DNA from: Anaerolineae bacterium
GTDB lineage: Bacteria > Chloroflexota > Anaerolineae > JAAYZQ01
Reading direction: 5' to 3'
DNA length: 56,854 bases
NCBI GenBank assembly: GCA_023544525.1
Contig: JAMJFU010000002.1
Location: forward strand, 1 to 56,854
In this document: positions 1 to 56,854 of the stretch, piece after piece
Numbering within the stretch: position 1 is the first letter of the stretch
How the letters are laid out: each line of letters opens with the position of its first letter
Position numbers and translations under genes: made by a program
The notes under the pieces: model-generated
Databases searched by the model: none
What the model was told of the DNA's origin: nothing
The model's input: the letters and a program-made list of their open reading frames with translations, nothing else

Positions 1-1703
1 AACTGCCCCCGCGGCGTCGGCGTTTCGTAGAAGCGTTGGGGCACGTCCTCTGTATCGGCCTCAAAGCCCAGGCGCTCACGCAGGCGGATCCGCTGCCAGT
101 AGACGCGCTGGCCCAGGGCTTGCAGCTCCTCCACGCTACGCGGGATGCCGACGCTCTCCAGTGCGCGGCTGATCGTCTCCAGGTCATAGACGCCGCGGGC
201 AAAGAGGCAGATGGCGACGCTGGTCTGGACGATGCGCTCCGCCTCGTCGGCGATGATGCGGTCGATGATACCCTCGTCGGTGTAGGGATCCAGCTTCTGG
301 TCGATGCTGTAGCCTGCGTTGTCTAGGTGGGAGTGCCGGGCACCCAGCAGGTGTCCCAGGACGTGGGCGTAGCCGGTCCAATAGCCGGCGATGCCCTGCC
401 CGCCAACGGCGGCGACAAACTCCTCGCCGCCAAAGTGGCGGGCCGCGGGTACTTCGCCCTGGCCCAGCCAATGCCCGACCTCCGAGTCGCCGGAGACGAT
501 GGCTTCTACCGCCTGGGCATAGCGCCCGGCGTCCCCCCAGCGAAGGTCGATGCCCCCAAACTGCTCGGGCCGTATCACCCCCCGTTCCGTGGCCTCGGTG
601 GCCCAGGCCAGCGCCGTGCCGCAGGAAATGATGTCCATCCCGGCCTTGTCAATGTCCTCGATGAGGCGCAGGACGTCACCCCGGTCGCCGACGCCGAGCA
701 GGGAGCCAACGGCATAGATCAGTTCGTGGTCGTAGGGCACCAGGGTGTGTTCGTACTCCCAGCCGGGGGCAAAAGGGCGGCGATATAGGGCCACGTGGAT
801 GCAGCCTATCTGGCAGCCGGCACAGGCTCGCTTCATGATCAGCTCGCCGTCGGCAAAGGCCTCGCCGCTTATCTCGGCTGCCTCGCTAAAATAGCCCTGG
901 CGCACATTGAAGCTGGGCAACGCACCCAGCTCGTTCAGGGGCACCACGTTGACCGGCGTGCCCAACTCGTGGTACTTTTTCATGGCGTCGGTATGCAGGA
1001 CCCGGTCAAAGACCCCGCTATAGGTCTTTTTGTACGCGCGATGGTTCTCGGGCAGGTCGATGTGCTGCCGGCCGATGACGGCAATGGCCTTGAGGTTCTT
1101 GCTGCCAAAGAGGGCGCCCAGGCCCAACCGCCCGAAATGGCGGAAGGTATCGACGTTGACGTTGGCATAACGGATGCCCCGCTCACCGGCCGGCCCAATG
1201 CGGATGATGGAGCGGTGGCCCGCCCCCTCGATCCGGTCGCGGATCACCCGGCCCGTCTCGATGGTGTTCATGCCGGCCAGGGGCTGGGCGGGTCGGATCT
1301 CGACCTGCTCACCATCGATGACCAGGTAGACGGGGTGCCGCGCAGCACCGGTGACGACCAGGGCATCGTAGCCAGCGTAGCGCAGCGACGAGGCAAAATT
1401 CCCCCCTGCGTGGCTCTCACCATACTCGCCCGTCAAGGGTGAGCGGAAGGTGGCAGCGGTTTTGGTCACAACGGGAAAGATGGTGGTCAGCGGTCCGATG
1501 GCAAAAATGATGGGCTGGGCCGGGTCCAGGGCATCGGCGTCGTTGTGGACCAGTTCGTCCAGCAGCTTGACCGCCACCCCCGTTCCGCCCAGGTAATCGC
1601 GGAACAGGTCCTCCCGGTCCTCGACCCGGCTCTCGCCCGTGGTCAGGTCCACGTGCAGAATTCTGATTACGTTGTTATTGAGCATGCGTGTGCTATTCTC
1701 CAT
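1..1703 (-). CDS. Aldehyde:ferredoxin oxidoreductase (tungsten/molybdopterin AOR family); C-terminus runs off the left edge
   Basis: Not in the ORF track because it has no stop in the window. My translation of the minus strand from ATG 1703 (alternative ATG 1685) stays open to position 1. It reads MENSTRMLNNNVIRILHVDLTTGESRVEDRE...GPLTTIFPVVTKTAATFRSPLTGEYGESHAGGNF...KRACAGCQIGCIHV...GARHSHLDNAGYS...PQRFYETP, which are typical AOR motifs. The plus-strand ORFs listed at 36..1442 are Ala/Gly/Arg-rich shadows. Confidence 0.85.
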   Translation of the reverse strand, partial: MENSTRMLNNNVIRILHVDLTTGESRVEDREDLFRDYLGGTGVAVKLLDELVHNDADALDPAQPIIFAIGPLTTIFPVVTKTAATFRSPLTGEYGESHAGGNFASSLRYAGYDALVVTGAARHPVYLVIDGEQVEIRPAQPLAGMNTIETGRVIRDRIEGAGHRSIIRIGPAGERGIRYANVNVDTFRHFGRLGLGALFGSKNLKAIAVIGRQHIDLPENHRAYKKTYSGVFDRVLHTDAMKKYHELGTPVNVVPLNELGALPSFNVRQGYFSEAAEISGEAFADGELIMKRACAGCQIGCIHVALYRRPFAPGWEYEHTLVPYDHELIYAVGSLLGVGDRGDVLRLIEDIDKAGMDIISCGTALAWATEATERGVIRPEQFGGIDLRWGDAGRYAQAVEAIVSGDSEVGHWLGQGEVPAARHFGGEEFVAAVGGQGIAGYWTGYAHVLGHLLGARHSHLDNAGYSIDQKLDPYTDEGIIDRIIADEAERIVQTSVAICLFARGVYDLETISRALESVGIPRSVEELQALGQRVYWQRIRLRERLGFEADTEDVPQRFYETPTPRGQ

Positions 1704-1713
1704 CTATGGGTTA

Positions 1714-1803
1714 CACAGAGAGGCACGGAGCATACACAGAGGTTCACAGAGGATTCTAAGGTCTTCTCTGTGAGCCTCTGCGCCTTCTCTGTGTATCTCT
1801 GGG
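1714..1803. repeat. Intercistronic array of heptamer CACAGAG (x3) followed by its complement CTCTGTG (x2, plus CTCTGGG)
   Basis: CACAGAG at 1714-1720, 1735-1741 and 1745-1751. CTCTGTG at 1766-1772 and 1787-1793, and CTCTGGG at 1797-1803. The outer flanks GGTTAC (1709-1714) and GTAACC (1803-1808) are complementary. It lies between the ferredoxin stop (1829) and the AOR start (1703). Confidence 0.8.
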
Positions 1804-1828
1804 TAACCATACCCTGTCCTCGTGCTAC

Positions 1829-2248
1829 CTACTCCGCACTCACTTCAACCATCTCCAGGCAGTCGTGAGGGCAAAAGCGCACGCACTGCCCGCAAAAGAC
1901 ACAAACGATGGGCTTGTCCTCTTCCTCGTCCCAGCCGATCACCTGCACCGGGCAAGCCTCGACGCATTTGTGGCAACTGATGCATTCGGCCTTGCGATAG
2001 ACCATGCCCCGGCCGCCGGCACGCGGCGTGAGGGCGTCGGTGGGGCAGGCTTCGACGCAGGGCACCGGCTCGGCGCAGGCGGTGCAAATGTTGGCCACCA
2101 TGCGGCCCATGACGCCGCCCCGGCTCCGGATCTGGATGGCACTCTTGTGAGGTGAGTAGCTGTTGTATATCATGCGTGCACAGGCCAGCATGCACGAGTC
2201 ACAGGCAATGCAGCGCGCCATGCGAGGCGCGCTCAGGATCTTGGGCAT
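1829..2248 (-). CDS. 4Fe-4S dicluster ferredoxin-type protein (polyferredoxin, likely AOR electron partner)
   Basis: Track ORF 1829..2287. Cys clusters CIACDSCMLAC, CTACAEPVPCVEACP, CISCHKCVEACP and CVFCGQCVRFCP. I prefer the start at ATG 2248 (MPKILSAP...) because it has a purine-rich RBS. Confidence 0.85.
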   Translation of the reverse strand: MPKILSAPRMARCIACDSCMLACARMIYNSYSPHKSAIQIRSRGGVMGRMVANICTACAEPVPCVEACPTDALTPRAGGRGMVYRKAECISCHKCVEACPVQVIGWDEEEDKPIVCVFCGQCVRFCPHDCLEMVEVSAE

Positions 2249-2310
2249 TGCTTTCCTCTTTCCTAGACACTGCGCCGAGGCAGCCATTCTTCAGGAAGAG
2301 CGATTCCTGT

Positions 2311-3336
2311 TCAGGAGATGATGTTGGGATCGACGGCGTACCACCACCAATTGTTGGCGATGCTGGAGGTGTCTCCCGGTGCCTTGGGCAGATGCTCCAG
2401 CCACCACCGATGATGGGCGCGGATCTCACCATTCCCCCATTCCTGGCAGTTGACCTGGCGGATGATCCCCTGGAATGTGGGAAAGTTCAACCAATCATCG
2501 CAGTTGCTGGACACAAAGGCGGGATTTCCCCAGTCATAGTCGCCCCGGCTGTTTGGTGCAAAGTGCACGTTGCCGCAGTTGGCTTGTCCTGGGGCGATCA
2601 TGTCGTACAGCGTAAAGCGTCTCCAGAGATTGTGCTCGGGGTCGTCCCCGAAATTACGCCACACCCGGCTCAGGTGGGACTCGATGCGATGTCCAAAGCT
2701 CTCCAGCATCTCGCCCACGCCCCGCTCAAAGTTAAAGCCCATGATCACAAAACGGCGCGAGACATCCTCCCGTTCCATCGGGGGAGCGTTGCACCAGAAG
2801 GCGCCCGGGCCCACCATGCGCGATTCATAGAAGCCGGCAAAGGGTGAGGCAAGGAGCCAGACCTCGTCGATCCGGCCCAGCTCGACCCTGGCCGGGATAT
2901 CGAAACTGGCCAGGATGGCCTCATAGTCAACGGCATCGGGGTCATGCCAACCCGAACCGCTGTGCCAGCAACGGAGGTAGGTGTCAGGATCGTAGCGAAA
3001 GCCGTCCACTTTGACCGGCCAGTCCGCGACCTCGATGCGCTCGGCGATCTGATAATCGATCCAGCCACCGCTGCACTCCCTCAGGTCGGCGATGTAGGCG
3101 TTGCACAGCTGGTCGGGATCGTTCCAGCCTAACACCTGAGTAAGCTTGCGGTTGCCTTGGGAGCGGATGACGGGGTTGTAGATGATCAGCAGAACCCGCG
3201 GCTGGAGAGACCCGGGTAGATCGTCCACGTCCACCGGTTCGGGGGCAGGCCTATCTCCCGGAGAGCCTGCCAAGAGCCGTGAGAGTTGCGCCCAGAGTTC
3301 TTGCCACAAGTTCTTGAATTCGCTTTGGAAACTCAT
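2311..3336 (-). CDS. Conserved-looking hypothetical protein, Trp/Cys-rich, no family recognised
   Basis: Track ORF 2311..3384. I prefer ATG 3336 (MSFQSEFKNLW...), which has GGAGGTG 6 nt upstream and lies downstream of the predicted promoter. High-GC third positions. Motifs include CGNVHFAPNSRGDYDW, HHRWWLEHLP and NNWWWYAVDP. Confidence 0.7.
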   Translation of the reverse strand: MSFQSEFKNLWQELWAQLSRLLAGSPGDRPAPEPVDVDDLPGSLQPRVLLIIYNPVIRSQGNRKLTQVLGWNDPDQLCNAYIADLRECSGGWIDYQIAERIEVADWPVKVDGFRYDPDTYLRCWHSGSGWHDPDAVDYEAILASFDIPARVELGRIDEVWLLASPFAGFYESRMVGPGAFWCNAPPMEREDVSRRFVIMGFNFERGVGEMLESFGHRIESHLSRVWRNFGDDPEHNLWRRFTLYDMIAPGQANCGNVHFAPNSRGDYDWGNPAFVSSNCDDWLNFPTFQGIIRQVNCQEWGNGEIRAHHRWWLEHLPKAPGDTSSIANNWWWYAVDPNIIS

Positions 3337-3410
3337 ACTCGCACCTCCGCAGATACGATGGCCGGGTCTCATTACCCGTGTCAATGGCGAGCAGGTTGGC
3401 GCCTGAGAGG

Positions 3411-3439
3411 ATTATACCACTGCGTGATGTGCGGCGCAA
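3411..3439 (-). promoter_or_regulatory. Sigma-70-like promoter TTGCGC-N17-TATAAT with extended -10 (TGg)
   Basis: On the minus strand, -35 is TTGCGC (3434-3439) and -10 is TATAAT (3411-3416), preceded by TGG. It sits upstream of the hypothetical gene at 2311..3336. Confidence 0.45.
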
Positions 3440-3480
3440 CCCAGGCGGGCCCGGGCCGCGGCAGGGCCCGCGTGCCCCAA

Positions 3481-3519
3481 CAAAAAAGCCTCTGGCAGGT
3501 TTGCGTACCTGCCAGGGGC
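3481..3519 (-). terminator. Rho-independent terminator of the EF-G gene
   Basis: Stem of 9 perfect bp, CTGGCAGGT (3492-3500) with ACCTGCCAG (3507-3515), extendable to about 13 bp. On the minus strand it is followed by TTTTTTG (3481-3487). It lies 25 nt after the EF-G stop. Confidence 0.7.
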
Positions 3520-3543
3520 TGACTTGTGCCTGGTGCGCGGCGC

Positions 3544-5634
3544 CTAGTAGGAGGCTTCGCGCTCCTGCACCAGCTCGGGCGAGATGGGGGCATAGTGGTC
3601 AAACTCCATGACAAAGGTGCCCCGGCCTTGCGTGCGGGAGCGCAGCGTGGTCGCATAGCCGAACATCAAGGCCAGGGGTACGTCGGCCTGGATCGATTGG
3701 CCGCTGCCATTGCGGCTGTCGATGCCGGTGATGCTGGCCTGGCGCGAGCTCAGGTCGCCTATCACATCTCCGGTATAGTCGTCCGGTGTCACCACCTCGA
3801 CGTGCATGATCGGCTCCAACATTACGGGGCCCGCCTTGGACACCGCCTGGCGCAGGGCCATTGAGGCTGCTGTGCGGAAGGCCATGTCCGACGAGTCCAC
3901 GTCGTGAGCCTTGCCATCGACGAGGGCGACTTTGAGGTCGACCATCGGATGATCGCCCAACACGCCCTTGGTCATTGCATCGCGGATGCCGGCTTCGATG
4001 GCAGAGACGAACTGGCGGGGCACGGCGCCACCGACGACCTTGTTCTCAAAGACAAAGCCTTCGCCGGAAGGCAGCGGCTCTACCTCGATCTCGACGACCG
4101 CGAACTGGCCTCGACCACCGGACTGCTTGACCAGCCGGGCCTCGGCCGACGATGGCCGGGTGATGGTCTCATAGTAGGCCACCTGGGGGCGTCCCACGTT
4201 GGTGCCCACGCCGAATTCGCGGCGCAGACGCTCCAATACGACCTCCAGGTGCAACTCGCCCATGCCCGACAGCACTGTCTGGCCCAGGCGGTCGTCCTGG
4301 CGGATCTGCAGGGTAGGGTCCTCCTCCAAGAGGCGGTGCAACGCTTCGCCGAGCTTATCCTGGTCGGCCTTGGTGCGGGGCTCAATCGCCAGCTCGATGA
4401 CAGGTGCCGGGAACGTGATCTGTTCCAAGACCACCGGCCGCTGCTCGTCGCACAGGGTGTCGCCGGTGGTGGTCGCCTTCAGGCCGAGCACGGCCCCGAT
4501 GTCGCCCGCCCGGATCTCATCCACCTCTTCGCGCCGGTCGGCGTGCATGCGGACCAGGCGCCCGATCCTCTCGCGTTCTCGGGAAGCCGGATTCAACAGC
4601 GTTTCGCCGCGCTTGACGACGCCCGAGTAGACGCGGAAGTAGCTAAGCCGGCCCATATAGGGGTCGGTGCTGACCTTAAAGATCAGTGCGGCGGTCGGCG
4701 CCTCTGGATCGGCCGGGCAGGCCACCTGCTCACCGGTTTCGGGATCAGTAGCGGGCATGGGCGGGACGTCTGTGGGCGACGGCAAGTAGGCGACCACGGC
4801 ATCCAGAAGTAGCTGCACACCCTTGTTGCGCAGGGCAGTTCCAGCCAGAACGGGCACGATCTCCCCGGCGAGGGTCGCGCGACGCAGGACGTCGCGCAGC
4901 ATCTCGGGCGACGGGTCTTCGCCCTCCAGGTAGCGCTCGGCTAGCTCGAGGCTGCCTTCCACCTCCAGCTCTGCGAGCGTCTCGATCAGCTCTGTGCGGC
5001 GGCGAGATACTTCGGCTTGATACTCCTGGGGCACGTCTGCCACCGTCGGCTGGGTGTGATCCTCTCCGCAGAAGAGGATGGCCTTATCTTCGAGCAAATC
5101 CACGATGCCGCAGAAATCACTCTCTTTGCCCAGGGGCATCTGCACGGCCACCGGCTTTGCGCCGAGCCGCTTGCGGATGCTTTCGATGGTTCGCCAGTAG
5201 TCGGCGCCGATGCGGTCCAGCTTGTTGACAAAGCAGATGCGCGGCACATTGTAGCGGTCCGCCTGGCGCCAGACCGTTTCCGACTGGGGCTCGACCCCCG
5301 CCACGCCGTCAAAGATGACGACACCACCGTCGAGGACGCGCAGACTGCGCTGCACCTCGGCGGTAAAGTCGATGTGGCCCGGCGTATCGATGATGTTGAT
5401 CTGGTGGTCACGCCATTCCGTCGAAATGGCCGCCGACTGGATCGTGATCCCCCGCTCGCGCTCCTGGTCCATGAAATCGGTCACCGTGGTGCCCTCGTCG
5501 ACGTTGCCCAGGCGGTGAGTGCGCCCGCTGTAGAACAGCACGCGCTCGGTCACCGTCGTCTTGCCAGCGTCGATGTGGGCAATGATGCCGATGTTTCTTA
5601 TTCTATCTAGTTTTCCGTTTTTGACCTTCGCCAT
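3544..5634 (-). CDS. fusA: Elongation factor G (stand-alone copy, possibly a paralog)
   Basis: Track ORF 3544..5754. Real start is probably ATG 5634 ([27 protein letters not shown]...) with a GGGAG RBS. G-domain motifs [17 protein letters not shown] and NKLD, and colinear EF-G domains II-V. Confidence 0.95.
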
Positions 5635-5789
5635 CTCAAAACTCCCTCGGACAACCCCACTGCCATGCAGGCATAAAGATAGGCGGCTCATCGATCTGCG
5701 CATAACTGCAACTCTGCAGTGATGAGGCCGCCCGCAAGGTCGTCCTTCATGCACAACTTGCGCCGGGTTCTATGACCCGGCGCAGCATT

Positions 5790-5817
5790 ATTCTAGCACA
5801 ATCCACGCCAAAGTCAA
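5790..5817 (-). promoter_or_regulatory. Promoter TTGACT-N16-TAGAAT with extended -10 (TGc) for EF-G
   Basis: On the minus strand, -35 is at 5812-5817 and -10 is at 5790-5795. A 9-bp hairpin, GCGCCGGGT (5760-5768) with ACCCGGCGC (5775-5783), sits at the predicted 5' end of the transcript. Confidence 0.45.
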
Positions 5818-5920
5818 AATCATGACAAGCCTGCGGCGGGGGTATTCCCGGATGCACTCCGGTCCGCGGCGCTGCAGCTGGCCCGGCCAGGCCGCCCAGA
5901 GGCTTTCGCTCCCCAGTTCT

Positions 5921-5960
5921 GGCAAAATGAAAGGGGCTGAGGGAATCCCCATCAGCCCCT
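5921..5960 (-). terminator. Rho-independent terminator after the Hsp20 genes
   Basis: Stem AGGGGCTGA (5932-5940) with TCAGCCCCT (5952-5960). On the minus strand it is followed by TTCATTTTGCC. It lies 27 nt after the stop at 5987. Confidence 0.6.
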
Positions 5961-5986
5961 GAGTGCTCGTTCTTACGCGCAGGACG

Positions 5987-6439
5987 CTACTTCTCGCCCG
6001 CACCCCTGACCTTGATCACCTTGGGCCGGACCTCTTCGGCCTTGGGGATGGTGAGCGTAAGCACGCCGTTCTCAAATACTGCCTCGGCGTCCTCGGGCTT
6101 GATCGGGGTATTCAGGGTCAAAGTCCGGCTGAAGGGACCATGCCGCCGCTCTTGGATGACATAGTCAACGTTCTCCAGCGGTGCCGGCGTGGTGCCCCGG
6201 ATGGTCAGCGTCTCACCCTCGATGGTGATCTCTACATCCTCCGCTGCCAGGCCTGGCACGGAAGCCTTGATCACCAATTCATCGGGCGTGGCATAGGCGT
6301 CAATGGCCAGGAGATCGGTCTGCTGGCTGCGGCGCCAATCGTAGCCGCGCCGGCCATAGGCCTCGTCAAATAGCCTGTCCATCGCCTGCTGCATCGTCAC
6401 CAGGTTGTTCATCGGATCCCAGATGTTTCGTCGAGCCAT
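5987..6439 (-). CDS. Small heat-shock protein, Hsp20/alpha-crystallin family
   Basis: 150 aa. Alpha-crystallin domain pattern (DAYATPDELVIKASVPGLAAEDVEITIEGETLTIRG...F.R...L...V....A.FENGVLTLTIPK). Confidence 0.9.
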   Translation of the reverse strand: MARRNIWDPMNNLVTMQQAMDRLFDEAYGRRGYDWRRSQQTDLLAIDAYATPDELVIKASVPGLAAEDVEITIEGETLTIRGTTPAPLENVDYVIQERRHGPFSRTLTLNTPIKPEDAEAVFENGVLTLTIPKAEEVRPKVIKVRGAGEK

Positions 6440-6525
6440 GTTCTATCTCCTCTCCCTGAGCTCTTTGGTTTGGTATAGGGACCGGGAGCGGGACCTCTGT
6501 CCCCACTCCCAGCCAGGGCAGGAAC

Positions 6526-6975
6526 CTATTCCTGCTTGCTCGTGACCTTGATGCTCTTGGGCTTGACTTCTTCGGTCTTGGGGAAGGTCAGCTTCAAGAT
6601 GCCATCGCTGTAATCTGCTTCGGCCTTGTCTGCCTCCAGGCCTCCCGGCAGGGTGACAGAGCGGCAGTAGGAGCCAAACCGGCGCTCGCGCCGCAGATAG
6701 TTCTCTCGCTTGACCTCTTCCTCTTCCTTGGTCTCGGCCCGTACGGTGAGGGTGTCACCCGTCACCGAGATGTCAATATCGTCGGCCTTGACACCAGGGA
6801 TGGCCGTCTTGACAATCACGCTCTCGTCGGTCTCGTACATGTCGACAGACAGCGAGCCTTCGCTCCAACCAAAGGGCACGGGCGGGCGGAAGCCACTCTC
6901 TTCGAACATGCGGTCCATCGCGTCCCTTAAGGACACCATATCACGGAAGGGTTCCCATCGAACAATGCTTGCCAT
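6526..6975 (-). CDS. Small heat-shock protein, Hsp20/alpha-crystallin family (second tandem copy)
   Basis: 149 aa. VDMYETDESVIVKTAIPGVKADDIDISVTGDTLTVRAE...RRERRFGSYCRSVTLP...A.YSDGILKLTFPK. AAGGAGG RBS. Confidence 0.9.
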   Translation of the reverse strand: MASIVRWEPFRDMVSLRDAMDRMFEESGFRPPVPFGWSEGSLSVDMYETDESVIVKTAIPGVKADDIDISVTGDTLTVRAETKEEEEVKRENYLRRERRFGSYCRSVTLPGGLEADKAEADYSDGILKLTFPKTEEVKPKSIKVTSKQE

Positions 6976-7039
6976 TTTACTACCTCCTTAGCCTTTCAGG
7001 ATCGTACTCCGAATTCTGGTTCGATTGTAGGCGGGCAGT

Positions 7040-7073
7040 GTTAGATCTACATTGGAGAAACGTTAGAGATCTA
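7040..7073. promoter_or_regulatory. Two GATC-containing repeats, GTTAGATCTA and GTTAGAGATCTA, in the divergent hsp20/ABC-2 control region (candidate operator)
   Basis: GTTAGATCTA at 7040-7049 contains the palindrome TAGATCTA. GTTAGAGATCTA is at 7062-7073. A minus-strand TACAAT (-10-like, 7024-7029) lies just downstream toward hsp20. Confidence 0.3.
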
Positions 7074-7100
7074 TTAGACTTTCTTCGTAGTGGCCGGTTC

Positions 7101-7129
7101 TTGTCGGCAGGCAAAGGACGTGATAGAAT
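7101..7129 (+). promoter_or_regulatory. Promoter TTGTCG-N17-TAGAAT with extended -10 (TGa)
   Basis: -35 at 7101-7106, -10 at 7124-7129, TG at 7121-7122. About 20 nt upstream of ATG 7150. Confidence 0.45.
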
Positions 7130-7149
7130 GGTCCGCGCTGAGGACGAGC

Positions 7150-7992
7150 ATGCTCGGCCGAGAAAGGGCAGAAGTGAATCGAGGCGTGGAGCTGTTCTTG
7201 CGCACGATCGTGGCGCGAGCCTACCCCCGGGTCATCGGAGCCAACCGGGAGAAGAGCTGGATATTCTTCGAGACACTGCTGCCACTGCTGTCGGTGGCAG
7301 CCTACGTCTTTTTCTACCGGGCCATCCAGGCACCGGAGGAATACATTGGCCTGGTGGTGGTCGGTGGAGCGATGACGGCCTATTGGCTGAACGTCCTGTG
7401 GTCGATGAGCGCCCAGCTCTATTGGGACAAGGACGCGGGGAACCTGACGCTCTATATCGCCGCGCCCAGTTCGCTCATGGCCATCCTCCTGGGTATGGCT
7501 GTAGGTGGGCTGTTCATGACAACTACGCGGGCGGTGGCGATCATTGCCGCGGGTTGGCTCCTGTTCGGGGTGCAGTTCTCGCTGCAGTACTGGGCCTTGT
7601 TGCTGCTGACATTCATCATCACCATGGCTGCGCTCTATGGCCTGGGCATGGTCTTTGCCTCGGTATTCCTGCTCTGGGGCCGCGAAGCGTGGCACATCTC
7701 CAACCTGCTCCAGGAGCCGATCTACCTGGCCTCGGGCTTTTACTTTCCGGTCAAAGCGCTCGGTTTCTGGGTGGCTTCCGCTGCTTCGCTCATCCCGCTT
7801 ACCCTGGGCCTGGATGCCATGCGCCAGCTCCTCTTCCCTACCGGCCCCACGCTGGGATTCCTGGACGTACAGCTCGAGATCGGTATCCTTGTGGGCCTGG
7901 CGTTGATCTTTGTCACGGCCAGCAAGTTCGCCCTGGACTATATGGAGGGCCGGGCGAAGCAAGAGGGCCGTCTGACGGAGAGGAGGCGGTAA
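7150..7992 (+). CDS. ABC-2 type transporter permease
   Basis: Track ORF 7090..7992. I chose ATG 7150 (GAGGA RBS, downstream of the promoter). Multi-pass hydrophobic protein with ABC-2-like topology. Confidence 0.75.
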   Translation: MLGRERAEVNRGVELFLRTIVARAYPRVIGANREKSWIFFETLLPLLSVAAYVFFYRAIQAPEEYIGLVVVGGAMTAYWLNVLWSMSAQLYWDKDAGNLTLYIAAPSSLMAILLGMAVGGLFMTTTRAVAIIAAGWLLFGVQFSLQYWALLLLTFIITMAALYGLGMVFASVFLLWGREAWHISNLLQEPIYLASGFYFPVKALGFWVASAASLIPLTLGLDAMRQLLFPTGPTLGFLDVQLEIGILVGLALIFVTASKFALDYMEGRAKQEGRLTERRR

Positions 7993-8847
7993 ATGCGTGA
8001 GGCCCTGCGCAGCTTCCGCGTGGCTACCTGGCTGGGCTGGCAGATCGAGTCCAACTGGACCGACCCTTTCCTGTTTTTCGTCTATTCCATCGTCAAGCCG
8101 GTTGCCAGTGTGATGATCCTGGTGATCATGTACTGGGTGATCACCCGCACCGACACGACCAGCCCCTACTTTGCCTACATGTACCTGGGCAACGCCGCCT
8201 ATATCTATGTGGGTAGCATCCTGGTAGGCGTCAGTTGGGCCGTGATCGACGATCGGGAGCATTACCAGACACTGAAATACATCTATGTCTCGCCGATCAA
8301 GTTCTACTTCTACCTGCTTGGGCGGGGAATGGCCCGCTTTCTCACCGGCAGCCTGTCGGTGGCGATCACCATGGGCTTTGGCCTGTTGGTGCTCGGGCTG
8401 CCGATCGGGCTGGGAGCTATCCACTGGCCATACTTGGGCGCCTCGATGGTTTTGGGCCTGGCCAGCCTGGCGGTCCTGGGTCTGCTCCTGGGCGCAGCGA
8501 CGTTGCAGATGGCCCGCCACTACTGGAGCGTGGGCGAGTCGGTTGCGGGGGCGCTCTACTTGATGTGCGGTGCTATCTTTCCCCTGGATGTGCTGCCGGC
8601 CTGGCTGCGGCCATTGGGTTTTGCGCTGCCGTTGACTTACTGGCTCGAATCCCTGCGCCGGGCTGTGTTGGGCGCAGAGGCGAGCCGGGCCATCAGCCCC
8701 AGCCTGGCCGGGCTAAGCGACGGGCAGTTGTTGCTTATCCTGCTGGTCGCGACACTGATCAGCAGCGTGATGTCGATCTACTTCTTCCGCTGGTCCGAGC
8801 ACCGCGCGCGGGAGAAAGGGCTGATCGACATGACCACGCACTACTAG
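7993..8847 (+). CDS. ABC-2 type transporter permease (second subunit)
   Basis: ATG immediately follows the TAA of the previous gene. Six or so hydrophobic segments, paralogous layout. Confidence 0.75.
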   Translation: MREALRSFRVATWLGWQIESNWTDPFLFFVYSIVKPVASVMILVIMYWVITRTDTTSPYFAYMYLGNAAYIYVGSILVGVSWAVIDDREHYQTLKYIYVSPIKFYFYLLGRGMARFLTGSLSVAITMGFGLLVLGLPIGLGAIHWPYLGASMVLGLASLAVLGLLLGAATLQMARHYWSVGESVAGALYLMCGAIFPLDVLPAWLRPLGFALPLTYWLESLRRAVLGAEASRAISPSLAGLSDGQLLLILLVATLISSVMSIYFFRWSEHRAREKGLIDMTTHY

Positions 8848-8910
8848 GGCCGGGCGAGGGTCGAGCTTGGCCGGCCCCAGCACAGCCCAAACTTTGAGGA
8901 GAGGAAGGCG

Positions 8911-10131
8911 ATGATTGCGATTATCAACGGTAGAGTGCTGACCATCACCCAGGGAACCTTTGATCCTGGCATGGTCCTGGTGGAAGGTGGGCGCATTGTG
9001 GCCGTTGGGGAGGACCTCGTCCTGCCGGAGGATGCCGAGATCTATGACGCCAACGGCAAGGTGGTCATGCCTGGGCTGATCGACGCCCACTGCCACGTGG
9101 GCCTGTGGCCGGAGGGGCTTGGCTGGGAACATTCGGATGGCAATGAGATGACCGACCCCATCACGCCCCACCTGCGAGCGTTGGACGCTTTGCACCCCGA
9201 GGACCCGGCCTGGAAGGAGCTGGCGGAGGCTGGGGTGACGACGGTGCTCACCGGCCCGGGCAGTGGTAACCTGATCGGCGGCCAGTGGGTCTGCGTCAAG
9301 ACGGCACCCAGGTCCAACGTCCAGGATATGCTGCTGCTGGAGCCAGCAGGCATGAAGATGGCCCTGGGCGAGAATCCCAAGCGGGTCTACGGCACCCAGA
9401 AAAAGGCCCCTTCGACGCGGATGGGCAACGCGGCTGCCCTCAGGGCTGCGCTGGTCGATGCCCAGAACTACCTGGAGAAATGGCGGCGTTACGAGGAAAG
9501 CCAGGCCCGCTACCTGGCCAAGCGCGAGGCGGGTGAGGACGATGCTGAGCCTCCGCAGCAGCCAGAAAGGGATCTGAAGCTCGAGGCCCTGGGCAAGGTC
9601 CTGCGCCACGAGATGAAGGCCCGCGTCCACGCCCACCGCGCGGACGACATGCTGACCGCCATCCGCATCGCCGAAGAGTTCAACCTGGATCTGACCCTGG
9701 AGCACGCCACGGAAGGCTACAAAATCGCCGGCCTGCTGGCGGACAAGGGCATCCCGGTGACGGCCGGCCCTATCCTCTTTTCCCGGGCAAAGGCCGAGCT
9801 GAAGGAGATGACGCCCAGGAACCCGGCGCTGATGGCCCAGGCGGGTGTCAAGCTAGCGATCCAGACCGACGAGATGTCGGCGGTCAAGTACCTGACCATC
9901 AACGCCGCCCTGGCCGTGCGGGAGGGCTTACCCGAGGACGAGGCGCTCAAGGCCATCACCATCCATCCGGCGGAGATCATTGGCGTGGAGGACCGGATTG
10001 GCAGCCTGGAGGCCGGCAAGGATGCTGACGTCGTCGTCTTTAGCGGCCATCCCCTCGACTATCGCACAGTCGCCGACCTGGTCTTGATCGACGGGCAGGT
10101 CGTATACCAACGAGCCACAGAACCTGCCTAG
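8911..10131 (+). CDS. Amidohydrolase-family metal-dependent hydrolase
   Basis: 406 aa. N-terminal ...VMPGLIDAHCHVGL (HxH metal motif), later HA..H and a C-terminal GSLE.GK.ADVVV pattern, typical of the amidohydrolase superfamily. Confidence 0.85.
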   Translation: MIAIINGRVLTITQGTFDPGMVLVEGGRIVAVGEDLVLPEDAEIYDANGKVVMPGLIDAHCHVGLWPEGLGWEHSDGNEMTDPITPHLRALDALHPEDPAWKELAEAGVTTVLTGPGSGNLIGGQWVCVKTAPRSNVQDMLLLEPAGMKMALGENPKRVYGTQKKAPSTRMGNAAALRAALVDAQNYLEKWRRYEESQARYLAKREAGEDDAEPPQQPERDLKLEALGKVLRHEMKARVHAHRADDMLTAIRIAEEFNLDLTLEHATEGYKIAGLLADKGIPVTAGPILFSRAKAELKEMTPRNPALMAQAGVKLAIQTDEMSAVKYLTINAALAVREGLPEDEALKAITIHPAEIIGVEDRIGSLEAGKDADVVVFSGHPLDYRTVADLVLIDGQVVYQRATEPA

Positions 10132-10272
10132 CCGGATGGATGGCTGTAGCAGAAGACGCGTACAGGGATGCTGGATGAGGCTGACCAGGAGCGTGGGCTC
10201 CCAGCGGCAGGCAGGGCGGGTACGGAGCATGGTGGCCCAGCCCATGGCCTTGCGGAGGGAGGGCGGACCAGC

Positions 10273-11136
10273 GTGACCCGGGTCACCCCCTTTGTCAAAT
10301 GGGCCGGTGGCAAGGGCCAGCTCCTGGCGCAGTTCGAGGCCCATCTCCCCGTCCGGTTTGAGGCCTATGTGGAGCCCTTTGTCGGGGGCGGCGCCTTGTT
10401 TTTTCACCTCTACAACCAAGGCCTGCTGGATGGCAAACGGGCCGTGCTCATCGACCAACTTGAGGAGCTGATCAACTGCTATCGCGTGGTCCAGGGTCAG
10501 GTCGAGGAATTGATCGCCGAGCTGCAACGACACGAGCCATACAAGACCGACGCGGACCATTACTACACGGTGCGTGCCTGGGATCGCCGTCCTGACTATG
10601 CCCAGCGCAGCGACGTGGAACGGGCAGCCAGGTTCATCTTTTTGAACCGGACCTGCTACAATGGCCTATACCGGGTGAACCGGCGGGGGCAGTTCAACGT
10701 CCCCTTTGGACGCTACCGCAATCCAAAGGTCTGCGATGTCCAGAACCTGCAGGCAGCCAGCCGGGCCCTGCAGGACGTCACCCTCATCGTGGGCGATTTT
10801 GACCGTTGCCTGGAAGTGGCCACCGGGGCTGACCTGGTGTACCTGGACCCGCCCTACCACCCCCTGTCGAGCACGGCCAACTTTACCAGCTATACCTCTG
10901 CGGGGTTTGGCCTTGAGGACCAGCGGCGGCTGGCCCGCGTGTTTGAGGCCCTGGACAGACGGGGCTGCCAGGTCATGCTCAGCAATTCGGACACACCGTT
11001 TGTGCAGGGGCTGTATGAGGGCTATGAGCAGACCGAGTTCCAGGCCATCCGGCCCATCAGCTCGAAGGGCGACGGGCGGGGCGCGATTTCCGAACTCCTG
11101 ATAACCAATGGCTACCGCAAGGTACAAAGCGGGTGA
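10273..11136 (+). CDS. dam: DNA adenine methyltransferase (Dam, GATC-type, orphan)
   Basis: Track ORF 10168..11136. Motifs FVKWAGGKGQLL, FLNRTCYNGLYRVN..G.FNVPFG and YLDPPY. Likely GTG start at 10273 (GGAGGGAGGG upstream). ATG 10168 cannot be excluded. Confidence 0.85.
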   Translation: MTRVTPFVKWAGGKGQLLAQFEAHLPVRFEAYVEPFVGGGALFFHLYNQGLLDGKRAVLIDQLEELINCYRVVQGQVEELIAELQRHEPYKTDADHYYTVRAWDRRPDYAQRSDVERAARFIFLNRTCYNGLYRVNRRGQFNVPFGRYRNPKVCDVQNLQAASRALQDVTLIVGDFDRCLEVATGADLVYLDPPYHPLSSTANFTSYTSAGFGLEDQRRLARVFEALDRRGCQVMLSNSDTPFVQGLYEGYEQTEFQAIRPISSKGDGRGAISELLITNGYRKVQSG

Positions 11137-11137
11137 T

Positions 11138-11166
11138 TTGCGCCGCGGTAGGTTCTATGCGATAAT
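11138..11166 (+). promoter_or_regulatory. Promoter TTGCGC-N17-GATAAT
   Basis: -35 at 11138-11143 and -10 at 11161-11166, directly after the dam stop and upstream of GTG 11247. Confidence 0.35.
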
Positions 11167-11246
11167 GAGGATAGGACCCAGCCCTGGCAGGCGTTGCGTG
11201 CGGGCCGCGCCTGGACTGCGGGGGATCGTGGGATTGGAGCGATAGC

Positions 11247-12560
11247 GTGTCGGACGAGCTGGCCCCCCTGAGCGATCGAGAGATGGAGCTCCTCCGGCTG
11301 CTGGCCACGGGCGCCACCAACCGGGAAATCGCGCAGGAGCTGTACATCAGCGTCAACACCGTCAAGGTCCACTTGCGCAACATCTATGGCAAGCTGGACG
11401 TCGCTTCGCGCACCGAGGCGACGATGGTTGCCGTGCGCGAAGGCTGGATCGTCGTGCCGGGGATGGGTGAGGAAGGCAAAGGCGCAGAGGCAGGGGATCT
11501 GGCTGCCACCGCCGCACCTCTGCCGGAACGCTGGCCCCGTGTTTCGCTGGCCAAGCGGCTGAGCCTGGTGGTGGCCAGTTTGGTGGCGGTGATCGCACTC
11601 TTTCTGCCCCAACTTCTGGCCCTTGGGGCCAACGGTGACCAGAACGATCCCATCAGTGGCGTCTTTCCGACGGTGGCTCCTGGGGCCAACGAGAGCCGTT
11701 GGCGGACCGGCGCGCAGATGCCGACGCCGCGCACGGACCTGGCCGTGGTGGTTCATGGCCGCCGGATCTATGCCATTGGTGGTGTCAGCAACGACGGCGT
11801 GACAGACAGGGTAGAGATCTATGACCCTGACGTGGATGCGTGGACCAGCGGTAGCCCCAAGCCTACAGCGGTGGGATTTGTATCGGCCGTGGCGCTCGGT
11901 GACAAGATCTATGTGCCGGGCGGGCTCGACGCGGGGCGCGTGCCCCAGAACGTCCTGGAGATCTATGACCCTGCAACCGGTGCCTGGGAAGAAGGGGCGC
12001 CGCTTCCCAAGGCCCTGGGCGCCTATGGTCTGGCGACCCTGGACGGTGCAATCTATCTCTTAGGCGGGCGGGCCGGGCCGGAGGAGTATGTGGCCTCGGT
12101 GTATCGCTATGATCCGGCGGGTGATACCTGGGAGGAGCTGTCGCCGATGGCACAGGCACGCGGCTTTTTGGGTGCCGCGCCACTAGACGACAAGATCTAT
12201 GTCGTAGGCGGCTACGACGACAATACAGAGTATAACGCCTGCGAGGTGTACCATCCAGCGGCCGACAGCTGGACCACTTGTGCACCCCTGGGCATGCCAC
12301 GGGGCGGGCTGGCCCTGGTTGCCGTGCGGGAGCAGCTGTACGCCATTGGCGGCGGCATGGACCGCTCCCTGGCTTTCAATGAGCTCTATGATTCCCGTGT
12401 AAACGTCTGGCGGCCCATCGAGACACCTGTGCGTGGCCAATGGCGAGGCCTGGGCGCCGGTTTCCTGAACCCGTATCTGTATGCTATCGGCGGCTTTAAC
12501 CGCGGTTTCCTCAGCGTCAACGAGCGCTACCAAGCCCTGTACCAGGTTGTCCTGCCCTGA
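11247..12560 (+). CDS. Membrane-anchored LuxR-family HTH regulator with C-terminal six-blade Kelch beta-propeller
   Basis: N-terminus LSDREMELLRLLATGATNREIAQELYISVNTVKVHLRNIYGKLDV (LuxR/GerE HTH). One TM segment (LSLVVASLVAVIALFLPQLLAL). Six Kelch-like repeats, each with (I/L)Y(A/V/L)xGG. Confidence 0.85.
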   Translation: MSDELAPLSDREMELLRLLATGATNREIAQELYISVNTVKVHLRNIYGKLDVASRTEATMVAVREGWIVVPGMGEEGKGAEAGDLAATAAPLPERWPRVSLAKRLSLVVASLVAVIALFLPQLLALGANGDQNDPISGVFPTVAPGANESRWRTGAQMPTPRTDLAVVVHGRRIYAIGGVSNDGVTDRVEIYDPDVDAWTSGSPKPTAVGFVSAVALGDKIYVPGGLDAGRVPQNVLEIYDPATGAWEEGAPLPKALGAYGLATLDGAIYLLGGRAGPEEYVASVYRYDPAGDTWEELSPMAQARGFLGAAPLDDKIYVVGGYDDNTEYNACEVYHPAADSWTTCAPLGMPRGGLALVAVREQLYAIGGGMDRSLAFNELYDSRVNVWRPIETPVRGQWRGLGAGFLNPYLYAIGGFNRGFLSVNERYQALYQVVLP

Positions 12561-12581
12561 GCGAAAGCTCAGGACCTGCCT

Positions 12582-13616
12582 CTAGGAGCCGCCCTCGGCC
12601 AACCGTTCCCCGTACCACTTCTTGTAGTACTCTTTGTATGTGCCACTCTTGATCTTGCGCCACCACCACTGGTTGTCCACATACCAGTGCACTGTCTGGG
12701 CAATGGCCTCGTCAAAGCTGTGGCGACTCTCCCAACCCAGGTCGCGGATCTTGTCCACGTTGAGCGAGTAGCGGCGGTCGTGGCCTGGCCGGTCGGTGAC
12801 GTGACGGATGAGGCTATGGGGCTTGTCCAGGAGATCGAGGATAGCCCTGGCCATCACCATGTTCTCCGTCTCGACCCCAGTCCCGAGGTTATAGACCTCA
12901 CCAACCTGTCCCTGGTGTAATACGACGTCGATCCCCTCGCAGTGGTCCAGCACGTACTGGTAATCGCGCATCTGCCGTCCATCGCCGTAGAGAGGCAAGG
13001 GCTGATCGTCGATGGCGTTGGTGACGAACAGGGGCACAACTTTTTCGGGGTACTGGTAGGGGCCGATGTTGTTAGAGCCGCGGGTGAGGGTCACCGGGGT
13101 GCCAAAGCTGGTGTGATAGGCCAGGCATAGAAGGTCGCCGCCCGCCTTGCTGGCCGAGTAGGGGCTGCGGGCGTGCAGCGGGTCGGTCTCGAGCGAGGAA
13201 TGCCCCGGTGGGATCTGACCATAGACCTCGTCGGTGCTGACCTGGTGGTAGCGCTCCACGCCATACCCGTTGGCCGCTTCCAGCAGGACGTAGGTACCAT
13301 AAACGTCGGTCTTGATAAAGGCGTCAGGCTCCATGAGGGAGCGGTCGACGTGGGTCTCGGCGGCAAAGTTGACGATGGTGTCTATCTCGTGGGCTTGCAT
13401 AACGGCATCCACGGCTGCTGGGTCGGCAATGTCGCCCTGGACAAAGGCGTAACGGTCGCCAAATCTGTCCTGGACGTCCTTGAGATTATCCAGGTTGCCG
13501 GCATAGGTCAGCTTGTCAAAGACGACGACCTGGTAGCCGGGATACTTCTCCAGCATGTAGCGGGTAAAGTTGGAGCCGATAAAGCCCGCTCCGCCGGTGA
13601 TCAGGAGTCTGTGCAT
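12582..13616 (-). CDS. rmlB: dTDP-glucose 4,6-dehydratase
   Basis: MHRLLITGGAGFIGSNF..., YSASKAG catalytic motif, full-length colinear RmlB pattern, 344 aa. Confidence 0.95.
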   Translation of the reverse strand: MHRLLITGGAGFIGSNFTRYMLEKYPGYQVVVFDKLTYAGNLDNLKDVQDRFGDRYAFVQGDIADPAAVDAVMQAHEIDTIVNFAAETHVDRSLMEPDAFIKTDVYGTYVLLEAANGYGVERYHQVSTDEVYGQIPPGHSSLETDPLHARSPYSASKAGGDLLCLAYHTSFGTPVTLTRGSNNIGPYQYPEKVVPLFVTNAIDDQPLPLYGDGRQMRDYQYVLDHCEGIDVVLHQGQVGEVYNLGTGVETENMVMARAILDLLDKPHSLIRHVTDRPGHDRRYSLNVDKIRDLGWESRHSFDEAIAQTVHWYVDNQWWWRKIKSGTYKEYYKKWYGERLAEGGS

Positions 13617-13685
13617 GGTGAGCGTCCTCCTATGTATGCTCTCGCGCGAGGGATCTCTGGAATCTCGGCCAAGGAGACTCGGATG

Positions 13686-15077
13686 CTATCCGCTATCGAA
13701 CAAGCGCCTCACCCGGCGAGCCACCTTGTCCGGGCGCGCGTAACGGCCCCAGAGATACCCGGTCTGGCGGCGGGCTGCGTTGATCGGCTTTCGCCTTTGG
13801 CTCTCTTCCAAGGCCCACTGCAGGAATTCGGGATCCTGGCCCTTGATCTTGATGTCCCAGGGGTTGCGCCGGTATTGGTCGTGGCTGGTGATGAGGCTGA
13901 GGTCATGCTCGATGCAATAGTCATAGAGGTCACTGCCAGGATGGGGTGTGTAAAAGGCCGGGCTGTACCAGTCGGGGTCGATCTCTTTCAGCATGGAGAC
14001 GGTCTCCATGACCTCTTCCCGGGTCTCGGTGGGCAGACCCAACATATAGTTCGCCCAGATCTTGATCCCATACTTCTTGCAGATGCGGGCCGCCTGCAGG
14101 TTCTTTTCGCGGGTGGTACCCTTGCGCAGGAATTTCAGTACGCGGTCACTGCCACTCTCAAAGCCGATGAAATAGCCCTTGAGACCCACCTGGGCCATGC
14201 GCTGCACCATATCCTCGTTCTTGCCGATGATGTCCGCTCTGCTCTGGCAGAAGAAGGGCTGGCTGAAGCCGCCTCGCTCGTACCGGTCGCAGAATTCGAG
14301 CACCCACTCCCGGTCTTCGGTCAGGCAGTCGTCGTGGAACATAAAGCTGGCAAAGTGATAGCGATCGCGCAGCTCCTCCAACTCTGTGATGACGTTGGCC
14401 GGGCTGCGCTTGCGCACCTTGCGGCCAAAGATCAGGCGCTCCGCCGGCTGGCAGAAGTTGCAGTTGTACTTGCAGCCGCGCCCGGCGATGATGGTCAAGA
14501 ACGGCGCAGGCAGGTCAGGGACAAAAGGCACTTCGGGCGAGTCGAGGGTGTAGCCATACTTGCGCCACTCCTGTAGAAAGAGCTCGCGGTCGGCAAAGGG
14601 CTGTGCCTCGAGGTCTGGCATCTCGCCTTCCAGCACCCGGCTATCAGGCGGCTCCCCTGCCTGCAGCTGTGCCAGCAACCGGGGGAAGGTGACCTCTCCC
14701 TCGCGGGTGATGATATAGTCAAACTCGGGGATCTCGGCCACCTCCTCGACCATGATGGTCGGGTGGGGTCCGCCTACGATGGTAATCGTCTGGGGCAACG
14801 TCTCCTTGACGATGCGGACCGCCTGCAGCGCCGGGTTATAGTCGACGCTCATCATGGTCAGGGCGACTACCGCGGGTTGGCGCCGGAGCAGCTCCTCGCG
14901 GAACCCGTCCCAGCCGGAGAGAGCTCGCAGGTCAATCAGGTCTATGTCAAAGCCATTGGCCTTGGCTGCGCTCGATATGTGGGCCAGTCCATGGCTAACC
15001 CAGCCCGCCTCCATGCCTTGGCCCAGGCTGTTGAAGCCGTACCCGGCAATGCCGGGATAGATCAGGGAAACATTCAT
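13686..15077 (-). CDS. B12-binding-domain radical SAM protein (class B)
   Basis: Track ORF 13686..15086 (GTG). I prefer ATG 15077 (GAGGTG RBS). N-terminal cobalamin-binding-like domain, then AGRGCKYNCNFC (CxxxCxxC). Confidence 0.9.
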   Translation of the reverse strand: MNVSLIYPGIAGYGFNSLGQGMEAGWVSHGLAHISSAAKANGFDIDLIDLRALSGWDGFREELLRRQPAVVALTMMSVDYNPALQAVRIVKETLPQTITIVGGPHPTIMVEEVAEIPEFDYIITREGEVTFPRLLAQLQAGEPPDSRVLEGEMPDLEAQPFADRELFLQEWRKYGYTLDSPEVPFVPDLPAPFLTIIAGRGCKYNCNFCQPAERLIFGRKVRKRSPANVITELEELRDRYHFASFMFHDDCLTEDREWVLEFCDRYERGGFSQPFFCQSRADIIGKNEDMVQRMAQVGLKGYFIGFESGSDRVLKFLRKGTTREKNLQAARICKKYGIKIWANYMLGLPTETREEVMETVSMLKEIDPDWYSPAFYTPHPGSDLYDYCIEHDLSLITSHDQYRRNPWDIKIKGQDPEFLQWALEESQRRKPINAARRQTGYLWGRYARPDKVARRVRRLFDSG

Positions 15078-15166
15078 CCGTTGCACCTCACGTCAGGCTA
15101 GTGCTGTGTCGGACCGTCATCGATGGCAGGTACCTTGCCGTGCGTTCACCGCCCGGCTAGGCGCAA

Positions 15167-15198
15167 ATGCCAGGCAGACTTGTGGGACTGCCTGGCAT
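15167..15198 (-). terminator. Hairpin after the bS22-like ORF (candidate terminator of the upstream operon)
   Basis: 11-bp stem ATGCCAGGCAG (15167-15177) with CTGCCTGGCAT (15188-15198). On the minus strand it is followed only by a short TTTG. Confidence 0.4.
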
Positions 15199-15237
15199 CC
15201 CAAACCGAATATCGCCATGTTCCTGGCAATAGGCCGG

Positions 15238-15330
15238 CTATTTCCTTCGCTGCCAGCGGGTCTTTTTCAGCATCTTGCGGTGTTTGTGCTTGGACGCTTT
15301 TTTCTTGCGCCATTTCTGCACTGAGCCCAT
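15238..15330 (-). CDS. 30-aa basic peptide resembling ribosomal protein bS22 (AURKAIP1/COX24-like)
   Basis: Not in the track (under 60 aa). ATG 15330 to TAG 15238 encodes MGSVQKWRKKKASKHKHRKMLKKTRWQRRK, with GGAGG 7 nt upstream. It closely resembles mycobacterial bS22 as I remember it ([30 protein letters not shown]...). Confidence 0.75.
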   Translation of the reverse strand: MGSVQKWRKKKASKHKHRKMLKKTRWQRRK

Positions 15331-15353
15331 GGTGTCACCTCCTCTCCGATCCG

Positions 15354-16424
15354 TTACAAGATGCCCACATGGCTGTGATCGCCCAGCGTCATCTTGAGCG
15401 CCTTGGGCTTGATGGGCGAGCGAGTGATGATCGAGTGCCGCCCGATGAGGCTGTCCTCGATCCGGTAGGGAATGTCAATGATCTGGCTGTGCTCCAGGAC
15501 GATGCTATGTTCGATCTCGCTACCCTCTAGGAGCACGTGATGGTAGATCGATGTAAAAGGCCCGACGTACGAATTCACGATGCGGCTGTCCTGGCCGATG
15601 ATGGCCGGGCCGCGGATCCGGCTGTTGATGACCTCGGCGCCCTTCTCCACGGTCACCTTGCCGTTGATCTGCGAGTCGCGGTCGATGTAACCATCGATGT
15701 TGTGCTCGATCTCGTCCAGGACCAGGTCGTTGGCTTCCAGCATCTCGCCGGGTTCGCCGGTGTCGATCCACCAGCCCCGGTGAATGTATGGGTGCACGTT
15801 ATAGTCCTTGTCGACCAGGTACTGGATGGCGTCGGTAATCTCCAGCTCGCCGCGCCAGGAGGGCTTGATGGCGTTCACCGCCTCCCAGATGTGCTCGTTG
15901 AACATATAGATGCCCACCAGGATCAAGTTGCTCGGCGGGTTCCGTGGCTTTTCCACCAGGCGTATGATGCGCCGGGTGTCCGGGTCGAGCTCGGCTACGC
16001 CATAGCGCGATGGGTTCTCTACCGGCGTCAATACGATCTGGGAGTCGTAGCCCGAGTCCCTGAACTCGCTGATGAGGCCCGAAATGCCGCCCTCGATGAC
16101 ATTGTCGCCCAGGAACATCACAAACCGGTCGTCTCCCAGAAAATCCCGGCTGACCTTGACAGCGTGGGCGAGGCCCAGGGGAGCATCCTGCTTGATATAG
16201 GTGATCTTGACCCCCCAGCGCCGGCCGGTCCCCACAGCTTCCTGGATCTCGGCGGCGGTATCGCCCACGACGATGCCAATATCGTCGATGCCTGCGTCGC
16301 GGATGGCTTCGATCACGCGATACAGCACCGGCTTGTTGGCTACGGGCACCAACTGCTTGGCGCTGGTATAGGTTATCGGGTAGAGCCGGGTTCCCTTGCC
16401 GCCACTCAGGATCAAGCCTTTCAT
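15354..16424 (-). CDS. rmlA: Glucose-1-phosphate thymidylyltransferase-like sugar nucleotidyltransferase (long form with C-terminal left-handed beta-helix)
   Basis: MKGLILSGGKGTRLYPITYTSAKQLVPVANKP..., 356 aa. The start overlaps the aldolase stop (ATGA at 16421-16424). Confidence 0.85.
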   Translation of the reverse strand: MKGLILSGGKGTRLYPITYTSAKQLVPVANKPVLYRVIEAIRDAGIDDIGIVVGDTAAEIQEAVGTGRRWGVKITYIKQDAPLGLAHAVKVSRDFLGDDRFVMFLGDNVIEGGISGLISEFRDSGYDSQIVLTPVENPSRYGVAELDPDTRRIIRLVEKPRNPPSNLILVGIYMFNEHIWEAVNAIKPSWRGELEITDAIQYLVDKDYNVHPYIHRGWWIDTGEPGEMLEANDLVLDEIEHNIDGYIDRDSQINGKVTVEKGAEVINSRIRGPAIIGQDSRIVNSYVGPFTSIYHHVLLEGSEIEHSIVLEHSQIIDIPYRIEDSLIGRHSIITRSPIKPKALKMTLGDHSHVGIL

Positions 16425-17272
16425 AATCTCCTAGTCTCTCCTTCAAGGTTCTTTAACACGGTCCGGGCGATGTGCTGGACCAACGCTTCCGTGTCCGTCG
16501 TGCCGGTGGCCGCCATGGAAGGCCCGGGTGGCTGGTATTCATCGCCCAGCAGGCAGATGGAACATTCGGCACACAGATCACTCCCCTGGCGCTGCAACGC
16601 TTCGCGGCGCAATTGCGTCAACTTGGCGACCGCTTCGGACGACAGGGTCTGGACCTGGCCCAGTTGCTGGGCTGCCAGCGTGATCTGGGCCGTGTGCTCC
16701 ACCTTTTCCAGGCGGAGATAGGCTTCCCATAGGGTTCTGCCCACGGTCAAGCTGCCATGATGGGCCAGGATGATCGCGTCATAGTCGCAGACGGCCCGGC
16801 GAATGCTGCTCGCCACCTCGCCGGTCCCCGGTGTGGCGTATTCGGCCGTCGGGATGGAACCCAGTGTGACGATCACTTCTGGGATGACACAGCGAGCCAG
16901 AGAGACGCCGGCAATGCTAAAGGCCGTCGCGATGGGCGGATGGGCGTGAACCACGGCGTTCACGTCCGGCCGCTGGTTGTAGACCTCTAGATGCATCATG
17001 ATCTCTGACGATGGCCGCATACCGCGCCCGCGGTGGCTTGGCACCAGCTCACCGTGGAGGTTGATCATGACCAGGTCATCGGCCGAGAGAAAGCCCTTGC
17101 TCTGGCCGCTGGCTGTCACCAGCAGTCGATCGCTGCCCAGGCGCGCCGAGAGATTGCCGTCGGTGGCAGCCACGTAGCCGCGCTCCCACATGAGCCGCGC
17201 GACGCGCACCATTTCCTGGCGCATCTCAAATTCGCTAACACGCCCATCCATCACTGTATCGCCAAAGGCCAT
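16421..17272 (-). CDS. Class II aldolase/adducin-family protein (FucA/RhaD/MtnB-like) with about 65-aa C-terminal extension
   Basis: ATDGNLSAR, SSEIMMHLEVY and VVHAHPP motifs (Zn-binding His). Tail: ...CAECSICLLGDEYQPPGPSMAATGTTDTEALVQHIARTVLKNLEGETRRL. Confidence 0.9.
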   Translation of the reverse strand: MAFGDTVMDGRVSEFEMRQEMVRVARLMWERGYVAATDGNLSARLGSDRLLVTASGQSKGFLSADDLVMINLHGELVPSHRGRGMRPSSEIMMHLEVYNQRPDVNAVVHAHPPIATAFSIAGVSLARCVIPEVIVTLGSIPTAEYATPGTGEVASSIRRAVCDYDAIILAHHGSLTVGRTLWEAYLRLEKVEHTAQITLAAQQLGQVQTLSSEAVAKLTQLRREALQRQGSDLCAECSICLLGDEYQPPGPSMAATGTTDTEALVQHIARTVLKNLEGETRRL

Positions 17273-17275
17273 CGT

Positions 17276-18298
17276 CTAGTACAACCTGTATCGCTCGCGC
17301 AACGTCTCTGATACGGCGCGCAGCATGGCAAAGGCCCGCTCGACGGTCTCGGTGCGATCAGGATTGACCAGGCAACAGGTTGCCGGGGCGAGCATGCCCT
17401 GCCGGACAATCTGGGCCCGGTCTACACCTGCACCCTCCAGGTGGTCCCACAGGCCCTCCAGCCGGTCCATGAGCGAGTCTGGGCTTTCCTTCCCCAGGTC
17501 GACCGCGCCCGTCGGCACGATACCCCAGCTAATTACCCCGCCGCGCGCGAGGAAACGGCCGATCTCACCGGCGTAACGTACAAAAAGGTCGCCCCGGGCA
17601 TAGGCGTCGAACGACAGCAACTCCAAGTCGGCTGTTAGCAGGAAATCCCAGTCGGGATTGCCACACAGGTGCAGGCCCTTCAGCCCGTTCAGGCTCGACA
17701 GGAACAGGGCCAGGTCCTCCCGGGCCATTAGATCAGTATAGCCCGACAGGCTGGAAAAAACAAATTCCAGGCCGGGGTCGTCCAGCCAGACAAAGGCTGC
17801 GGGGTGCACGGCCTGCATCTCGGCCAGTTGCTGGTTGATCTTGCCCGCCATGAACTCCAGCAGGATGGCCTTGACGTCCTCGTTGTAGATGATGGGCTTG
17901 CGCTCCTCATCGGCGACCTTCAGCCCAAAGCTGATAGGGCCGATGGTCTGTCCCCGGATGGCGATGCGATCTTGCAGGTCCAGTTCCAGAAAGCGGTGGA
18001 AGACGGCCGAGTAGGGTGGCGAGAGCGCAAAGTAGGCCAGATCCTGGCTTGCTTCGGCATAGCCCCACAGCTCTTCGTAGAAGCGGGCCGTGTCAAAGAC
18101 AACCCTCTCGTTTTCGAGATCGAGCTCGATGCCTGGAAAGCCCTCCGAGGCCTGGGCATACATATCCTCGAAGAAGCTGAGCCGGGGCAGTTGGGGCCAG
18201 AAGGGGATGTCCACGCTCAGGGCCAGGTCAAGGGCAGCATCCACGTCGGTATGGGGTAGGATGCCCATCGCCGTGGTGCGCAGCTCTGCCTCAAACAT
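17276..18298 (-). CDS. URO-D/MtaA (MT2)-like or MetE-like TIM-barrel protein, putative Zn enzyme
   Basis: Track ORF 17276..18310 (GTG). The alternative ATG 18298 is given here. GILPHTD near the N-terminus, LHLCGNPDW (HxCG, as in MT2/URO-D-family methyltransferases) and a late APATCCL Cys pair. The product call is tentative. Coding status is strong. Confidence 0.6.
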   Translation of the reverse strand: MFEAELRTTAMGILPHTDVDAALDLALSVDIPFWPQLPRLSFFEDMYAQASEGFPGIELDLENERVVFDTARFYEELWGYAEASQDLAYFALSPPYSAVFHRFLELDLQDRIAIRGQTIGPISFGLKVADEERKPIIYNEDVKAILLEFMAGKINQQLAEMQAVHPAAFVWLDDPGLEFVFSSLSGYTDLMAREDLALFLSSLNGLKGLHLCGNPDWDFLLTADLELLSFDAYARGDLFVRYAGEIGRFLARGGVISWGIVPTGAVDLGKESPDSLMDRLEGLWDHLEGAGVDRAQIVRQGMLAPATCCLVNPDRTETVERAFAMLRAVSETLRERYRLY

Positions 18299-18584
18299 GG
18301 GGCAGGGCACCCTCCGCCAGGTCCACTTCGTCTACGATGCCCACGATGACCGCCCGGATGGCACCCAGGGGCTCGCGGTCCACAACCTGCCGCGCCGAGT
18401 TTCCCTCATCCAGCACCAGGACCAGGTCGCCGACGCCCGCTTGCACCATGTCGACGGCAATGTCGTACTTGGCGGTGGGCTTGCCCTCCAGGTTCAGCTT
18501 GTCCACCACCAGCAGTTTTCGCCCCTCAAAGAGCTCGTTCTTGATGGTGGCGACGACGGTGCCGCTTACGCGCCCGATATACAT
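18291..18584 (-). CDS. BMC-P vertex protein (EutN/CcmL/PduN family)
   Basis: Track ORF 18291..18644. Real start is ATG 18584, overlapping the upstream stop (TAATG). MYIGRVSGTVVATIKNELFEGRKLLVV...GDLVLVLDEGNSARQ...AVIVGIVDEVD, 97 aa. Confidence 0.9.
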   Translation of the reverse strand: MYIGRVSGTVVATIKNELFEGRKLLVVDKLNLEGKPTAKYDIAVDMVQAGVGDLVLVLDEGNSARQVVDREPLGAIRAVIVGIVDEVDLAEGALPHV

Positions 18585-18853
18585 TAGACTACGTCCACCT
18601 CGTCTACAATGCCTGTGATGGCCAGATCGACCGGGACAAACCATTCGGGCAGCGCCAGGGCGGCCTCCCGGCTGGCGATGACAAACACCAGCTCACCCGG
18701 TCCTGCCTGGCCCGTGCCGTCGGCGGCGACCGCGGGCTCGCCCTCCGGCTGGCGGTGCTTGTCCAGTGGTTGGACGACCAGGAACTTGACGCCCTCTAGC
18801 CCCTCTGCCTTCTGAGTGGCGACCAACGTGCCGATGACCCGTGCAAGTTGCAT
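18584..18853 (-). CDS. BMC-P vertex protein (EutN/CcmL/PduN family), second paralog
   Basis: Track ORF 18584..19066. Real start is ATG 18853, 1 nt after the PduT-like stop. MQLARVIGTLVATQKAEGLEGVKFLVVQPL...LAITGIVDEVDVV, 89 aa. Confidence 0.9.
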   Translation of the reverse strand: MQLARVIGTLVATQKAEGLEGVKFLVVQPLDKHRQPEGEPAVAADGTGQAGPGELVFVIASREAALALPEWFVPVDLAITGIVDEVDVV

Positions 18854-18854
18854 G

Positions 18855-19406
18855 TTATAGGATCCTGGCCCGCATCTGCTCGTGGAGCTGCGGGATGACG
18901 ACCTGGCGCACAAGCAGGCCCTCCTGCTTGACCAGCTCGACGCCAGCGGACACAGCGGCCTGTACGTCGGCAACGGTGCCCTCCATGAGCACAAAGCTCT
19001 TGCCGCCCAGGCCATTGGCCAGGCGGATCTCCAGCAACTGGATATCAGTAGCCTTGGCCGCGGCATCGGCAGCGACGATACAGACGGCGACGGTCACGGT
19101 CTCGATGATGCCCAGGGCCTCATCCCCCCTCGGCGGCGAGGCGCTCATGAGCGCCGGAAAGACGGAGCGATGGACGTTGGGCAACAGCAGTTGATCGACC
19201 AGGGTATCGGCGGCAGCCGAGAGCCCGACCTCGAAGGACTCGCGCACCGGCCCCACCTCGCCGCCGATGAGCACCATGTACTTGCCCGGGCAGATGGAGC
19301 GCGCTTCCAATAGCTGGACCACGGCCTTTTTGACCATCGAGTCGCCCGCCAGGATGCCTGCTGCGATGCTATTTGTCTCTACCAGCGCGATGGCCGGTTC
19401 GATCAT
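18855..19406 (-). CDS. pduT: Tandem-domain BMC-T shell protein, PduT-like (pore Cys conserved)
   Basis: 183 aa. IALVETNSIAAG...ARSICPGKYMVLIGGEVGPV...LGIIETVTVAVCIVAADAAAKA...GGKSFVLMEGTVADVQAAV is colinear with Salmonella PduT as I remember it (KTICPGKFLLMLGGDIGAV...). Strong GGAGGAGGA RBS. Confidence 0.9.
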   Translation of the reverse strand: MIEPAIALVETNSIAAGILAGDSMVKKAVVQLLEARSICPGKYMVLIGGEVGPVRESFEVGLSAAADTLVDQLLLPNVHRSVFPALMSASPPRGDEALGIIETVTVAVCIVAADAAAKATDIQLLEIRLANGLGGKSFVLMEGTVADVQAAVSAGVELVKQEGLLVRQVVIPQLHEQMRARIL

Positions 19407-19485
19407 CTGGTCATCCTCCTCCAGAGGCGCGTTCGCTTTGACTGCCTGCCCCAGGGCACAATCTGCCGCCTGCCTGCCGATCAGG

Positions 19486-20850
19486 TCAGGCTCTGATCTC
19501 GATGGTGGTCTCGGTCACTCGCACCACCTTGCCGGCGATCGAGGCGTGGACGTTGGCCCCCAGTTTGCCTTCGGGAATGTGGGCGATACGGTCCCCCACT
19601 TCTACCCTGTCGCCCACTGACACCTCCGCGATGGCAGGCGCGCCGATGTGTTGCTGCAGAGGGATCGTCACCTGCGAGGGCCGGTGGTCGGACTCGTCCA
19701 GGGCGCAGACCTGATCCTGCCACTCGGTCAAGCCCAGGCGGGCGATGAGCCGGTGGGTGGGCACCAACCGGTACTCTCGAAAGGGGTGCGGCTCAAAATC
19801 GGTCCGTTTGTGCACCTCGTTCACCCATTGCTGCTCGCGTAGTTCCTGCTTGATGGAGACATAGTAGGCCATGGGAGACAGTTCCAGGGGACAGGCATAG
19901 GCCTCGCACAGGCGGCACTCGCAGCAAAGAAGCGCCGCAGTCACCTGGTCAGCCGGCCGGGCCAAACCATAGTTGATGGCCCGCATCACCTCGTGGGGCT
20001 GCAAGTCATGGCCTAGCAGGTAGCGCGGGCACAGAACGGTGCAGTCGCGACATTGGTCACAGGTCGAGATTCCGCGCCTGACCCAAGAGGTCCGGGAGCG
20101 GGTCATGTAGCGCACCACAACGTTGTCGTGCGGCAGGACCAGGAGCCCGCTGGTGGTCTTGGTCACCGGTTCGTCCAGGTCGGGGGCCACCCGGCCCATC
20201 ATTGGCCCGCCCACTACTACGGCATAGTCCTCGGGCGTACGGCTCGACCAGCGGGGCGGCTGGATCCCTCCGGCCCAGGCCAGCGTTTCGCGGATAGACG
20301 TGCCTACCGGCACCCAGAGGGTTTTCGGTTGGGCCACAGCGCCGGCGATGGTCAGGAGACGATGGGTGACGGCGGCGCCACGCGTCGCCCGGGCAATGTT
20401 GAACAGGGTCTGGACGTTCTGCACCAGGCAGCCCACCTGCAAGGGCAAGCCCGTTTCGGGCACCAGGCGGCCCGTGGCCTCGTAGACCAGGACGAACTCG
20501 TCGCCCGCGGGGTAGCGACTTTCCAGGGGAAGGATGCTCAGGTCCAGTTTCTCTCGCCAGGGCTCGATGGCCCGGCGCAGAGCGGCGGCTGCACCGCGGT
20601 AGCCCTTCTTGATGGCCAGGATGCCCCGTTCGGCACCCGTGGCCTGCATCGCCAGCTGCAGGCCACGTACCATCTCTGTCGCACGGCTTTCCATCAGCCG
20701 CTGGTCGCACTGCAGCAGCGGATCGCATTCGACGCCGTTGACAATGACGGTGTCCACCTGGGACGCGAGCTTGACGTGGGTGGGAAAACCCGCACCGCCC
20801 GCACCCACCACACCTGCAGCGCGCACAGCTTTGACGAGATTTTGATCCAT
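19486..20850 (-). CDS. pduS: PduS-like / RnfC-like Fe-S flavoprotein (B12-reductase family of microcompartments)
   Basis: 454 aa. AGVVGAGGAGFPTHVKL, YPAGDE, KTTSGLLVL, two Cys clusters (CDQCRDCTVLCP and CCECRLCEAYACP) and the C-terminal tail QQHIGAPA...GKLGANVHASIAGKV. Colinear with Salmonella PduS as I remember it. Confidence 0.9.
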   Translation of the reverse strand: MDQNLVKAVRAAGVVGAGGAGFPTHVKLASQVDTVIVNGVECDPLLQCDQRLMESRATEMVRGLQLAMQATGAERGILAIKKGYRGAAAALRRAIEPWREKLDLSILPLESRYPAGDEFVLVYEATGRLVPETGLPLQVGCLVQNVQTLFNIARATRGAAVTHRLLTIAGAVAQPKTLWVPVGTSIRETLAWAGGIQPPRWSSRTPEDYAVVVGGPMMGRVAPDLDEPVTKTTSGLLVLPHDNVVVRYMTRSRTSWVRRGISTCDQCRDCTVLCPRYLLGHDLQPHEVMRAINYGLARPADQVTAALLCCECRLCEAYACPLELSPMAYYVSIKQELREQQWVNEVHKRTDFEPHPFREYRLVPTHRLIARLGLTEWQDQVCALDESDHRPSQVTIPLQQHIGAPAIAEVSVGDRVEVGDRIAHIPEGKLGANVHASIAGKVVRVTETTIEIRA

Positions 20851-20853
20851 GCT

Positions 20854-21963
20854 CTAATGACTGCTTTCAGGGGCGTAACCGGTCATCTCTACGAATCCCC
20901 TGCCATTCGACGTGCCGTCCACGGTGACGGTCCCCTCCCAGTAGATCGGGCCAAAGCGGATGGGCAGCTCCTGATCCGGGAAGGTCGCCTCCACCCGGGC
21001 CTCCAGGTCATAGTCAGGGATACTCAACTCCCAGGCAACGGGGTAGGTGCCACCCGTCTCCGGACTGGTCCACTGGTCGCCTACCTGCAAAGAATAATCC
21101 TCCGGCTCCAGGTGCTGGACCACACCCTCGGCGGTGATCCAGGATCCCGCTGACTGGGGCTGGAGGCCTCCCGACTCGTCCCGGAAGTTGAAGAGCATCA
21201 CCCGGCTGCCGTCCTCCAGGCGCAGGCTGAACCAATCCCAACCAGAGAAGCCCTGATGCAGGTCCCAGCTACCCCATTGATGATCCATCCAGGCACTCGC
21301 TTGTACTGCGTAGCGTTGGCCATCTATATAGAGCAGGCCAACCCCATCCAGGTCCACTCGCGAATAATAGTACGATGGGCCAGCCTGGCCCATCTCGATC
21401 ACGCCTGTGCCGGCGGGGCCATGCAGCACCGGTGCCTTGCTGGTTTCCAGGTCCAGGCGCAGCCTGTAGCGCCCGCTGTCAGCCCGGAGATGGTGTTGGA
21501 TGCCATCAGCCCAGGCCCGCCACCCTCCGTTCCAGACTTCGTAGCGGTCGGCTCTGGCGCCGGCTGTCCAGAAACGCGGAAAGCTCACGCGCTCGAAGAA
21601 GACATGCTCCTCCGCGTCCTGGTCGCTGAGGGCAAAGTGGGCAAAATAGATCGGGTTGCTGACCCAATTGATGGGCACCATGTTCGCTACGCGGACGGCA
21701 GAGGGCACGTAGCTCTTGAAGAACACAAGCTCAAAGCCGTATCGCTTTCCTTCCTGATCGGTGAGAAACCCGGTGTAGTACCACCAATCGGTCCTGGCTT
21801 GAAAGTGGGCCGCCTCGTCGCGAGGAAAGCGCACCGGGTGATCGGCACTGGCTTGCTGGAACTCGAGCGGGGTGGGGTGCCGGAAAATGAAAATGGCCGT
21901 CATCAAGCCGGCGGCCAGAAACAACAAGATCGTCAACAGGATCAGGCTTAGTCTGCGGATCAC
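20854..21963 (-). CDS. AttH/CrtC-like (carotenoid 1,2-hydratase / lipocalin-like) protein with N-terminal membrane anchor
   Basis: GTG 21963 with GAGGAG RBS. N-terminal TM LSLILLTILLFLAAGLMTAIFIF. Motifs FPRDEAAH...DWWYYTGFL...GFELVFF...WMDHQWG are typical of the AttH/CrtC family. Confidence 0.75.
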   Translation of the reverse strand: MIRRLSLILLTILLFLAAGLMTAIFIFRHPTPLEFQQASADHPVRFPRDEAAHFQARTDWWYYTGFLTDQEGKRYGFELVFFKSYVPSAVRVANMVPINWVSNPIYFAHFALSDQDAEEHVFFERVSFPRFWTAGARADRYEVWNGGWRAWADGIQHHLRADSGRYRLRLDLETSKAPVLHGPAGTGVIEMGQAGPSYYYSRVDLDGVGLLYIDGQRYAVQASAWMDHQWGSWDLHQGFSGWDWFSLRLEDGSRVMLFNFRDESGGLQPQSAGSWITAEGVVQHLEPEDYSLQVGDQWTSPETGGTYPVAWELSIPDYDLEARVEATFPDQELPIRFGPIYWEGTVTVDGTSNGRGFVEMTGYAPESSH

Positions 21964-22009
21964 CCACTACTCCTCGGCTATCCCCATTGAGCGAACGCCA
22001 AGCCGGTAC

Positions 22010-22038
22010 ATGATACCACCGTTCGGCAGCGTTGGCAA
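22010..22038 (-). promoter_or_regulatory. Promoter TTGCCA-N17-TATCAT with extended -10 (TGg), probable start of the microcompartment-related operon
   Basis: On the minus strand, -35 is at 22033-22038 and -10 is at 22010-22015, about 45 nt upstream of GTG 21963. Confidence 0.45.
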
Positions 22039-22096
22039 ATGCCTGGCGAGAACGGGATAGAGGCTGTAGGCGACCTGCTGCTTGCCTGGACTGCGA

Positions 22097-23182
22097 CTAA
22101 GGACGGAGCACCTCCCGGGCAACGCGGGCAACCGTGGGTGGGTGGAGGAGCATGTTGGCATAGCTCGCGTTGGCCATTGGACAGGCGCACTCCCGCCCAG
22201 CAATGCTGCGCCGCAGGCGACGCAGGTGGCCCACCTCCTCCCACCAAATCGGGCGCAGGTCGTAGCCTGTCTCGCGCAGGTTGCCCACCGGTTCTGCCCG
22301 GACACAGCAGCTCCATATGTCGCCGTTGGGGGCAATGTGGCCACTGGCCCAGCCCGCCAAGCAGGGGATAACCTGCCGCTGTTCCTCCAGCACGCGCCGG
22401 GCCAATTGGTAGTACTGCGCACGGAAGGCCTGGGTGACCCGGGCCAGTCCTCTGGCTGGCACCGCCCTGGCCCGGGCCGAGAGGTAGTCGGCGATGGGTC
22501 CATAGTCGGCAGGGGCAGGAGTGATGTCCCAACCCACCGTGTCCAGTTCCACGCGTTCCTCTGCCACCTCGGTGATGTAGGAGTCGGGCTGCAGGAAAGC
22601 GAGGCCCTCGACGATCTCACGTATGCGGTGGGCATTGAACCTGGATACCACCGTATGGACGCTCAGCACCAAGTTGGCGTGCTGCTGCTGCAGCACCTTG
22701 AGCCCCTGCCAGGTTTCCATGGCCCGCTGCCAGTTGCCAGGGACCTGGCGGATCTCGTCATGCTCCTGGCCGACGCCGTCCAGCGACAGGTTGATGCCGA
22801 CCTGCGAACGAGGGGCGGCGCTGCAGATTTGGCCTACCTGGTCGACGATGCGCTTGGTCAGCAGGCCGTTGGTGGGGATGGTGATGACGCCTGGCTGGCA
22901 CAACTCTGCTCCGGCGATGACAAGCTCGTGCAGGTCAGCACGCAGGAAGGGCTCGCCGCCGGTGAAGGTCAAGTAGAAAGGGCTATGGCCCAGCCTGGCA
23001 AAGATCTGGCGCCACTCGGCGACGCTCATGTCGTCGCTGTCCTTGCGCCAGACGTCGCAGGTCCGGCATCTGCTGTTGCAGCGGTAGCTGACGCTGGCGA
23101 CGATGCTAAAAGGCAGCAGCCTGGGCCAGCCAAGATGGTAGAAACTCCAATAGAGAGGAAGCTTTGGAAGGAGTTCTAACAT
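22097..23182 (-). CDS. Radical SAM protein with Cys-rich (SPASM/twitch-like) C-terminal region
   Basis: Track ORF 22097..23266. ATG 23182 lies downstream of the predicted promoter. [15 protein letters not shown] (CxxxCxxC). C-terminal ...[13 protein letters not shown]...[11 protein letters not shown]. Confidence 0.8.
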
Positions 23183-23256
23183 AGTTAGAGCATCCCCCGG
23201 GACCGCCTGTGCAGCGTACCTGCTTGTGGTGAGATCATCATGGCCTCTGGCATGAA

Positions 23257-23285
23257 ATCCTACCACGCAGGTCCAATTTTGTCAA
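23257..23285 (-). promoter_or_regulatory. Promoter TTGACA-N17-TAGGAT with extended -10 (TGg) for the radical SAM/SPASM gene
   Basis: On the minus strand, -35 TTGACA is at 23280-23285 and -10 is at 23257-23262. Confidence 0.5.
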
Positions 23286-23346
23286 AGTCTGGAGAACGTT
23301 GCACGGGGGGCACCCCGCGCCTGGTTCTAACAGCAAGCCGTTGATT

Positions 23347-23376
23347 TTGTCTTGTGCTCATAGTTTGTGGTATAAT
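23347..23376 (+). promoter_or_regulatory. Promoter TTGTCT-N18-TATAAT with extended -10 (TGg)
   Basis: -35 at 23347-23352 and -10 at 23371-23376, upstream of GTG 23420. The local sequence is AT-richer. Confidence 0.4.
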
Positions 23377-23419
23377 AGGCCAGTATCAACGAATTTGACA
23401 CATGGATTAGGCGAGCATC

Positions 23420-24934
23420 GTGACAATAACTAGACTGCGCTTTTGCTTCCTTATCATGCTCCTGTTGGCGGTCGCGCTTGCGGGTTGTTCCCGGAGGCAG
23501 TATCCAGCCCGCGCACCAGAAGCCAGCCCGGAACAGACACCGGCCGAGGCATCAGCAGTAGGTGGGCTGAGTCCGACCTCGGCACCGGTCACCGGATTGG
23601 CCAACGCGGGAAACGTGGCGGAACCGACGCCACCGCCCCAGGTCTATGCCGTCGAGTCAGGCGATTCGCTGAGTTCCATTGCGCGTCGTTTTGGCTGCGA
23701 TGTGAAGGATCTGATCGCAGCCAACCAGTTAGCCGACCCCAACATGCTGAAGGTGGGCCAGAGCTTAAAGATCCCCTCCACCCTGGTTGATGCTGGCCCG
23801 GCACAGCAATTGCTGCCCAACAGTGAGTTTGTCAATGGACCTGCCTACGTGGAGTTTGACGTTGGCGCCTTCGCAGCCCGGCAGGGCGGCTACCTGGACC
23901 AATACTCCGAAAGCCTAGACGGCGAGACGCTGAGCGGTCCCGAGATCCTGGGCCTGGTCGCCCATCACTACAGTGTCGGCCCACGCATGCTGCTCGCCAT
24001 CCTGGAATTGGAGAGCGGCTGGGTGACGAACCCCAATCCTGTAGGTGAGTCGCTCTCCTTTCCCATGGGTTACCGGGGCAGTGGCTGGCCCTTGCTCAGC
24101 CAGCAACTGGCCTGGGCTGCCGACAATCTGAACAAAGGCTACTACGACTGGCGTGGGCGGGGCATCGAGGTCATTACCTGGGAAAACGGATCGTCCACGC
24201 GCTATGCACCCTCCCTGAACGCCGCCACAGCCGGTCTGCAGTATTTCTTTTCGGTAAACCACAACCAGGCTGAATGGGAAGAACTCGTCAGTGATGGGGC
24301 AGGGAGCTTTTTGGGCACATACCGCATGCTGTTTGGCGATCCGGAGCAGTACGCCATCGAGCCGCTGATCCCGGCCAACGTCAAGTCCCCGCAGCTTTCG
24401 CTGCCGTGGGCGGACGGTGAGATGTGGTGGTACACGGGCGGCCCCCACGGTGCCTGGAATTCGGGCAGCGCGTGGGCGGCCCTAGACTTTGTCCCCGATG
24501 AGGGCTATCTCGGCTGCCAACCTGCCTCAGTCTGGGCGAGGGCAGCCGCACCAGGATTGGTCGTCCATAGCCGGGATGGCGAAGTCGCCGTCGACCTCGA
24601 CGGGGATGGCTACGAACAGACCGGCTGGGTGCTGTTCTACCTGCACCTGGCCAGCGAAGGCCGGGCAGCCCTAGGTACTCGGTTGAAAGAAGGTGACCCC
24701 GTCGGCCATCCTTCCTGTGAGGGAGGCTTTTCCCAATCCACACACTTGCACTTTGCGCGCAAGTACAATGGTGAGTGGATTGCGGCCGAAGGACCACTGC
24801 CCTTTGTCCTGAGTGGCTGGCAGTTCAATTCGGGCGGCGTCGAGTACGAAGGCGCGGCGCGACGCGGCGATCAAGAGCGCACTGCCTGTGAGTGCCGCGA
24901 GGCTGGCTTTAACGGGCTCGTCGCCGGCAGGTAA
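23420..24934 (+). CDS. Lipoprotein with LysM domain and C-terminal M23-like peptidase domain
   Basis: Signal plus lipobox (LLLAVALAGC). LysM YAVESGDSLSSIARRFGCDVKDLIAANQL...VGQSLKIP. C-terminal ...FYLHLAS...STHLHFARK (M23-like His motifs). Confidence 0.85.
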   Translation: MTITRLRFCFLIMLLLAVALAGCSRRQYPARAPEASPEQTPAEASAVGGLSPTSAPVTGLANAGNVAEPTPPPQVYAVESGDSLSSIARRFGCDVKDLIAANQLADPNMLKVGQSLKIPSTLVDAGPAQQLLPNSEFVNGPAYVEFDVGAFAARQGGYLDQYSESLDGETLSGPEILGLVAHHYSVGPRMLLAILELESGWVTNPNPVGESLSFPMGYRGSGWPLLSQQLAWAADNLNKGYYDWRGRGIEVITWENGSSTRYAPSLNAATAGLQYFFSVNHNQAEWEELVSDGAGSFLGTYRMLFGDPEQYAIEPLIPANVKSPQLSLPWADGEMWWYTGGPHGAWNSGSAWAALDFVPDEGYLGCQPASVWARAAAPGLVVHSRDGEVAVDLDGDGYEQTGWVLFYLHLASEGRAALGTRLKEGDPVGHPSCEGGFSQSTHLHFARKYNGEWIAAEGPLPFVLSGWQFNSGGVEYEGAARRGDQERTACECREAGFNGLVAGR

Positions 24935-24941
24935 CCCCCTC

Positions 24942-25802
24942 TTGCTGATCACCAGTTTCCGAAATCCCAGGGTCAAATACCTGCGCTCTCTGCGGCTGCG
25001 CAAATACCGGCAGCGGGAGGGCCGTTTCCTTGTGGAGGGGATCCGGATCGTCGAGGAGGCCCTGGAGCGAGGTGCACCGCTGGAGACCCTGGTCTATGCG
25101 CCCGACCTGCTGGTCAGCGAGCGTGCCCAGGCGCTGGTCGACCAGGTTGGGCCAGACCAACGCCTGGCCCTCTCTGGCGAGGTTTTTGCCTCGCTGTCGG
25201 ACCGGGATCAACCGCAGGGCGTCGCGGCGGTGATAGACGTGGAAAAGCGCTCCCTGGCTGAACTTCCCCTCGCGCAGGATCTCCTGGTAGTCGTGGCCCA
25301 CCAGCTGCGCGACCCGGGCAACCTGGGATCCCTCATCCGTACCGCAGACAGTGCCGGGGCAACAGGGCTCGTCGTCGTCGAGCCGTCAGTGGACCTCTAC
25401 GATCCGCAGACCGTGCGGGCCACGATGGGCTCTCTCTTTGCCTTGCCCATTGTGCAGCTGGAGGACGAGGGGGTCCTGGACCCGTGGTACAGGCAGGTGC
25501 GGGACAGCGGAGTGCCCCTGGTGGTGGTTGCGACCTCTGCTCGTGGGCCGCAGCTCTATTACAACGTCGACTACCGGCAGCCCCTGGTGCTGCTGGTCGG
25601 CAGCGAACGCCACGGGTTGCCGGAGCAGATGCGCCGGCAAGCAGATGCAGTGGTCCGGCTGCCGATGGCAGGCAGCGCTACCTCGCTCAACGTGTCCGCC
25701 GCTGCTGCGGCCCTGATCTATGAGGTGGTCCGGCAGCGCATGATCACCAGCACAGAAGCAGAGGCTGAGGATCGGCAGTCGACCCTGGACAAGGAGGCCT
25801 GA
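24942..25802 (+). CDS. TrmH/SpoU-family RNA 2'-O-methyltransferase
   Basis: Track ORF 24813..25802 overlaps the previous gene. In-frame TTG 24942 follows the upstream stop at 24934. Motifs NLGSLIRTADSAG, LLVGSERHGL and SLNVSAAAAALIYE. Confidence 0.85.
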   Translation: MLITSFRNPRVKYLRSLRLRKYRQREGRFLVEGIRIVEEALERGAPLETLVYAPDLLVSERAQALVDQVGPDQRLALSGEVFASLSDRDQPQGVAAVIDVEKRSLAELPLAQDLLVVVAHQLRDPGNLGSLIRTADSAGATGLVVVEPSVDLYDPQTVRATMGSLFALPIVQLEDEGVLDPWYRQVRDSGVPLVVVATSARGPQLYYNVDYRQPLVLLVGSERHGLPEQMRRQADAVVRLPMAGSATSLNVSAAAAALIYEVVRQRMITSTEAEAEDRQSTLDKEA

Positions 25803-25805
25803 ACC

Positions 25806-27938
25806 TTGGATAGGCAGCAGAAGGCAGGATTCCACAGCAATCCGCTCCGTGGGCGCCCGGGACGCAGGCTGAGCGCCGCGCTGGACCATTATCAGCCACC
25901 CGAGACGGTGGTGCTGATGGGCACAGCCCTGCTGGTCGGTGTGGGCGCTGGGCTGGGTGCCGTGGTCTTTCGTTGGCTCATCGACCGGGTACACGCGGCC
26001 GCCTTTGAGAGCCTGCCGGCCGTGTTGCCGTTTCTGGGCAATTGGACTCTCGTCTTGGCGCCGGCCCTGGGCGGGCTGATCGTAGGGCCGCTGATCTACT
26101 TTTTTGCCCGCGAAGCCAAGGGCCATGGCGTGCCAGAGGTCATGGAGGCCGTTGCCCTGCGGGGAGGGCGGATCCGCCCGATCGTGGCCGTCATCAAATC
26201 CCTGGCTTCCTCGATCAGTATCGGATCGGGCGGCTCGGTGGGCCGCGAGGGCCCTATCGTCCAGATCGGCTCGGCGTTGGGTTCCACGCTGGGCCAGGTC
26301 CTGCACATGTCGGACGAGCGCATCCGCAACCTGGTGGCCTGCGGTGCCGCGGGTGGCATTGCGGCCACGTTCAACGCACCGATCGCTGGTGTCCTCTTTG
26401 CCCTGGAGGTGATCCTGGGCCAGTTCAGCGTGCGCTACTTTTCCACCGTAGTCATCTCCTCTGTGACGGCCAGCGTGATCGGCCGCATCGCCTTTGGCAA
26501 TGTGCCCGCTTTTGCGGTGCCAACGTATGCGCTGGTCAGTCCCTGGGAGCTGGTGCTCTATGGCCTGATGGGGGTGCTGGCCGCACCGGTGGCTGTGGCG
26601 TTTGTGCGGGTTCTCTATTGGTTCGAGGACTTGTTTGATGGTTGGAGGGGGCTGCCGGAGTATCTAAAGACGCCCATCGGAGGAGCGCTACTGGGCCTGA
26701 GCGGGCTGCTGTTCTTCCAGGTCAATCGGGGCCAGGGCTGGGACGTGCCGGGCAATCCGGTCGCCTTCTTTGGCGTAGGCTATGAAGCTATGGAATGGGC
26801 TCTGCTCGGCCGGGGAACGGTGCTGCTGCTCCTGGGCCTGACCGTGATCAAGATCTTGTCAACCTCCCTGACCATCGGATCTGGGGGCTCGGGCGGAGTC
26901 TTTGCCCCTTCTCTGTTCATCGGGGCAATGATGGGCGGTGCCTTTGGTCACATATCGCACGGCCTTTTTCCGGATATCACAGCCGCGCCGGGTGCTTATG
27001 CCCTGGTGGGCATGGCCGCTGTCTTTGCTGGGGCGGCCCGGGCGCCCATCACTTCGATCTTGATTCTCTTTGAGATGACCGACGACTATCGCATCATCCT
27101 GCCTCTGATGTTGGCCACCGTCATCAGTACCATCCTGGCTGAGCATCTGAACCGCGAGTCGGTCTATACGCTCAAGCTGGTTCGCCGGGGCGTGCGGCTG
27201 GAGCAGGGGCGAGACATTGACGTGATGCAGGGCGTCCTGGTCGGCGAGGCTATGACCACTGATGTCGACACGGTGTCGGCCGATCTGAGCCTGGTCGAAC
27301 TGGAGCGGGTCTTTGCCGAGAGCCACCACCACGGGTTCCCTGTCCTGGATGAGCACGGGGACCTCTTTGGCATTGTCACCCTGCAGGATCTGGGCCGTGC
27401 CGCCGAGCGGGGGCCGCTGGAGGGACGCACGGTGCGAGACATTGCTACGCGCTCGCTGCTGACCGCACTCTCGGACGAGCCAATGTGGGTTGCCCTCAAG
27501 CGCCTGGGCACCCGTGATGTCGGCCGCCTGCCTGTGGTAGAGCGGGACAATCCGCGCCACCTGGTGGGCCTCATCCGTCGCAGCGACATCGTGCGTGCCT
27601 ACCGGGTGGGCATCGCCCGCCGGCTGGATCTGCAGGAGCGGGCCGACAAGCTGCGCCTGGGCCGGTTGACAGGAACCGAGTTCATCGAAATCCAGGTCGA
27701 GCCCGGGTCACCCCAGGCCGGCAGGCTGGTGCGGGACCTTTCTCTGCCGGAGGAATGCCTGCTGACCACGGCCCGCCGCGGGAATAAGGTGATCCTGTTG
27801 CACGGAGATACGCGCATCCAGGAGGGGGACCGACTCATAGCATTGGCCGATCCTGGTTGTGCTCAGACGCTGGTCCAGGCCTTTCGTCCAACCTCCGAGC
27901 GTCCTGGAGCGCGGCAGGATTCCGGCCTGCATGGCTGA
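25806..27938 (+). CDS. ClC-family voltage-gated chloride channel/antiporter with two CBS domains and a TrkA-C (RCK-C) domain
   Basis: GSGGSVGREGP and GGSGGVFAPSLFIG selectivity motifs, a CBS pair (GFPVLDEHGDLFGIVT..., GRLPVVERDNPRHLVGLI) and a C-terminal TrkA-C-like segment. Start uncertain (TTG 25806 or ATG 25917). Confidence 0.9.
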   Translation: MDRQQKAGFHSNPLRGRPGRRLSAALDHYQPPETVVLMGTALLVGVGAGLGAVVFRWLIDRVHAAAFESLPAVLPFLGNWTLVLAPALGGLIVGPLIYFFAREAKGHGVPEVMEAVALRGGRIRPIVAVIKSLASSISIGSGGSVGREGPIVQIGSALGSTLGQVLHMSDERIRNLVACGAAGGIAATFNAPIAGVLFALEVILGQFSVRYFSTVVISSVTASVIGRIAFGNVPAFAVPTYALVSPWELVLYGLMGVLAAPVAVAFVRVLYWFEDLFDGWRGLPEYLKTPIGGALLGLSGLLFFQVNRGQGWDVPGNPVAFFGVGYEAMEWALLGRGTVLLLLGLTVIKILSTSLTIGSGGSGGVFAPSLFIGAMMGGAFGHISHGLFPDITAAPGAYALVGMAAVFAGAARAPITSILILFEMTDDYRIILPLMLATVISTILAEHLNRESVYTLKLVRRGVRLEQGRDIDVMQGVLVGEAMTTDVDTVSADLSLVELERVFAESHHHGFPVLDEHGDLFGIVTLQDLGRAAERGPLEGRTVRDIATRSLLTALSDEPMWVALKRLGTRDVGRLPVVERDNPRHLVGLIRRSDIVRAYRVGIARRLDLQERADKLRLGRLTGTEFIEIQVEPGSPQAGRLVRDLSLPEECLLTTARRGNKVILLHGDTRIQEGDRLIALADPGCAQTLVQAFRPTSERPGARQDSGLHG

Positions 27939-27969
27939 ACCGCGCCTCCCCTGTACAGGCCTAGAACAT

Positions 27970-27998
27970 TTGCGCTAACGGCCGGTCCGCGGTATAAT
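27970..27998 (+). promoter_or_regulatory. Promoter TTGCGC-N17-TATAAT
   Basis: -35 at 27970-27975 and -10 at 27993-27998, upstream of ftsK ATG 28022. Confidence 0.45.
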
Positions 27999-28021
27999 TG
28001 GCAGCGGACGGGAATTGCGAA

Positions 28022-30217
28022 ATGGCGAAAAGAAGCAGACGAAAACCGAAAGGCCGCGGGCTGGACATCGGTGCGTCGCTGCACCCCGAGATCCTGGGCA
28101 TCCTGCTGCTGATGATCGGCCTGGTGACGATGCTCAGCCTGGTGCCTGTCGAGCGTGGCGCGCTGATGGAAGGTTGGGTCACGCTGCTAGAGATGGCAGT
28201 TGGCTGGGGTGTCTGGTTGGTGCCCATCGCCTTCGGAGGCGTCGGCCTGTGGCTGATCTTTGTCGGCCTGGGCCGGGAAGTCAATGTCGACCGTGAGAAG
28301 CCGTGGGGTGCGGTCCTGCTGTTTACGTTGGGTCTGGCCCTGTTGCACCTGCTGGCAGCTGGCCAAGATGCCCAGGCACTGGCGGAGGAAGGCTCTGGTG
28401 GCGGCTACCTGGGCTACTGGCTGAGCGAGCTGCTGGTCTCGGCACTGGGGACGCCTGCAGCCGTGGTGGTCCTGGTCACCCTTTCGATCGTCAGCCTGAT
28501 GATGCTACTGGGCATGTCCCTGCGCGACATGTGGGCTATTGGCAGCGATGCCCTGCAACGGCTCCGGGCGCCTGGACCGCTGCCCGGAGTGCGCGTCAAC
28601 CGGCCCAGGCGTGCCGAGTCGCTGCCACCCATGGAAGAGCTAGAGACAGAGGCCCCTCAGCCTGCACCTGCTGGCAGCCTGGCACCACCGCGGCCGCAGG
28701 GCAGTGTGTTCCCCCGCATCATCGGCGGGCAGCAGGTCTGGCACCTGCCGCCCATCGACGAGATCCTGGTGGAGGCTGGCGAACAGGAGTTAAGCCAGGC
28801 CGAGATCCGGGAGCGGGTGCGGATCATCGAGGAGACGCTGAACAGCTTTGCCGTGCCGGCCAAGGTCGTCGAGGTGAACCAGGGACCGACGGTCACCCAG
28901 TTCGGCGTTGAGCCAGGCTATATCGAGCGGCGGGATAGCAGTGGCCGGGTAAAGCGCTCCAAGATCAAGGTCAGCAAGATCGCGAACCTGGCCAATGACC
29001 TGGCTCTGGCCCTGGCCGCCTCGCCGATCCGGATCGAAGCGCCTGTACCAGGACGTGCCATCGTCGGCATCGAGGTGCCGAACTCCGAGATCGCCTTGGT
29101 TCCCCTGCGCACAGTGCTGGATAGCGAGCTCTACCGCAAGATCAAGGGGCCGCTGCCTATCGCCCTGGGCCAGGATGTGGCCGGCACGCCCGCCGCCATC
29201 GATCTGGCCGCCATGCCGCACCTTCTCATCGCCGGCGCCACCGGGTCGGGCAAGAGCGTGTGTGTGAACTCGATCATCGCCTCGCTGCTAGCCAGCCGTA
29301 CACCAGACCAGGTCCAGTTCATCATGATTGACCCGAAAATGGTCGAGCTCACGGCTTTTAACGGCATCCCCCACCTCCGTGCCCCGGTGGTGATCGAATT
29401 AGAGCGGGTCGTCGGCGTGCTCAACTGGGCCACGCGGGAGATGGACAATCGCTACAAGGTCTTTAACCGGGCGCGGGCACGGAACGTCGATGCCTACAAC
29501 CGCATGCTGGCCGAAAAGGGCGAGAGGCCGTTACCCTACATTGTCCTCGTCATTGACGAGCTGGCCGACCTGATGATGGTCGCACCCGACGAAGTTGAAC
29601 GCGCCATCTGCCGCATCGCCCAGATGGCGCGGGCAACCGGCATTCACGCAGTCATCGCCACACAGCGGCCCAGCGTCGACGTGGTCACCGGTTTGATCAA
29701 GGCCAACTTTCCCGCCCGCATCAGTTTTGCGGTCACCAGCCAGGTGGACTCGCGGGTCATCATCGACACAGCGGGTGCAGACAAACTGCTCGGCCGGGGG
29801 GACATGCTCTTCATGTCGCCGGATTCCAGCAAGCTCGTACGGCTCCAGGGTTGTTTCGTGTCGGACCATGAGCTCTCAGAACTGGTACGCTACTGGAAGG
29901 GGGTGCGGCTGGCTCAGGAGCCGCCCCAGGCGGTCGTCCAGCAGAGGATGTGGGAAGAGATCGAATCTTCCCAGGCAGAAGCCGCGCAGCAGGACGAGTT
30001 GCTGCCCAGGGCCATCGCCATTGTCCGCGAACATGACCGGGCTTCCATCTCCATGCTGCAACGGAGGCTGCGCATTGGCTATTCGCGGGCGGCCCGCCTG
30101 ATCGAGACCATGGAGCAACAGGGCATCGTGGGCCCGCCGCCCGGGGGCAGCAGCTCCCGAGAAGTGCTACCGCCGGACGATGACCGCGACGGTGGGCTTG
30201 ACCTGCCCCCACTCTGA
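28022..30217 (+). CDS. ftsK: DNA translocase FtsK/SpoIIIE
   Basis: Track ORF 27998..30217. ATG 28022 (MAKRSRRKPKG) lies downstream of the promoter. N-terminal TM helices, Walker A GATGSGKS, LIVIDELADLMM and a C-terminal gamma-like winged helix (ISMLQRRLRIGYSRAARLIE). Confidence 0.95.
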   Translation: MAKRSRRKPKGRGLDIGASLHPEILGILLLMIGLVTMLSLVPVERGALMEGWVTLLEMAVGWGVWLVPIAFGGVGLWLIFVGLGREVNVDREKPWGAVLLFTLGLALLHLLAAGQDAQALAEEGSGGGYLGYWLSELLVSALGTPAAVVVLVTLSIVSLMMLLGMSLRDMWAIGSDALQRLRAPGPLPGVRVNRPRRAESLPPMEELETEAPQPAPAGSLAPPRPQGSVFPRIIGGQQVWHLPPIDEILVEAGEQELSQAEIRERVRIIEETLNSFAVPAKVVEVNQGPTVTQFGVEPGYIERRDSSGRVKRSKIKVSKIANLANDLALALAASPIRIEAPVPGRAIVGIEVPNSEIALVPLRTVLDSELYRKIKGPLPIALGQDVAGTPAAIDLAAMPHLLIAGATGSGKSVCVNSIIASLLASRTPDQVQFIMIDPKMVELTAFNGIPHLRAPVVIELERVVGVLNWATREMDNRYKVFNRARARNVDAYNRMLAEKGERPLPYIVLVIDELADLMMVAPDEVERAICRIAQMARATGIHAVIATQRPSVDVVTGLIKANFPARISFAVTSQVDSRVIIDTAGADKLLGRGDMLFMSPDSSKLVRLQGCFVSDHELSELVRYWKGVRLAQEPPQAVVQQRMWEEIESSQAEAAQQDELLPRAIAIVREHDRASISMLQRRLRIGYSRAARLIETMEQQGIVGPPPGGSSSREVLPPDDDRDGGLDLPPL

Positions 30218-30381
30218 GAGCAGGAGCCCGCCTGGCGCATTCCACGCCTATCGTGGGCCTGCCGCCCACGGGGCCAGAACCTCGTAGGTCTGTGCGACCG
30301 GTGCCGAACGGATTCCCCGGTGCGGGAGTGACCCGAACGACCGCAACACCCTCGGCTTTTTGGTTCTTCCCGGCGAAGGTC

Positions 30382-30410
30382 TTGCTTATCCCGTCAGAAT
30401 AAGGTATAAT
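30382..30410 (+). promoter_or_regulatory. Promoter TTGCTT-N17-TATAAT
   Basis: -35 at 30382-30387 and -10 at 30405-30410. This leaves a leader of about 125 nt before ATG 30541. Confidence 0.45.
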
Positions 30411-30540
30411 ACCCAGAGTTGGCCCATGGTTGATCATGCGCCGTGGAGAGGGGGTGGCCTATAGACCAATCGACCTCCGATGTTTCCCTGGTGTGTGCAG
30501 AATCCAAATGTTTAAGGTTTCCATCCAAAGGAGGGGGATA

Positions 30541-31653
30541 ATGAAGAAGTGGATCTTTGTGACGCTGGTCGTTCTGCTTGCAGCGTCGATGGTATTGGCG
30601 GGTTGCGGGGCTACTCCAGAACCAGAAGTAGAGCCCACCGCCACGCAGCCGGCTGCACAGCCGACTGAACCAACGGCCCCCGAGGCGACTGAGCCACCCG
30701 CAGCTGGAGCGCTGAAGGTGGGTATGGTCTCGGACGTGGGTGGCATCGACGATGCCAGTTTCAACCAGAATACCTGGGAGGGCTTGCAGCGGGCCCAGGA
30801 GGAGCTGGGGATTCAGGCGCAGTTCATCGAGAGCCAGGCCCAGGCGGACTATGAGAAGAACATCACCGAGTTTGCGGAGCAGGACTATGACCTGGTCTTT
30901 ACGGTGGGGTTCTTGCTGAATGATGCGACAGCCAAGATGGCGCCGGAGTATCCGGACGTGTACTTTGCTGGCATCGACCAGTGGTACGACCCGGCGATTC
31001 CGAATGCGGTGGCGATCACCTTCAACGTAGATGAGGCGGCGTTCCCGATCGGCTACCTGGCGGCAGGCTGGGCGGTGTTGCAGGATCCGGACGATCCGCA
31101 GATAGGCTATGTGGCGGGGATGCAGATACCGCCGGTGGAGCAGTTCATCGTGGCCTACGAGGCGGGTGCAGCCTACTACAACGAGCAGAAGGGGACGGAT
31201 GTCCAGGTCAAAGGCGTGTACGTCGGCGACTTTGAGGCGCCGGACCAGGGCAAGATCCAGGGCCAGTCGTTGATCGACGAGGGTGTGGACATCATCTTTG
31301 GCGTAGGTGGCAAGACCGGCAACGGTGGTATTGCTGCAGCCAAGGAGAACGGCCTGTGGGGCATTGGTGTGGACGTGGACCAGTACTTCACGCTGCCCAA
31401 CGAGAAGGACATCCTGATCACGTCGTGCATGAAGCGGCTGGACAACGCGGTGTTTGGGGTAACCGAGGCGCTGGTGAACGGCGAGTTCCCGGCGGGTGGG
31501 ATATACGTCGGTACGCTGGAGAACGGTGGTGTGGGCCTGGCGCCCTACCACGACTTTGAGGGCGAGATCCCGGCCGAGCTGGATGCAGAAGTCCAGGCAA
31601 TCGTGCAGGGCATCATCGCCGGCGAGATCGGCACTGGCTGGCCGGTGCAGTAA
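30541..31653 (+). CDS. BMP-family (PnrA/Med-like) ABC transporter substrate-binding lipoprotein
   Basis: Track ORF 30430..31653. ATG 30541 with GGAGGGGG RBS. Lipobox VLAGCG and a Pro/Thr/Glu linker. LKVGMVSDVGGIDDASFNQ and IFGVGG.TGNG are typical of BMP (nucleoside-binding) proteins. Confidence 0.9.
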   Translation: MKKWIFVTLVVLLAASMVLAGCGATPEPEVEPTATQPAAQPTEPTAPEATEPPAAGALKVGMVSDVGGIDDASFNQNTWEGLQRAQEELGIQAQFIESQAQADYEKNITEFAEQDYDLVFTVGFLLNDATAKMAPEYPDVYFAGIDQWYDPAIPNAVAITFNVDEAAFPIGYLAAGWAVLQDPDDPQIGYVAGMQIPPVEQFIVAYEAGAAYYNEQKGTDVQVKGVYVGDFEAPDQGKIQGQSLIDEGVDIIFGVGGKTGNGGIAAAKENGLWGIGVDVDQYFTLPNEKDILITSCMKRLDNAVFGVTEALVNGEFPAGGIYVGTLENGGVGLAPYHDFEGEIPAELDAEVQAIVQGIIAGEIGTGWPVQ

Positions 31654-31686
31654 AAGGCCGCTGCTTAGCCACAGATTCAGTCTGGG

Positions 31687-31722
31687 GGCGGTGCTGGGTA
31701 CTCTGCCCAGCACCGCCTTTCT
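31687..31722 (+). terminator. Rho-independent terminator/attenuator between the SBP and ATPase genes
   Basis: 12-bp perfect stem GGCGGTGCTGGG (31687-31698) with CCCAGCACCGCC (31706-31717), followed by TTTCT. Confidence 0.7.
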
Positions 31723-31787
31723 GGAATATCGATTGCTCTCCATGCCCTGCGAGATCTGCAACCCTACAGCAGCCATAGAAGGGAGCG

Positions 31788-33695
31788 ATGATGACCCGGA
31801 TCCTTGAGGCTCGCAACATCACCAAGCGCTTCCCGGGGGTGTTGGCCAACGACCGCGTAGGTTTCACCTTGAAAGAGGGCGAGATCTTGGCCTTTCTCGG
31901 CGAAAACGGCGCGGGCAAGAGCACCCTGATGAACATCCTCTACGGCCTCTATACCCAGGACGAAGGCGAGATCGAGATCCGTGGCCAACCGGTCGAGATC
32001 CAAGACCCCAACGACGCCATCGCTTTGGGCATCGGCATGGTCCACCAGCACTTCCAGCTAGTGCCCGTCTTTACCGTGGCCGAGAACATTGTCATGGGCA
32101 CCGAGCCAACCCGCTTCTCTTTCTCGTGGAGGTTGCTGGGATGGCTGGGTGGGGTCGCAGCCCTGCTCTTTTTCCTGGGTGGCCTCTTTGCGTTTGAAAA
32201 CCTGAGCCAGTGGCTGCTAGCCGCGCTTGCCGGTGGCATTGCCACGGCGGCCCTCTATGGCCTGCTGATCCTGCTGGGCTTTCTCAGCCGCCGCCTCACA
32301 TTTCGTCTCTACTTTCTGCTTGTGGCTGCCGCAAGTGTGGCTCTGCTTCTGATCAGAGGATTCGTCCTCGATCCCTCGCCACAAATCCCCCTCCTGGTCT
32401 TTGGAGGTTTGTTGTTTGCTGCGGCTTCCTACCCGGCCATGCGGGTGTTGGCTACCGCACTCGACCGCTACGTGGCTGGTCGCCGTATCCGCACCCTGTC
32501 CAAGCAATACGGGCTGGCGGTTGATCCCGATGCCCTCATTGCGGATCTGCCCGTGGGCGTCCAACAGCGGGTCGAGATCCTCAAGACCCTCTATCGCGAG
32601 GCCCAGATCCTGATCCTCGACGAGCCCACGGCTGTGCTCACGCCTCAGGAGACGGACGAGCTATTCGAGATCATGCGCGGCCTGGTGGCCCAGGGCAAGT
32701 CGATCATCTTTATCACGCACAAGCTCAAAGAGGTAATGACCATTGCCGACCGGATCATTGTCCTGCGTGACGGGCGGGTCACTGGCGAGACGTCTCCGGA
32801 GGAGACATCGGAGGCCGAGCTGGCCGAGATGATGGTCGGCCGCGAGGTGGACCTGGTTGTCGACAAGGGGAAGGCTTCTCCCGGTGAGGTCGTCTTGGAG
32901 GTGGCGAACCTGACGGCCGAAGACCAACGCCATCAGCCGGCACTGAGGGGCGTCGATCTCTTTGTCCGGGCTGGCGAGGTGCTGGGCGTGGCTGGGGTAC
33001 AGGGCAACGGCCAAACGGAATTGGTCGAGGTCCTGACCGGTTTGCAACCGGCTACGGGAGGTACGGTCCGCATCCTGGGCCACGATGTGACCAACGCCTC
33101 ACCCCGGACCGTCACCGAGCTGGGCGTGGCTCACATCCCCGAAGACCGCCAGGAAGATGGCCTGGTGTTGTCCTTTCCTGTAGCGGACAATCTGATGTTG
33201 TGCAACTACTACGAGCCTCCTTTTGCCCGAGGGCCCGAGATCCGGTTCGACCGGTTGTACGAATATGCGGAACGGGTGGTGGCAGAATTCGATGTGCGCA
33301 CGCCGAGCATCGCCATCCCCACCCAGAACTTGTCGGGCGGCAACCAGCAGAAGGTGATCGTCGCCCGCGAGTTCTCGAGGCCGATCAAGCTGCTTATCGC
33401 CGCCCAACCTACGCGGGGATTGGACGTCGGTTCCATCGAGTATATCCACCGTCGCCTGATCCAGAAGCGAGACGAAGGGGTGGCTGTACTCCTGGTTTCA
33501 GTCGAGCTGGACGAAATCATGGCTCTCTCGGACCGCATCGCCGTCATGTACGAGGGCCAGATTGTGGGTACGGTGGACGCCGACAAGATCACGCGCGAGG
33601 AGTTGGGCCTCCTCATGGCCGGTGCTCGACCCAAGGAGGAGGCGTCTCAGGAAGCGGATGTGCAGGAAACGAAAGGGGGCATACCCGTTGGCTGA
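31788..33695 (+). CDS. Tandem-NBD ABC transporter ATPase (sugar/nucleoside type) with about 110-aa hydrophobic insertion in NBD1
   Basis: Walker A GENGAGKST, Q-loop MVHQHF, signature-region LPVGVQQRVEILK and Walker B ILILDEPT, then a second NBD (LSGGNQQK, LLIAAQPTRGLDV). Residues about 109-218 form four hydrophobic segments that are absent from the usual roughly 500-aa layout. Confidence 0.9.
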   Translation: MMTRILEARNITKRFPGVLANDRVGFTLKEGEILAFLGENGAGKSTLMNILYGLYTQDEGEIEIRGQPVEIQDPNDAIALGIGMVHQHFQLVPVFTVAENIVMGTEPTRFSFSWRLLGWLGGVAALLFFLGGLFAFENLSQWLLAALAGGIATAALYGLLILLGFLSRRLTFRLYFLLVAAASVALLLIRGFVLDPSPQIPLLVFGGLLFAAASYPAMRVLATALDRYVAGRRIRTLSKQYGLAVDPDALIADLPVGVQQRVEILKTLYREAQILILDEPTAVLTPQETDELFEIMRGLVAQGKSIIFITHKLKEVMTIADRIIVLRDGRVTGETSPEETSEAELAEMMVGREVDLVVDKGKASPGEVVLEVANLTAEDQRHQPALRGVDLFVRAGEVLGVAGVQGNGQTELVEVLTGLQPATGGTVRILGHDVTNASPRTVTELGVAHIPEDRQEDGLVLSFPVADNLMLCNYYEPPFARGPEIRFDRLYEYAERVVAEFDVRTPSIAIPTQNLSGGNQQKVIVAREFSRPIKLLIAAQPTRGLDVGSIEYIHRRLIQKRDEGVAVLLVSVELDEIMALSDRIAVMYEGQIVGTVDADKITREELGLLMAGARPKEEASQEADVQETKGGIPVG

Positions 33696-35127
33696 GCAAG
33701 AGAAAAGACCGGGCTTGATACGACGGATCGGTGCCCAGCCCCTCTGGGTTCGGATGCTCCTCTTCGTGGCCCTGATCGTCATCGTTGCCCCGTTCAGCAA
33801 GTGGCTGATCTTGCTCCTGCTGTTGGCCATTGGCTTGTGGCCCGTTACCTTGCTCCTGGGCCTGGCAGGGCTGGCCGTCGCCTCGATCTGGCGCGGCGGC
33901 TGGCCTTGGATGAAGGACTGGCTCAGGCGCCGGTTGCGCGGCCTGGTTGTGCCTGCCCTGTCCGTGGTCACGGCATTGATCATCGGCGGCCTGGTGATCA
34001 TGTTCACCGACCAAGCTGTGTTCCAGGCCATGCAAGAAGGGGGCATTCTCGAAGGCATCCGGCTGGCCTTCGCCAACCTGGCCACGGCCTACAAGGCTCT
34101 GTACGAGGGGTCGCTGGGCAACCCCCGTGCGATCGTCGAGGCCCTGGGGCAGGTGGGCGGAGAAGAAGGTCTTGGGCCCCTGTTGAGGGTTGTGCGCGGT
34201 CCCAGCGACAGCCTGGTCCAATCGGTGCCCTATATTTTTGCCGGGTTGGCCGTAGCCCTGGGTTTCCGCGCTGGTCTGTTCAACATCGGCGCCGAAGGCC
34301 AGATCGGCATTGGCTGGTTGGTGGCCGTCGTCGTCGGCTATTCGCTCACCGGCCTGCCGGCCGTTGTGCACCTGCCCCTGGCCATCCTGGCCGGGGCCGT
34401 GGCAGGCGGGCTGTGGGCAGCGATCGCCGGCTTCCTCAAGGCGCGGACCGGAGCCCACGAGGTGATCACCACCATCATGCTCAACTATGTCACCTTCCGC
34501 CTGAGCGCATGGCTTTTGTGCGGACCTCTGGAGCTCACCCAGGGTACTTGCCGTACCCAGGAGATTGCTGAAAGCGCCTATTTGCCGTGGTTTCTGGAGC
34601 GTCCGGTCACTATTCACTGGGGTTTTGTCCTGGCCCTGATCGCGGCGGTGCTCACCGGCTGGTTCCTGTTCCGGACTACCTGGGGCTTTGAACTGCGCAC
34701 GGTGGGGGCCAACCCGAGCGCCGCTCGCTATGGCGGCATGAGAGTGGGCAAGACCTTTGTGCTGGCCATGTTCCTGAGCGGCTGCCTGGCAGGGCTGGCG
34801 GGGGTAAGCCAGGGATTGGGCATCACACGCAACATTGCCCTCGGCTTCCAGGCGGGTTATGGCTTTGACTCCATTGCCCTGGCCCTGCTGGGCAAGAGCC
34901 ATCCGGTGGGTGTGGTCGGCGCCAGCCTGCTCTTTGGCGTACTCCGCGCTGGGGCGGGCCGGATGCAATCGGTGGCCGGCGTTCCCACCGAGATCGTCCA
35001 GATCGTCCAGTCGCTGGTTATCATCTTTATCGCCGCGCCGGCCATCATCCGGGCCATCTACCGGCTCCGCAAGCCTCGCGAAGAAGAGCTCGAAGTTGCC
35101 GTCTTCTCCCGTGGCTGGGGCGCGTGA
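33688..35127 (+). CDS. ABC transporter permease (BMP-system, YufP-like) with N-terminal hydrophobic extension
   Basis: Track ORF 33562..35127. TTG 33688 has GAAAGGGGG upstream and overlaps the ATPase stop by 8 nt. Many TM segments. Confidence 0.85.
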   Translation: MAEQEKRPGLIRRIGAQPLWVRMLLFVALIVIVAPFSKWLILLLLLAIGLWPVTLLLGLAGLAVASIWRGGWPWMKDWLRRRLRGLVVPALSVVTALIIGGLVIMFTDQAVFQAMQEGGILEGIRLAFANLATAYKALYEGSLGNPRAIVEALGQVGGEEGLGPLLRVVRGPSDSLVQSVPYIFAGLAVALGFRAGLFNIGAEGQIGIGWLVAVVVGYSLTGLPAVVHLPLAILAGAVAGGLWAAIAGFLKARTGAHEVITTIMLNYVTFRLSAWLLCGPLELTQGTCRTQEIAESAYLPWFLERPVTIHWGFVLALIAAVLTGWFLFRTTWGFELRTVGANPSAARYGGMRVGKTFVLAMFLSGCLAGLAGVSQGLGITRNIALGFQAGYGFDSIALALLGKSHPVGVVGASLLFGVLRAGAGRMQSVAGVPTEIVQIVQSLVIIFIAAPAIIRAIYRLRKPREEELEVAVFSRGWGA

Positions 35128-35140
35128 TTAGGAGAGGGAC

Positions 35141-36415
35141 ATGGCAGCACAAGCGCAAGCCATAGGGGTATCCAAGCCGGCTGGCCTCAGTAGAAAGGAC
35201 CTGTTCGTCACACTGGGGATCTTGCTCATCGGGGCCATCCTGCTTCTACTGGGCGGCTTTAGCACTGAGGCCGGCGATTCTTCCACGTTCACAGATCAGG
35301 TGCTGGGCACATTGTTCTCGCTGCCTTCGCGGGCAACCCTGTATACCCTCGGCTCGATCTGCTTCTTTGTGGCGGGGTTACGCCTCTTTCGGGGTGCTCG
35401 TTCGATCCGCGGCCTGCTGAATTGGACAATCGCCTTGGTGTCTGCGTTCGCCTTCCTGGTGTGGATCACCAGCGGCACCAGTCTGAACCTGCCCGGTATG
35501 CTCCAGGCTACCCTGGTCGCGGCCACGCCGCTGACCCTGGGGGCGATGTGCGGTGTCCTCTGTGAGCGCTCGGGCATCATCAACATAGCCATCGAGGGCA
35601 TGATGCTCTGGGGTGCATTCTCGGCTGTGGCCTTTGCCAGCATCTTTGATAGCCTGTGGATGGGCCTGGTGGCGGCCGGCCTGATGGGTGGGCTAATGGC
35701 CGCCCTTCATGCCGTGCTGTCGATCAAGTACAAAGTGGACCAGATTATCTCGGGCACAGTGATCAACATCCTGGCCGCGGGCGGAACGCGTTTCCTGAAT
35801 ATCCGCCTGCTGGAGCCGGCTGGTCTGAGTACGCCGGGCTCCTTTCCCATCATCCGTATCCCCGTTCTGTCCGAGATCCCGATCATCGGGCCGCTCCTTT
35901 TCGCCAACCAGCCCATCGTATTCATCATGCTTATCCTGCTGCTGGCCGTGAATTACGTGGTTTTTGCCACACCCTGGGGATTACGCATGCGAGCCTGTGG
36001 TGAGCATCCCCGTGCCGCCGATACAGTGGGTGTTCACGTCAACCGCATGCGCTACATCAGCGTCACCGTCGCCGGTCTGATCGCCGGCATTGGCGGAGCC
36101 TACTTTTCGCTGGGGATGATCGGCACCTTTGAGGATGGCATGACGCGCGGACAGGGCTTTGTGGCCCTGGCGGCCATGATCTTTGGCAACTGGAACCCAA
36201 TAGGCGCCTTCCTGGCCGCACTGCTCTTTGGTTTTGCCGACGCGTTGCAGGTCAAGATGCAGATCATCAAGCCCCTCCTGCCCTTCATCCACCAGCCCAT
36301 CCCGCCTGAATTTCTGCAGATGGCGCCCTACATCCTGACCATCATCGTCGTGGCCGGAGTCGTAGGCCGTTCCATGGCACCAGCCGCCGAGGGCAAACCC
36401 TACGAAAAACAATAG
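35141..36415 (+). CDS. ABC transporter permease (BMP-system, YufQ-like)
   Basis: 424 aa multi-pass membrane protein directly downstream. Contains ERSGIINIAIEGMM, typical of this permease family. Confidence 0.85.
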   Translation: MAAQAQAIGVSKPAGLSRKDLFVTLGILLIGAILLLLGGFSTEAGDSSTFTDQVLGTLFSLPSRATLYTLGSICFFVAGLRLFRGARSIRGLLNWTIALVSAFAFLVWITSGTSLNLPGMLQATLVAATPLTLGAMCGVLCERSGIINIAIEGMMLWGAFSAVAFASIFDSLWMGLVAAGLMGGLMAALHAVLSIKYKVDQIISGTVINILAAGGTRFLNIRLLEPAGLSTPGSFPIIRIPVLSEIPIIGPLLFANQPIVFIMLILLLAVNYVVFATPWGLRMRACGEHPRAADTVGVHVNRMRYISVTVAGLIAGIGGAYFSLGMIGTFEDGMTRGQGFVALAAMIFGNWNPIGAFLAALLFGFADALQVKMQIIKPLLPFIHQPIPPEFLQMAPYILTIIVVAGVVGRSMAPAAEGKPYEKQ

Positions 36416-36448
36416 ATAGGGGCGGGCAAGCCCGCCCTGGGATCCAGC

Positions 36449-37624
36449 ATGACCGATTTGCTACCGTCGATCGCTCAAGACCTCCAAGACCCGGCCCGCT
36501 TGCGTGCCTACCTGGAAGGGCACTATGGACATCCACTGGACGCTCTCCTGTCGCCCTGGGATCGGGTGGAGACAGCGTTGGCCCATAAGGAGCCGGATCG
36601 CGTGCCCTTCGACTTCTGGGCCGTGCCAGAGGTCTGGGACCGGCTCCGGAGTGCACTGGGCCTGGCGGCAGATGGGAGGGGTGACGAGACCCTTCTGCGC
36701 CTGCTGGGCATCGACTGCCGCATGGTGACCACACGCTACGTGGGCAGCAAAGCCCGGCAATTGCCCGATGGCACCTTCATCGACGCCTGGGGGACCCACC
36801 GACGGCACGTGACAAACCCGTTCGGCACCTACGAGGAATACGCCAGCCACCCGCTGGCCGGGGCCGAAACCGTCGCCGACGTGCTAGACTGGGGATGGCC
36901 CAGCCCCGACGACTGGGATGTCTCTGGCGTACGCCGCCAGAGCGAGCGGCTTAATGCGGATGTGCGCCATAGCTTGCGCTACGAAGTGGGCGGCATCTTT
37001 GAGTGGTCGTGGGCCCTGCGAGGCTTTGAACGTTTCCTCTTCGACCTCGTAGAGAAGCCCGATGTGGCCTGCGCCATCATGGATCGTTTCACCGACCTGT
37101 ACATCGAGAACACGGTGCGTGTCATCGCGGCAGCAGGCGGGCTGTTGGACATGGTCTACACCTACGATGACGTCGGCACCCAGAACGCGCTGTTGATCTC
37201 GCCGCGCATGTGGCGCAAGTACATCCTGCCCCGGCACCAGCGCCTGAACGCCGCCATCCGCGCTGCTGCCCATCCGGTCAAGATCATGTACCATTCCTGC
37301 GGCGCCGTGTATCCCCTCATCGGTGCCTTTATCGACGAGATGGGCATCGACGTCCTGAATCCCTTGCAGCCGCGAGCCGCAGGCATGGACATGGCCCGCA
37401 TCAAGGCCGAATTCGGCGACCGTCTGTCCTTTCACGGCGCGATTGACATCCAGCGCACCCTGCCGCACGGCACGCCAGAAGAGGTACAGACCGAGGTGCG
37501 GGAACGGTGCCGTATCCTCGGGGAAGGCGGGGGTTATATCTGCACGTCGGCCCACTATCTCCAGGCGGACACACCCCTGGAGAACATCGTGGCCATGTAT
37601 ACCGCGCCGCGGGAGTCGGCCTGA
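36449..37624 (+). CDS. Uroporphyrinogen decarboxylase (URO-D) superfamily protein, MtaA/CmuA-like
   Basis: 391 aa. ...KIMYHSCGAVYPLI (HxCG), ...GGYICTSAH... Overall length and pattern fit URO-D-family enzymes. Confidence 0.75.
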   Translation: MTDLLPSIAQDLQDPARLRAYLEGHYGHPLDALLSPWDRVETALAHKEPDRVPFDFWAVPEVWDRLRSALGLAADGRGDETLLRLLGIDCRMVTTRYVGSKARQLPDGTFIDAWGTHRRHVTNPFGTYEEYASHPLAGAETVADVLDWGWPSPDDWDVSGVRRQSERLNADVRHSLRYEVGGIFEWSWALRGFERFLFDLVEKPDVACAIMDRFTDLYIENTVRVIAAAGGLLDMVYTYDDVGTQNALLISPRMWRKYILPRHQRLNAAIRAAAHPVKIMYHSCGAVYPLIGAFIDEMGIDVLNPLQPRAAGMDMARIKAEFGDRLSFHGAIDIQRTLPHGTPEEVQTEVRERCRILGEGGGYICTSAHYLQADTPLENIVAMYTAPRESA

Positions 37625-37705
37625 TCGCAGCGTGGATCTTGCGGGCAGAATGACAAACGGCGGCGCAGGCACGGGCCAGCACCGCCGCTTTCTATGCCAC
37701 GGAAC

Positions 37706-38095
37706 TCAGGGGTTGGGAAACGTCACCTCAAAGTCGGCCTTGGTCTCTCGCCCCGCCCTGACCTCTACCAGGCGATCTCCCAGCCTGGCGTCGCCAAGCC
37801 AAACCTGGACGATATAGCTGCCGGGTGGCAGGCTAAGGCGATAGCTGCCGTCCTCAGCGATGGGCTCCCTCTGAATCACATCGCCTTTCTGGAACACGTC
37901 CAACTGGCTGTCACCTTCTGCCCTCTGTAGCCCATAGACGAGGATCTCGGCCTGGTCCAATGACAGTCCATCCCCAGTCTGCGTTACGGTGCCTTCGATC
38001 ACGCCGGCCTGGTTGCCACAGGCCAACAGGGACAACGAGATCAGGAACAGCGCTGCCAGCAGTCCAATAAGCTTCCAGGGATCGATCTTGGGCAT
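37706..38095 (-). CDS. Small lipoprotein with carboxypeptidase-regulatory-like (Ig-like) domain
   Basis: Lipobox SLSLLACG, then GVIEGTV....G..L..A.I.V...DGSYRLSLPPGSYIV. Confidence 0.7.
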   Translation of the reverse strand: MPKIDPWKLIGLLAALFLISLSLLACGNQAGVIEGTVTQTGDGLSLDQAEILVYGLQRAEGDSQLDVFQKGDVIQREPIAEDGSYRLSLPPGSYIVQVWLGDARLGDRLVEVRAGRETKADFEVTFPNP

Positions 38096-38103
38096 GAGAG
38101 GGC

Positions 38104-39150
38104 CTATTCTCCTGTCGTGATGAGGACGAAGGCAATCCCGCCCGGAGTCACCGTCGCCGGCTGGACGTAGGAGCGGTCTTGGACTTTGACCTTAACCAGG
38201 TAATCGCCAGCCGGCACGTAGCCCAGCGCAAAGTTCTCGCCGAGCTGGTCATCGGCATTGACCCCTTCGTTGGCGTAGGTCTGGATCTGGCGCCACCAGA
38301 CGTTGGGTTCAGCCGCGCGGAAAAAGGTGACCGGGATCTCGGCGATAGGCTGGCCCTGGCCATCGACGACACGTCCGGCGATGAGTCCCTGGCCCGACTC
38401 CGGCTTTAGCCAGAGGACCGGGTTGCGGGTGCGTTCGTAGCTGTTTTCCCCCAGCCGCACCTCCAGGTGCAGGTGGCTGCCGATGGCCACCCCTGTCATG
38501 CCGACCAGGCCGACCGTGTCGCCGGGTTCCAGGTGCTGGCCAGCCGCGGCGATGAGCTGCGACATGTGTGCGTACAGCAGGTAGACTGGCTGGCCGTTGA
38601 AGGGCTGGTCCAACTCCTGGATGACCAGGTTCCCGTAAAAGTCCGGTTTGACGCCGTACACCGTTTCGAGGTCGTTGCCGGCAAAGATGACCCTGCCGGC
38701 GGCGGCGGCCAGGACCGGCGTCCCTGCCGGGTTCATGTAATCGACGCCGTGGTGGAGGTGATAGCGTCCAGCGCCGGTAGAGCCATAGGGGAAATAGGTG
38801 CCCGGGTAGCGGTCGCCCTCGGTGTCTGTCCCAAGCGGAGGCATCAGCCACAGGTGATCTGCCGCGGAAGCCGGCGTGGGTGTGGGTACGGTCGGCGTGG
38901 GCGTCGGTGTAGGCGTTTTGGTGGGTGTAGGTGTTTTGGTGGGCGTAGGCGTGATGGTCGGAGTCGACGTTGGACTGGGGGTGAGGGTGGGGGTGAAGGT
39001 GGCGGTGGGTGATGGGGTGGATGTCGGCGTTCCCAGTACGTGGGGTTCGGCGCCGAGCGGTGCACCGCCCATGACCAGCAGGAAGAGCACGCCGACCACC
39101 ACGATCAGTGCACTGGCACCGCCGGACTGGCTCATCAACCGATTTCCCAT
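38104..39150 (-). CDS. M23-family metallopeptidase with Pro/Thr linker and C-terminal carboxypeptidase-regulatory-like domain
   Basis: N-terminal TM, a PT-rich linker, HHGVDY (HxxxD), GSHLHLEV (HxH), then [13 protein letters not shown]...GDYLVKV. Confidence 0.85.
38909..38944. repeat. 18-bp tandem duplication inside the PT-linker coding region
   Basis: GTAGGCGTTTTGGTGGGT (38909-38926) and GTAGGTGTTTTGGTGGGC (38927-38944). On the minus strand these encode the repeated PTKTPT. Confidence 0.8.
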
Positions 39151-39176
39151 CCTATTTCGCCTGGATTGCGCCCTGG

Positions 39177-41087
39177 CTAGGGAGCCCAGGAGATCCTTTC
39201 CCTCGTCCAGTCGTACTCCCCGCTGCCATAGCCACCGTTCAGGCTAAAGAGCTTGCGTTGGTTGCTGCCGCTGGCATCCATCACCCAGATAGCCCAGCCG
39301 CCGTCCCGGTTCGACACGAAGGCGATCGATTTGCCGTCGGGCGACCAGGTAGGCAGGCCATCCTGAGCGGCGTTGCTGGTCAGGCGCTTCAGCCCGCTGC
39401 CGTCCATGTTGACGCTGTAGACCTCCCAGTTCCCGTCCCGCGCCGACATGAAGGCTACGCGCGCACCCGACCCGCTCGGGGCGGTATCGCTGTTGTGGGT
39501 GGTCAGGCGCACATATGCACCACCGCCTGCTCCAACCCAGAAGAGGCCACAAGCCGCGTGGTCGACGAGAAAATCACAGCCGTGATAGACGACCCGGCCA
39601 TCCGCCAGCCAGAAGGGGTACTCCCCACGGATCTCTGTAGCGCCGGTCCGGATCCACTCCTGCGACTTGCCGAACATGTCATGCACAATGCCCAGGCGGC
39701 TCTGACCATCGCCCCACGAGGTAGACGAATAGGCGACGATGGCCCCATCAGGCGACCAGGAGGGATAGGCGTCCTCGATGTAGTTGCTGACCTCGTGCAG
39801 ATCGCCACCACTGGGGTCCATGGTCACCAGGTGCTCATAGTTGGCCGTGTCGCCGTTGGCGGCGAGCAGGTTGCCGTCCTGCCGGAACTGGGGCTGGCGG
39901 AATCCCTGGCCCAGCCTGTTGCGACCGCTGCCATCGATGCGGCTGACATAGAGCACATAATCGCCGGCAATGGGGTCCCACACCGTAAAGGCGATCTTGC
40001 CCGAGAGGGCAGCGGGTTTGGGCACCGGGGTGTTGGCTGGTCTCGGCGTGTTCGTCGGCGCTGGCGTCGGGGTAGGGCCAATCCGGGTCGGCGTGGGTGA
40101 CGGCGTGCGTGTGGCTGTCGGTGTAGGTGTGCTGGTGGCTCTCGTCGCCGTAGAAGTGGGCGTCACGCTGGTTAGCCTGGTGGGCGTACTCAGGACGATG
40201 GGCGTCCAGGTGGGTGTGGCCGTCGTGCCTAGTACATCTGGGGCTGGGGAGGGCGGGATGGTGAGCACCTGGCCAACCTGGATCAAAGCCGCATTGCTGA
40301 TCCCGTTGGCTGCGGCGAGCGCGTTCACGCTGACGTCAAAGCGAGCGGCGATCTCGGACAGCGTCTCGCCGGCCCGGACGGTATAGGTGCGGGCAGCGGT
40401 CGCCACCGTCGTGGCGCTGGCGGTTGGCGATGCCAGCGTGGGCGTGATCCTCGGCGTGGCTGTGGCTGGGGGCGTGTCGGTGGGCGTGGCGCTTGCTGGC
40501 GGCCGGGGTGTGCGGCTGGGCGTCGCCGTCGGCGTGGGTGTGTAGGTTGCCGTCGCTGGCCGCGGTGTATAGGTCTCGACCAGGGCCACGGGGGATAGCT
40601 CTCCTGGCGTGGGCGTTGCTTCGCCCAGGTTGCGCAGGAACAACACCCAGGTGGCGGCGCCGCCACTCACCAGGCAGCCCAGAGCCACCAGCGCGACAAA
40701 GAATCCCAGCAGCATGCGCCGCCTGGAAGGTTGAGCAGAAGGCGAAGGCGCAGCCTGATCCCGATGCAGAATGGGGGGCGGTGCGGGTGCGGGCGCCGGC
40801 TCGGCTGGTCTCGGCTCCGGTTCTGGCTGGCGGGGAAGCGGCATAGGGGCCTCGATGCTGCTTTCATGGAGGCTTCCCCCTGCCCGCGCCGGTTCGGCAA
40901 AGACCCATTGCCGGCCATCGTGAACCATCCAGCGACCGGTGCGCGCATTGAGCATCCAGCGCCGGCCCTCCTCGTCCGTGACCTGCAATCCGACGACGCG
41001 ATTGAGGAACTCGTCTTCCGGGAGCTCTCCACTCAAGAAGCTGGCTTCCAGCTCGCGGAATCTCCTTTTCGCCTCCTGAAAACGCAT
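39177..41087 (-). CDS. Membrane-anchored protein with LysM domain and TolB-like (PD40/WD40-like) beta-propeller
   Basis: Track ORF 39177..41156. ATG 41087 (GAGGTAAGG RBS) lies downstream of the predicted promoter. One TM ([19 protein letters not shown]), PT-rich linkers, Lys[30 protein letters not shown]...VGQVLTIP, and repeated SPDG...AF/VS..DG motifs. Confidence 0.85.
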
Positions 41088-41127
41088 AGACCTTACCTCA
41101 GAGCTTGCCTTGGGCGCGCACCCGCGC

Positions 41128-41156
41128 ATTATAGCACAGAAATCTTGGCTGACCAA
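41128..41156 (-). promoter_or_regulatory. Promoter TTGGTC-N17-TATAAT
   Basis: On the minus strand, -35 is at 41151-41156 and -10 is at 41128-41133, in the context GCTATAATG. Confidence 0.35.
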
Positions 41157-41195
41157 ACAGGCAGATCGGGGACTGGTTTGCGCGGGGTAGGAAGG

Positions 41196-42329
41196 CTAGC
41201 GGCCCCAAATGGTCTCGACGACGGCAAAGTATGGTTTTAATGCCTTCTTTGTCTCCTCGTCTGTGACGAGGGAATCGAGCAATCGCCAGTCGGTGCCTTC
41301 GAGCTTCGACTTGGGTGGTCGCTGGCGGCGCAGCATGGTGACCGCCTGCTGGAAGAGCCGGGCAGCCAGGTCGCCGTCGCCTCGCATCGCCCAGCCAATA
41401 CCGGACAGGACCAAAAGCCTGGCGGTACCATATTGCCCCAAGGACTCCTGGAGCCACTCCAAGGCCGGCTCAGGATCGCCCAGGCGCAGCACAGATTCCA
41501 CCCAGGCATCGTGACCGTACTCAACCTGGCCCGGATCTTGACTGGCCACCTGGCGCCATTCCTCCCTGGCCTGAACCAGGTTGCCGCTGAGACTGGCGAC
41601 GAGTCCACGCTGGAAACCAGCCTGCAAGGGGTTCGGATCCCGCTCAACGTAGCGCAGCGCCTCGCTGTAGCGGCCCGCGCCGGCCAACATGGTATAGACC
41701 TCGCGGATGGTCTTGATGGTTTCGGGGTTGTGGCGCAGGGCCGCTTCCCAGGCGGCGAGGGCCTCATCCACCTCTTTCATGTCCCTGTAGAGGAGGAACC
41801 GCTCGTAGTGGATGTCGGCAAGGTCGTCGCAGTCCTCGGCCTGGCACAGGTCCAGGGCGCGGTCCAGCGTTTCTCGGCTCTCGGCGAACTGTCCCTCGAT
41901 CCGGGCCTCGGAGCCGATAAGTAACCAGCCACCGACGTGTTGCGCTTTTTGCTCCGCCAGGGTTCGCAGCTCGGCGAGACCTTCTTCCACCTCCCCCTTG
42001 GCGATGCGCAGCACGGCCAGATCCCGGCGCCAATCCTCGGCTTCTTCAGGATGGGTTTCCAGCAGGACCTCTTCCACCTCCAGCGCTTCGGCAAAGCGCC
42101 CCATTTGGTGGAGCAGAGAAGTCAACTCCAGGCGTGCCCGGCGGTGCAGGTCACGCAATTCGGGGCGCCGCTCCAGGATCTGATCGCTGAGGCGCAGCAA
42201 CCGCTCAACCAGCCGCCGGTAGAGCGCGATGGCCCCTTCCACGTCGCCCGATCTTACCAGGCTGTGGGCCCGGCTATGGAGCCCTTCGTAGCTGTCGGCC
42301 AGAGGCGTGCGAGGTGGGGGTGTGCTCAT
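41196..42329 (-). CDS. Tetratricopeptide (TPR) repeat protein
   Basis: 377 aa of repeated A/L/Y/E-rich helical hairpins (e.g. ALRYVERDPN, AIALYRRLVE). ATGA overlap with the DedA stop. Confidence 0.75.
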   Translation of the reverse strand: MSTPPPRTPLADSYEGLHSRAHSLVRSGDVEGAIALYRRLVERLLRLSDQILERRPELRDLHRRARLELTSLLHQMGRFAEALEVEEVLLETHPEEAEDWRRDLAVLRIAKGEVEEGLAELRTLAEQKAQHVGGWLLIGSEARIEGQFAESRETLDRALDLCQAEDCDDLADIHYERFLLYRDMKEVDEALAAWEAALRHNPETIKTIREVYTMLAGAGRYSEALRYVERDPNPLQAGFQRGLVASLSGNLVQAREEWRQVASQDPGQVEYGHDAWVESVLRLGDPEPALEWLQESLGQYGTARLLVLSGIGWAMRGDGDLAARLFQQAVTMLRRQRPPKSKLEGTDWRLLDSLVTDEETKKALKPYFAVVETIWGR

Positions 42330-42994
42330 TGGCCGCTCTCGATGTCGGCGATGGTGGCATGCTTTCGACCCTTGCGCAGGTGGCGGTAGACGTAGTAGGC
42401 CAGGGCAGCCACGATGACGATGGCAATGGGTATGTCAAAGGGTCGCATGATGGCCCGCAACTCCTCCCAGTGTTCACCAAAGTAGTAGCCACCCAGGGCC
42501 AAAAGGCCGCACCAGATGAACGAGCCGACAAAGCTATAGACCGTAAACCGAGGGAAGCTCATGCGCACCACGCCTGCCGGGAAGGAGATGAAGGTGCGCA
42601 CAATGGGCAGCAGCCGCGACAGGAATGCAGCCCAGTCTCCCCAACGGGCAAACCATTGGTCGGCCTTTTCCAGATCTTCCTGATGGACCAGGATGTACTT
42701 GCCATAGCGCTCCACCAAGGGCCGGCCGCCCCAGGCACCGAGCGCATAGGAGATTACGGATCCGAGGGTGCAGCCCACTGCACCCCACAACCCCCCTTGC
42801 CAGAGGGCCTGGAAGGCCGATAGGCCCTTGGCCTGGACCAACATCCAGCCGGACAGAGGCATGGTCACTTCGCTGGGGATGGGGATATTGGCACTTTCCA
42901 GGGCCATGATGACCACCACCCCGAACCAACCAATGGTCTGAAACAGGTTGCTCAGGAACTCGACCAGCTGATGCTCTAGTGCTTCCACGCGCAT
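42326..42994 (-). CDS. DedA-family membrane protein
   Basis: 222 aa. ESANIPIPSEV...G...G...ISFPAG... pattern, and a membrane profile typical of DedA/SNARE-associated proteins. Confidence 0.85.
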   Translation of the reverse strand: MRVEALEHQLVEFLSNLFQTIGWFGVVVIMALESANIPIPSEVTMPLSGWMLVQAKGLSAFQALWQGGLWGAVGCTLGSVISYALGAWGGRPLVERYGKYILVHQEDLEKADQWFARWGDWAAFLSRLLPIVRTFISFPAGVVRMSFPRFTVYSFVGSFIWCGLLALGGYYFGEHWEELRAIMRPFDIPIAIVIVAALAYYVYRHLRKGRKHATIADIESGQ

Positions 42995-43122
42995 ACACTC
43001 CTAAAGACCTGGGTTCTGGACTGCCACCCCCTGGCTAGGCTGTGGAGTCGCTGTGCCTGCAAGGGGACCGGAGCTGCCAGGGTGTGCCTTTTCCCCTTTC
43101 CCGGATCCAGGACGGGCGGCCC

Positions 43123-43151
43123 ATTATAGCATCAGGGTAGGGGCTTGGCAA
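43123..43151 (-). promoter_or_regulatory. Promoter TTGCCA-N17-TATAAT (DedA/TPR operon)
   Basis: On the minus strand, -35 is at 43146-43151 and -10 is at 43123-43128, in the context GCTATAATGG. This leaves a leader of about 120 nt. Confidence 0.35.
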
Positions 43152-43171
43152 ATCAGTGGCGCGAGACGGTT

Positions 43172-43200
43172 TTGACATCGGGCTGGAAATGGCATACAAT
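43172..43200 (+). promoter_or_regulatory. Near-consensus promoter TTGACA-N17-TACAAT for the leuC-like operon
   Basis: -35 at 43172-43177 and -10 at 43195-43200, about 70 nt upstream of ATG 43273. Confidence 0.55.
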
Positions 43201-43272
43201 ACCGCCGACTGGCGTTCAGGTCATCTTGTCTCACAAACAAACGTTTTGTGCATCAAAGGGGGTGCATACAGC

Positions 43273-44526
43273 ATGGGCAAGACCTTTGCCGAAAAGATCC
43301 TCGCCGCGAAGGCAGGACTCGACGAAACCGTGCCGGGCCAGATCGTCACCGTGCAGCCTGACAGGCTCCTCACCCACGATAACACGTCGGCCATTGCCAA
43401 GACCTTCCGCAAGATAGGGACCGACCGCGTGGCAAACCCGAACATGAACGTGATCATACTGGATCACGTCGTGCCTGCCGCCAACGAGACCTATGCCCAG
43501 AGCCACAAGGAGACGCGCGAGTTCGTGCAGCAACAGGGCATTGAAGCGTTTTACGACGTGGGAGAGGGGATCTGCCACCAGGTGCTGCCAGAGCAGGGAC
43601 ACGCGCTGCCAGGCATGCTCATCGTCGGCAGTGACTCGCACACACCCAGCCACGGCGCCCTGGGTGCCTTTGCTGCCGGCATTGGCCGCACCGAGGCTGC
43701 TGCGGTCATGGCCACAGGCGAGATCTGGCTCCGTGTCCCGGAGAGCATGCGCATCGAGGTGACGGGAGAGATGCCGCCCCAGGTCTCTGCCAAGGACCTG
43801 GTGCTGCACATCATCGGTGATATCGGCGCCGATGGGGCCGACTATATGTCGGTCGAGTTCGCAGGCCCCACCATCGAGTCCATGAGCATCGCCGGCCGGC
43901 AGGTGCTGTGCAACATGGCTGCCGAGATGGGCGCCAAGAATGGCTACGTGGCGCCCGACGAGACAACGCGACAGTGGCTTGCTGGTCGGACCACGTCTAC
44001 CTACGATGAGATCCTGCCCGATGAGGATGCGGATTATGCCAGGGTCCTGCACTACGACGTGAGTGGCCTCATGCCGCAGATCGCCAGGCCCCATCGCGTG
44101 GACAACGTGGTGCCGGTGACCCAGGTAACGGGCCTCCCGATCAACCAGGCCCTCATCGGTACGTGCACCAACGGCCGTCTCGAAGACCTCCGGGCGGCGG
44201 CTCAAATCCTGCGTGGAAAACAGATCGCGCCCTGGGTCCGGCTGCTGGTCCTGCCTGCCTCCCGCGAGATCCTGTTGTCGGCCATGGAGGAGGGCATTAT
44301 CGCCGACCTGGTCAAAGCCGGAGCCACACTCCTGAACCCTGGTTGTGGCCCCTGCCTGGGTGCCCACGAAGGCTGCATGGCGCCCGGCGAGAGGACGATA
44401 TCCACGGCAAACCGCAACTTTAAGGGCCGGATGGGAAGCCGTGAGGCCGAGATCTATTTGGGTAGCCCGGCCACGGTAGCGGCATCGGCGCTCCGCGGCG
44501 CCATCACTGACCCGCGCGAGTTATAG
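43273..44526 (+). CDS. leuC: 3-isopropylmalate dehydratase / homoaconitase large subunit (archaeal-type, about 418 aa)
   Basis: Track ORF 43156..44526. ATG 43273 with AAAGGGGG RBS. Motifs GSDSHT, CTNGR and NPGCGPC (aconitase-family Fe-S ligands). Confidence 0.9.
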   Translation: MGKTFAEKILAAKAGLDETVPGQIVTVQPDRLLTHDNTSAIAKTFRKIGTDRVANPNMNVIILDHVVPAANETYAQSHKETREFVQQQGIEAFYDVGEGICHQVLPEQGHALPGMLIVGSDSHTPSHGALGAFAAGIGRTEAAAVMATGEIWLRVPESMRIEVTGEMPPQVSAKDLVLHIIGDIGADGADYMSVEFAGPTIESMSIAGRQVLCNMAAEMGAKNGYVAPDETTRQWLAGRTTSTYDEILPDEDADYARVLHYDVSGLMPQIARPHRVDNVVPVTQVTGLPINQALIGTCTNGRLEDLRAAAQILRGKQIAPWVRLLVLPASREILLSAMEEGIIADLVKAGATLLNPGCGPCLGAHEGCMAPGERTISTANRNFKGRMGSREAEIYLGSPATVAASALRGAITDPREL

Positions 44527-44655
44527 AGCTCGCCAGCCAAGACGGTCCAGCGTGATCCCCGATCGCTGCAACGCGGACAGCAACTGGCAGCTACAGCGCA
44601 CGGTGGTCATCATCGGGTGGGATGGGGTGGATCCTAGCTAATTGGGAGGCAAGAC

Positions 44656-45153
44656 TTGAAGACGATAATCAAGGGAAGGGTGTGGAAGTATGGGGATGAC
44701 GTCAACACCGACGTCATCTTTCCTGGAAAGTATACGTACAGCATCACAGATCGCAAAGAGATGGCCGAGCACGCTCTCGAAGATCTCGATCCCGACTTTG
44801 TGAAGAAAGTGCAGCCGGGTGACATCATCGTTGCGGGCAAGAACTGGGGCTGCGGTAGCTCCAGAGAACAGGCGGTCATCAGCCTGAAGGAAGCAGGGGT
44901 GGGGGCGATCGTCGCCCGCTCTTTTGCCCGGATCTATTTCCGCAACTGTATCAACGAAGGGCTGCCCATCGTCACCTGCGACGCCGTGGATTCGGTAGAG
45001 ACCGGAGACGAGATCACGATAGACTTTGGACAGGGTAAGGTGATCACGCCCCGGGCCGAGTATCACTTCCCGCCGCTTGCGCCTTCGGTCATGGAGATTC
45101 TGGACGCAGGCGGGCTGGTACCTCACGTCAAGCAGAAGCTCGGGATCGCCTAG
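44656..45153 (+). CDS. leuD: 3-isopropylmalate dehydratase / homoaconitase small subunit
   Basis: TTG 44656 with GGGAGG RBS. GRVWKYGDDVNTDVIFPGKY...GKNWGCGSSREQA. Confidence 0.9.
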   Translation: MKTIIKGRVWKYGDDVNTDVIFPGKYTYSITDRKEMAEHALEDLDPDFVKKVQPGDIIVAGKNWGCGSSREQAVISLKEAGVGAIVARSFARIYFRNCINEGLPIVTCDAVDSVETGDEITIDFGQGKVITPRAEYHFPPLAPSVMEILDAGGLVPHVKQKLGIA

Positions 45154-45264
45154 CAGAGGGCGCATCAGGCGCAGAGGTAGTAGTGGTCAAGTAGTCACTG
45201 GCAAAGGCAGAGGTTCTTTGCCTGGGTCTTTGGATTCAACTCAACACAAGGAGGATTACTCGTA

Positions 45265-46356
45265 ATGGCCAAGTACAGAATCGCCTGGCTGCCCGGCGAT
45301 GGCATCGGCAAGGATGTCGCCGAAGCAGCGAGGATTGTCCTGGACCGTCTAGACGTGGATGCTGAATATATCCATGGCGATATTGGCTGGGAGTTCTGGC
45401 GTACGGAGGGGGAGCCCCTCCCCAAGCGCACCCTGGATATGATGAAGGAGACGGACTGCGCATTTTTCGCCGCCATCACGTCCAAAGGCAGGGATGTGGC
45501 CGACGCGGAGCTCCTGCCCGAGCTCCAGGGCAAGGGTTTTGTTTATCGCAGCCCCATCGTGCGCATGCGGCAATTGCTCGACCTGTACATCTGTCTGCGG
45601 CCGTGCAAGGCCTATCCGGGCAACCCGTTGAACTACAAGGACTTGATCGACCTGGTCGTCTTTCGGGAGAATACCGAGGGGATGTACATTGGCGTCGAGT
45701 TCCCAAAGGTCCCCGAGGAGTTTTACGCTGTCAAGGGTACAGAAAAGCTGCCCCGCGATGCAGCTATCTCCCTCCGGGCCGTGACCCCGGGCGGCTCGGA
45801 GCGCATTGTGCGCGCTGCCTTTGAGTATGCCCAAAAGTACGGTCGCAAGAGAGTGACCGCGGTGCACAAAGCCAACGTCCTGCGACAGACTGACGGGGTG
45901 TTCATGGAAGCAGCCCGCAAGGTCGCAGCCGAATACCCCGAAATCGCGTTCAACAATGCCAACATCGACGCCATGGGCATGTGGCTGCTCAAAGATCCCT
46001 ACAACTATGACGTCATCGTCACCACCAACCTCTTTGGCGACATCATCTCGGACCTTTGCGCCCAGATGGTCGGTGGCCTGGGCTTTGGCTGCAGCGGGAA
46101 TATCGGCACGGACTATGCCGTATTCGAGCCGACGCATGGTTCTGCACCCAAGTATGCGGGACAGTACAAGGTGAACCCCATCGCCACCATCTTGGCGGCC
46201 AAGATGATGCTCGACTGGCTGGGTGAAACCGACAAGGGGGCGCAGCTGGAAGCGGCAGTAGCTGAGGTGATCAAAGAGGGCAAGGTCCGCACGTACGACA
46301 TGGGCGGTGATAGCGGCACGCTGGAGATGGCCGAGGCGATCGCCGCCAAGCTCTAG
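45265..46356 (+). CDS. leuB: Isopropylmalate/homoisocitrate/isocitrate dehydrogenase-family enzyme (leuB-like by context)
   Basis: IAWLPGDGIGKDV, RENTEGMY and NLFGDIISDL motifs. AAGGAGG RBS. Substrate specificity cannot be decided from sequence reading. Confidence 0.85.
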   Translation: MAKYRIAWLPGDGIGKDVAEAARIVLDRLDVDAEYIHGDIGWEFWRTEGEPLPKRTLDMMKETDCAFFAAITSKGRDVADAELLPELQGKGFVYRSPIVRMRQLLDLYICLRPCKAYPGNPLNYKDLIDLVVFRENTEGMYIGVEFPKVPEEFYAVKGTEKLPRDAAISLRAVTPGGSERIVRAAFEYAQKYGRKRVTAVHKANVLRQTDGVFMEAARKVAAEYPEIAFNNANIDAMGMWLLKDPYNYDVIVTTNLFGDIISDLCAQMVGGLGFGCSGNIGTDYAVFEPTHGSAPKYAGQYKVNPIATILAAKMMLDWLGETDKGAQLEAAVAEVIKEGKVRTYDMGGDSGTLEMAEAIAAKL

Positions 46357-46515
46357 GCCAGAGGGGCGGTGCACCCGGTGAGCGCGCCGCCCTTGTACCT
46401 CACTGGTATACAGGGCCTCTGAAACCAGGCCCACTCTTTGGGTGAAGGAGAGGGAGGGCGCAGCCAGCGCTGAACCTCCCTCCCACCATTCCTGGTAGGT
46501 GAAAGGGTCGTTGCT

Positions 46516-46710
46516 ATGGACACACTGATCGATCTGTTGCCCTTCCTCGTCCCTATCCTCTTGCTCCAGATCGCGCTTATGGTCGTCGCCCTGGTAGACC
46601 TGATCCGTCGTGAACGCACGCGGGGGCCCAAGTGGGTCTGGGCAGTAGTGATTGTCTTCTTTAACATCCTCGGCCCGGTCATCTATCTCGTCGCCGGCCG
46701 GGAGGAGTAG
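46516..46710 (+). CDS. Small membrane protein, PLD-nuclease N-terminal (PLDc_N) domain-like
   Basis: 64 aa with two TM segments. Pattern ...LVDLIRRE.....KWVWAVVIVFFNILGPVIYLV.GR. Confidence 0.7.
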   Translation: MDTLIDLLPFLVPILLLQIALMVVALVDLIRRERTRGPKWVWAVVIVFFNILGPVIYLVAGREE

Positions 46711-46711
46711 T

Positions 46712-47653
46712 ATGCCCGCCATCCGCATCGAGGGACTCACCAAGCGTTTCGGCAAGGTGCAAGCGCTGGATGGGCTCAGCCTGGCTGTTGAGCCTGGATC
46801 GGTCTTTGGGTTTCTGGGGCCGAACGGCGCTGGCAAGACGACAACCATCCGCATCCTGACGGGCCTGGCGCGAGCTGACGCGGGACGGGGCTGGATCGAC
46901 GGGGTGGAGGTGACCGCGGATCCAAGCGACGCGAGCCGCCGCATCGGATACCTGCCCCAGGACCCCTCGTTCTATCCCTGGATGACGGCACGGGAGTTCA
47001 TCGACTATATCGGCCGTGTCTTTGGCCTCCCCGCTGGCGAGCGTACAGCGCGCACGAACGAGCTCCTGGAGCTGGCCGGGTTGGCAGAGGACGCTGACCG
47101 GCGCATCGGCGGCTTTTCAGGGGGAATGGGCCAAAGGCTGGGCATTGCCCAGGCCCTGGTTAACCATCCCCCGGTGCTGCTGTTGGACGAGCCGGTGAGT
47201 GGCCTGGATCCCGCCGGGCGCCGGGAGCTGTTGCAGCTGATCGAGCGGCTCCGCGGGCAGTGTACGGTATTCATGTCGACCCATATCCTGGCGGATGTCG
47301 AGCGCGTGTGCGACGCAGTGGCTATCATCAGCCGGGGCCGGCTGGTGGCTGAGGCGCCTCAGCAAGAGCTGCTGCAACGCTACGCTGTCCCGGCCTTTGA
47401 GATAGAGGTGGATAACCGCTTCGGCGGGCAACTCTCGGCGTGGGCCGGCGGGCTCCGGGCACAACCGTGGGTGACGTCGGTCACGCTCGACCGGAGCAAG
47501 GCACGGGTGATTGTCGACGACCTTGATGCCGCCCGGCGCGAGTTGCTGGCATCTGCCCTCGCCGCTGGGCTGGTCCTCAATCGCTACGAGATGGTGCGGC
47601 CGTCACTGGAGGACGTCTTCCTCAGGCTGGTCGAAGGCGGAGGTGAGCCGTGA
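46712..47653 (+). CDS. ABC transporter ATP-binding protein
   Basis: Track ORF 46652..47653. ATG 46712 is 1 nt after the upstream stop. GPNGAGKTT, FSGGMGQRLGIAQAL and LLLDEP. Confidence 0.9.
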   Translation: MPAIRIEGLTKRFGKVQALDGLSLAVEPGSVFGFLGPNGAGKTTTIRILTGLARADAGRGWIDGVEVTADPSDASRRIGYLPQDPSFYPWMTAREFIDYIGRVFGLPAGERTARTNELLELAGLAEDADRRIGGFSGGMGQRLGIAQALVNHPPVLLLDEPVSGLDPAGRRELLQLIERLRGQCTVFMSTHILADVERVCDAVAIISRGRLVAEAPQQELLQRYAVPAFEIEVDNRFGGQLSAWAGGLRAQPWVTSVTLDRSKARVIVDDLDAARRELLASALAAGLVLNRYEMVRPSLEDVFLRLVEGGGEP

Positions 47654-48414
47654 GGATCCTGTGGGTTGTGTTACGCAAGGAATTGATGGAGCAGTGGCGG
47701 TCCTACCGGCTGCTCATCGTGGGTGTGGTGCTGCTGCTGTTCGGCCTGGCATCTCCGCTGCTGGCCAGGTATACGCCCGAGATCCTGCGCCTGGCCCTGC
47801 CGGAAGGGGAGGAGATCCTCAGCCTGATCCCTCCTCCGACCGTGGCAGATGCCGTGTCGCAGTACCTGAAGAACATCACCCAGTTCGGCGTTTTGCTGGC
47901 GGTCCTGATGGCGATGGGTGCGGTGGCCCTGGAGAAGGACAAGGGAACGGCAGGGCTGATGCTGGTCAAGCCGATCCCGCGTGGCATCTTTCTCAGCGCC
48001 AAGTTCCTGGCTTTGGGATTGACCTTCGCAGCCGGCATTCTCCTCGCAGCAGTCGCTGGCTACTACTATACCTTGTTGCTTTTTGAGCCGCTCAGCCTAT
48101 CTGCGTGGCTGGGGCTCAATGGCTTGTTGCTTGTCTTTATCCTGGTCTATGTGGCGTTGACGCTGCTGTGCAGCACTTTGACCGAGTCTCAGGTGGTCAG
48201 CGGTGGCCTGGCTTTGGGCTTTGTCGTAGTCTTGAGTGGGCTGGGCGCAGTGCCCAGGCTGGGCGATTATCTGCCAGGCCAACTGAATGCGTGGGCCGCC
48301 GGGCTCTTCACCACCAATGGAGAACCGGCCTGGTCCGCGCTGGCCGTGAGCCTGGGCCTGATCGTGGGCGCGCTGGCCGTCGCCTGGCTGTTCTTTGAGC
48401 GCCAGGAGTTGTAA
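47650..48414 (+). CDS. ABC-2 family transporter permease
   Basis: GTGA overlap with the ATPase stop (the start codon at 47650-47652 is GTG). 254 aa with six hydrophobic segments. Confidence 0.8.
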   Translation: MRILWVVLRKELMEQWRSYRLLIVGVVLLLFGLASPLLARYTPEILRLALPEGEEILSLIPPPTVADAVSQYLKNITQFGVLLAVLMAMGAVALEKDKGTAGLMLVKPIPRGIFLSAKFLALGLTFAAGILLAAVAGYYYTLLLFEPLSLSAWLGLNGLLLVFILVYVALTLLCSTLTESQVVSGGLALGFVVVLSGLGAVPRLGDYLPGQLNAWAAGLFTTNGEPAWSALAVSLGLIVGALAVAWLFFERQEL

Positions 48415-48484
48415 CGCGGTCCAGGGCGGCACCGCCTGGTGGTGCCTGCCCTTGGGCATGAGGGCAGAGAAGGAGCGATAGCAG

Positions 48485-49699
48485 ATGGAATTCGGCTGGA
48501 ACGAGGAGCAGCGTCTGTGGCGACAGGCGGTCCGTGATTTTGCGCAGAGTGAGATCGCGCCCCGGGTGCGTGAGATCGATCAGGAGGAGCGGATCCCACC
48601 AGAGATCATCAAGGGCATGGCGCGTATGGGACTCCTGGCCCCGCTCTGCCCCGAAGAGTACGGTGGGGCCGGCATGGACTGGACCATGGCGGCCATCGCC
48701 GCCGAGGAGTTGGGGCGGGCGGATATCAGCCTGGCCGTGCCTGTGCTATACCTGGTGGAGGCTGCCTGGGGCTTTGTCTTTGAGCAGTATGGACCGCCAG
48801 AACTCAAAGCCGAGGTGCTGCCCCGGGTGACGGCGGGCGAGGCCTTTCTGGGCATAGCCACCACCGAGCCCGAAGGGGGATCCGACATCCTGGGGGCGTG
48901 TCGCACCAAGGCTGTTAAGGACGCGGATGGCTGGCGCCTGAACGGCGAAAAGGTGTATATCAGTGGGGTCCGCGAGTCGCTAGAGATGGGCGGCATCCAT
49001 CTTTTGCTGGCCCGCACCGACCCCGATCCGGAGGCGGGACACCGGGCCTTTACGTTTTTTGGCCTGCCGCTGAAGGGTACGCCGGGCCTCACGCCGACCT
49101 TTTTCGAGGATATGGGCCGGATGGGGATCTCCACAGGCGGCTTTGCCCTGGAGGACGTGCGCCTGCCGGCGGAGCACCAGGTGGGCGAGCTAAACCGGGG
49201 ATTCTACTACGCCATGGAGGGCTTTTCCGCAGCGCGGGTGCTCATCGGGGCTACGTGCGTGGGTGCTGCCGAAGCTGTGCTCGACATGGGCATAGACCAC
49301 ATCAAGGAGCGCAAGGCCTTTGGCCGGCCCCTGGCTGCCTACGAGGGCATCTCTTTCCCGCTGGCGGACCACTATGCCAACCTGGAGAGCACGCGCTTGC
49401 TGGTCTACAAAGGCGCCTGGACGCTGGACCAGAAATATGGCCCTGGCACCAGGACCCACCACGACATTGCCCTGATCGCGGCCCTGGCCAAGCTGCGTGC
49501 ACCGAGGGTCGGCTTTGGGATCATGAATGAGGTGGCCGATTGGTTTGGGGCCATGGCCTACACCAAGGAGGCCCCGGTCGAGATGGGCATTCGCGCCATC
49601 CGCTCCTATTCCATCGGCGCTGAGGGGACGAGCAATATCATGCGGTTGATCATCACCCGTGAGCTGCTGGGCACCGAATTCCTACCCTACCGGTACTAG
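48485..49699 (+). CDS. Acyl-CoA dehydrogenase family protein
   Basis: 404 aa. ...EYGGAG...TEPEGGSD...ERKAFG..L....I...LAD... is the typical ACAD layout. Confidence 0.9.
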   Translation: MEFGWNEEQRLWRQAVRDFAQSEIAPRVREIDQEERIPPEIIKGMARMGLLAPLCPEEYGGAGMDWTMAAIAAEELGRADISLAVPVLYLVEAAWGFVFEQYGPPELKAEVLPRVTAGEAFLGIATTEPEGGSDILGACRTKAVKDADGWRLNGEKVYISGVRESLEMGGIHLLLARTDPDPEAGHRAFTFFGLPLKGTPGLTPTFFEDMGRMGISTGGFALEDVRLPAEHQVGELNRGFYYAMEGFSAARVLIGATCVGAAEAVLDMGIDHIKERKAFGRPLAAYEGISFPLADHYANLESTRLLVYKGAWTLDQKYGPGTRTHHDIALIAALAKLRAPRVGFGIMNEVADWFGAMAYTKEAPVEMGIRAIRSYSIGAEGTSNIMRLIITRELLGTEFLPYRY

Positions 49700-49778
49700 C
49701 CAGGGTGGTGCACACTGTCCAGGACAGCGCCAGGGCTGTGGTCCTGTCGATGACCTGCACGAGGAGATCTAACGTACC

Positions 49779-51287
49779 ATGACCGATTACGTCTTGGCCC
49801 TGGACCAGGGGACGACCAGTTCCAGGGCCATAGTTTTTGACCACAAGGGCCGGATCGCCAGCACGGTCCAGAAGGAATTCCGGCAGATCTATCCCCAGCC
49901 GGGTTGGGTAGAGCACGACCCGGAAGAGATCTGGAGTAGCCAACTGGCCACGGCCCGGCAGGCGCTGGACAGGGCCGGCGTCGAGGCGGCCCAATTGGCT
50001 GCGATCGGCATCACCAACCAGAGAGAGACGACAATCGTCTGGGACCGGGGCACGGGCGAGCCGCTGTACAATGCCATCGTCTGGCAGTGCCGCCGGACAG
50101 CCGCCATGTGCGACCGGCTGCGAGAGGCTGGCTGGGCCCCACCCATCCGGGACAAGACAGGGCTGGTCGTCGATGCCTACTTCTCGGCCACCAAGCTGGC
50201 CTGGTTGCTGGACGAGGTCCCGGGGTTGCGCGAGAAGGCGCAGCGGGGGGATGCCCTCTTTGGCACGGTGGATTCGTTCCTCATGTGGCGGCTCAGTGGG
50301 GGACGTTTGCACGTCACCGACGTGAGCAATGCTGCCCGTACCATGCTCTTTAACATCCACGCGCTGGACTGGGACGACGAGATCCTGGCTGAGATGCGCA
50401 TTCCCCGGACCATGCTGCCGCAGGTGCAGCCTTCCTCGCAAGTCTATGGCCGCGCCGCACCGGAGCTTTTGGGTGTGGATGTGCCTTTGGCCGGTGCTGC
50501 GGGCGATCAGCAGGCCGCCCTGTTCGGCCAGGCCTGTTACGCGCCGGGGCAGGCCAAGAACACCTACGGCACCGGCTGTTTCCTGCTGCTCAACACCGGG
50601 CACCAGGCAGTGGCCTCAGATCGAGGCCTGCTGACGACCATTGCCTGGCAACTGGGCGAGGATGGCCCGGTGACCTACGCCCTGGAAGGCAGCGTCTTTG
50701 TCGCCGGGGCGGCCATCCAGTGGCTGCGCGACGGTTTGGGGATCATAGCCCACGCCAGCGAGAGCGAATCCCTGGCCAGAGAGGTACCCGATACCGGCGG
50801 GGTGTACTTTGTGCCTGCCTTCACTGGGCTGGGCGCACCCTATTGGGATGCCTATGCCCGGGGCACCATCGTCGGCATGACCCGCGGTACCGACCGCCGG
50901 CACCTGGCCCGGGCAGCGCTGGAGGCCATCTGCTTCCAGAGCCGCGACCTCCTGGAAGCGATGGTGGCCGATTCCGGCATCCGCCTGCAGGCCCTGCGGG
51001 CGGACGGCGGCGCGGCTGCCAACGAGCTGCTGATGCAGCTCCAGGCCGACCTTCTCGGTGTGACGGTCCAGCGGCCGGCGGTTACAGAGACAACGGCCCT
51101 GGGCGCGGCGTACCTGGCGGGCCTGGCCGTTGGCTATTGGTCGGGCCTGGATGAGATCGCGGCCCAGTGGCGTGTCGATGCCGAATTCGCGCCTGGGATG
51201 GATGATGAACAGCGTGAAGGGCTCTACGCGGGCTGGCGACGGGCCGTGGAGCGGGCGCGGGGTTGGGCCAGGGCCGGTGGCAGCTAG
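49779..51287 (+). CDS. glpK: Glycerol kinase
   Basis: [40 protein letters not shown] and TYGTGCF are canonical GlpK motifs. 502 aa. Confidence 0.95.
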
Positions 51288-51337
51288 AGCCCCGGATCCG
51301 CGGCTGGCCTGAGGCGCTGGCCCACGGCCAGGCGTGG

Positions 51338-52465
51338 TCAATCTACCTGGCGGGCGACAGCACGCAAACCCAATCCCCACATGACGATGCCCAGGATGGC
51401 CAGCGCGGCGGCGTTGCGCCAGAGTTCCTCCAAGCCGGCCCCCTTTAGCATCACGCTGCGGAGGATGGCCAGGTAGTGCTGCAAAGGCACAAAGCGGGCT
51501 ATCATCTGCAGTGCCTCCGGCATGTTCTTGACCGGCACCAAAAAACCTGAGAAGGCCACGTCGACCATGGCCTGGATAAAGACAAAGAGGATGGCCTGTT
51601 GCTGTGTGCGCGAGATGGCCGACAGGACGAGGCCCCAGCCGACCTGGGTGGTGATGAAAAGCAGGGAGAGGGCTATGAGCAGGAGCGGGGATCCGTTCAT
51701 AGGCGTGTCGAAGACTGTCAGGCTGATGATCCACATGACGCCGAAATTCAGCCCGCCGATGGCGATGGCCGGCAGCCCTTTTCCCAGCGTCAGCTCAAAA
51801 TGGCGCAACGGTGTGACCATCAATTGCTCCAACGTGCCCAATTCCCTCTCCCGGGCCAGGCCCAGCGCCGCGACGGCGAGCGTAACCTGGTAGATGATAA
51901 AGCCCAACTGGGCCGGGATGGTATAGTCGCGGATGTCCATCGTGGGATTGAAGCGGATGTTGGTCCGAAAGTCGATAATCTCGGGCACCATCAGGCCCGA
52001 CGACACAGCCAGGTCAGCCGAAAATCGGCTCAGCACGTTGCCAGCGGCGCTCAAGGTTACCGAGGCAGCCATGGTGTTGGTCCCATCGGCGAAGAGCTGG
52101 ACCTGCACCTGCCGGGCAGCGGCCTGGCGCACGGCCAGGAGCCTTTCGGCAAAGCCTGCGGGAATCACGACAGCCAGCCGGGCATCGCCCCCGTCCAAGA
52201 GCTCATGGATCTGCTCATAGTTGTCCACATAAAACTGCACCTGTAGTTCGTCACTGTTGTCGAGATCCACGATTAGCTGCCTGCTCAGGCGGCTGCGATC
52301 CAGGTCAAGGATGGCTACAGGCTGTTCGCTGATGCCGCGCTCGACGTTCTGGGCCATGAGGAGCAGTTGCAGGACCGGAGCCAGCAGAATAAAGCCTGTC
52401 AACAGGCGGTCGCGCGCGAACTGGATCAATTCCTTGATGATTACATTCCAGATGCGGACGAACAT
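51338..52465 (-). CDS. ABC-2 type permease (YbhR/YhhJ-like, large N-terminal loop)
   Basis: 375 aa. N-terminal IIKELIQFARDR, a large extracytoplasmic region, then five or six TM segments. Confidence 0.85.
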   Translation of the reverse strand: MFVRIWNVIIKELIQFARDRLLTGFILLAPVLQLLLMAQNVERGISEQPVAILDLDRSRLSRQLIVDLDNSDELQVQFYVDNYEQIHELLDGGDARLAVVIPAGFAERLLAVRQAAARQVQVQLFADGTNTMAASVTLSAAGNVLSRFSADLAVSSGLMVPEIIDFRTNIRFNPTMDIRDYTIPAQLGFIIYQVTLAVAALGLARERELGTLEQLMVTPLRHFELTLGKGLPAIAIGGLNFGVMWIISLTVFDTPMNGSPLLLIALSLLFITTQVGWGLVLSAISRTQQQAILFVFIQAMVDVAFSGFLVPVKNMPEALQMIARFVPLQHYLAILRSVMLKGAGLEELWRNAAALAILGIVMWGLGLRAVARQVD

Positions 52466-52485
52466 GGTAAGCAGGGCAGTGGGTC

Positions 52486-53601
52486 TCAGCCCACCCTCTT
52501 TTTGAAGGAGAGCAAGCCAAGGGCGAGGGCAACCAAGCCCATCCCCAGCAGGATGAGGGCTGGTTGCACCATCTGGGCCAGGCCGAGCCCCTTCAGAAAG
52601 ATGACGCGGCTGATCTCGACAAAGTGAGTGCTGGGCAGTACGTAGGACGTGAGGACCGAGAACGGCGACCCTGTGCTCACCGGGGTGATCAGCCCAGCCA
52701 GAAAGAAGCTGGGCACGATAAAGACGAGCAGGACGATGAACATGGCCGTCTGTTGGCTTTTGACATAATTAGCCACAACGACTACAGCGGCCATGCAGGC
52801 CAGGAAATAGTCGGCTGCCAGCAGCAGGTACAGGGCCAGGTTGCCACGAAATGGGACCTCGAACCATAGCACGGCCACCAGCAAAGCAAGGAGCGCGCTG
52901 ACCTGGCCGGTGATGATATAGGCAGCCACCTTGCCCACCACGTACTCGAATCCCAGCACGGGGGTTGCCATCAGGCCCTCCAGCGTGCCGGTCTCCTTCT
53001 CCCGGGTCAGTGCCAGGGCAAGGGCCAGGGTGGGCATGATGAGGACGATGGCCAACAGGCCGGGCACCATGCCATGCAGGGAGAGAAGGCCCGCATTGTA
53101 CCAGGCCTGCGTCAGGACTTCCACAGGCTGGCTGGCCATCACCGGACCCGTGGTGGCGGTGCCGGCGACAAAGGCCGCCGAAAGACTGCTCAGGAGGTTG
53201 ATGGCCTGGCTGCCGGCGAAGGGATCGGTGCCATCGATGATGGCCTGCACCTGGGCGGCCTGCCCGCCGCGCACCTCAGCGGCAAAGCCTGGCGGAATGA
53301 CCAGGGCGACGTCGACCGTGCCCTCCAGGAGGAGGGGATCGATCGCGTCGTAGCCAGTGACGGTGTGGGTCAGATTCAGATCCTGGTTGCTGGTCAAGGA
53401 GGCCAGGTAGCGGCGGGAGAGCGAGGTGCGATCCAGGTCGAGCACGACCAAGCTAAACTGCTTGATTTCAAAAGAGAAGACGTAGGAGAGCAGGACGAGC
53501 AGGAAGGCTGGCGAGACCGTCACGAGAAAGAGGTTCCGCGGGTCACGGACGATGTGCAACACCTCTTTGCGCATGACGGCAAACAGCCGACGCAGTGACA
53601 T
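52486..53601 (-). CDS. ABC-2 type permease (YbhS-like)
   Basis: 371 aa. MRKEVLHIVRDPRNLF, same architecture as the downstream paralog. GAGGAG RBS. Confidence 0.85.
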   Translation of the reverse strand: MSLRRLFAVMRKEVLHIVRDPRNLFLVTVSPAFLLVLLSYVFSFEIKQFSLVVLDLDRTSLSRRYLASLTSNQDLNLTHTVTGYDAIDPLLLEGTVDVALVIPPGFAAEVRGGQAAQVQAIIDGTDPFAGSQAINLLSSLSAAFVAGTATTGPVMASQPVEVLTQAWYNAGLLSLHGMVPGLLAIVLIMPTLALALALTREKETGTLEGLMATPVLGFEYVVGKVAAYIITGQVSALLALLVAVLWFEVPFRGNLALYLLLAADYFLACMAAVVVVANYVKSQQTAMFIVLLVFIVPSFFLAGLITPVSTGSPFSVLTSYVLPSTHFVEISRVIFLKGLGLAQMVQPALILLGMGLVALALGLLSFKKRVG

Positions 53602-53638
53602 GGGTCGCTGAACTCCTCAAGTGGTGAGACTGCCGATC

Positions 53639-53667
53639 AGTATACCAGGGGTGAGGGGTTCCGTCAA
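53639..53667 (-). promoter_or_regulatory. Promoter TTGACG-N17-TATACT with extended -10 (TGg) for the ABC-2 permease pair
   Basis: On the minus strand, -35 is at 53662-53667 and -10 is at 53639-53644, about 35 nt upstream of ATG 53601. Confidence 0.45.
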
Positions 53668-53700
53668 AGACAAATCGCCCGGGTAGCGGGATCCCGGGCG
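53666..53700 (-). terminator. Candidate terminator of the GH57 gene
   Basis: 8-bp GC stem CGCCCGGG (53676-53683) with CCCGGGCG (53693-53700). On the minus strand it is followed by ATTTGTCTTTG. Confidence 0.4.
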
Positions 53701-53790
53701 CGCAACAGGCTCAGTGGACGTGGATCTGGGTGGCCCGCCTGCCGGCTTCTGGCGCCCGGGTGCCGGGAGAAGCAGGTGTGCCGGCCAACC

Positions 53791-56007
53791 TCAGGCCACC
53801 GGCCTGAGGTTAAAACTCAGCGTGTCATGGGTAGGCAGCGCCTCGGTCAGGACCTCATCCCGGGCGAGTGTCACAGCCAGTTCCAGATTGTCGCCCAATT
53901 GCAGGCCCAGCCCCTTGAGCGAAATGGCCAGTTCGACAACACGCTCGCCTACGGCGATGGTGCCCAGATGCGTCACAGGCCGCCATATCTCCTGGCCGTC
54001 AGCCCGGTACAGGGTTGCCTCGTGGCGCCCTGCGGGCAGGAGGATCTCCCAGGCGAGCCCGACGCCACTGGGACCCAGGGCCGGGTTGGTATCTGCAAAT
54101 CGCACGCGCTGATTGGCCTTGCGCCGGCCGGGTGCAGTCAGGTAGAACGCAACCTGGAAGGGGGCCACAGGCTCGTTGAGTTCCAGCCGCAAGAACAGGT
54201 CGGCCGGGTTGTAGCCATAGTACAAGCGCCGGATGAGGGTGTGGCCTTTCTGCATGGTGCCGCTGGAAGCCACTGGATCGAGGAATCCGGCTCCCGTCCA
54301 CTCCAGGGAGATCGCCGGGGCGGCCGACAGGTGGGGCGTGATATAGGCCGCGACCGGCCGGTGGTGCACTGGCGCCGCGAGGCCGGCGATCGGTTCATCC
54401 AGCCAGGCCGGCACCGGCAGGCCGAGGGTCATATAGACGGAGGCCAGATGGCCCCGAAACGCCTTGTCAAAGAGGTAGTCCTGATCTGACGAGTTGCGGC
54501 TATAGTACCACCAGAACCAATCGCTGCCTTCGGCAACATAGATCGCCCTCCATGCCCGCTCGAGGACATCGGCGTCCAGGAGTGGATATTCAGCATGCCA
54601 GGCACACAGCCGGTCCCGCGTGCGGGCCAGGCACTCCCAGGCCCGGTTCTGTTCTGCCTCACCGATCCACGTCTCCAGGTTGTGGTTGATCCAGGATCCG
54701 GTGTGCAGGGTCGAGATCTCCTCACGCGGGGGATGCTCTGCCAGGTACTCACTGACAGTGACTGCCTGGAGGTCCGGGTCGTCGCCCAAGAGGTGGTAGA
54801 GATGGTGCAGAAAGACGTCGCCGTTGTGCTCGTATTCCTCCCAGCAGTTCTCGCCGTCCAGGATAATAGATACCAGATGGGGCTGTTCTGACTCGTTCAG
54901 GGTCTCGCGAATGCGGTGCAGCCTGTGGATCAGATCCTCCGCCGCGTGTCGTCCATTCCAGTCCTTGTAGACAAAGCCGATGCGGTCCGAAAGAAAACGG
55001 TCACGGAAGATGATGGCCGGCGGCTGCTTGCCGACGCGGGTGCGATAGGGCTGGTAGAGGAGCCGTGGATTGGTGACATGGCCGTAGCCATCGCGCTGTG
55101 TCCACTCGCCGTAGCTACGGGCCAACACCGCCTCGTCAGAAGCGAACCAGCCGTAGCCTTCGGCGGCAAGCTGGTAGACCATTTCGGGACAAACTGCACC
55201 TTCCGAGGGCCACATGCCTCGGGGCCGGTGGCCAAAGTGGCGCTGGTGCGACTCGACGGCCAGCCGGATCTGCTCGCTGGCGTCTTCGGGATGGGCAAAG
55301 GGCACGTTAGGCAAGGGCAGCCCCGGGCTTGCGCGCCGGGCATGATGATTATCGACCAGGAGTGGCAAGATCGGATGGTAGTAGGGCGAGCTGGAAAGCT
55401 CAAGCTGGCCCCGCTCCTGCAGCTCCCGGTAGAGAGGCAGGACGCGCCCCATGATCTCCCGTTGCTTGTCGAGGACGGCTTGTACGTCATCGATGTCAAA
55501 ATGGGCGCCCTTGTCGACCATCTCCCGCAGCAAGGGGTCCTGCTCCAACCAGTTGGGGTCGATCCAGGCCAGGTTGAACCACATGACCAGGTCCCGGTAA
55601 TAGTCTTGGGCGAAGAGTAGCGCTTCGTCGCGCGCATTCTGGCGCAACTGAAGCAGCTGCCAGTAGCGGGGGTAGCGGCGGATGATATTGTCCCAATGGA
55701 TGCTGAAGCAGTTGGCGAGAAGATATGCCTTTTCGTCCGAAGTCCAGGAATTCTGCACGCTGAGGACCTGTATCCGATCGACGGCCTGGCCCTGGGCATA
55801 CTCAACCAGTTGCTCGATCAGAGAGGGGACGGTGTTCAAGGTTACGTGGACATCAGGGTGGTCTGCCAGCACCTCGGCCATGTGCAGGTAGTCCTTGACA
55901 GCATGGAGACGGACCCAGGGCAAGATATACTGGCCCTGTAGCCCGTTTTTGTAGTAAGGCTGGTGCATATGCCAGACCAAGGCCACGTATAGAGGATGGC
56001 TCAACAC
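53791..56007 (-). CDS. Glycoside hydrolase family 57 protein (alpha-amylase / amylopullulanase / branching-enzyme-like)
   Basis: N-terminus YVALVWHMHQPYY. ...SPYYHPILPLL... and ...WPSEGAV... are GH57 hallmarks. 738 aa. Start is GTG 56007 or TTG 56004. Confidence 0.9.
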   Translation of the reverse strand: MLSHPLYVALVWHMHQPYYKNGLQGQYILPWVRLHAVKDYLHMAEVLADHPDVHVTLNTVPSLIEQLVEYAQGQAVDRIQVLSVQNSWTSDEKAYLLANCFSIHWDNIIRRYPRYWQLLQLRQNARDEALLFAQDYYRDLVMWFNLAWIDPNWLEQDPLLREMVDKGAHFDIDDVQAVLDKQREIMGRVLPLYRELQERGQLELSSSPYYHPILPLLVDNHHARRASPGLPLPNVPFAHPEDASEQIRLAVESHQRHFGHRPRGMWPSEGAVCPEMVYQLAAEGYGWFASDEAVLARSYGEWTQRDGYGHVTNPRLLYQPYRTRVGKQPPAIIFRDRFLSDRIGFVYKDWNGRHAAEDLIHRLHRIRETLNESEQPHLVSIILDGENCWEEYEHNGDVFLHHLYHLLGDDPDLQAVTVSEYLAEHPPREEISTLHTGSWINHNLETWIGEAEQNRAWECLARTRDRLCAWHAEYPLLDADVLERAWRAIYVAEGSDWFWWYYSRNSSDQDYLFDKAFRGHLASVYMTLGLPVPAWLDEPIAGLAAPVHHRPVAAYITPHLSAAPAISLEWTGAGFLDPVASSGTMQKGHTLIRRLYYGYNPADLFLRLELNEPVAPFQVAFYLTAPGRRKANQRVRFADTNPALGPSGVGLAWEILLPAGRHEATLYRADGQEIWRPVTHLGTIAVGERVVELAISLKGLGLQLGDNLELAVTLARDEVLTEALPTHDTLSFNLRPVA

Positions 56008-56135
56008 TCCTCCTCGAGTGCTAGATAGCCCAAAAAACCCGTTCTCCTGAACAACCGCTGGCTGCCAGCAACCGGCGGTTGCCGAAAACGGGCTCTATTA
56101 GAGACGGTCGCTGGCCCGAGGGCCAGGTAGGGAAA

Positions 56136-56411
56136 TCAGGCAGCTTGCTGCTTGGCCTGATTCAGTTGCCTCATCAAGCGCGATTTGCGGCGGGCTGCGT
56201 TGTTCTGATGAATGACGCCCTTCTGGGCTGCTTTATCCAGTGCGCTGGCCGCTTTCAGGGCCATGGCCTCAGCGTCCTCCAGCTGTCCGGAGGCGATCAG
56301 CTTGCGCGTTTGTCGAACAAAGGTCCGTGCCCGCGAGCGATGGACCTGATTGATCCGGCGCTTTCGTTCCGAACTCCGAATGCGCTTGATGGCTGACTTG
56401 GTGTTTGCCAA
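56136..56411 (-). CDS. rpsT: 30S ribosomal protein S20
   Basis: TTG start. [33 protein letters not shown]...[16 protein letters not shown], 91 aa. Confidence 0.95.
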
Positions 56412-56452
56412 AGCTACTTCTCTCCCTTCGTGTCTTCCAAACTGCGGGCGCC

Positions 56453-56481
56453 ATTATAGCCGAACCGTGCACAAAAGTCAA
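56453..56481 (-). promoter_or_regulatory. Promoter TTGACT-N17-TATAAT for rpsT
   Basis: On the minus strand, -35 is at 56476-56481 and -10 is at 56453-56458, in the context GCTATAATGG. Confidence 0.5.
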
Positions 56482-56546
56482 ACGATGGACGGATCAGGGC
56501 GCGGGAAGTCATGTGAGCTACAGGTTCAGGATGTTGCCCTGTCTCC

Positions 56547-56574
56547 TTGACGCTTGGTTGAAACCTGGTATAAT
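56547..56574 (+). promoter_or_regulatory. Promoter TTGACG-N16-TATAAT with extended -10 (TGg)
   Basis: -35 at 56547-56552 and -10 at 56569-56574, upstream of the last partial ORF. Confidence 0.45.
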
Positions 56575-56634
56575 GTCTATTGTAGATGTTCTGTCCGCTG
56601 GCCTATGATCTACTTCCTGGATAGGGGGACACCC

Positions 56635-56854
56635 GTGGGCAAAGAGATTGTCAGCGTGAGCCTCGGACCATCTAGCCGCAACTATGAATTCACCACTCAG
56701 ATCTTTGACGAACCCGTCCATGTGCGGCGTGTTGGTGCGGACGGCGATGCCGGGCGCGCAGCGGAGCTGGTCGCCGAGTTCGATGGCCGGGCAGACGCCA
56801 TTGGCCTGGGCGGGATGAATGTGCACTTTAAGGTCGGGCATCGCACCTACGTCC
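56635..56854 (+). CDS. Conserved hypothetical protein, N-terminal fragment (continues past the right edge)
   Basis: Not in the track (no stop in the window). GTG 56635 with AGGGGGA RBS (alternative in-frame ATG 56605). It reads VGKEIVSVSLGPSSRNYEFTTQIFDEPVHVRRVGADGDAGRAAELVAEFDGRADAIGLGGMNVHF... I vaguely recall this pattern from proteins often labelled 'quinate 5-dehydrogenase'-like. I am not confident of the function. Confidence 0.55.
   Translation, partial: MGKEIVSVSLGPSSRNYEFTTQIFDEPVHVRRVGADGDAGRAAELVAEFDGRADAIGLGGMNVHFKVGHRTYV

Follow-up and report, generated by a model that had tools for sequence, protein, structure and literature searches.

A PduS–BMC-T–BMC-P–aldolase gene block of an Anaerolineae bacterium as the likely distal half of a split SPU-type metabolosome locus

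Gene content of the block and its flanks

In the window, that is, the whole 56,854-nucleotide (56.8-kb) stretch of DNA analyzed, an ORF check recovered nine minus-strand ORFs at 15238-21963, and their coordinates and junctions, once re-derived, agreed with the close packing, with tiny gaps and overlaps, described in an earlier sequence-only reading. From 5' to 3' on that strand, they encode an AttH/CrtC-like protein (20854-21963), a PduS-like protein (19486-20850), a BMC-T protein (18855-19406), two BMC-P proteins (18584-18853 and 18291-18584), a protein here called X (17276-18298), a class II aldolase (16421-17272), an RmlA protein (15354-16424), and a 30-aa product (15238-15330). Gaps of 3 nt (AttH to PduS-like), 79 nt (PduS-like to BMC-T), 1 nt (BMC-T to the first BMC-P), 3 nt (X to aldolase), and 23 nt (RmlA to the 30-aa ORF) separate consecutive genes, while the two BMC-P genes overlap by 1 nt, the second BMC-P gene and X by 8 nt, and the aldolase and RmlA genes by 4 nt (ATGA), with the RmlA start on the aldolase stop. 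Apart from protein X, discussed below, the family assignments of that reading were confirmed by Pfam and NCBIfam.

The outer genes of the row, as well as the radical SAM genes flanking it, are neighbors only. The AttH/CrtC-like product is a double-lipocalin protein whose N-terminal part includes a hydrophobic segment (Pfam CrtC, 4e-43; Lipocalin_9, 6e-43). Only some close relatives (e.g., loci L001, L103, and L104) have its gene ahead of PduS; L091, L002, L086, L090, and L093 lack it. The gene is adjacent to the BMC module, possibly cotranscribed with it, and lies outside it. RmlA is a long-form glucose-1-phosphate thymidylyltransferase (TIGR01208 rmlA_long, 469 bits with a cut-off of 320; Pfam NTP_transferase). 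Its gene comes after the aldolase gene in closer relatives alone, those with T identities of 81% or more, and is absent in L002, L088, L086, and L090; it is no BMC component. The 30-aa ORF, preceded by an RBS, encodes ribosomal protein bS22 (NF047430 ribo_bS22, 55 bits with a cut-off of 34), and a 30-aa ORF occupies the equivalent position in L001 and L091. A gene for a B12-binding radical SAM protein is located 150 nt downstream of bS22. Like AttH, RmlA, and bS22, the flanking radical SAM genes are kept in close relatives only and are missing in L002, L088, L086, and L090. The coupling of BMC genes to RmlA and bS22, previously regarded as atypical, is simple adjacency.

Upstream of AttH, a sigma-70-like match on the minus strand (22010-22038; TTGCCA-17-TATCAT plus TG, 10/12 matches) was recovered by the scan at the position of the promoter-like element noted earlier, but the four promoter-like sites in the region were not significantly more than those in shuffled sequences (2.3 ± 1.6). 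The hairpin reported after bS22 (15198-15167) proved to be real, with 11 bp and a surrounding 91-nt region that folds at -45.7 kcal/mol (z = -3.8), and a second terminator-like hairpin is present at 15231-15210, 3' of bS22.

The six-frame search of the 56.8-kb window yielded no further BMC, EutN, AldDh, DERA, RpiB, MBL, or Tdp ORF, which bears out the absence of BMC-H and of an acylating aldehyde dehydrogenase (AldDh) first noted from the letters. The window has no PF00171 protein homologous to the AldDh of BMCs, and main-locus genes are absent from about 15 kb on one side of the block and about 35 kb on the other. With no single-domain PF00936 ORF in any frame of the window, the block is not a main locus as defined by Sutter et al. 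(2021). It has the gene content that the same authors give for a satellite locus, namely, shell genes with or without enzymes away from a main locus, here T and two BMC-P genes together with PduS and the aldolase; a main locus elsewhere in this genome is supported indirectly, by the unsplit and complementary loci of relatives.

Proteins of the module

The PduS-like protein (454 aa) contains Complex1_51K (2e-47), SLBB, Fer4_17, and RnfC_N domains. RnfC_N is located at its C terminus, a circular permutation typical of the metabolosome NADH dehydrogenase (MNdh) (PMC11626177). The adjacent BMC-T is a tandem PF00936 protein (Pfam BMC, two domains, 4e-41) with the pore motif C39-P40-G41-K42, invariant in 11 orthologues; it matched TIGR02526 eut_PduT at 3e-34, under that model's cut-off. 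All T proteins adjoining MNdh carry a CP(G/S)K motif (PMC11626177). With its four MNdh domains, the C-terminal RnfC_N, and a neighboring BMC-T carrying CPGK, the pair is predicted to be an MNdh/BMC-T^SE module. Salmonella PduS was originally reported to be a cobalamin reductase, but the current reading of the PduS/PduT pair is that of a general NADH dehydrogenase and electron conduit and not of a B12 reductase; MNdh/T pairs often lie in satellite loci, with little correlation with BMC type (PMC11626177).

Both vertex proteins match PF03319, the first (89 aa, 2e-25) belonging to orthogroup Pa and the second (97 aa, 3e-23) to orthogroup Pb. The window contains Pa and Pb, adjacent to each other, but of the three existing BMC-P orthogroups it lacks the third, Pg, whose gene adjoins that of AldDh in relatives. 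Compared with Pa of L086, L088, and L090, the window Pa is 77 to 78% identical, and its identity to the other two orthogroups is only 39 to 43%; for its part, Pb is 66 to 74% identical to Pb of the same three loci. In SPU7, a satellite carries a grey/orange BMC-P pair, and the green member belongs to the main locus (Sutter et al. 2021, PMC8217296).

The aldolase (283 aa, FucA/AraD family; PF00596, 2e-48) reached the cut-off of no NCBIfam equivalog. Its C-terminal extension (16424-16590) comprises a CxxCxxC motif, a linker, and an amphipathic helix (TEALVQHIARTVLKNLEG). In the alignment, CxxCxxC was conserved in all six full-length orthologues, and the helix, with the pattern LVxxIxxxVLKNLxG, was shared by the aldolases of the window, L088, and L091. 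This tail resembles an encapsulation peptide (EP), and the aldolase is a predicted BMC cargo; pfam00596 aldolases with C-terminal EPs have been described for SPU5, ACI, MUF2/3, and PVM (Sutter et al. 2021, PMC8217296). In the aldolases annotated for L001, L002, and L093, no such helix is present, which counts against the reading of the block preferred below.

Protein X (340 aa) belongs to an uncharacterized family and showed no Pfam, NCBIfam, or PDB sequence match, including PF01717 and PF01208, with no Pfam match even at E ≤ 1. Its AlphaFold (AF2) model (pLDDT, 93.3), submitted to Foldseek, matched MetE C-terminal domains (4e-7), Methanosarcina mazei MtaA (4ay7; 7e-6), and UROD (2eja; 4.5e-5), with TM values of 0.5 to 0.64 normalized to the query. 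The invariant residues H210-x-C212...C308 occupy positions in the model that are compatible with the MetE/MtaA Zn site and would form a putative Zn site. The former URO-D/MtaA-like, HxCG call therefore stands at the fold level, given the model matches and the His-Cys-Cys triad, but not at the sequence level, and the model supports a relationship to the MetE/MtaA/UROD TIM-barrel superfamily at the superfamily level only. X bears no encapsulation tag. Of 46 informative related loci, 34 have no X, and these include L091, a close relative with window-like flanks; in the 12 metagenomic loci that have it, X is flanked by Pb and the aldolase. The unsplit loci described below lack it as well. In 79 of 80 other genomes, from other phyla and other anaerobes, it stands alone, with no BMC context. 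X is thus a variable passenger of the block, an extra gene in the window's sub-lineage only.

Complete and split loci in relatives

In complete SPU-type loci, orthologues of the window's PduS, T, Pa, Pb, and aldolase genes make up the 3' end. Three Chloroflexota loci, L090, L086, and L172, give the overall order RpiB–DERA–BMC-Tdp–BMC-H–MBL–BMC-P (third paralogue)–AldDh–PduS–BMC-T–Pa–Pb–aldolase. The unsplit L090 (T 63% identical) reads RpiB–DERA–87aa–Tdp(CsoS1D_N)–BMC-H–MBL–Pg–AldDh–PduS–T–Pa–Pb–aldolase, and the unsplit L086 (T 70% identical) reads Tdp–H–MBL–Pg–AldDh–…–PduS–…–T–Pa–Pb, while Pg–AldDh–PduS–T–Pa–Pb–Ald is contiguous in L172 and L178. The window PduS-like protein is 61 to 66% identical to the PduS that follows AldDh in L090 and L086, and the window aldolase is orthologous to the one ending L090 (54% identity over 196 aa). 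The AldDh of the relatives, which directly precedes PduS, begins with an amphipathic, EP-like helix. Together with the EP-like tail of the aldolase, these helices point to a complete shell, since cargo tags make sense only with one. The gene calls of L086 and L090, both contiguous, include neither PTAC nor acetate kinase; the relatives carry DERA and RpiB.

Both kinds of half-locus occur in nature. On a 323-kb contig, L183 consists of the first half alone, RpiB–DERA–Tdp–H–MBL–Pg–AldDh, followed by 10 kb of unrelated genes, and L092 has the same junction after AldDh. At a second break point, L097 to L102 end in …AldDh–PduS and L088 begins with T–Pa–Pb–Ald. The window's clade contains PduS–T–Pa–Pb–(X)–aldolase only, an order common among the 80 metagenomic loci with T orthologues; T is 81 to 96% identical in dozens of metagenomic contigs. 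In the 11 loci whose sequence extends 5 kb or more beyond PduS on its upstream side, no main-half genes were present, and the split is thus a stable feature of the clade. Synteny of the nine-gene block, proposed earlier as a check, extends to this core but, for AttH, RmlA, and bS22, to close relatives only. In L093/L094, toxin-antitoxin genes and a transposase are inserted into the module. The two halves were not found in one genome, the assembly accessions of module contigs and AldDh contigs being different, and the window's exact T protein is not on record. It could be that genomes of the L183 type have no second half and those of the window type no first half.

Interpretation and comparison with catalogued systems

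On the grounds of homology and gene order in the relatives, we consider it likely that the region at 16421-20850 is the distal half of an SPU-type metabolosome locus that was split in this Anaerolineae lineage or, in the terms of Sutter et al. (2021), its satellite; the locus is called SPU3/SPU5-like here after the gene content and order of its relatives. The block is most likely part of an already catalogued BMC type and not a new hexamer-less organelle; as it would be the detached half of such a locus, the hexamer and core enzymes lacking here probably have their genes in another part of the genome. The first of two earlier proposals, which makes the block a satellite and places a main BMC locus elsewhere, is thereby strongly supported by the unsplit L090, L086, and L172 and the first halves L183 and L092. 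In the catalogue's terms, the block would be a satellite and is SPU3/SPU5-like by its relatives, although the SPU signature enzymes DERA (pfam01791) and RpiB (pfam02502) are absent from the window.

A second locus outside the 56.8-kb window would then provide BMC-H, a double-stacking BMC-Tdp, Pg, an N-terminally tagged acylating AldDh, the MBL-fold protein, DERA, and RpiB. The block, presumably cotranscribed, would contribute two of the three vertex-pentamer paralogues (Pa and Pb) and the class II aldolase as cargo, directed by its C-terminal EP-like helix. The PduS-like protein would oxidize the NADH produced by the encapsulated AldDh, and electrons would pass through its two 4Fe-4S clusters to a 4Fe-4S cluster on Cys39, in the pore of the PduT-like trimer, and on to the outside of the shell. 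X would be an extra, untagged Zn-enzyme-like protein, confined to the window's sub-lineage.

The block might instead be a portable satellite adding an electron conduit, vertex paralogues, and an aldolase to another main BMC. SPU6 and EUT3 are the main loci catalogued in Anaerolineae, and SPU6 lacks PduS/T (PMC8217296), which, with the weak tie of MNdh/T modules to BMC type and their occurrence in satellites (PMC11626177), would suit this arrangement. It is nevertheless unlikely, since all contiguous arrangements found join the block to Tdp(CsoS1D_N)–H–MBL–Pg–AldDh (N-terminal EP) and not to SPU6-like genes, and SPU6 comes with a BMC-P triplet and a C-terminal-EP AldDh of its own (PMC8217296).

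Very improbable, in our view, is an autonomous compartment with BMC-T pseudohexamers on its facets, Pa and Pb at its vertices, the aldolase (with or without X) inside, and PduS as redox partner. BMC-H is absent not only from the 56.8 kb but also from ±10 kb in all split-clade loci, and the module is highly conserved, as the T identities indicate; however, the orthologous genes sit in complete, H-containing loci of relatives, BMC-H and the third BMC-P paralogue form a separate half-locus in related genomes, and MNdh would have no source of NADH without AldDh. Moreover, we know of no report of a shell made of T and P proteins only.

The second earlier proposal, an uncatalogued redox/B12 module in which PduS would serve as cobalamin reductase for an MT2-like X and the neighboring B12-radical SAM protein, with the aldolase as aldehyde-producing cargo, has in its favor the fold and triad of X, the nearby radical SAM gene, and the first description of Salmonella PduS (PMC11626177). 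It is not supported and seems highly doubtful, because X is variable and rarely BMC-associated, the block encodes no corrinoid protein, the radical SAM genes are not kept beside the module in L002, L088, L086, and L090, and MNdh is now assigned to NAD+ recycling (PMC11626177). That the block is a functionless remnant of a lost BMC locus, as the missing main half and the insertions in L093/L094 might suggest, is scarcely credible given ORFs that are all intact, tightly packed, and highly conserved over many metagenomes, with catalytic and cluster-binding residues kept.

Among known systems, the block resembles SPU5 and SPU3 (Sutter et al. 2021, PMC8217296; Dwyer et al. 2024, PMC11585597) in its PduS homologue beside a pore-cysteine BMC-T^s, its adjacent BMC-P pair, probably belonging to a triplet whose third member is found only in relatives, and, as predicted from its sequence and as in SPU5, a pfam00596 aldolase with a C-terminal EP-like tail. 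The contiguous relatives further share with these types an N-terminal-EP AldDh, a single BMC-H, a CsoS1D-like BMC-Tdp, and DERA and RpiB, with RpiB coming first as in SPU3; they thus have both signature enzymes, like SPU3, along with PduS/T-Cys and aldolase-EP, like SPU5. The window differs in that its locus is split, without H, Tdp, Pg, AldDh, DERA, and RpiB, and in the additional gene X, which has no described counterpart in SPU loci, while the relatives differ in an MBL-fold protein between H and Pg. PVM/fucose-rhamnose metabolosomes, which combine an EP-bearing class II aldolase with AldDh, PTAC, acetate kinase, and PVM-type shell proteins, share the aldolase alone with the block, and, in contrast to MetE/MtaA/UROD systems, no corrinoid or folate partner gene lies near the window X.

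The PduS-like protein and BMC-T, known here from sequence, do not detectably differ from the MNdh/BMC-T^SE module (PNAS 2024, PMC11626177), having the same domain order, Complex1_51K–SLBB–Fer4–RnfC_N, and likewise an adjacent tandem-BMC protein with CPGK; in most relatives, unlike in the window, two genes (DUF6812-like and a receiver-ParA/MinD ATPase) separate the pair. Supplementary Data 2 of the catalogue describes split SPU loci as well as PduS/T or BMC-P plus aldolase satellites (PMC8217296). Similar building blocks are found in HO type I satellites (two BMC-P and a pfam00596 aldolase) and in MIC3 (a BMC-P triplet and an aldolase), and PduS/T satellite pairs of ACI, SPU1, HO, FRAG1/6, and PVM are displaced from their main loci as is the window's pair. 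In contrast to these catalogued satellites, hosted by Myxococcota, Planctomycetes, and Acidobacteria, the window fuses both satellite modules as PduS–T–Pa–Pb–(X)–Ald, and its host is a member of the Anaerolineae.

Organization of the shell operon

Upon re-checking, the nine minus-strand ORFs of the block (window positions 15238 to 21963) and their junctions were found exactly at the coordinates assigned to them by the sequence-only reading. AttH/CrtC was separated from the PduS-like gene by 3 nt, the latter from the PduT-like BMC-T gene (T) by 79 nt, and T from the first BMC-P gene by 1 nt. The two BMC-P genes overlapped by 1 nt, and the second of them overlapped by 8 nt the gene for X, a 340-aa protein (17276 to 18298). 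A 3-nt gap followed between X and the aldolase gene, which was joined to the RmlA gene by an ATGA overlap, and a 23-nt gap preceded the terminal mini-ORF. The gene labels, including that of the nucleotidyltransferase, were in agreement with Pfam: AttH/CrtC contained two lipocalin domains; the PduS-like protein contained Complex1_51K, SLBB, Fer4_17 and, at the C terminus, RnfC_N; T was a tandem-domain BMC protein, the two pentamer genes belonged to EutN/CcmL, and the aldolase was of class II. NCBIfam identified the nucleotidyltransferase as long-form RmlA and the mini-ORF (30 aa; 15238 to 15330, minus strand) as ribosomal protein bS22, as had been proposed. The hairpin at 15198 to 15167 proved to be real and stable, with 11 bp; the promoter-like site at 22038 to 22010 exists but is statistically unremarkable.

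The absence of BMC-H and aldehyde dehydrogenase (AldDh) from the window was upheld by a six-frame search of its whole length, which yielded neither a second BMC-domain ORF nor homologues of AldDh, DERA, RpiB, the double-stacking BMC-T (Tdp), the MBL-fold protein or the third pentamer, all of which occur in relatives. An ORF directly 3' of rmlB (12186 to 12581, minus strand, 132 aa) gave a weak phmmer match to EutM (E value of 0.022), negative in Pfam and NCBIfam and probably due to chance. Within the 56.8-kb window, ARAGORN detected no tRNA or tmRNA genes, and no Rfam family reached the gathering threshold.

Unsplit and split loci in relatives

Close relatives of T numbered in the hundreds among Anaerolineae/Chloroflexota metagenomes and MAGs, and the gene order was reconstructed for about 100 related loci. 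One of them, L090, was unsplit, with the order RpiB–DERA–(87 aa)–BMC-Tdp(CsoS1D_N)–BMC-H–MBL-fold–BMC-P(Pg)–AldDh–PduS–BMC-T–Pa–Pb–class II aldolase. L086 showed the same backbone plus extra genes, and L172 and L178 the order Pg–AldDh–PduS–T–Pa–Pb–aldolase. The unsplit loci are metabolosomes of the sugar-phosphate-utilizing (SPU) type under the definitions of Sutter et al. 2021 (PMC8217296) and Dwyer et al. 2024 (PMC11585597).

Other loci were broken at one of two points. L183 (GCA_018606645.1), within a 323-kb contig, comprised RpiB–DERA–Tdp–H–MBL–Pg–AldDh (the main half), beyond which the next 10 kb contained unrelated genes, and L092 showed the same junction after AldDh. The second break point lies after PduS: L097 to L102 finished at AldDh–PduS, and L088 opened with T–Pa–Pb–aldolase, without PduS. 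For its part, the clade of the window (T at least 81% identical) always showed the order PduS–(two optional genes)–T–Pa–Pb–(X)–aldolase, and in the 11 of 80 metagenomic loci whose sequence extended 5 kb or more upstream of PduS, no main-half gene was found there. Carriers of the block included GCA_964593865.1 (CAZQKE01), CAYLZO01, GCA_042578525.1 and the contigs Ga0209096_1000045, MTKX01009947.1 and MTKX01000107.1, of 200 to 400 kb. In one MAG lineage (GCA_964593865.1), the module was interrupted (L093, 8940 to 10449 and 12479 to 13486; likewise L094) by a PIN-toxin pair separating T from Pa, by a BrnT/BrnA-like pair separating Pa from Pb and, after the aldolase, by a Transposase_31 gene, yet all BMC genes were intact.

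The nine-gene synteny, to be checked in relatives, was retained for PduS–T–Pa–Pb–aldolase but not for AttH, RmlA and bS22, which, together with the SPASM and B12 radical SAM genes and RmlB, accompanied the module in close relatives only and were absent from L002, L088, L086 and L090. All of these are neighbors; the "B12 flavor" ascribed to the block was not supported, and its coupling to RmlA and bS22 is one of adjacency. The bS22 gene, an NCBIfam equivalog in a Chloroflexota genome, sits between rmlA and the B12-binding radical SAM gene, and a 30-aa ORF was also called at this position in L001 (12869 to 12961) and L091 (6098 to 6190).

The BMC-P genes sorted into three clean orthogroups, with identities across loci of 77 to 78% for Pa and 66 to 74% for Pb, and of 72% between L086 and L090 for Pg. 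The window contained Pa and Pb only, in agreement with the catalog, in which the grey pentamer gene always neighbors the orange one and the third may lie elsewhere, and with SPU7, a described case of exactly such a pentamer split (PMC8217296).

Two further intervals deserve mention. In most relatives, two genes lay between PduS and T (8214 to 9962 in L086, 7227 to 8868 in L001, 6711 to 8339 in L093, and many of L105 to L171), the first encoding about 165 to 175 aa with a weak DUF6812 match and the second a receiver-domain plus ParA/MinD-type ATPase (Response_reg plus AAA_31/ParA/CbiA); the window lacks both, with the 79-nt gap in their place. A ParA-like ATPase in a BMC locus is reminiscent of the McdA carboxysome-positioning system. 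In the main half, an MBL-fold protein was kept between BMC-H and the third pentamer (1508 to 2182 in L086, 3098 to 3781 in L090, 8975 to 9667 in L183), and inorganic pyrophosphatase replaced it in L097 to L102 (1550 to 2086 in L097); neither was found in the SPU descriptions compared.

Protein X

X yielded no sequence match in Pfam, NCBIfam or the PDB, the last searched with both the single sequence and a profile. Its AlphaFold model (pLDDT of 93.3) matched cobalamin-independent methionine synthase in its catalytic barrel, the Methanosarcina mazei methyltransferase MtaA and uroporphyrinogen decarboxylase, and residues H210, C212 and C308 were invariant in 40 homologues. The label "URO-D/MtaA-like, HxCG" was therefore right at the level of the fold but had no family match at that of the sequence.

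Of 80 metagenomic loci, 12 encoded X between the Pb and aldolase genes, and 34 lacked it, these two genes being directly contiguous; X was also missing from L091, whose flanks are otherwise as in the window, and from all unsplit loci. Its family, proteins of anaerobes for which neither Pfam nor NCBIfam has a model, consists of MetE/MtaA-like TIM barrels with an invariant H-x-C…C triad and a usually solitary gene. It numbers over 4,900 clusters (90% identity) and occurs in at least 576 species-representative genomes, with 50 to 57% identity across phyla. Carriers include Desulfobacterota, Bacillota (Moorella, Thermincola, Syntrophomonadaceae) and others (L005, L007 to L085). Among the best 80 genome matches of these at least 576, 79 (Desulfobacterota, Bacillota and others) had no BMC gene within 10 kb of X, and a single locus, L006, was from Anaerolineaceae. 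Neighborhood clustering of the 79 non-Chloroflexi loci revealed no conserved neighbor; a hybrid-cluster protein gene was near X in 11 of them, and the other clusters were spurious overlapping frames. X carried no terminal extension relative to these stand-alone homologues. X is therefore a lineage-specific passenger or accessory and not a signature enzyme. It is the sole new element of the block, and the finding that it at times lies between shell and cargo genes offers one weak lead to its function.

A probable split metabolosome locus and its known counterparts

The hexamer-less appearance of the shell operon is most likely explained by a split locus of a cataloged BMC type. Of the two possibilities originally raised, a satellite of a main locus was strongly favored, as the orthologues of the block form the 3' end of H-containing unsplit loci and the complementary half was seen in related genomes. 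No two halves could be paired within one genome: MFC2030713 (GCA_042578525.1) and MFC2037729 (GCA_042579165.1) belong to two assemblies, the accessions MGQ9585750 and MGQ9600367 are 14.6k apart, and P0160 and P0269, compared by source pattern, differ in sample and break type.

The domain order of the PduS-like protein is, by homology, that of the metabolosome NADH dehydrogenase (MNdh), and the CPGK motif is invariant in the neighboring T; in every MNdh-associated T, this motif binds a 4Fe-4S cluster in the pore (PMC11626177). NADH from encapsulated AldDh would be re-oxidized by MNdh, and electrons would leave the shell via the T cluster. Pa and Pb would cap the vertices jointly with Pg. The aldolase is the putative cargo; its tail (16424 to 16590, minus strand) contains a CxxCxxC motif that separates the aldolase domain from a helix resembling an encapsulation peptide (EP). 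The motif is present in all six full-length module aldolases aligned, and an amphipathic EP-type helix follows it in the window, L088 and L091. The linker may thus harbor a small metal or Fe-S site. The other half-locus would supply the facets, aldehyde oxidation and the signature reaction, presumably the cleavage of deoxyribose-5-phosphate that yields glyceraldehyde-3-phosphate along with acetaldehyde.

Alternatively, the hexamer half may have disappeared from the clade or have been missing all along. BMC-T pseudohexamers and the two pentamer paralogues would then suffice for a shell around the EP-tagged aldolase, and perhaps around the Zn enzyme X as well, and PduS would serve as redox partner; a natural BMC shell devoid of BMC-H would be without precedent. 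We consider this highly improbable, because the orthologous genes work within H-containing loci, MNdh requires a source of NADH, and the complementary half-locus is present in relatives. The second original possibility, an uncataloged BMC module, was not supported. The BMC catalog already describes all of the components as well as the splitting, its entries including SPU loci that are split, satellites with PduS/T, and satellites of BMC-P plus aldolase for HO, MIC3 and SPU7 (PMC8217296). A PVM-type fucose/rhamnose metabolosome was ruled out, the relatives having DERA/RpiB and not PTAC or acetate kinase.

SPU-type loci of Anaerolineae are thereby documented to break recurrently at either of two points, one after AldDh and the other after PduS; surveys counting "main" loci alone will therefore miss or mistype such organisms, and half-loci need to be merged before BMC function is inferred from MAGs. 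Compared with the cataloged types, the relatives showed SPU3-like traits, with both signature enzymes, and SPU5-like traits, namely, PduS with the cysteine-bearing T, the EP-tagged aldolase and a CsoS1D-like Tdp.
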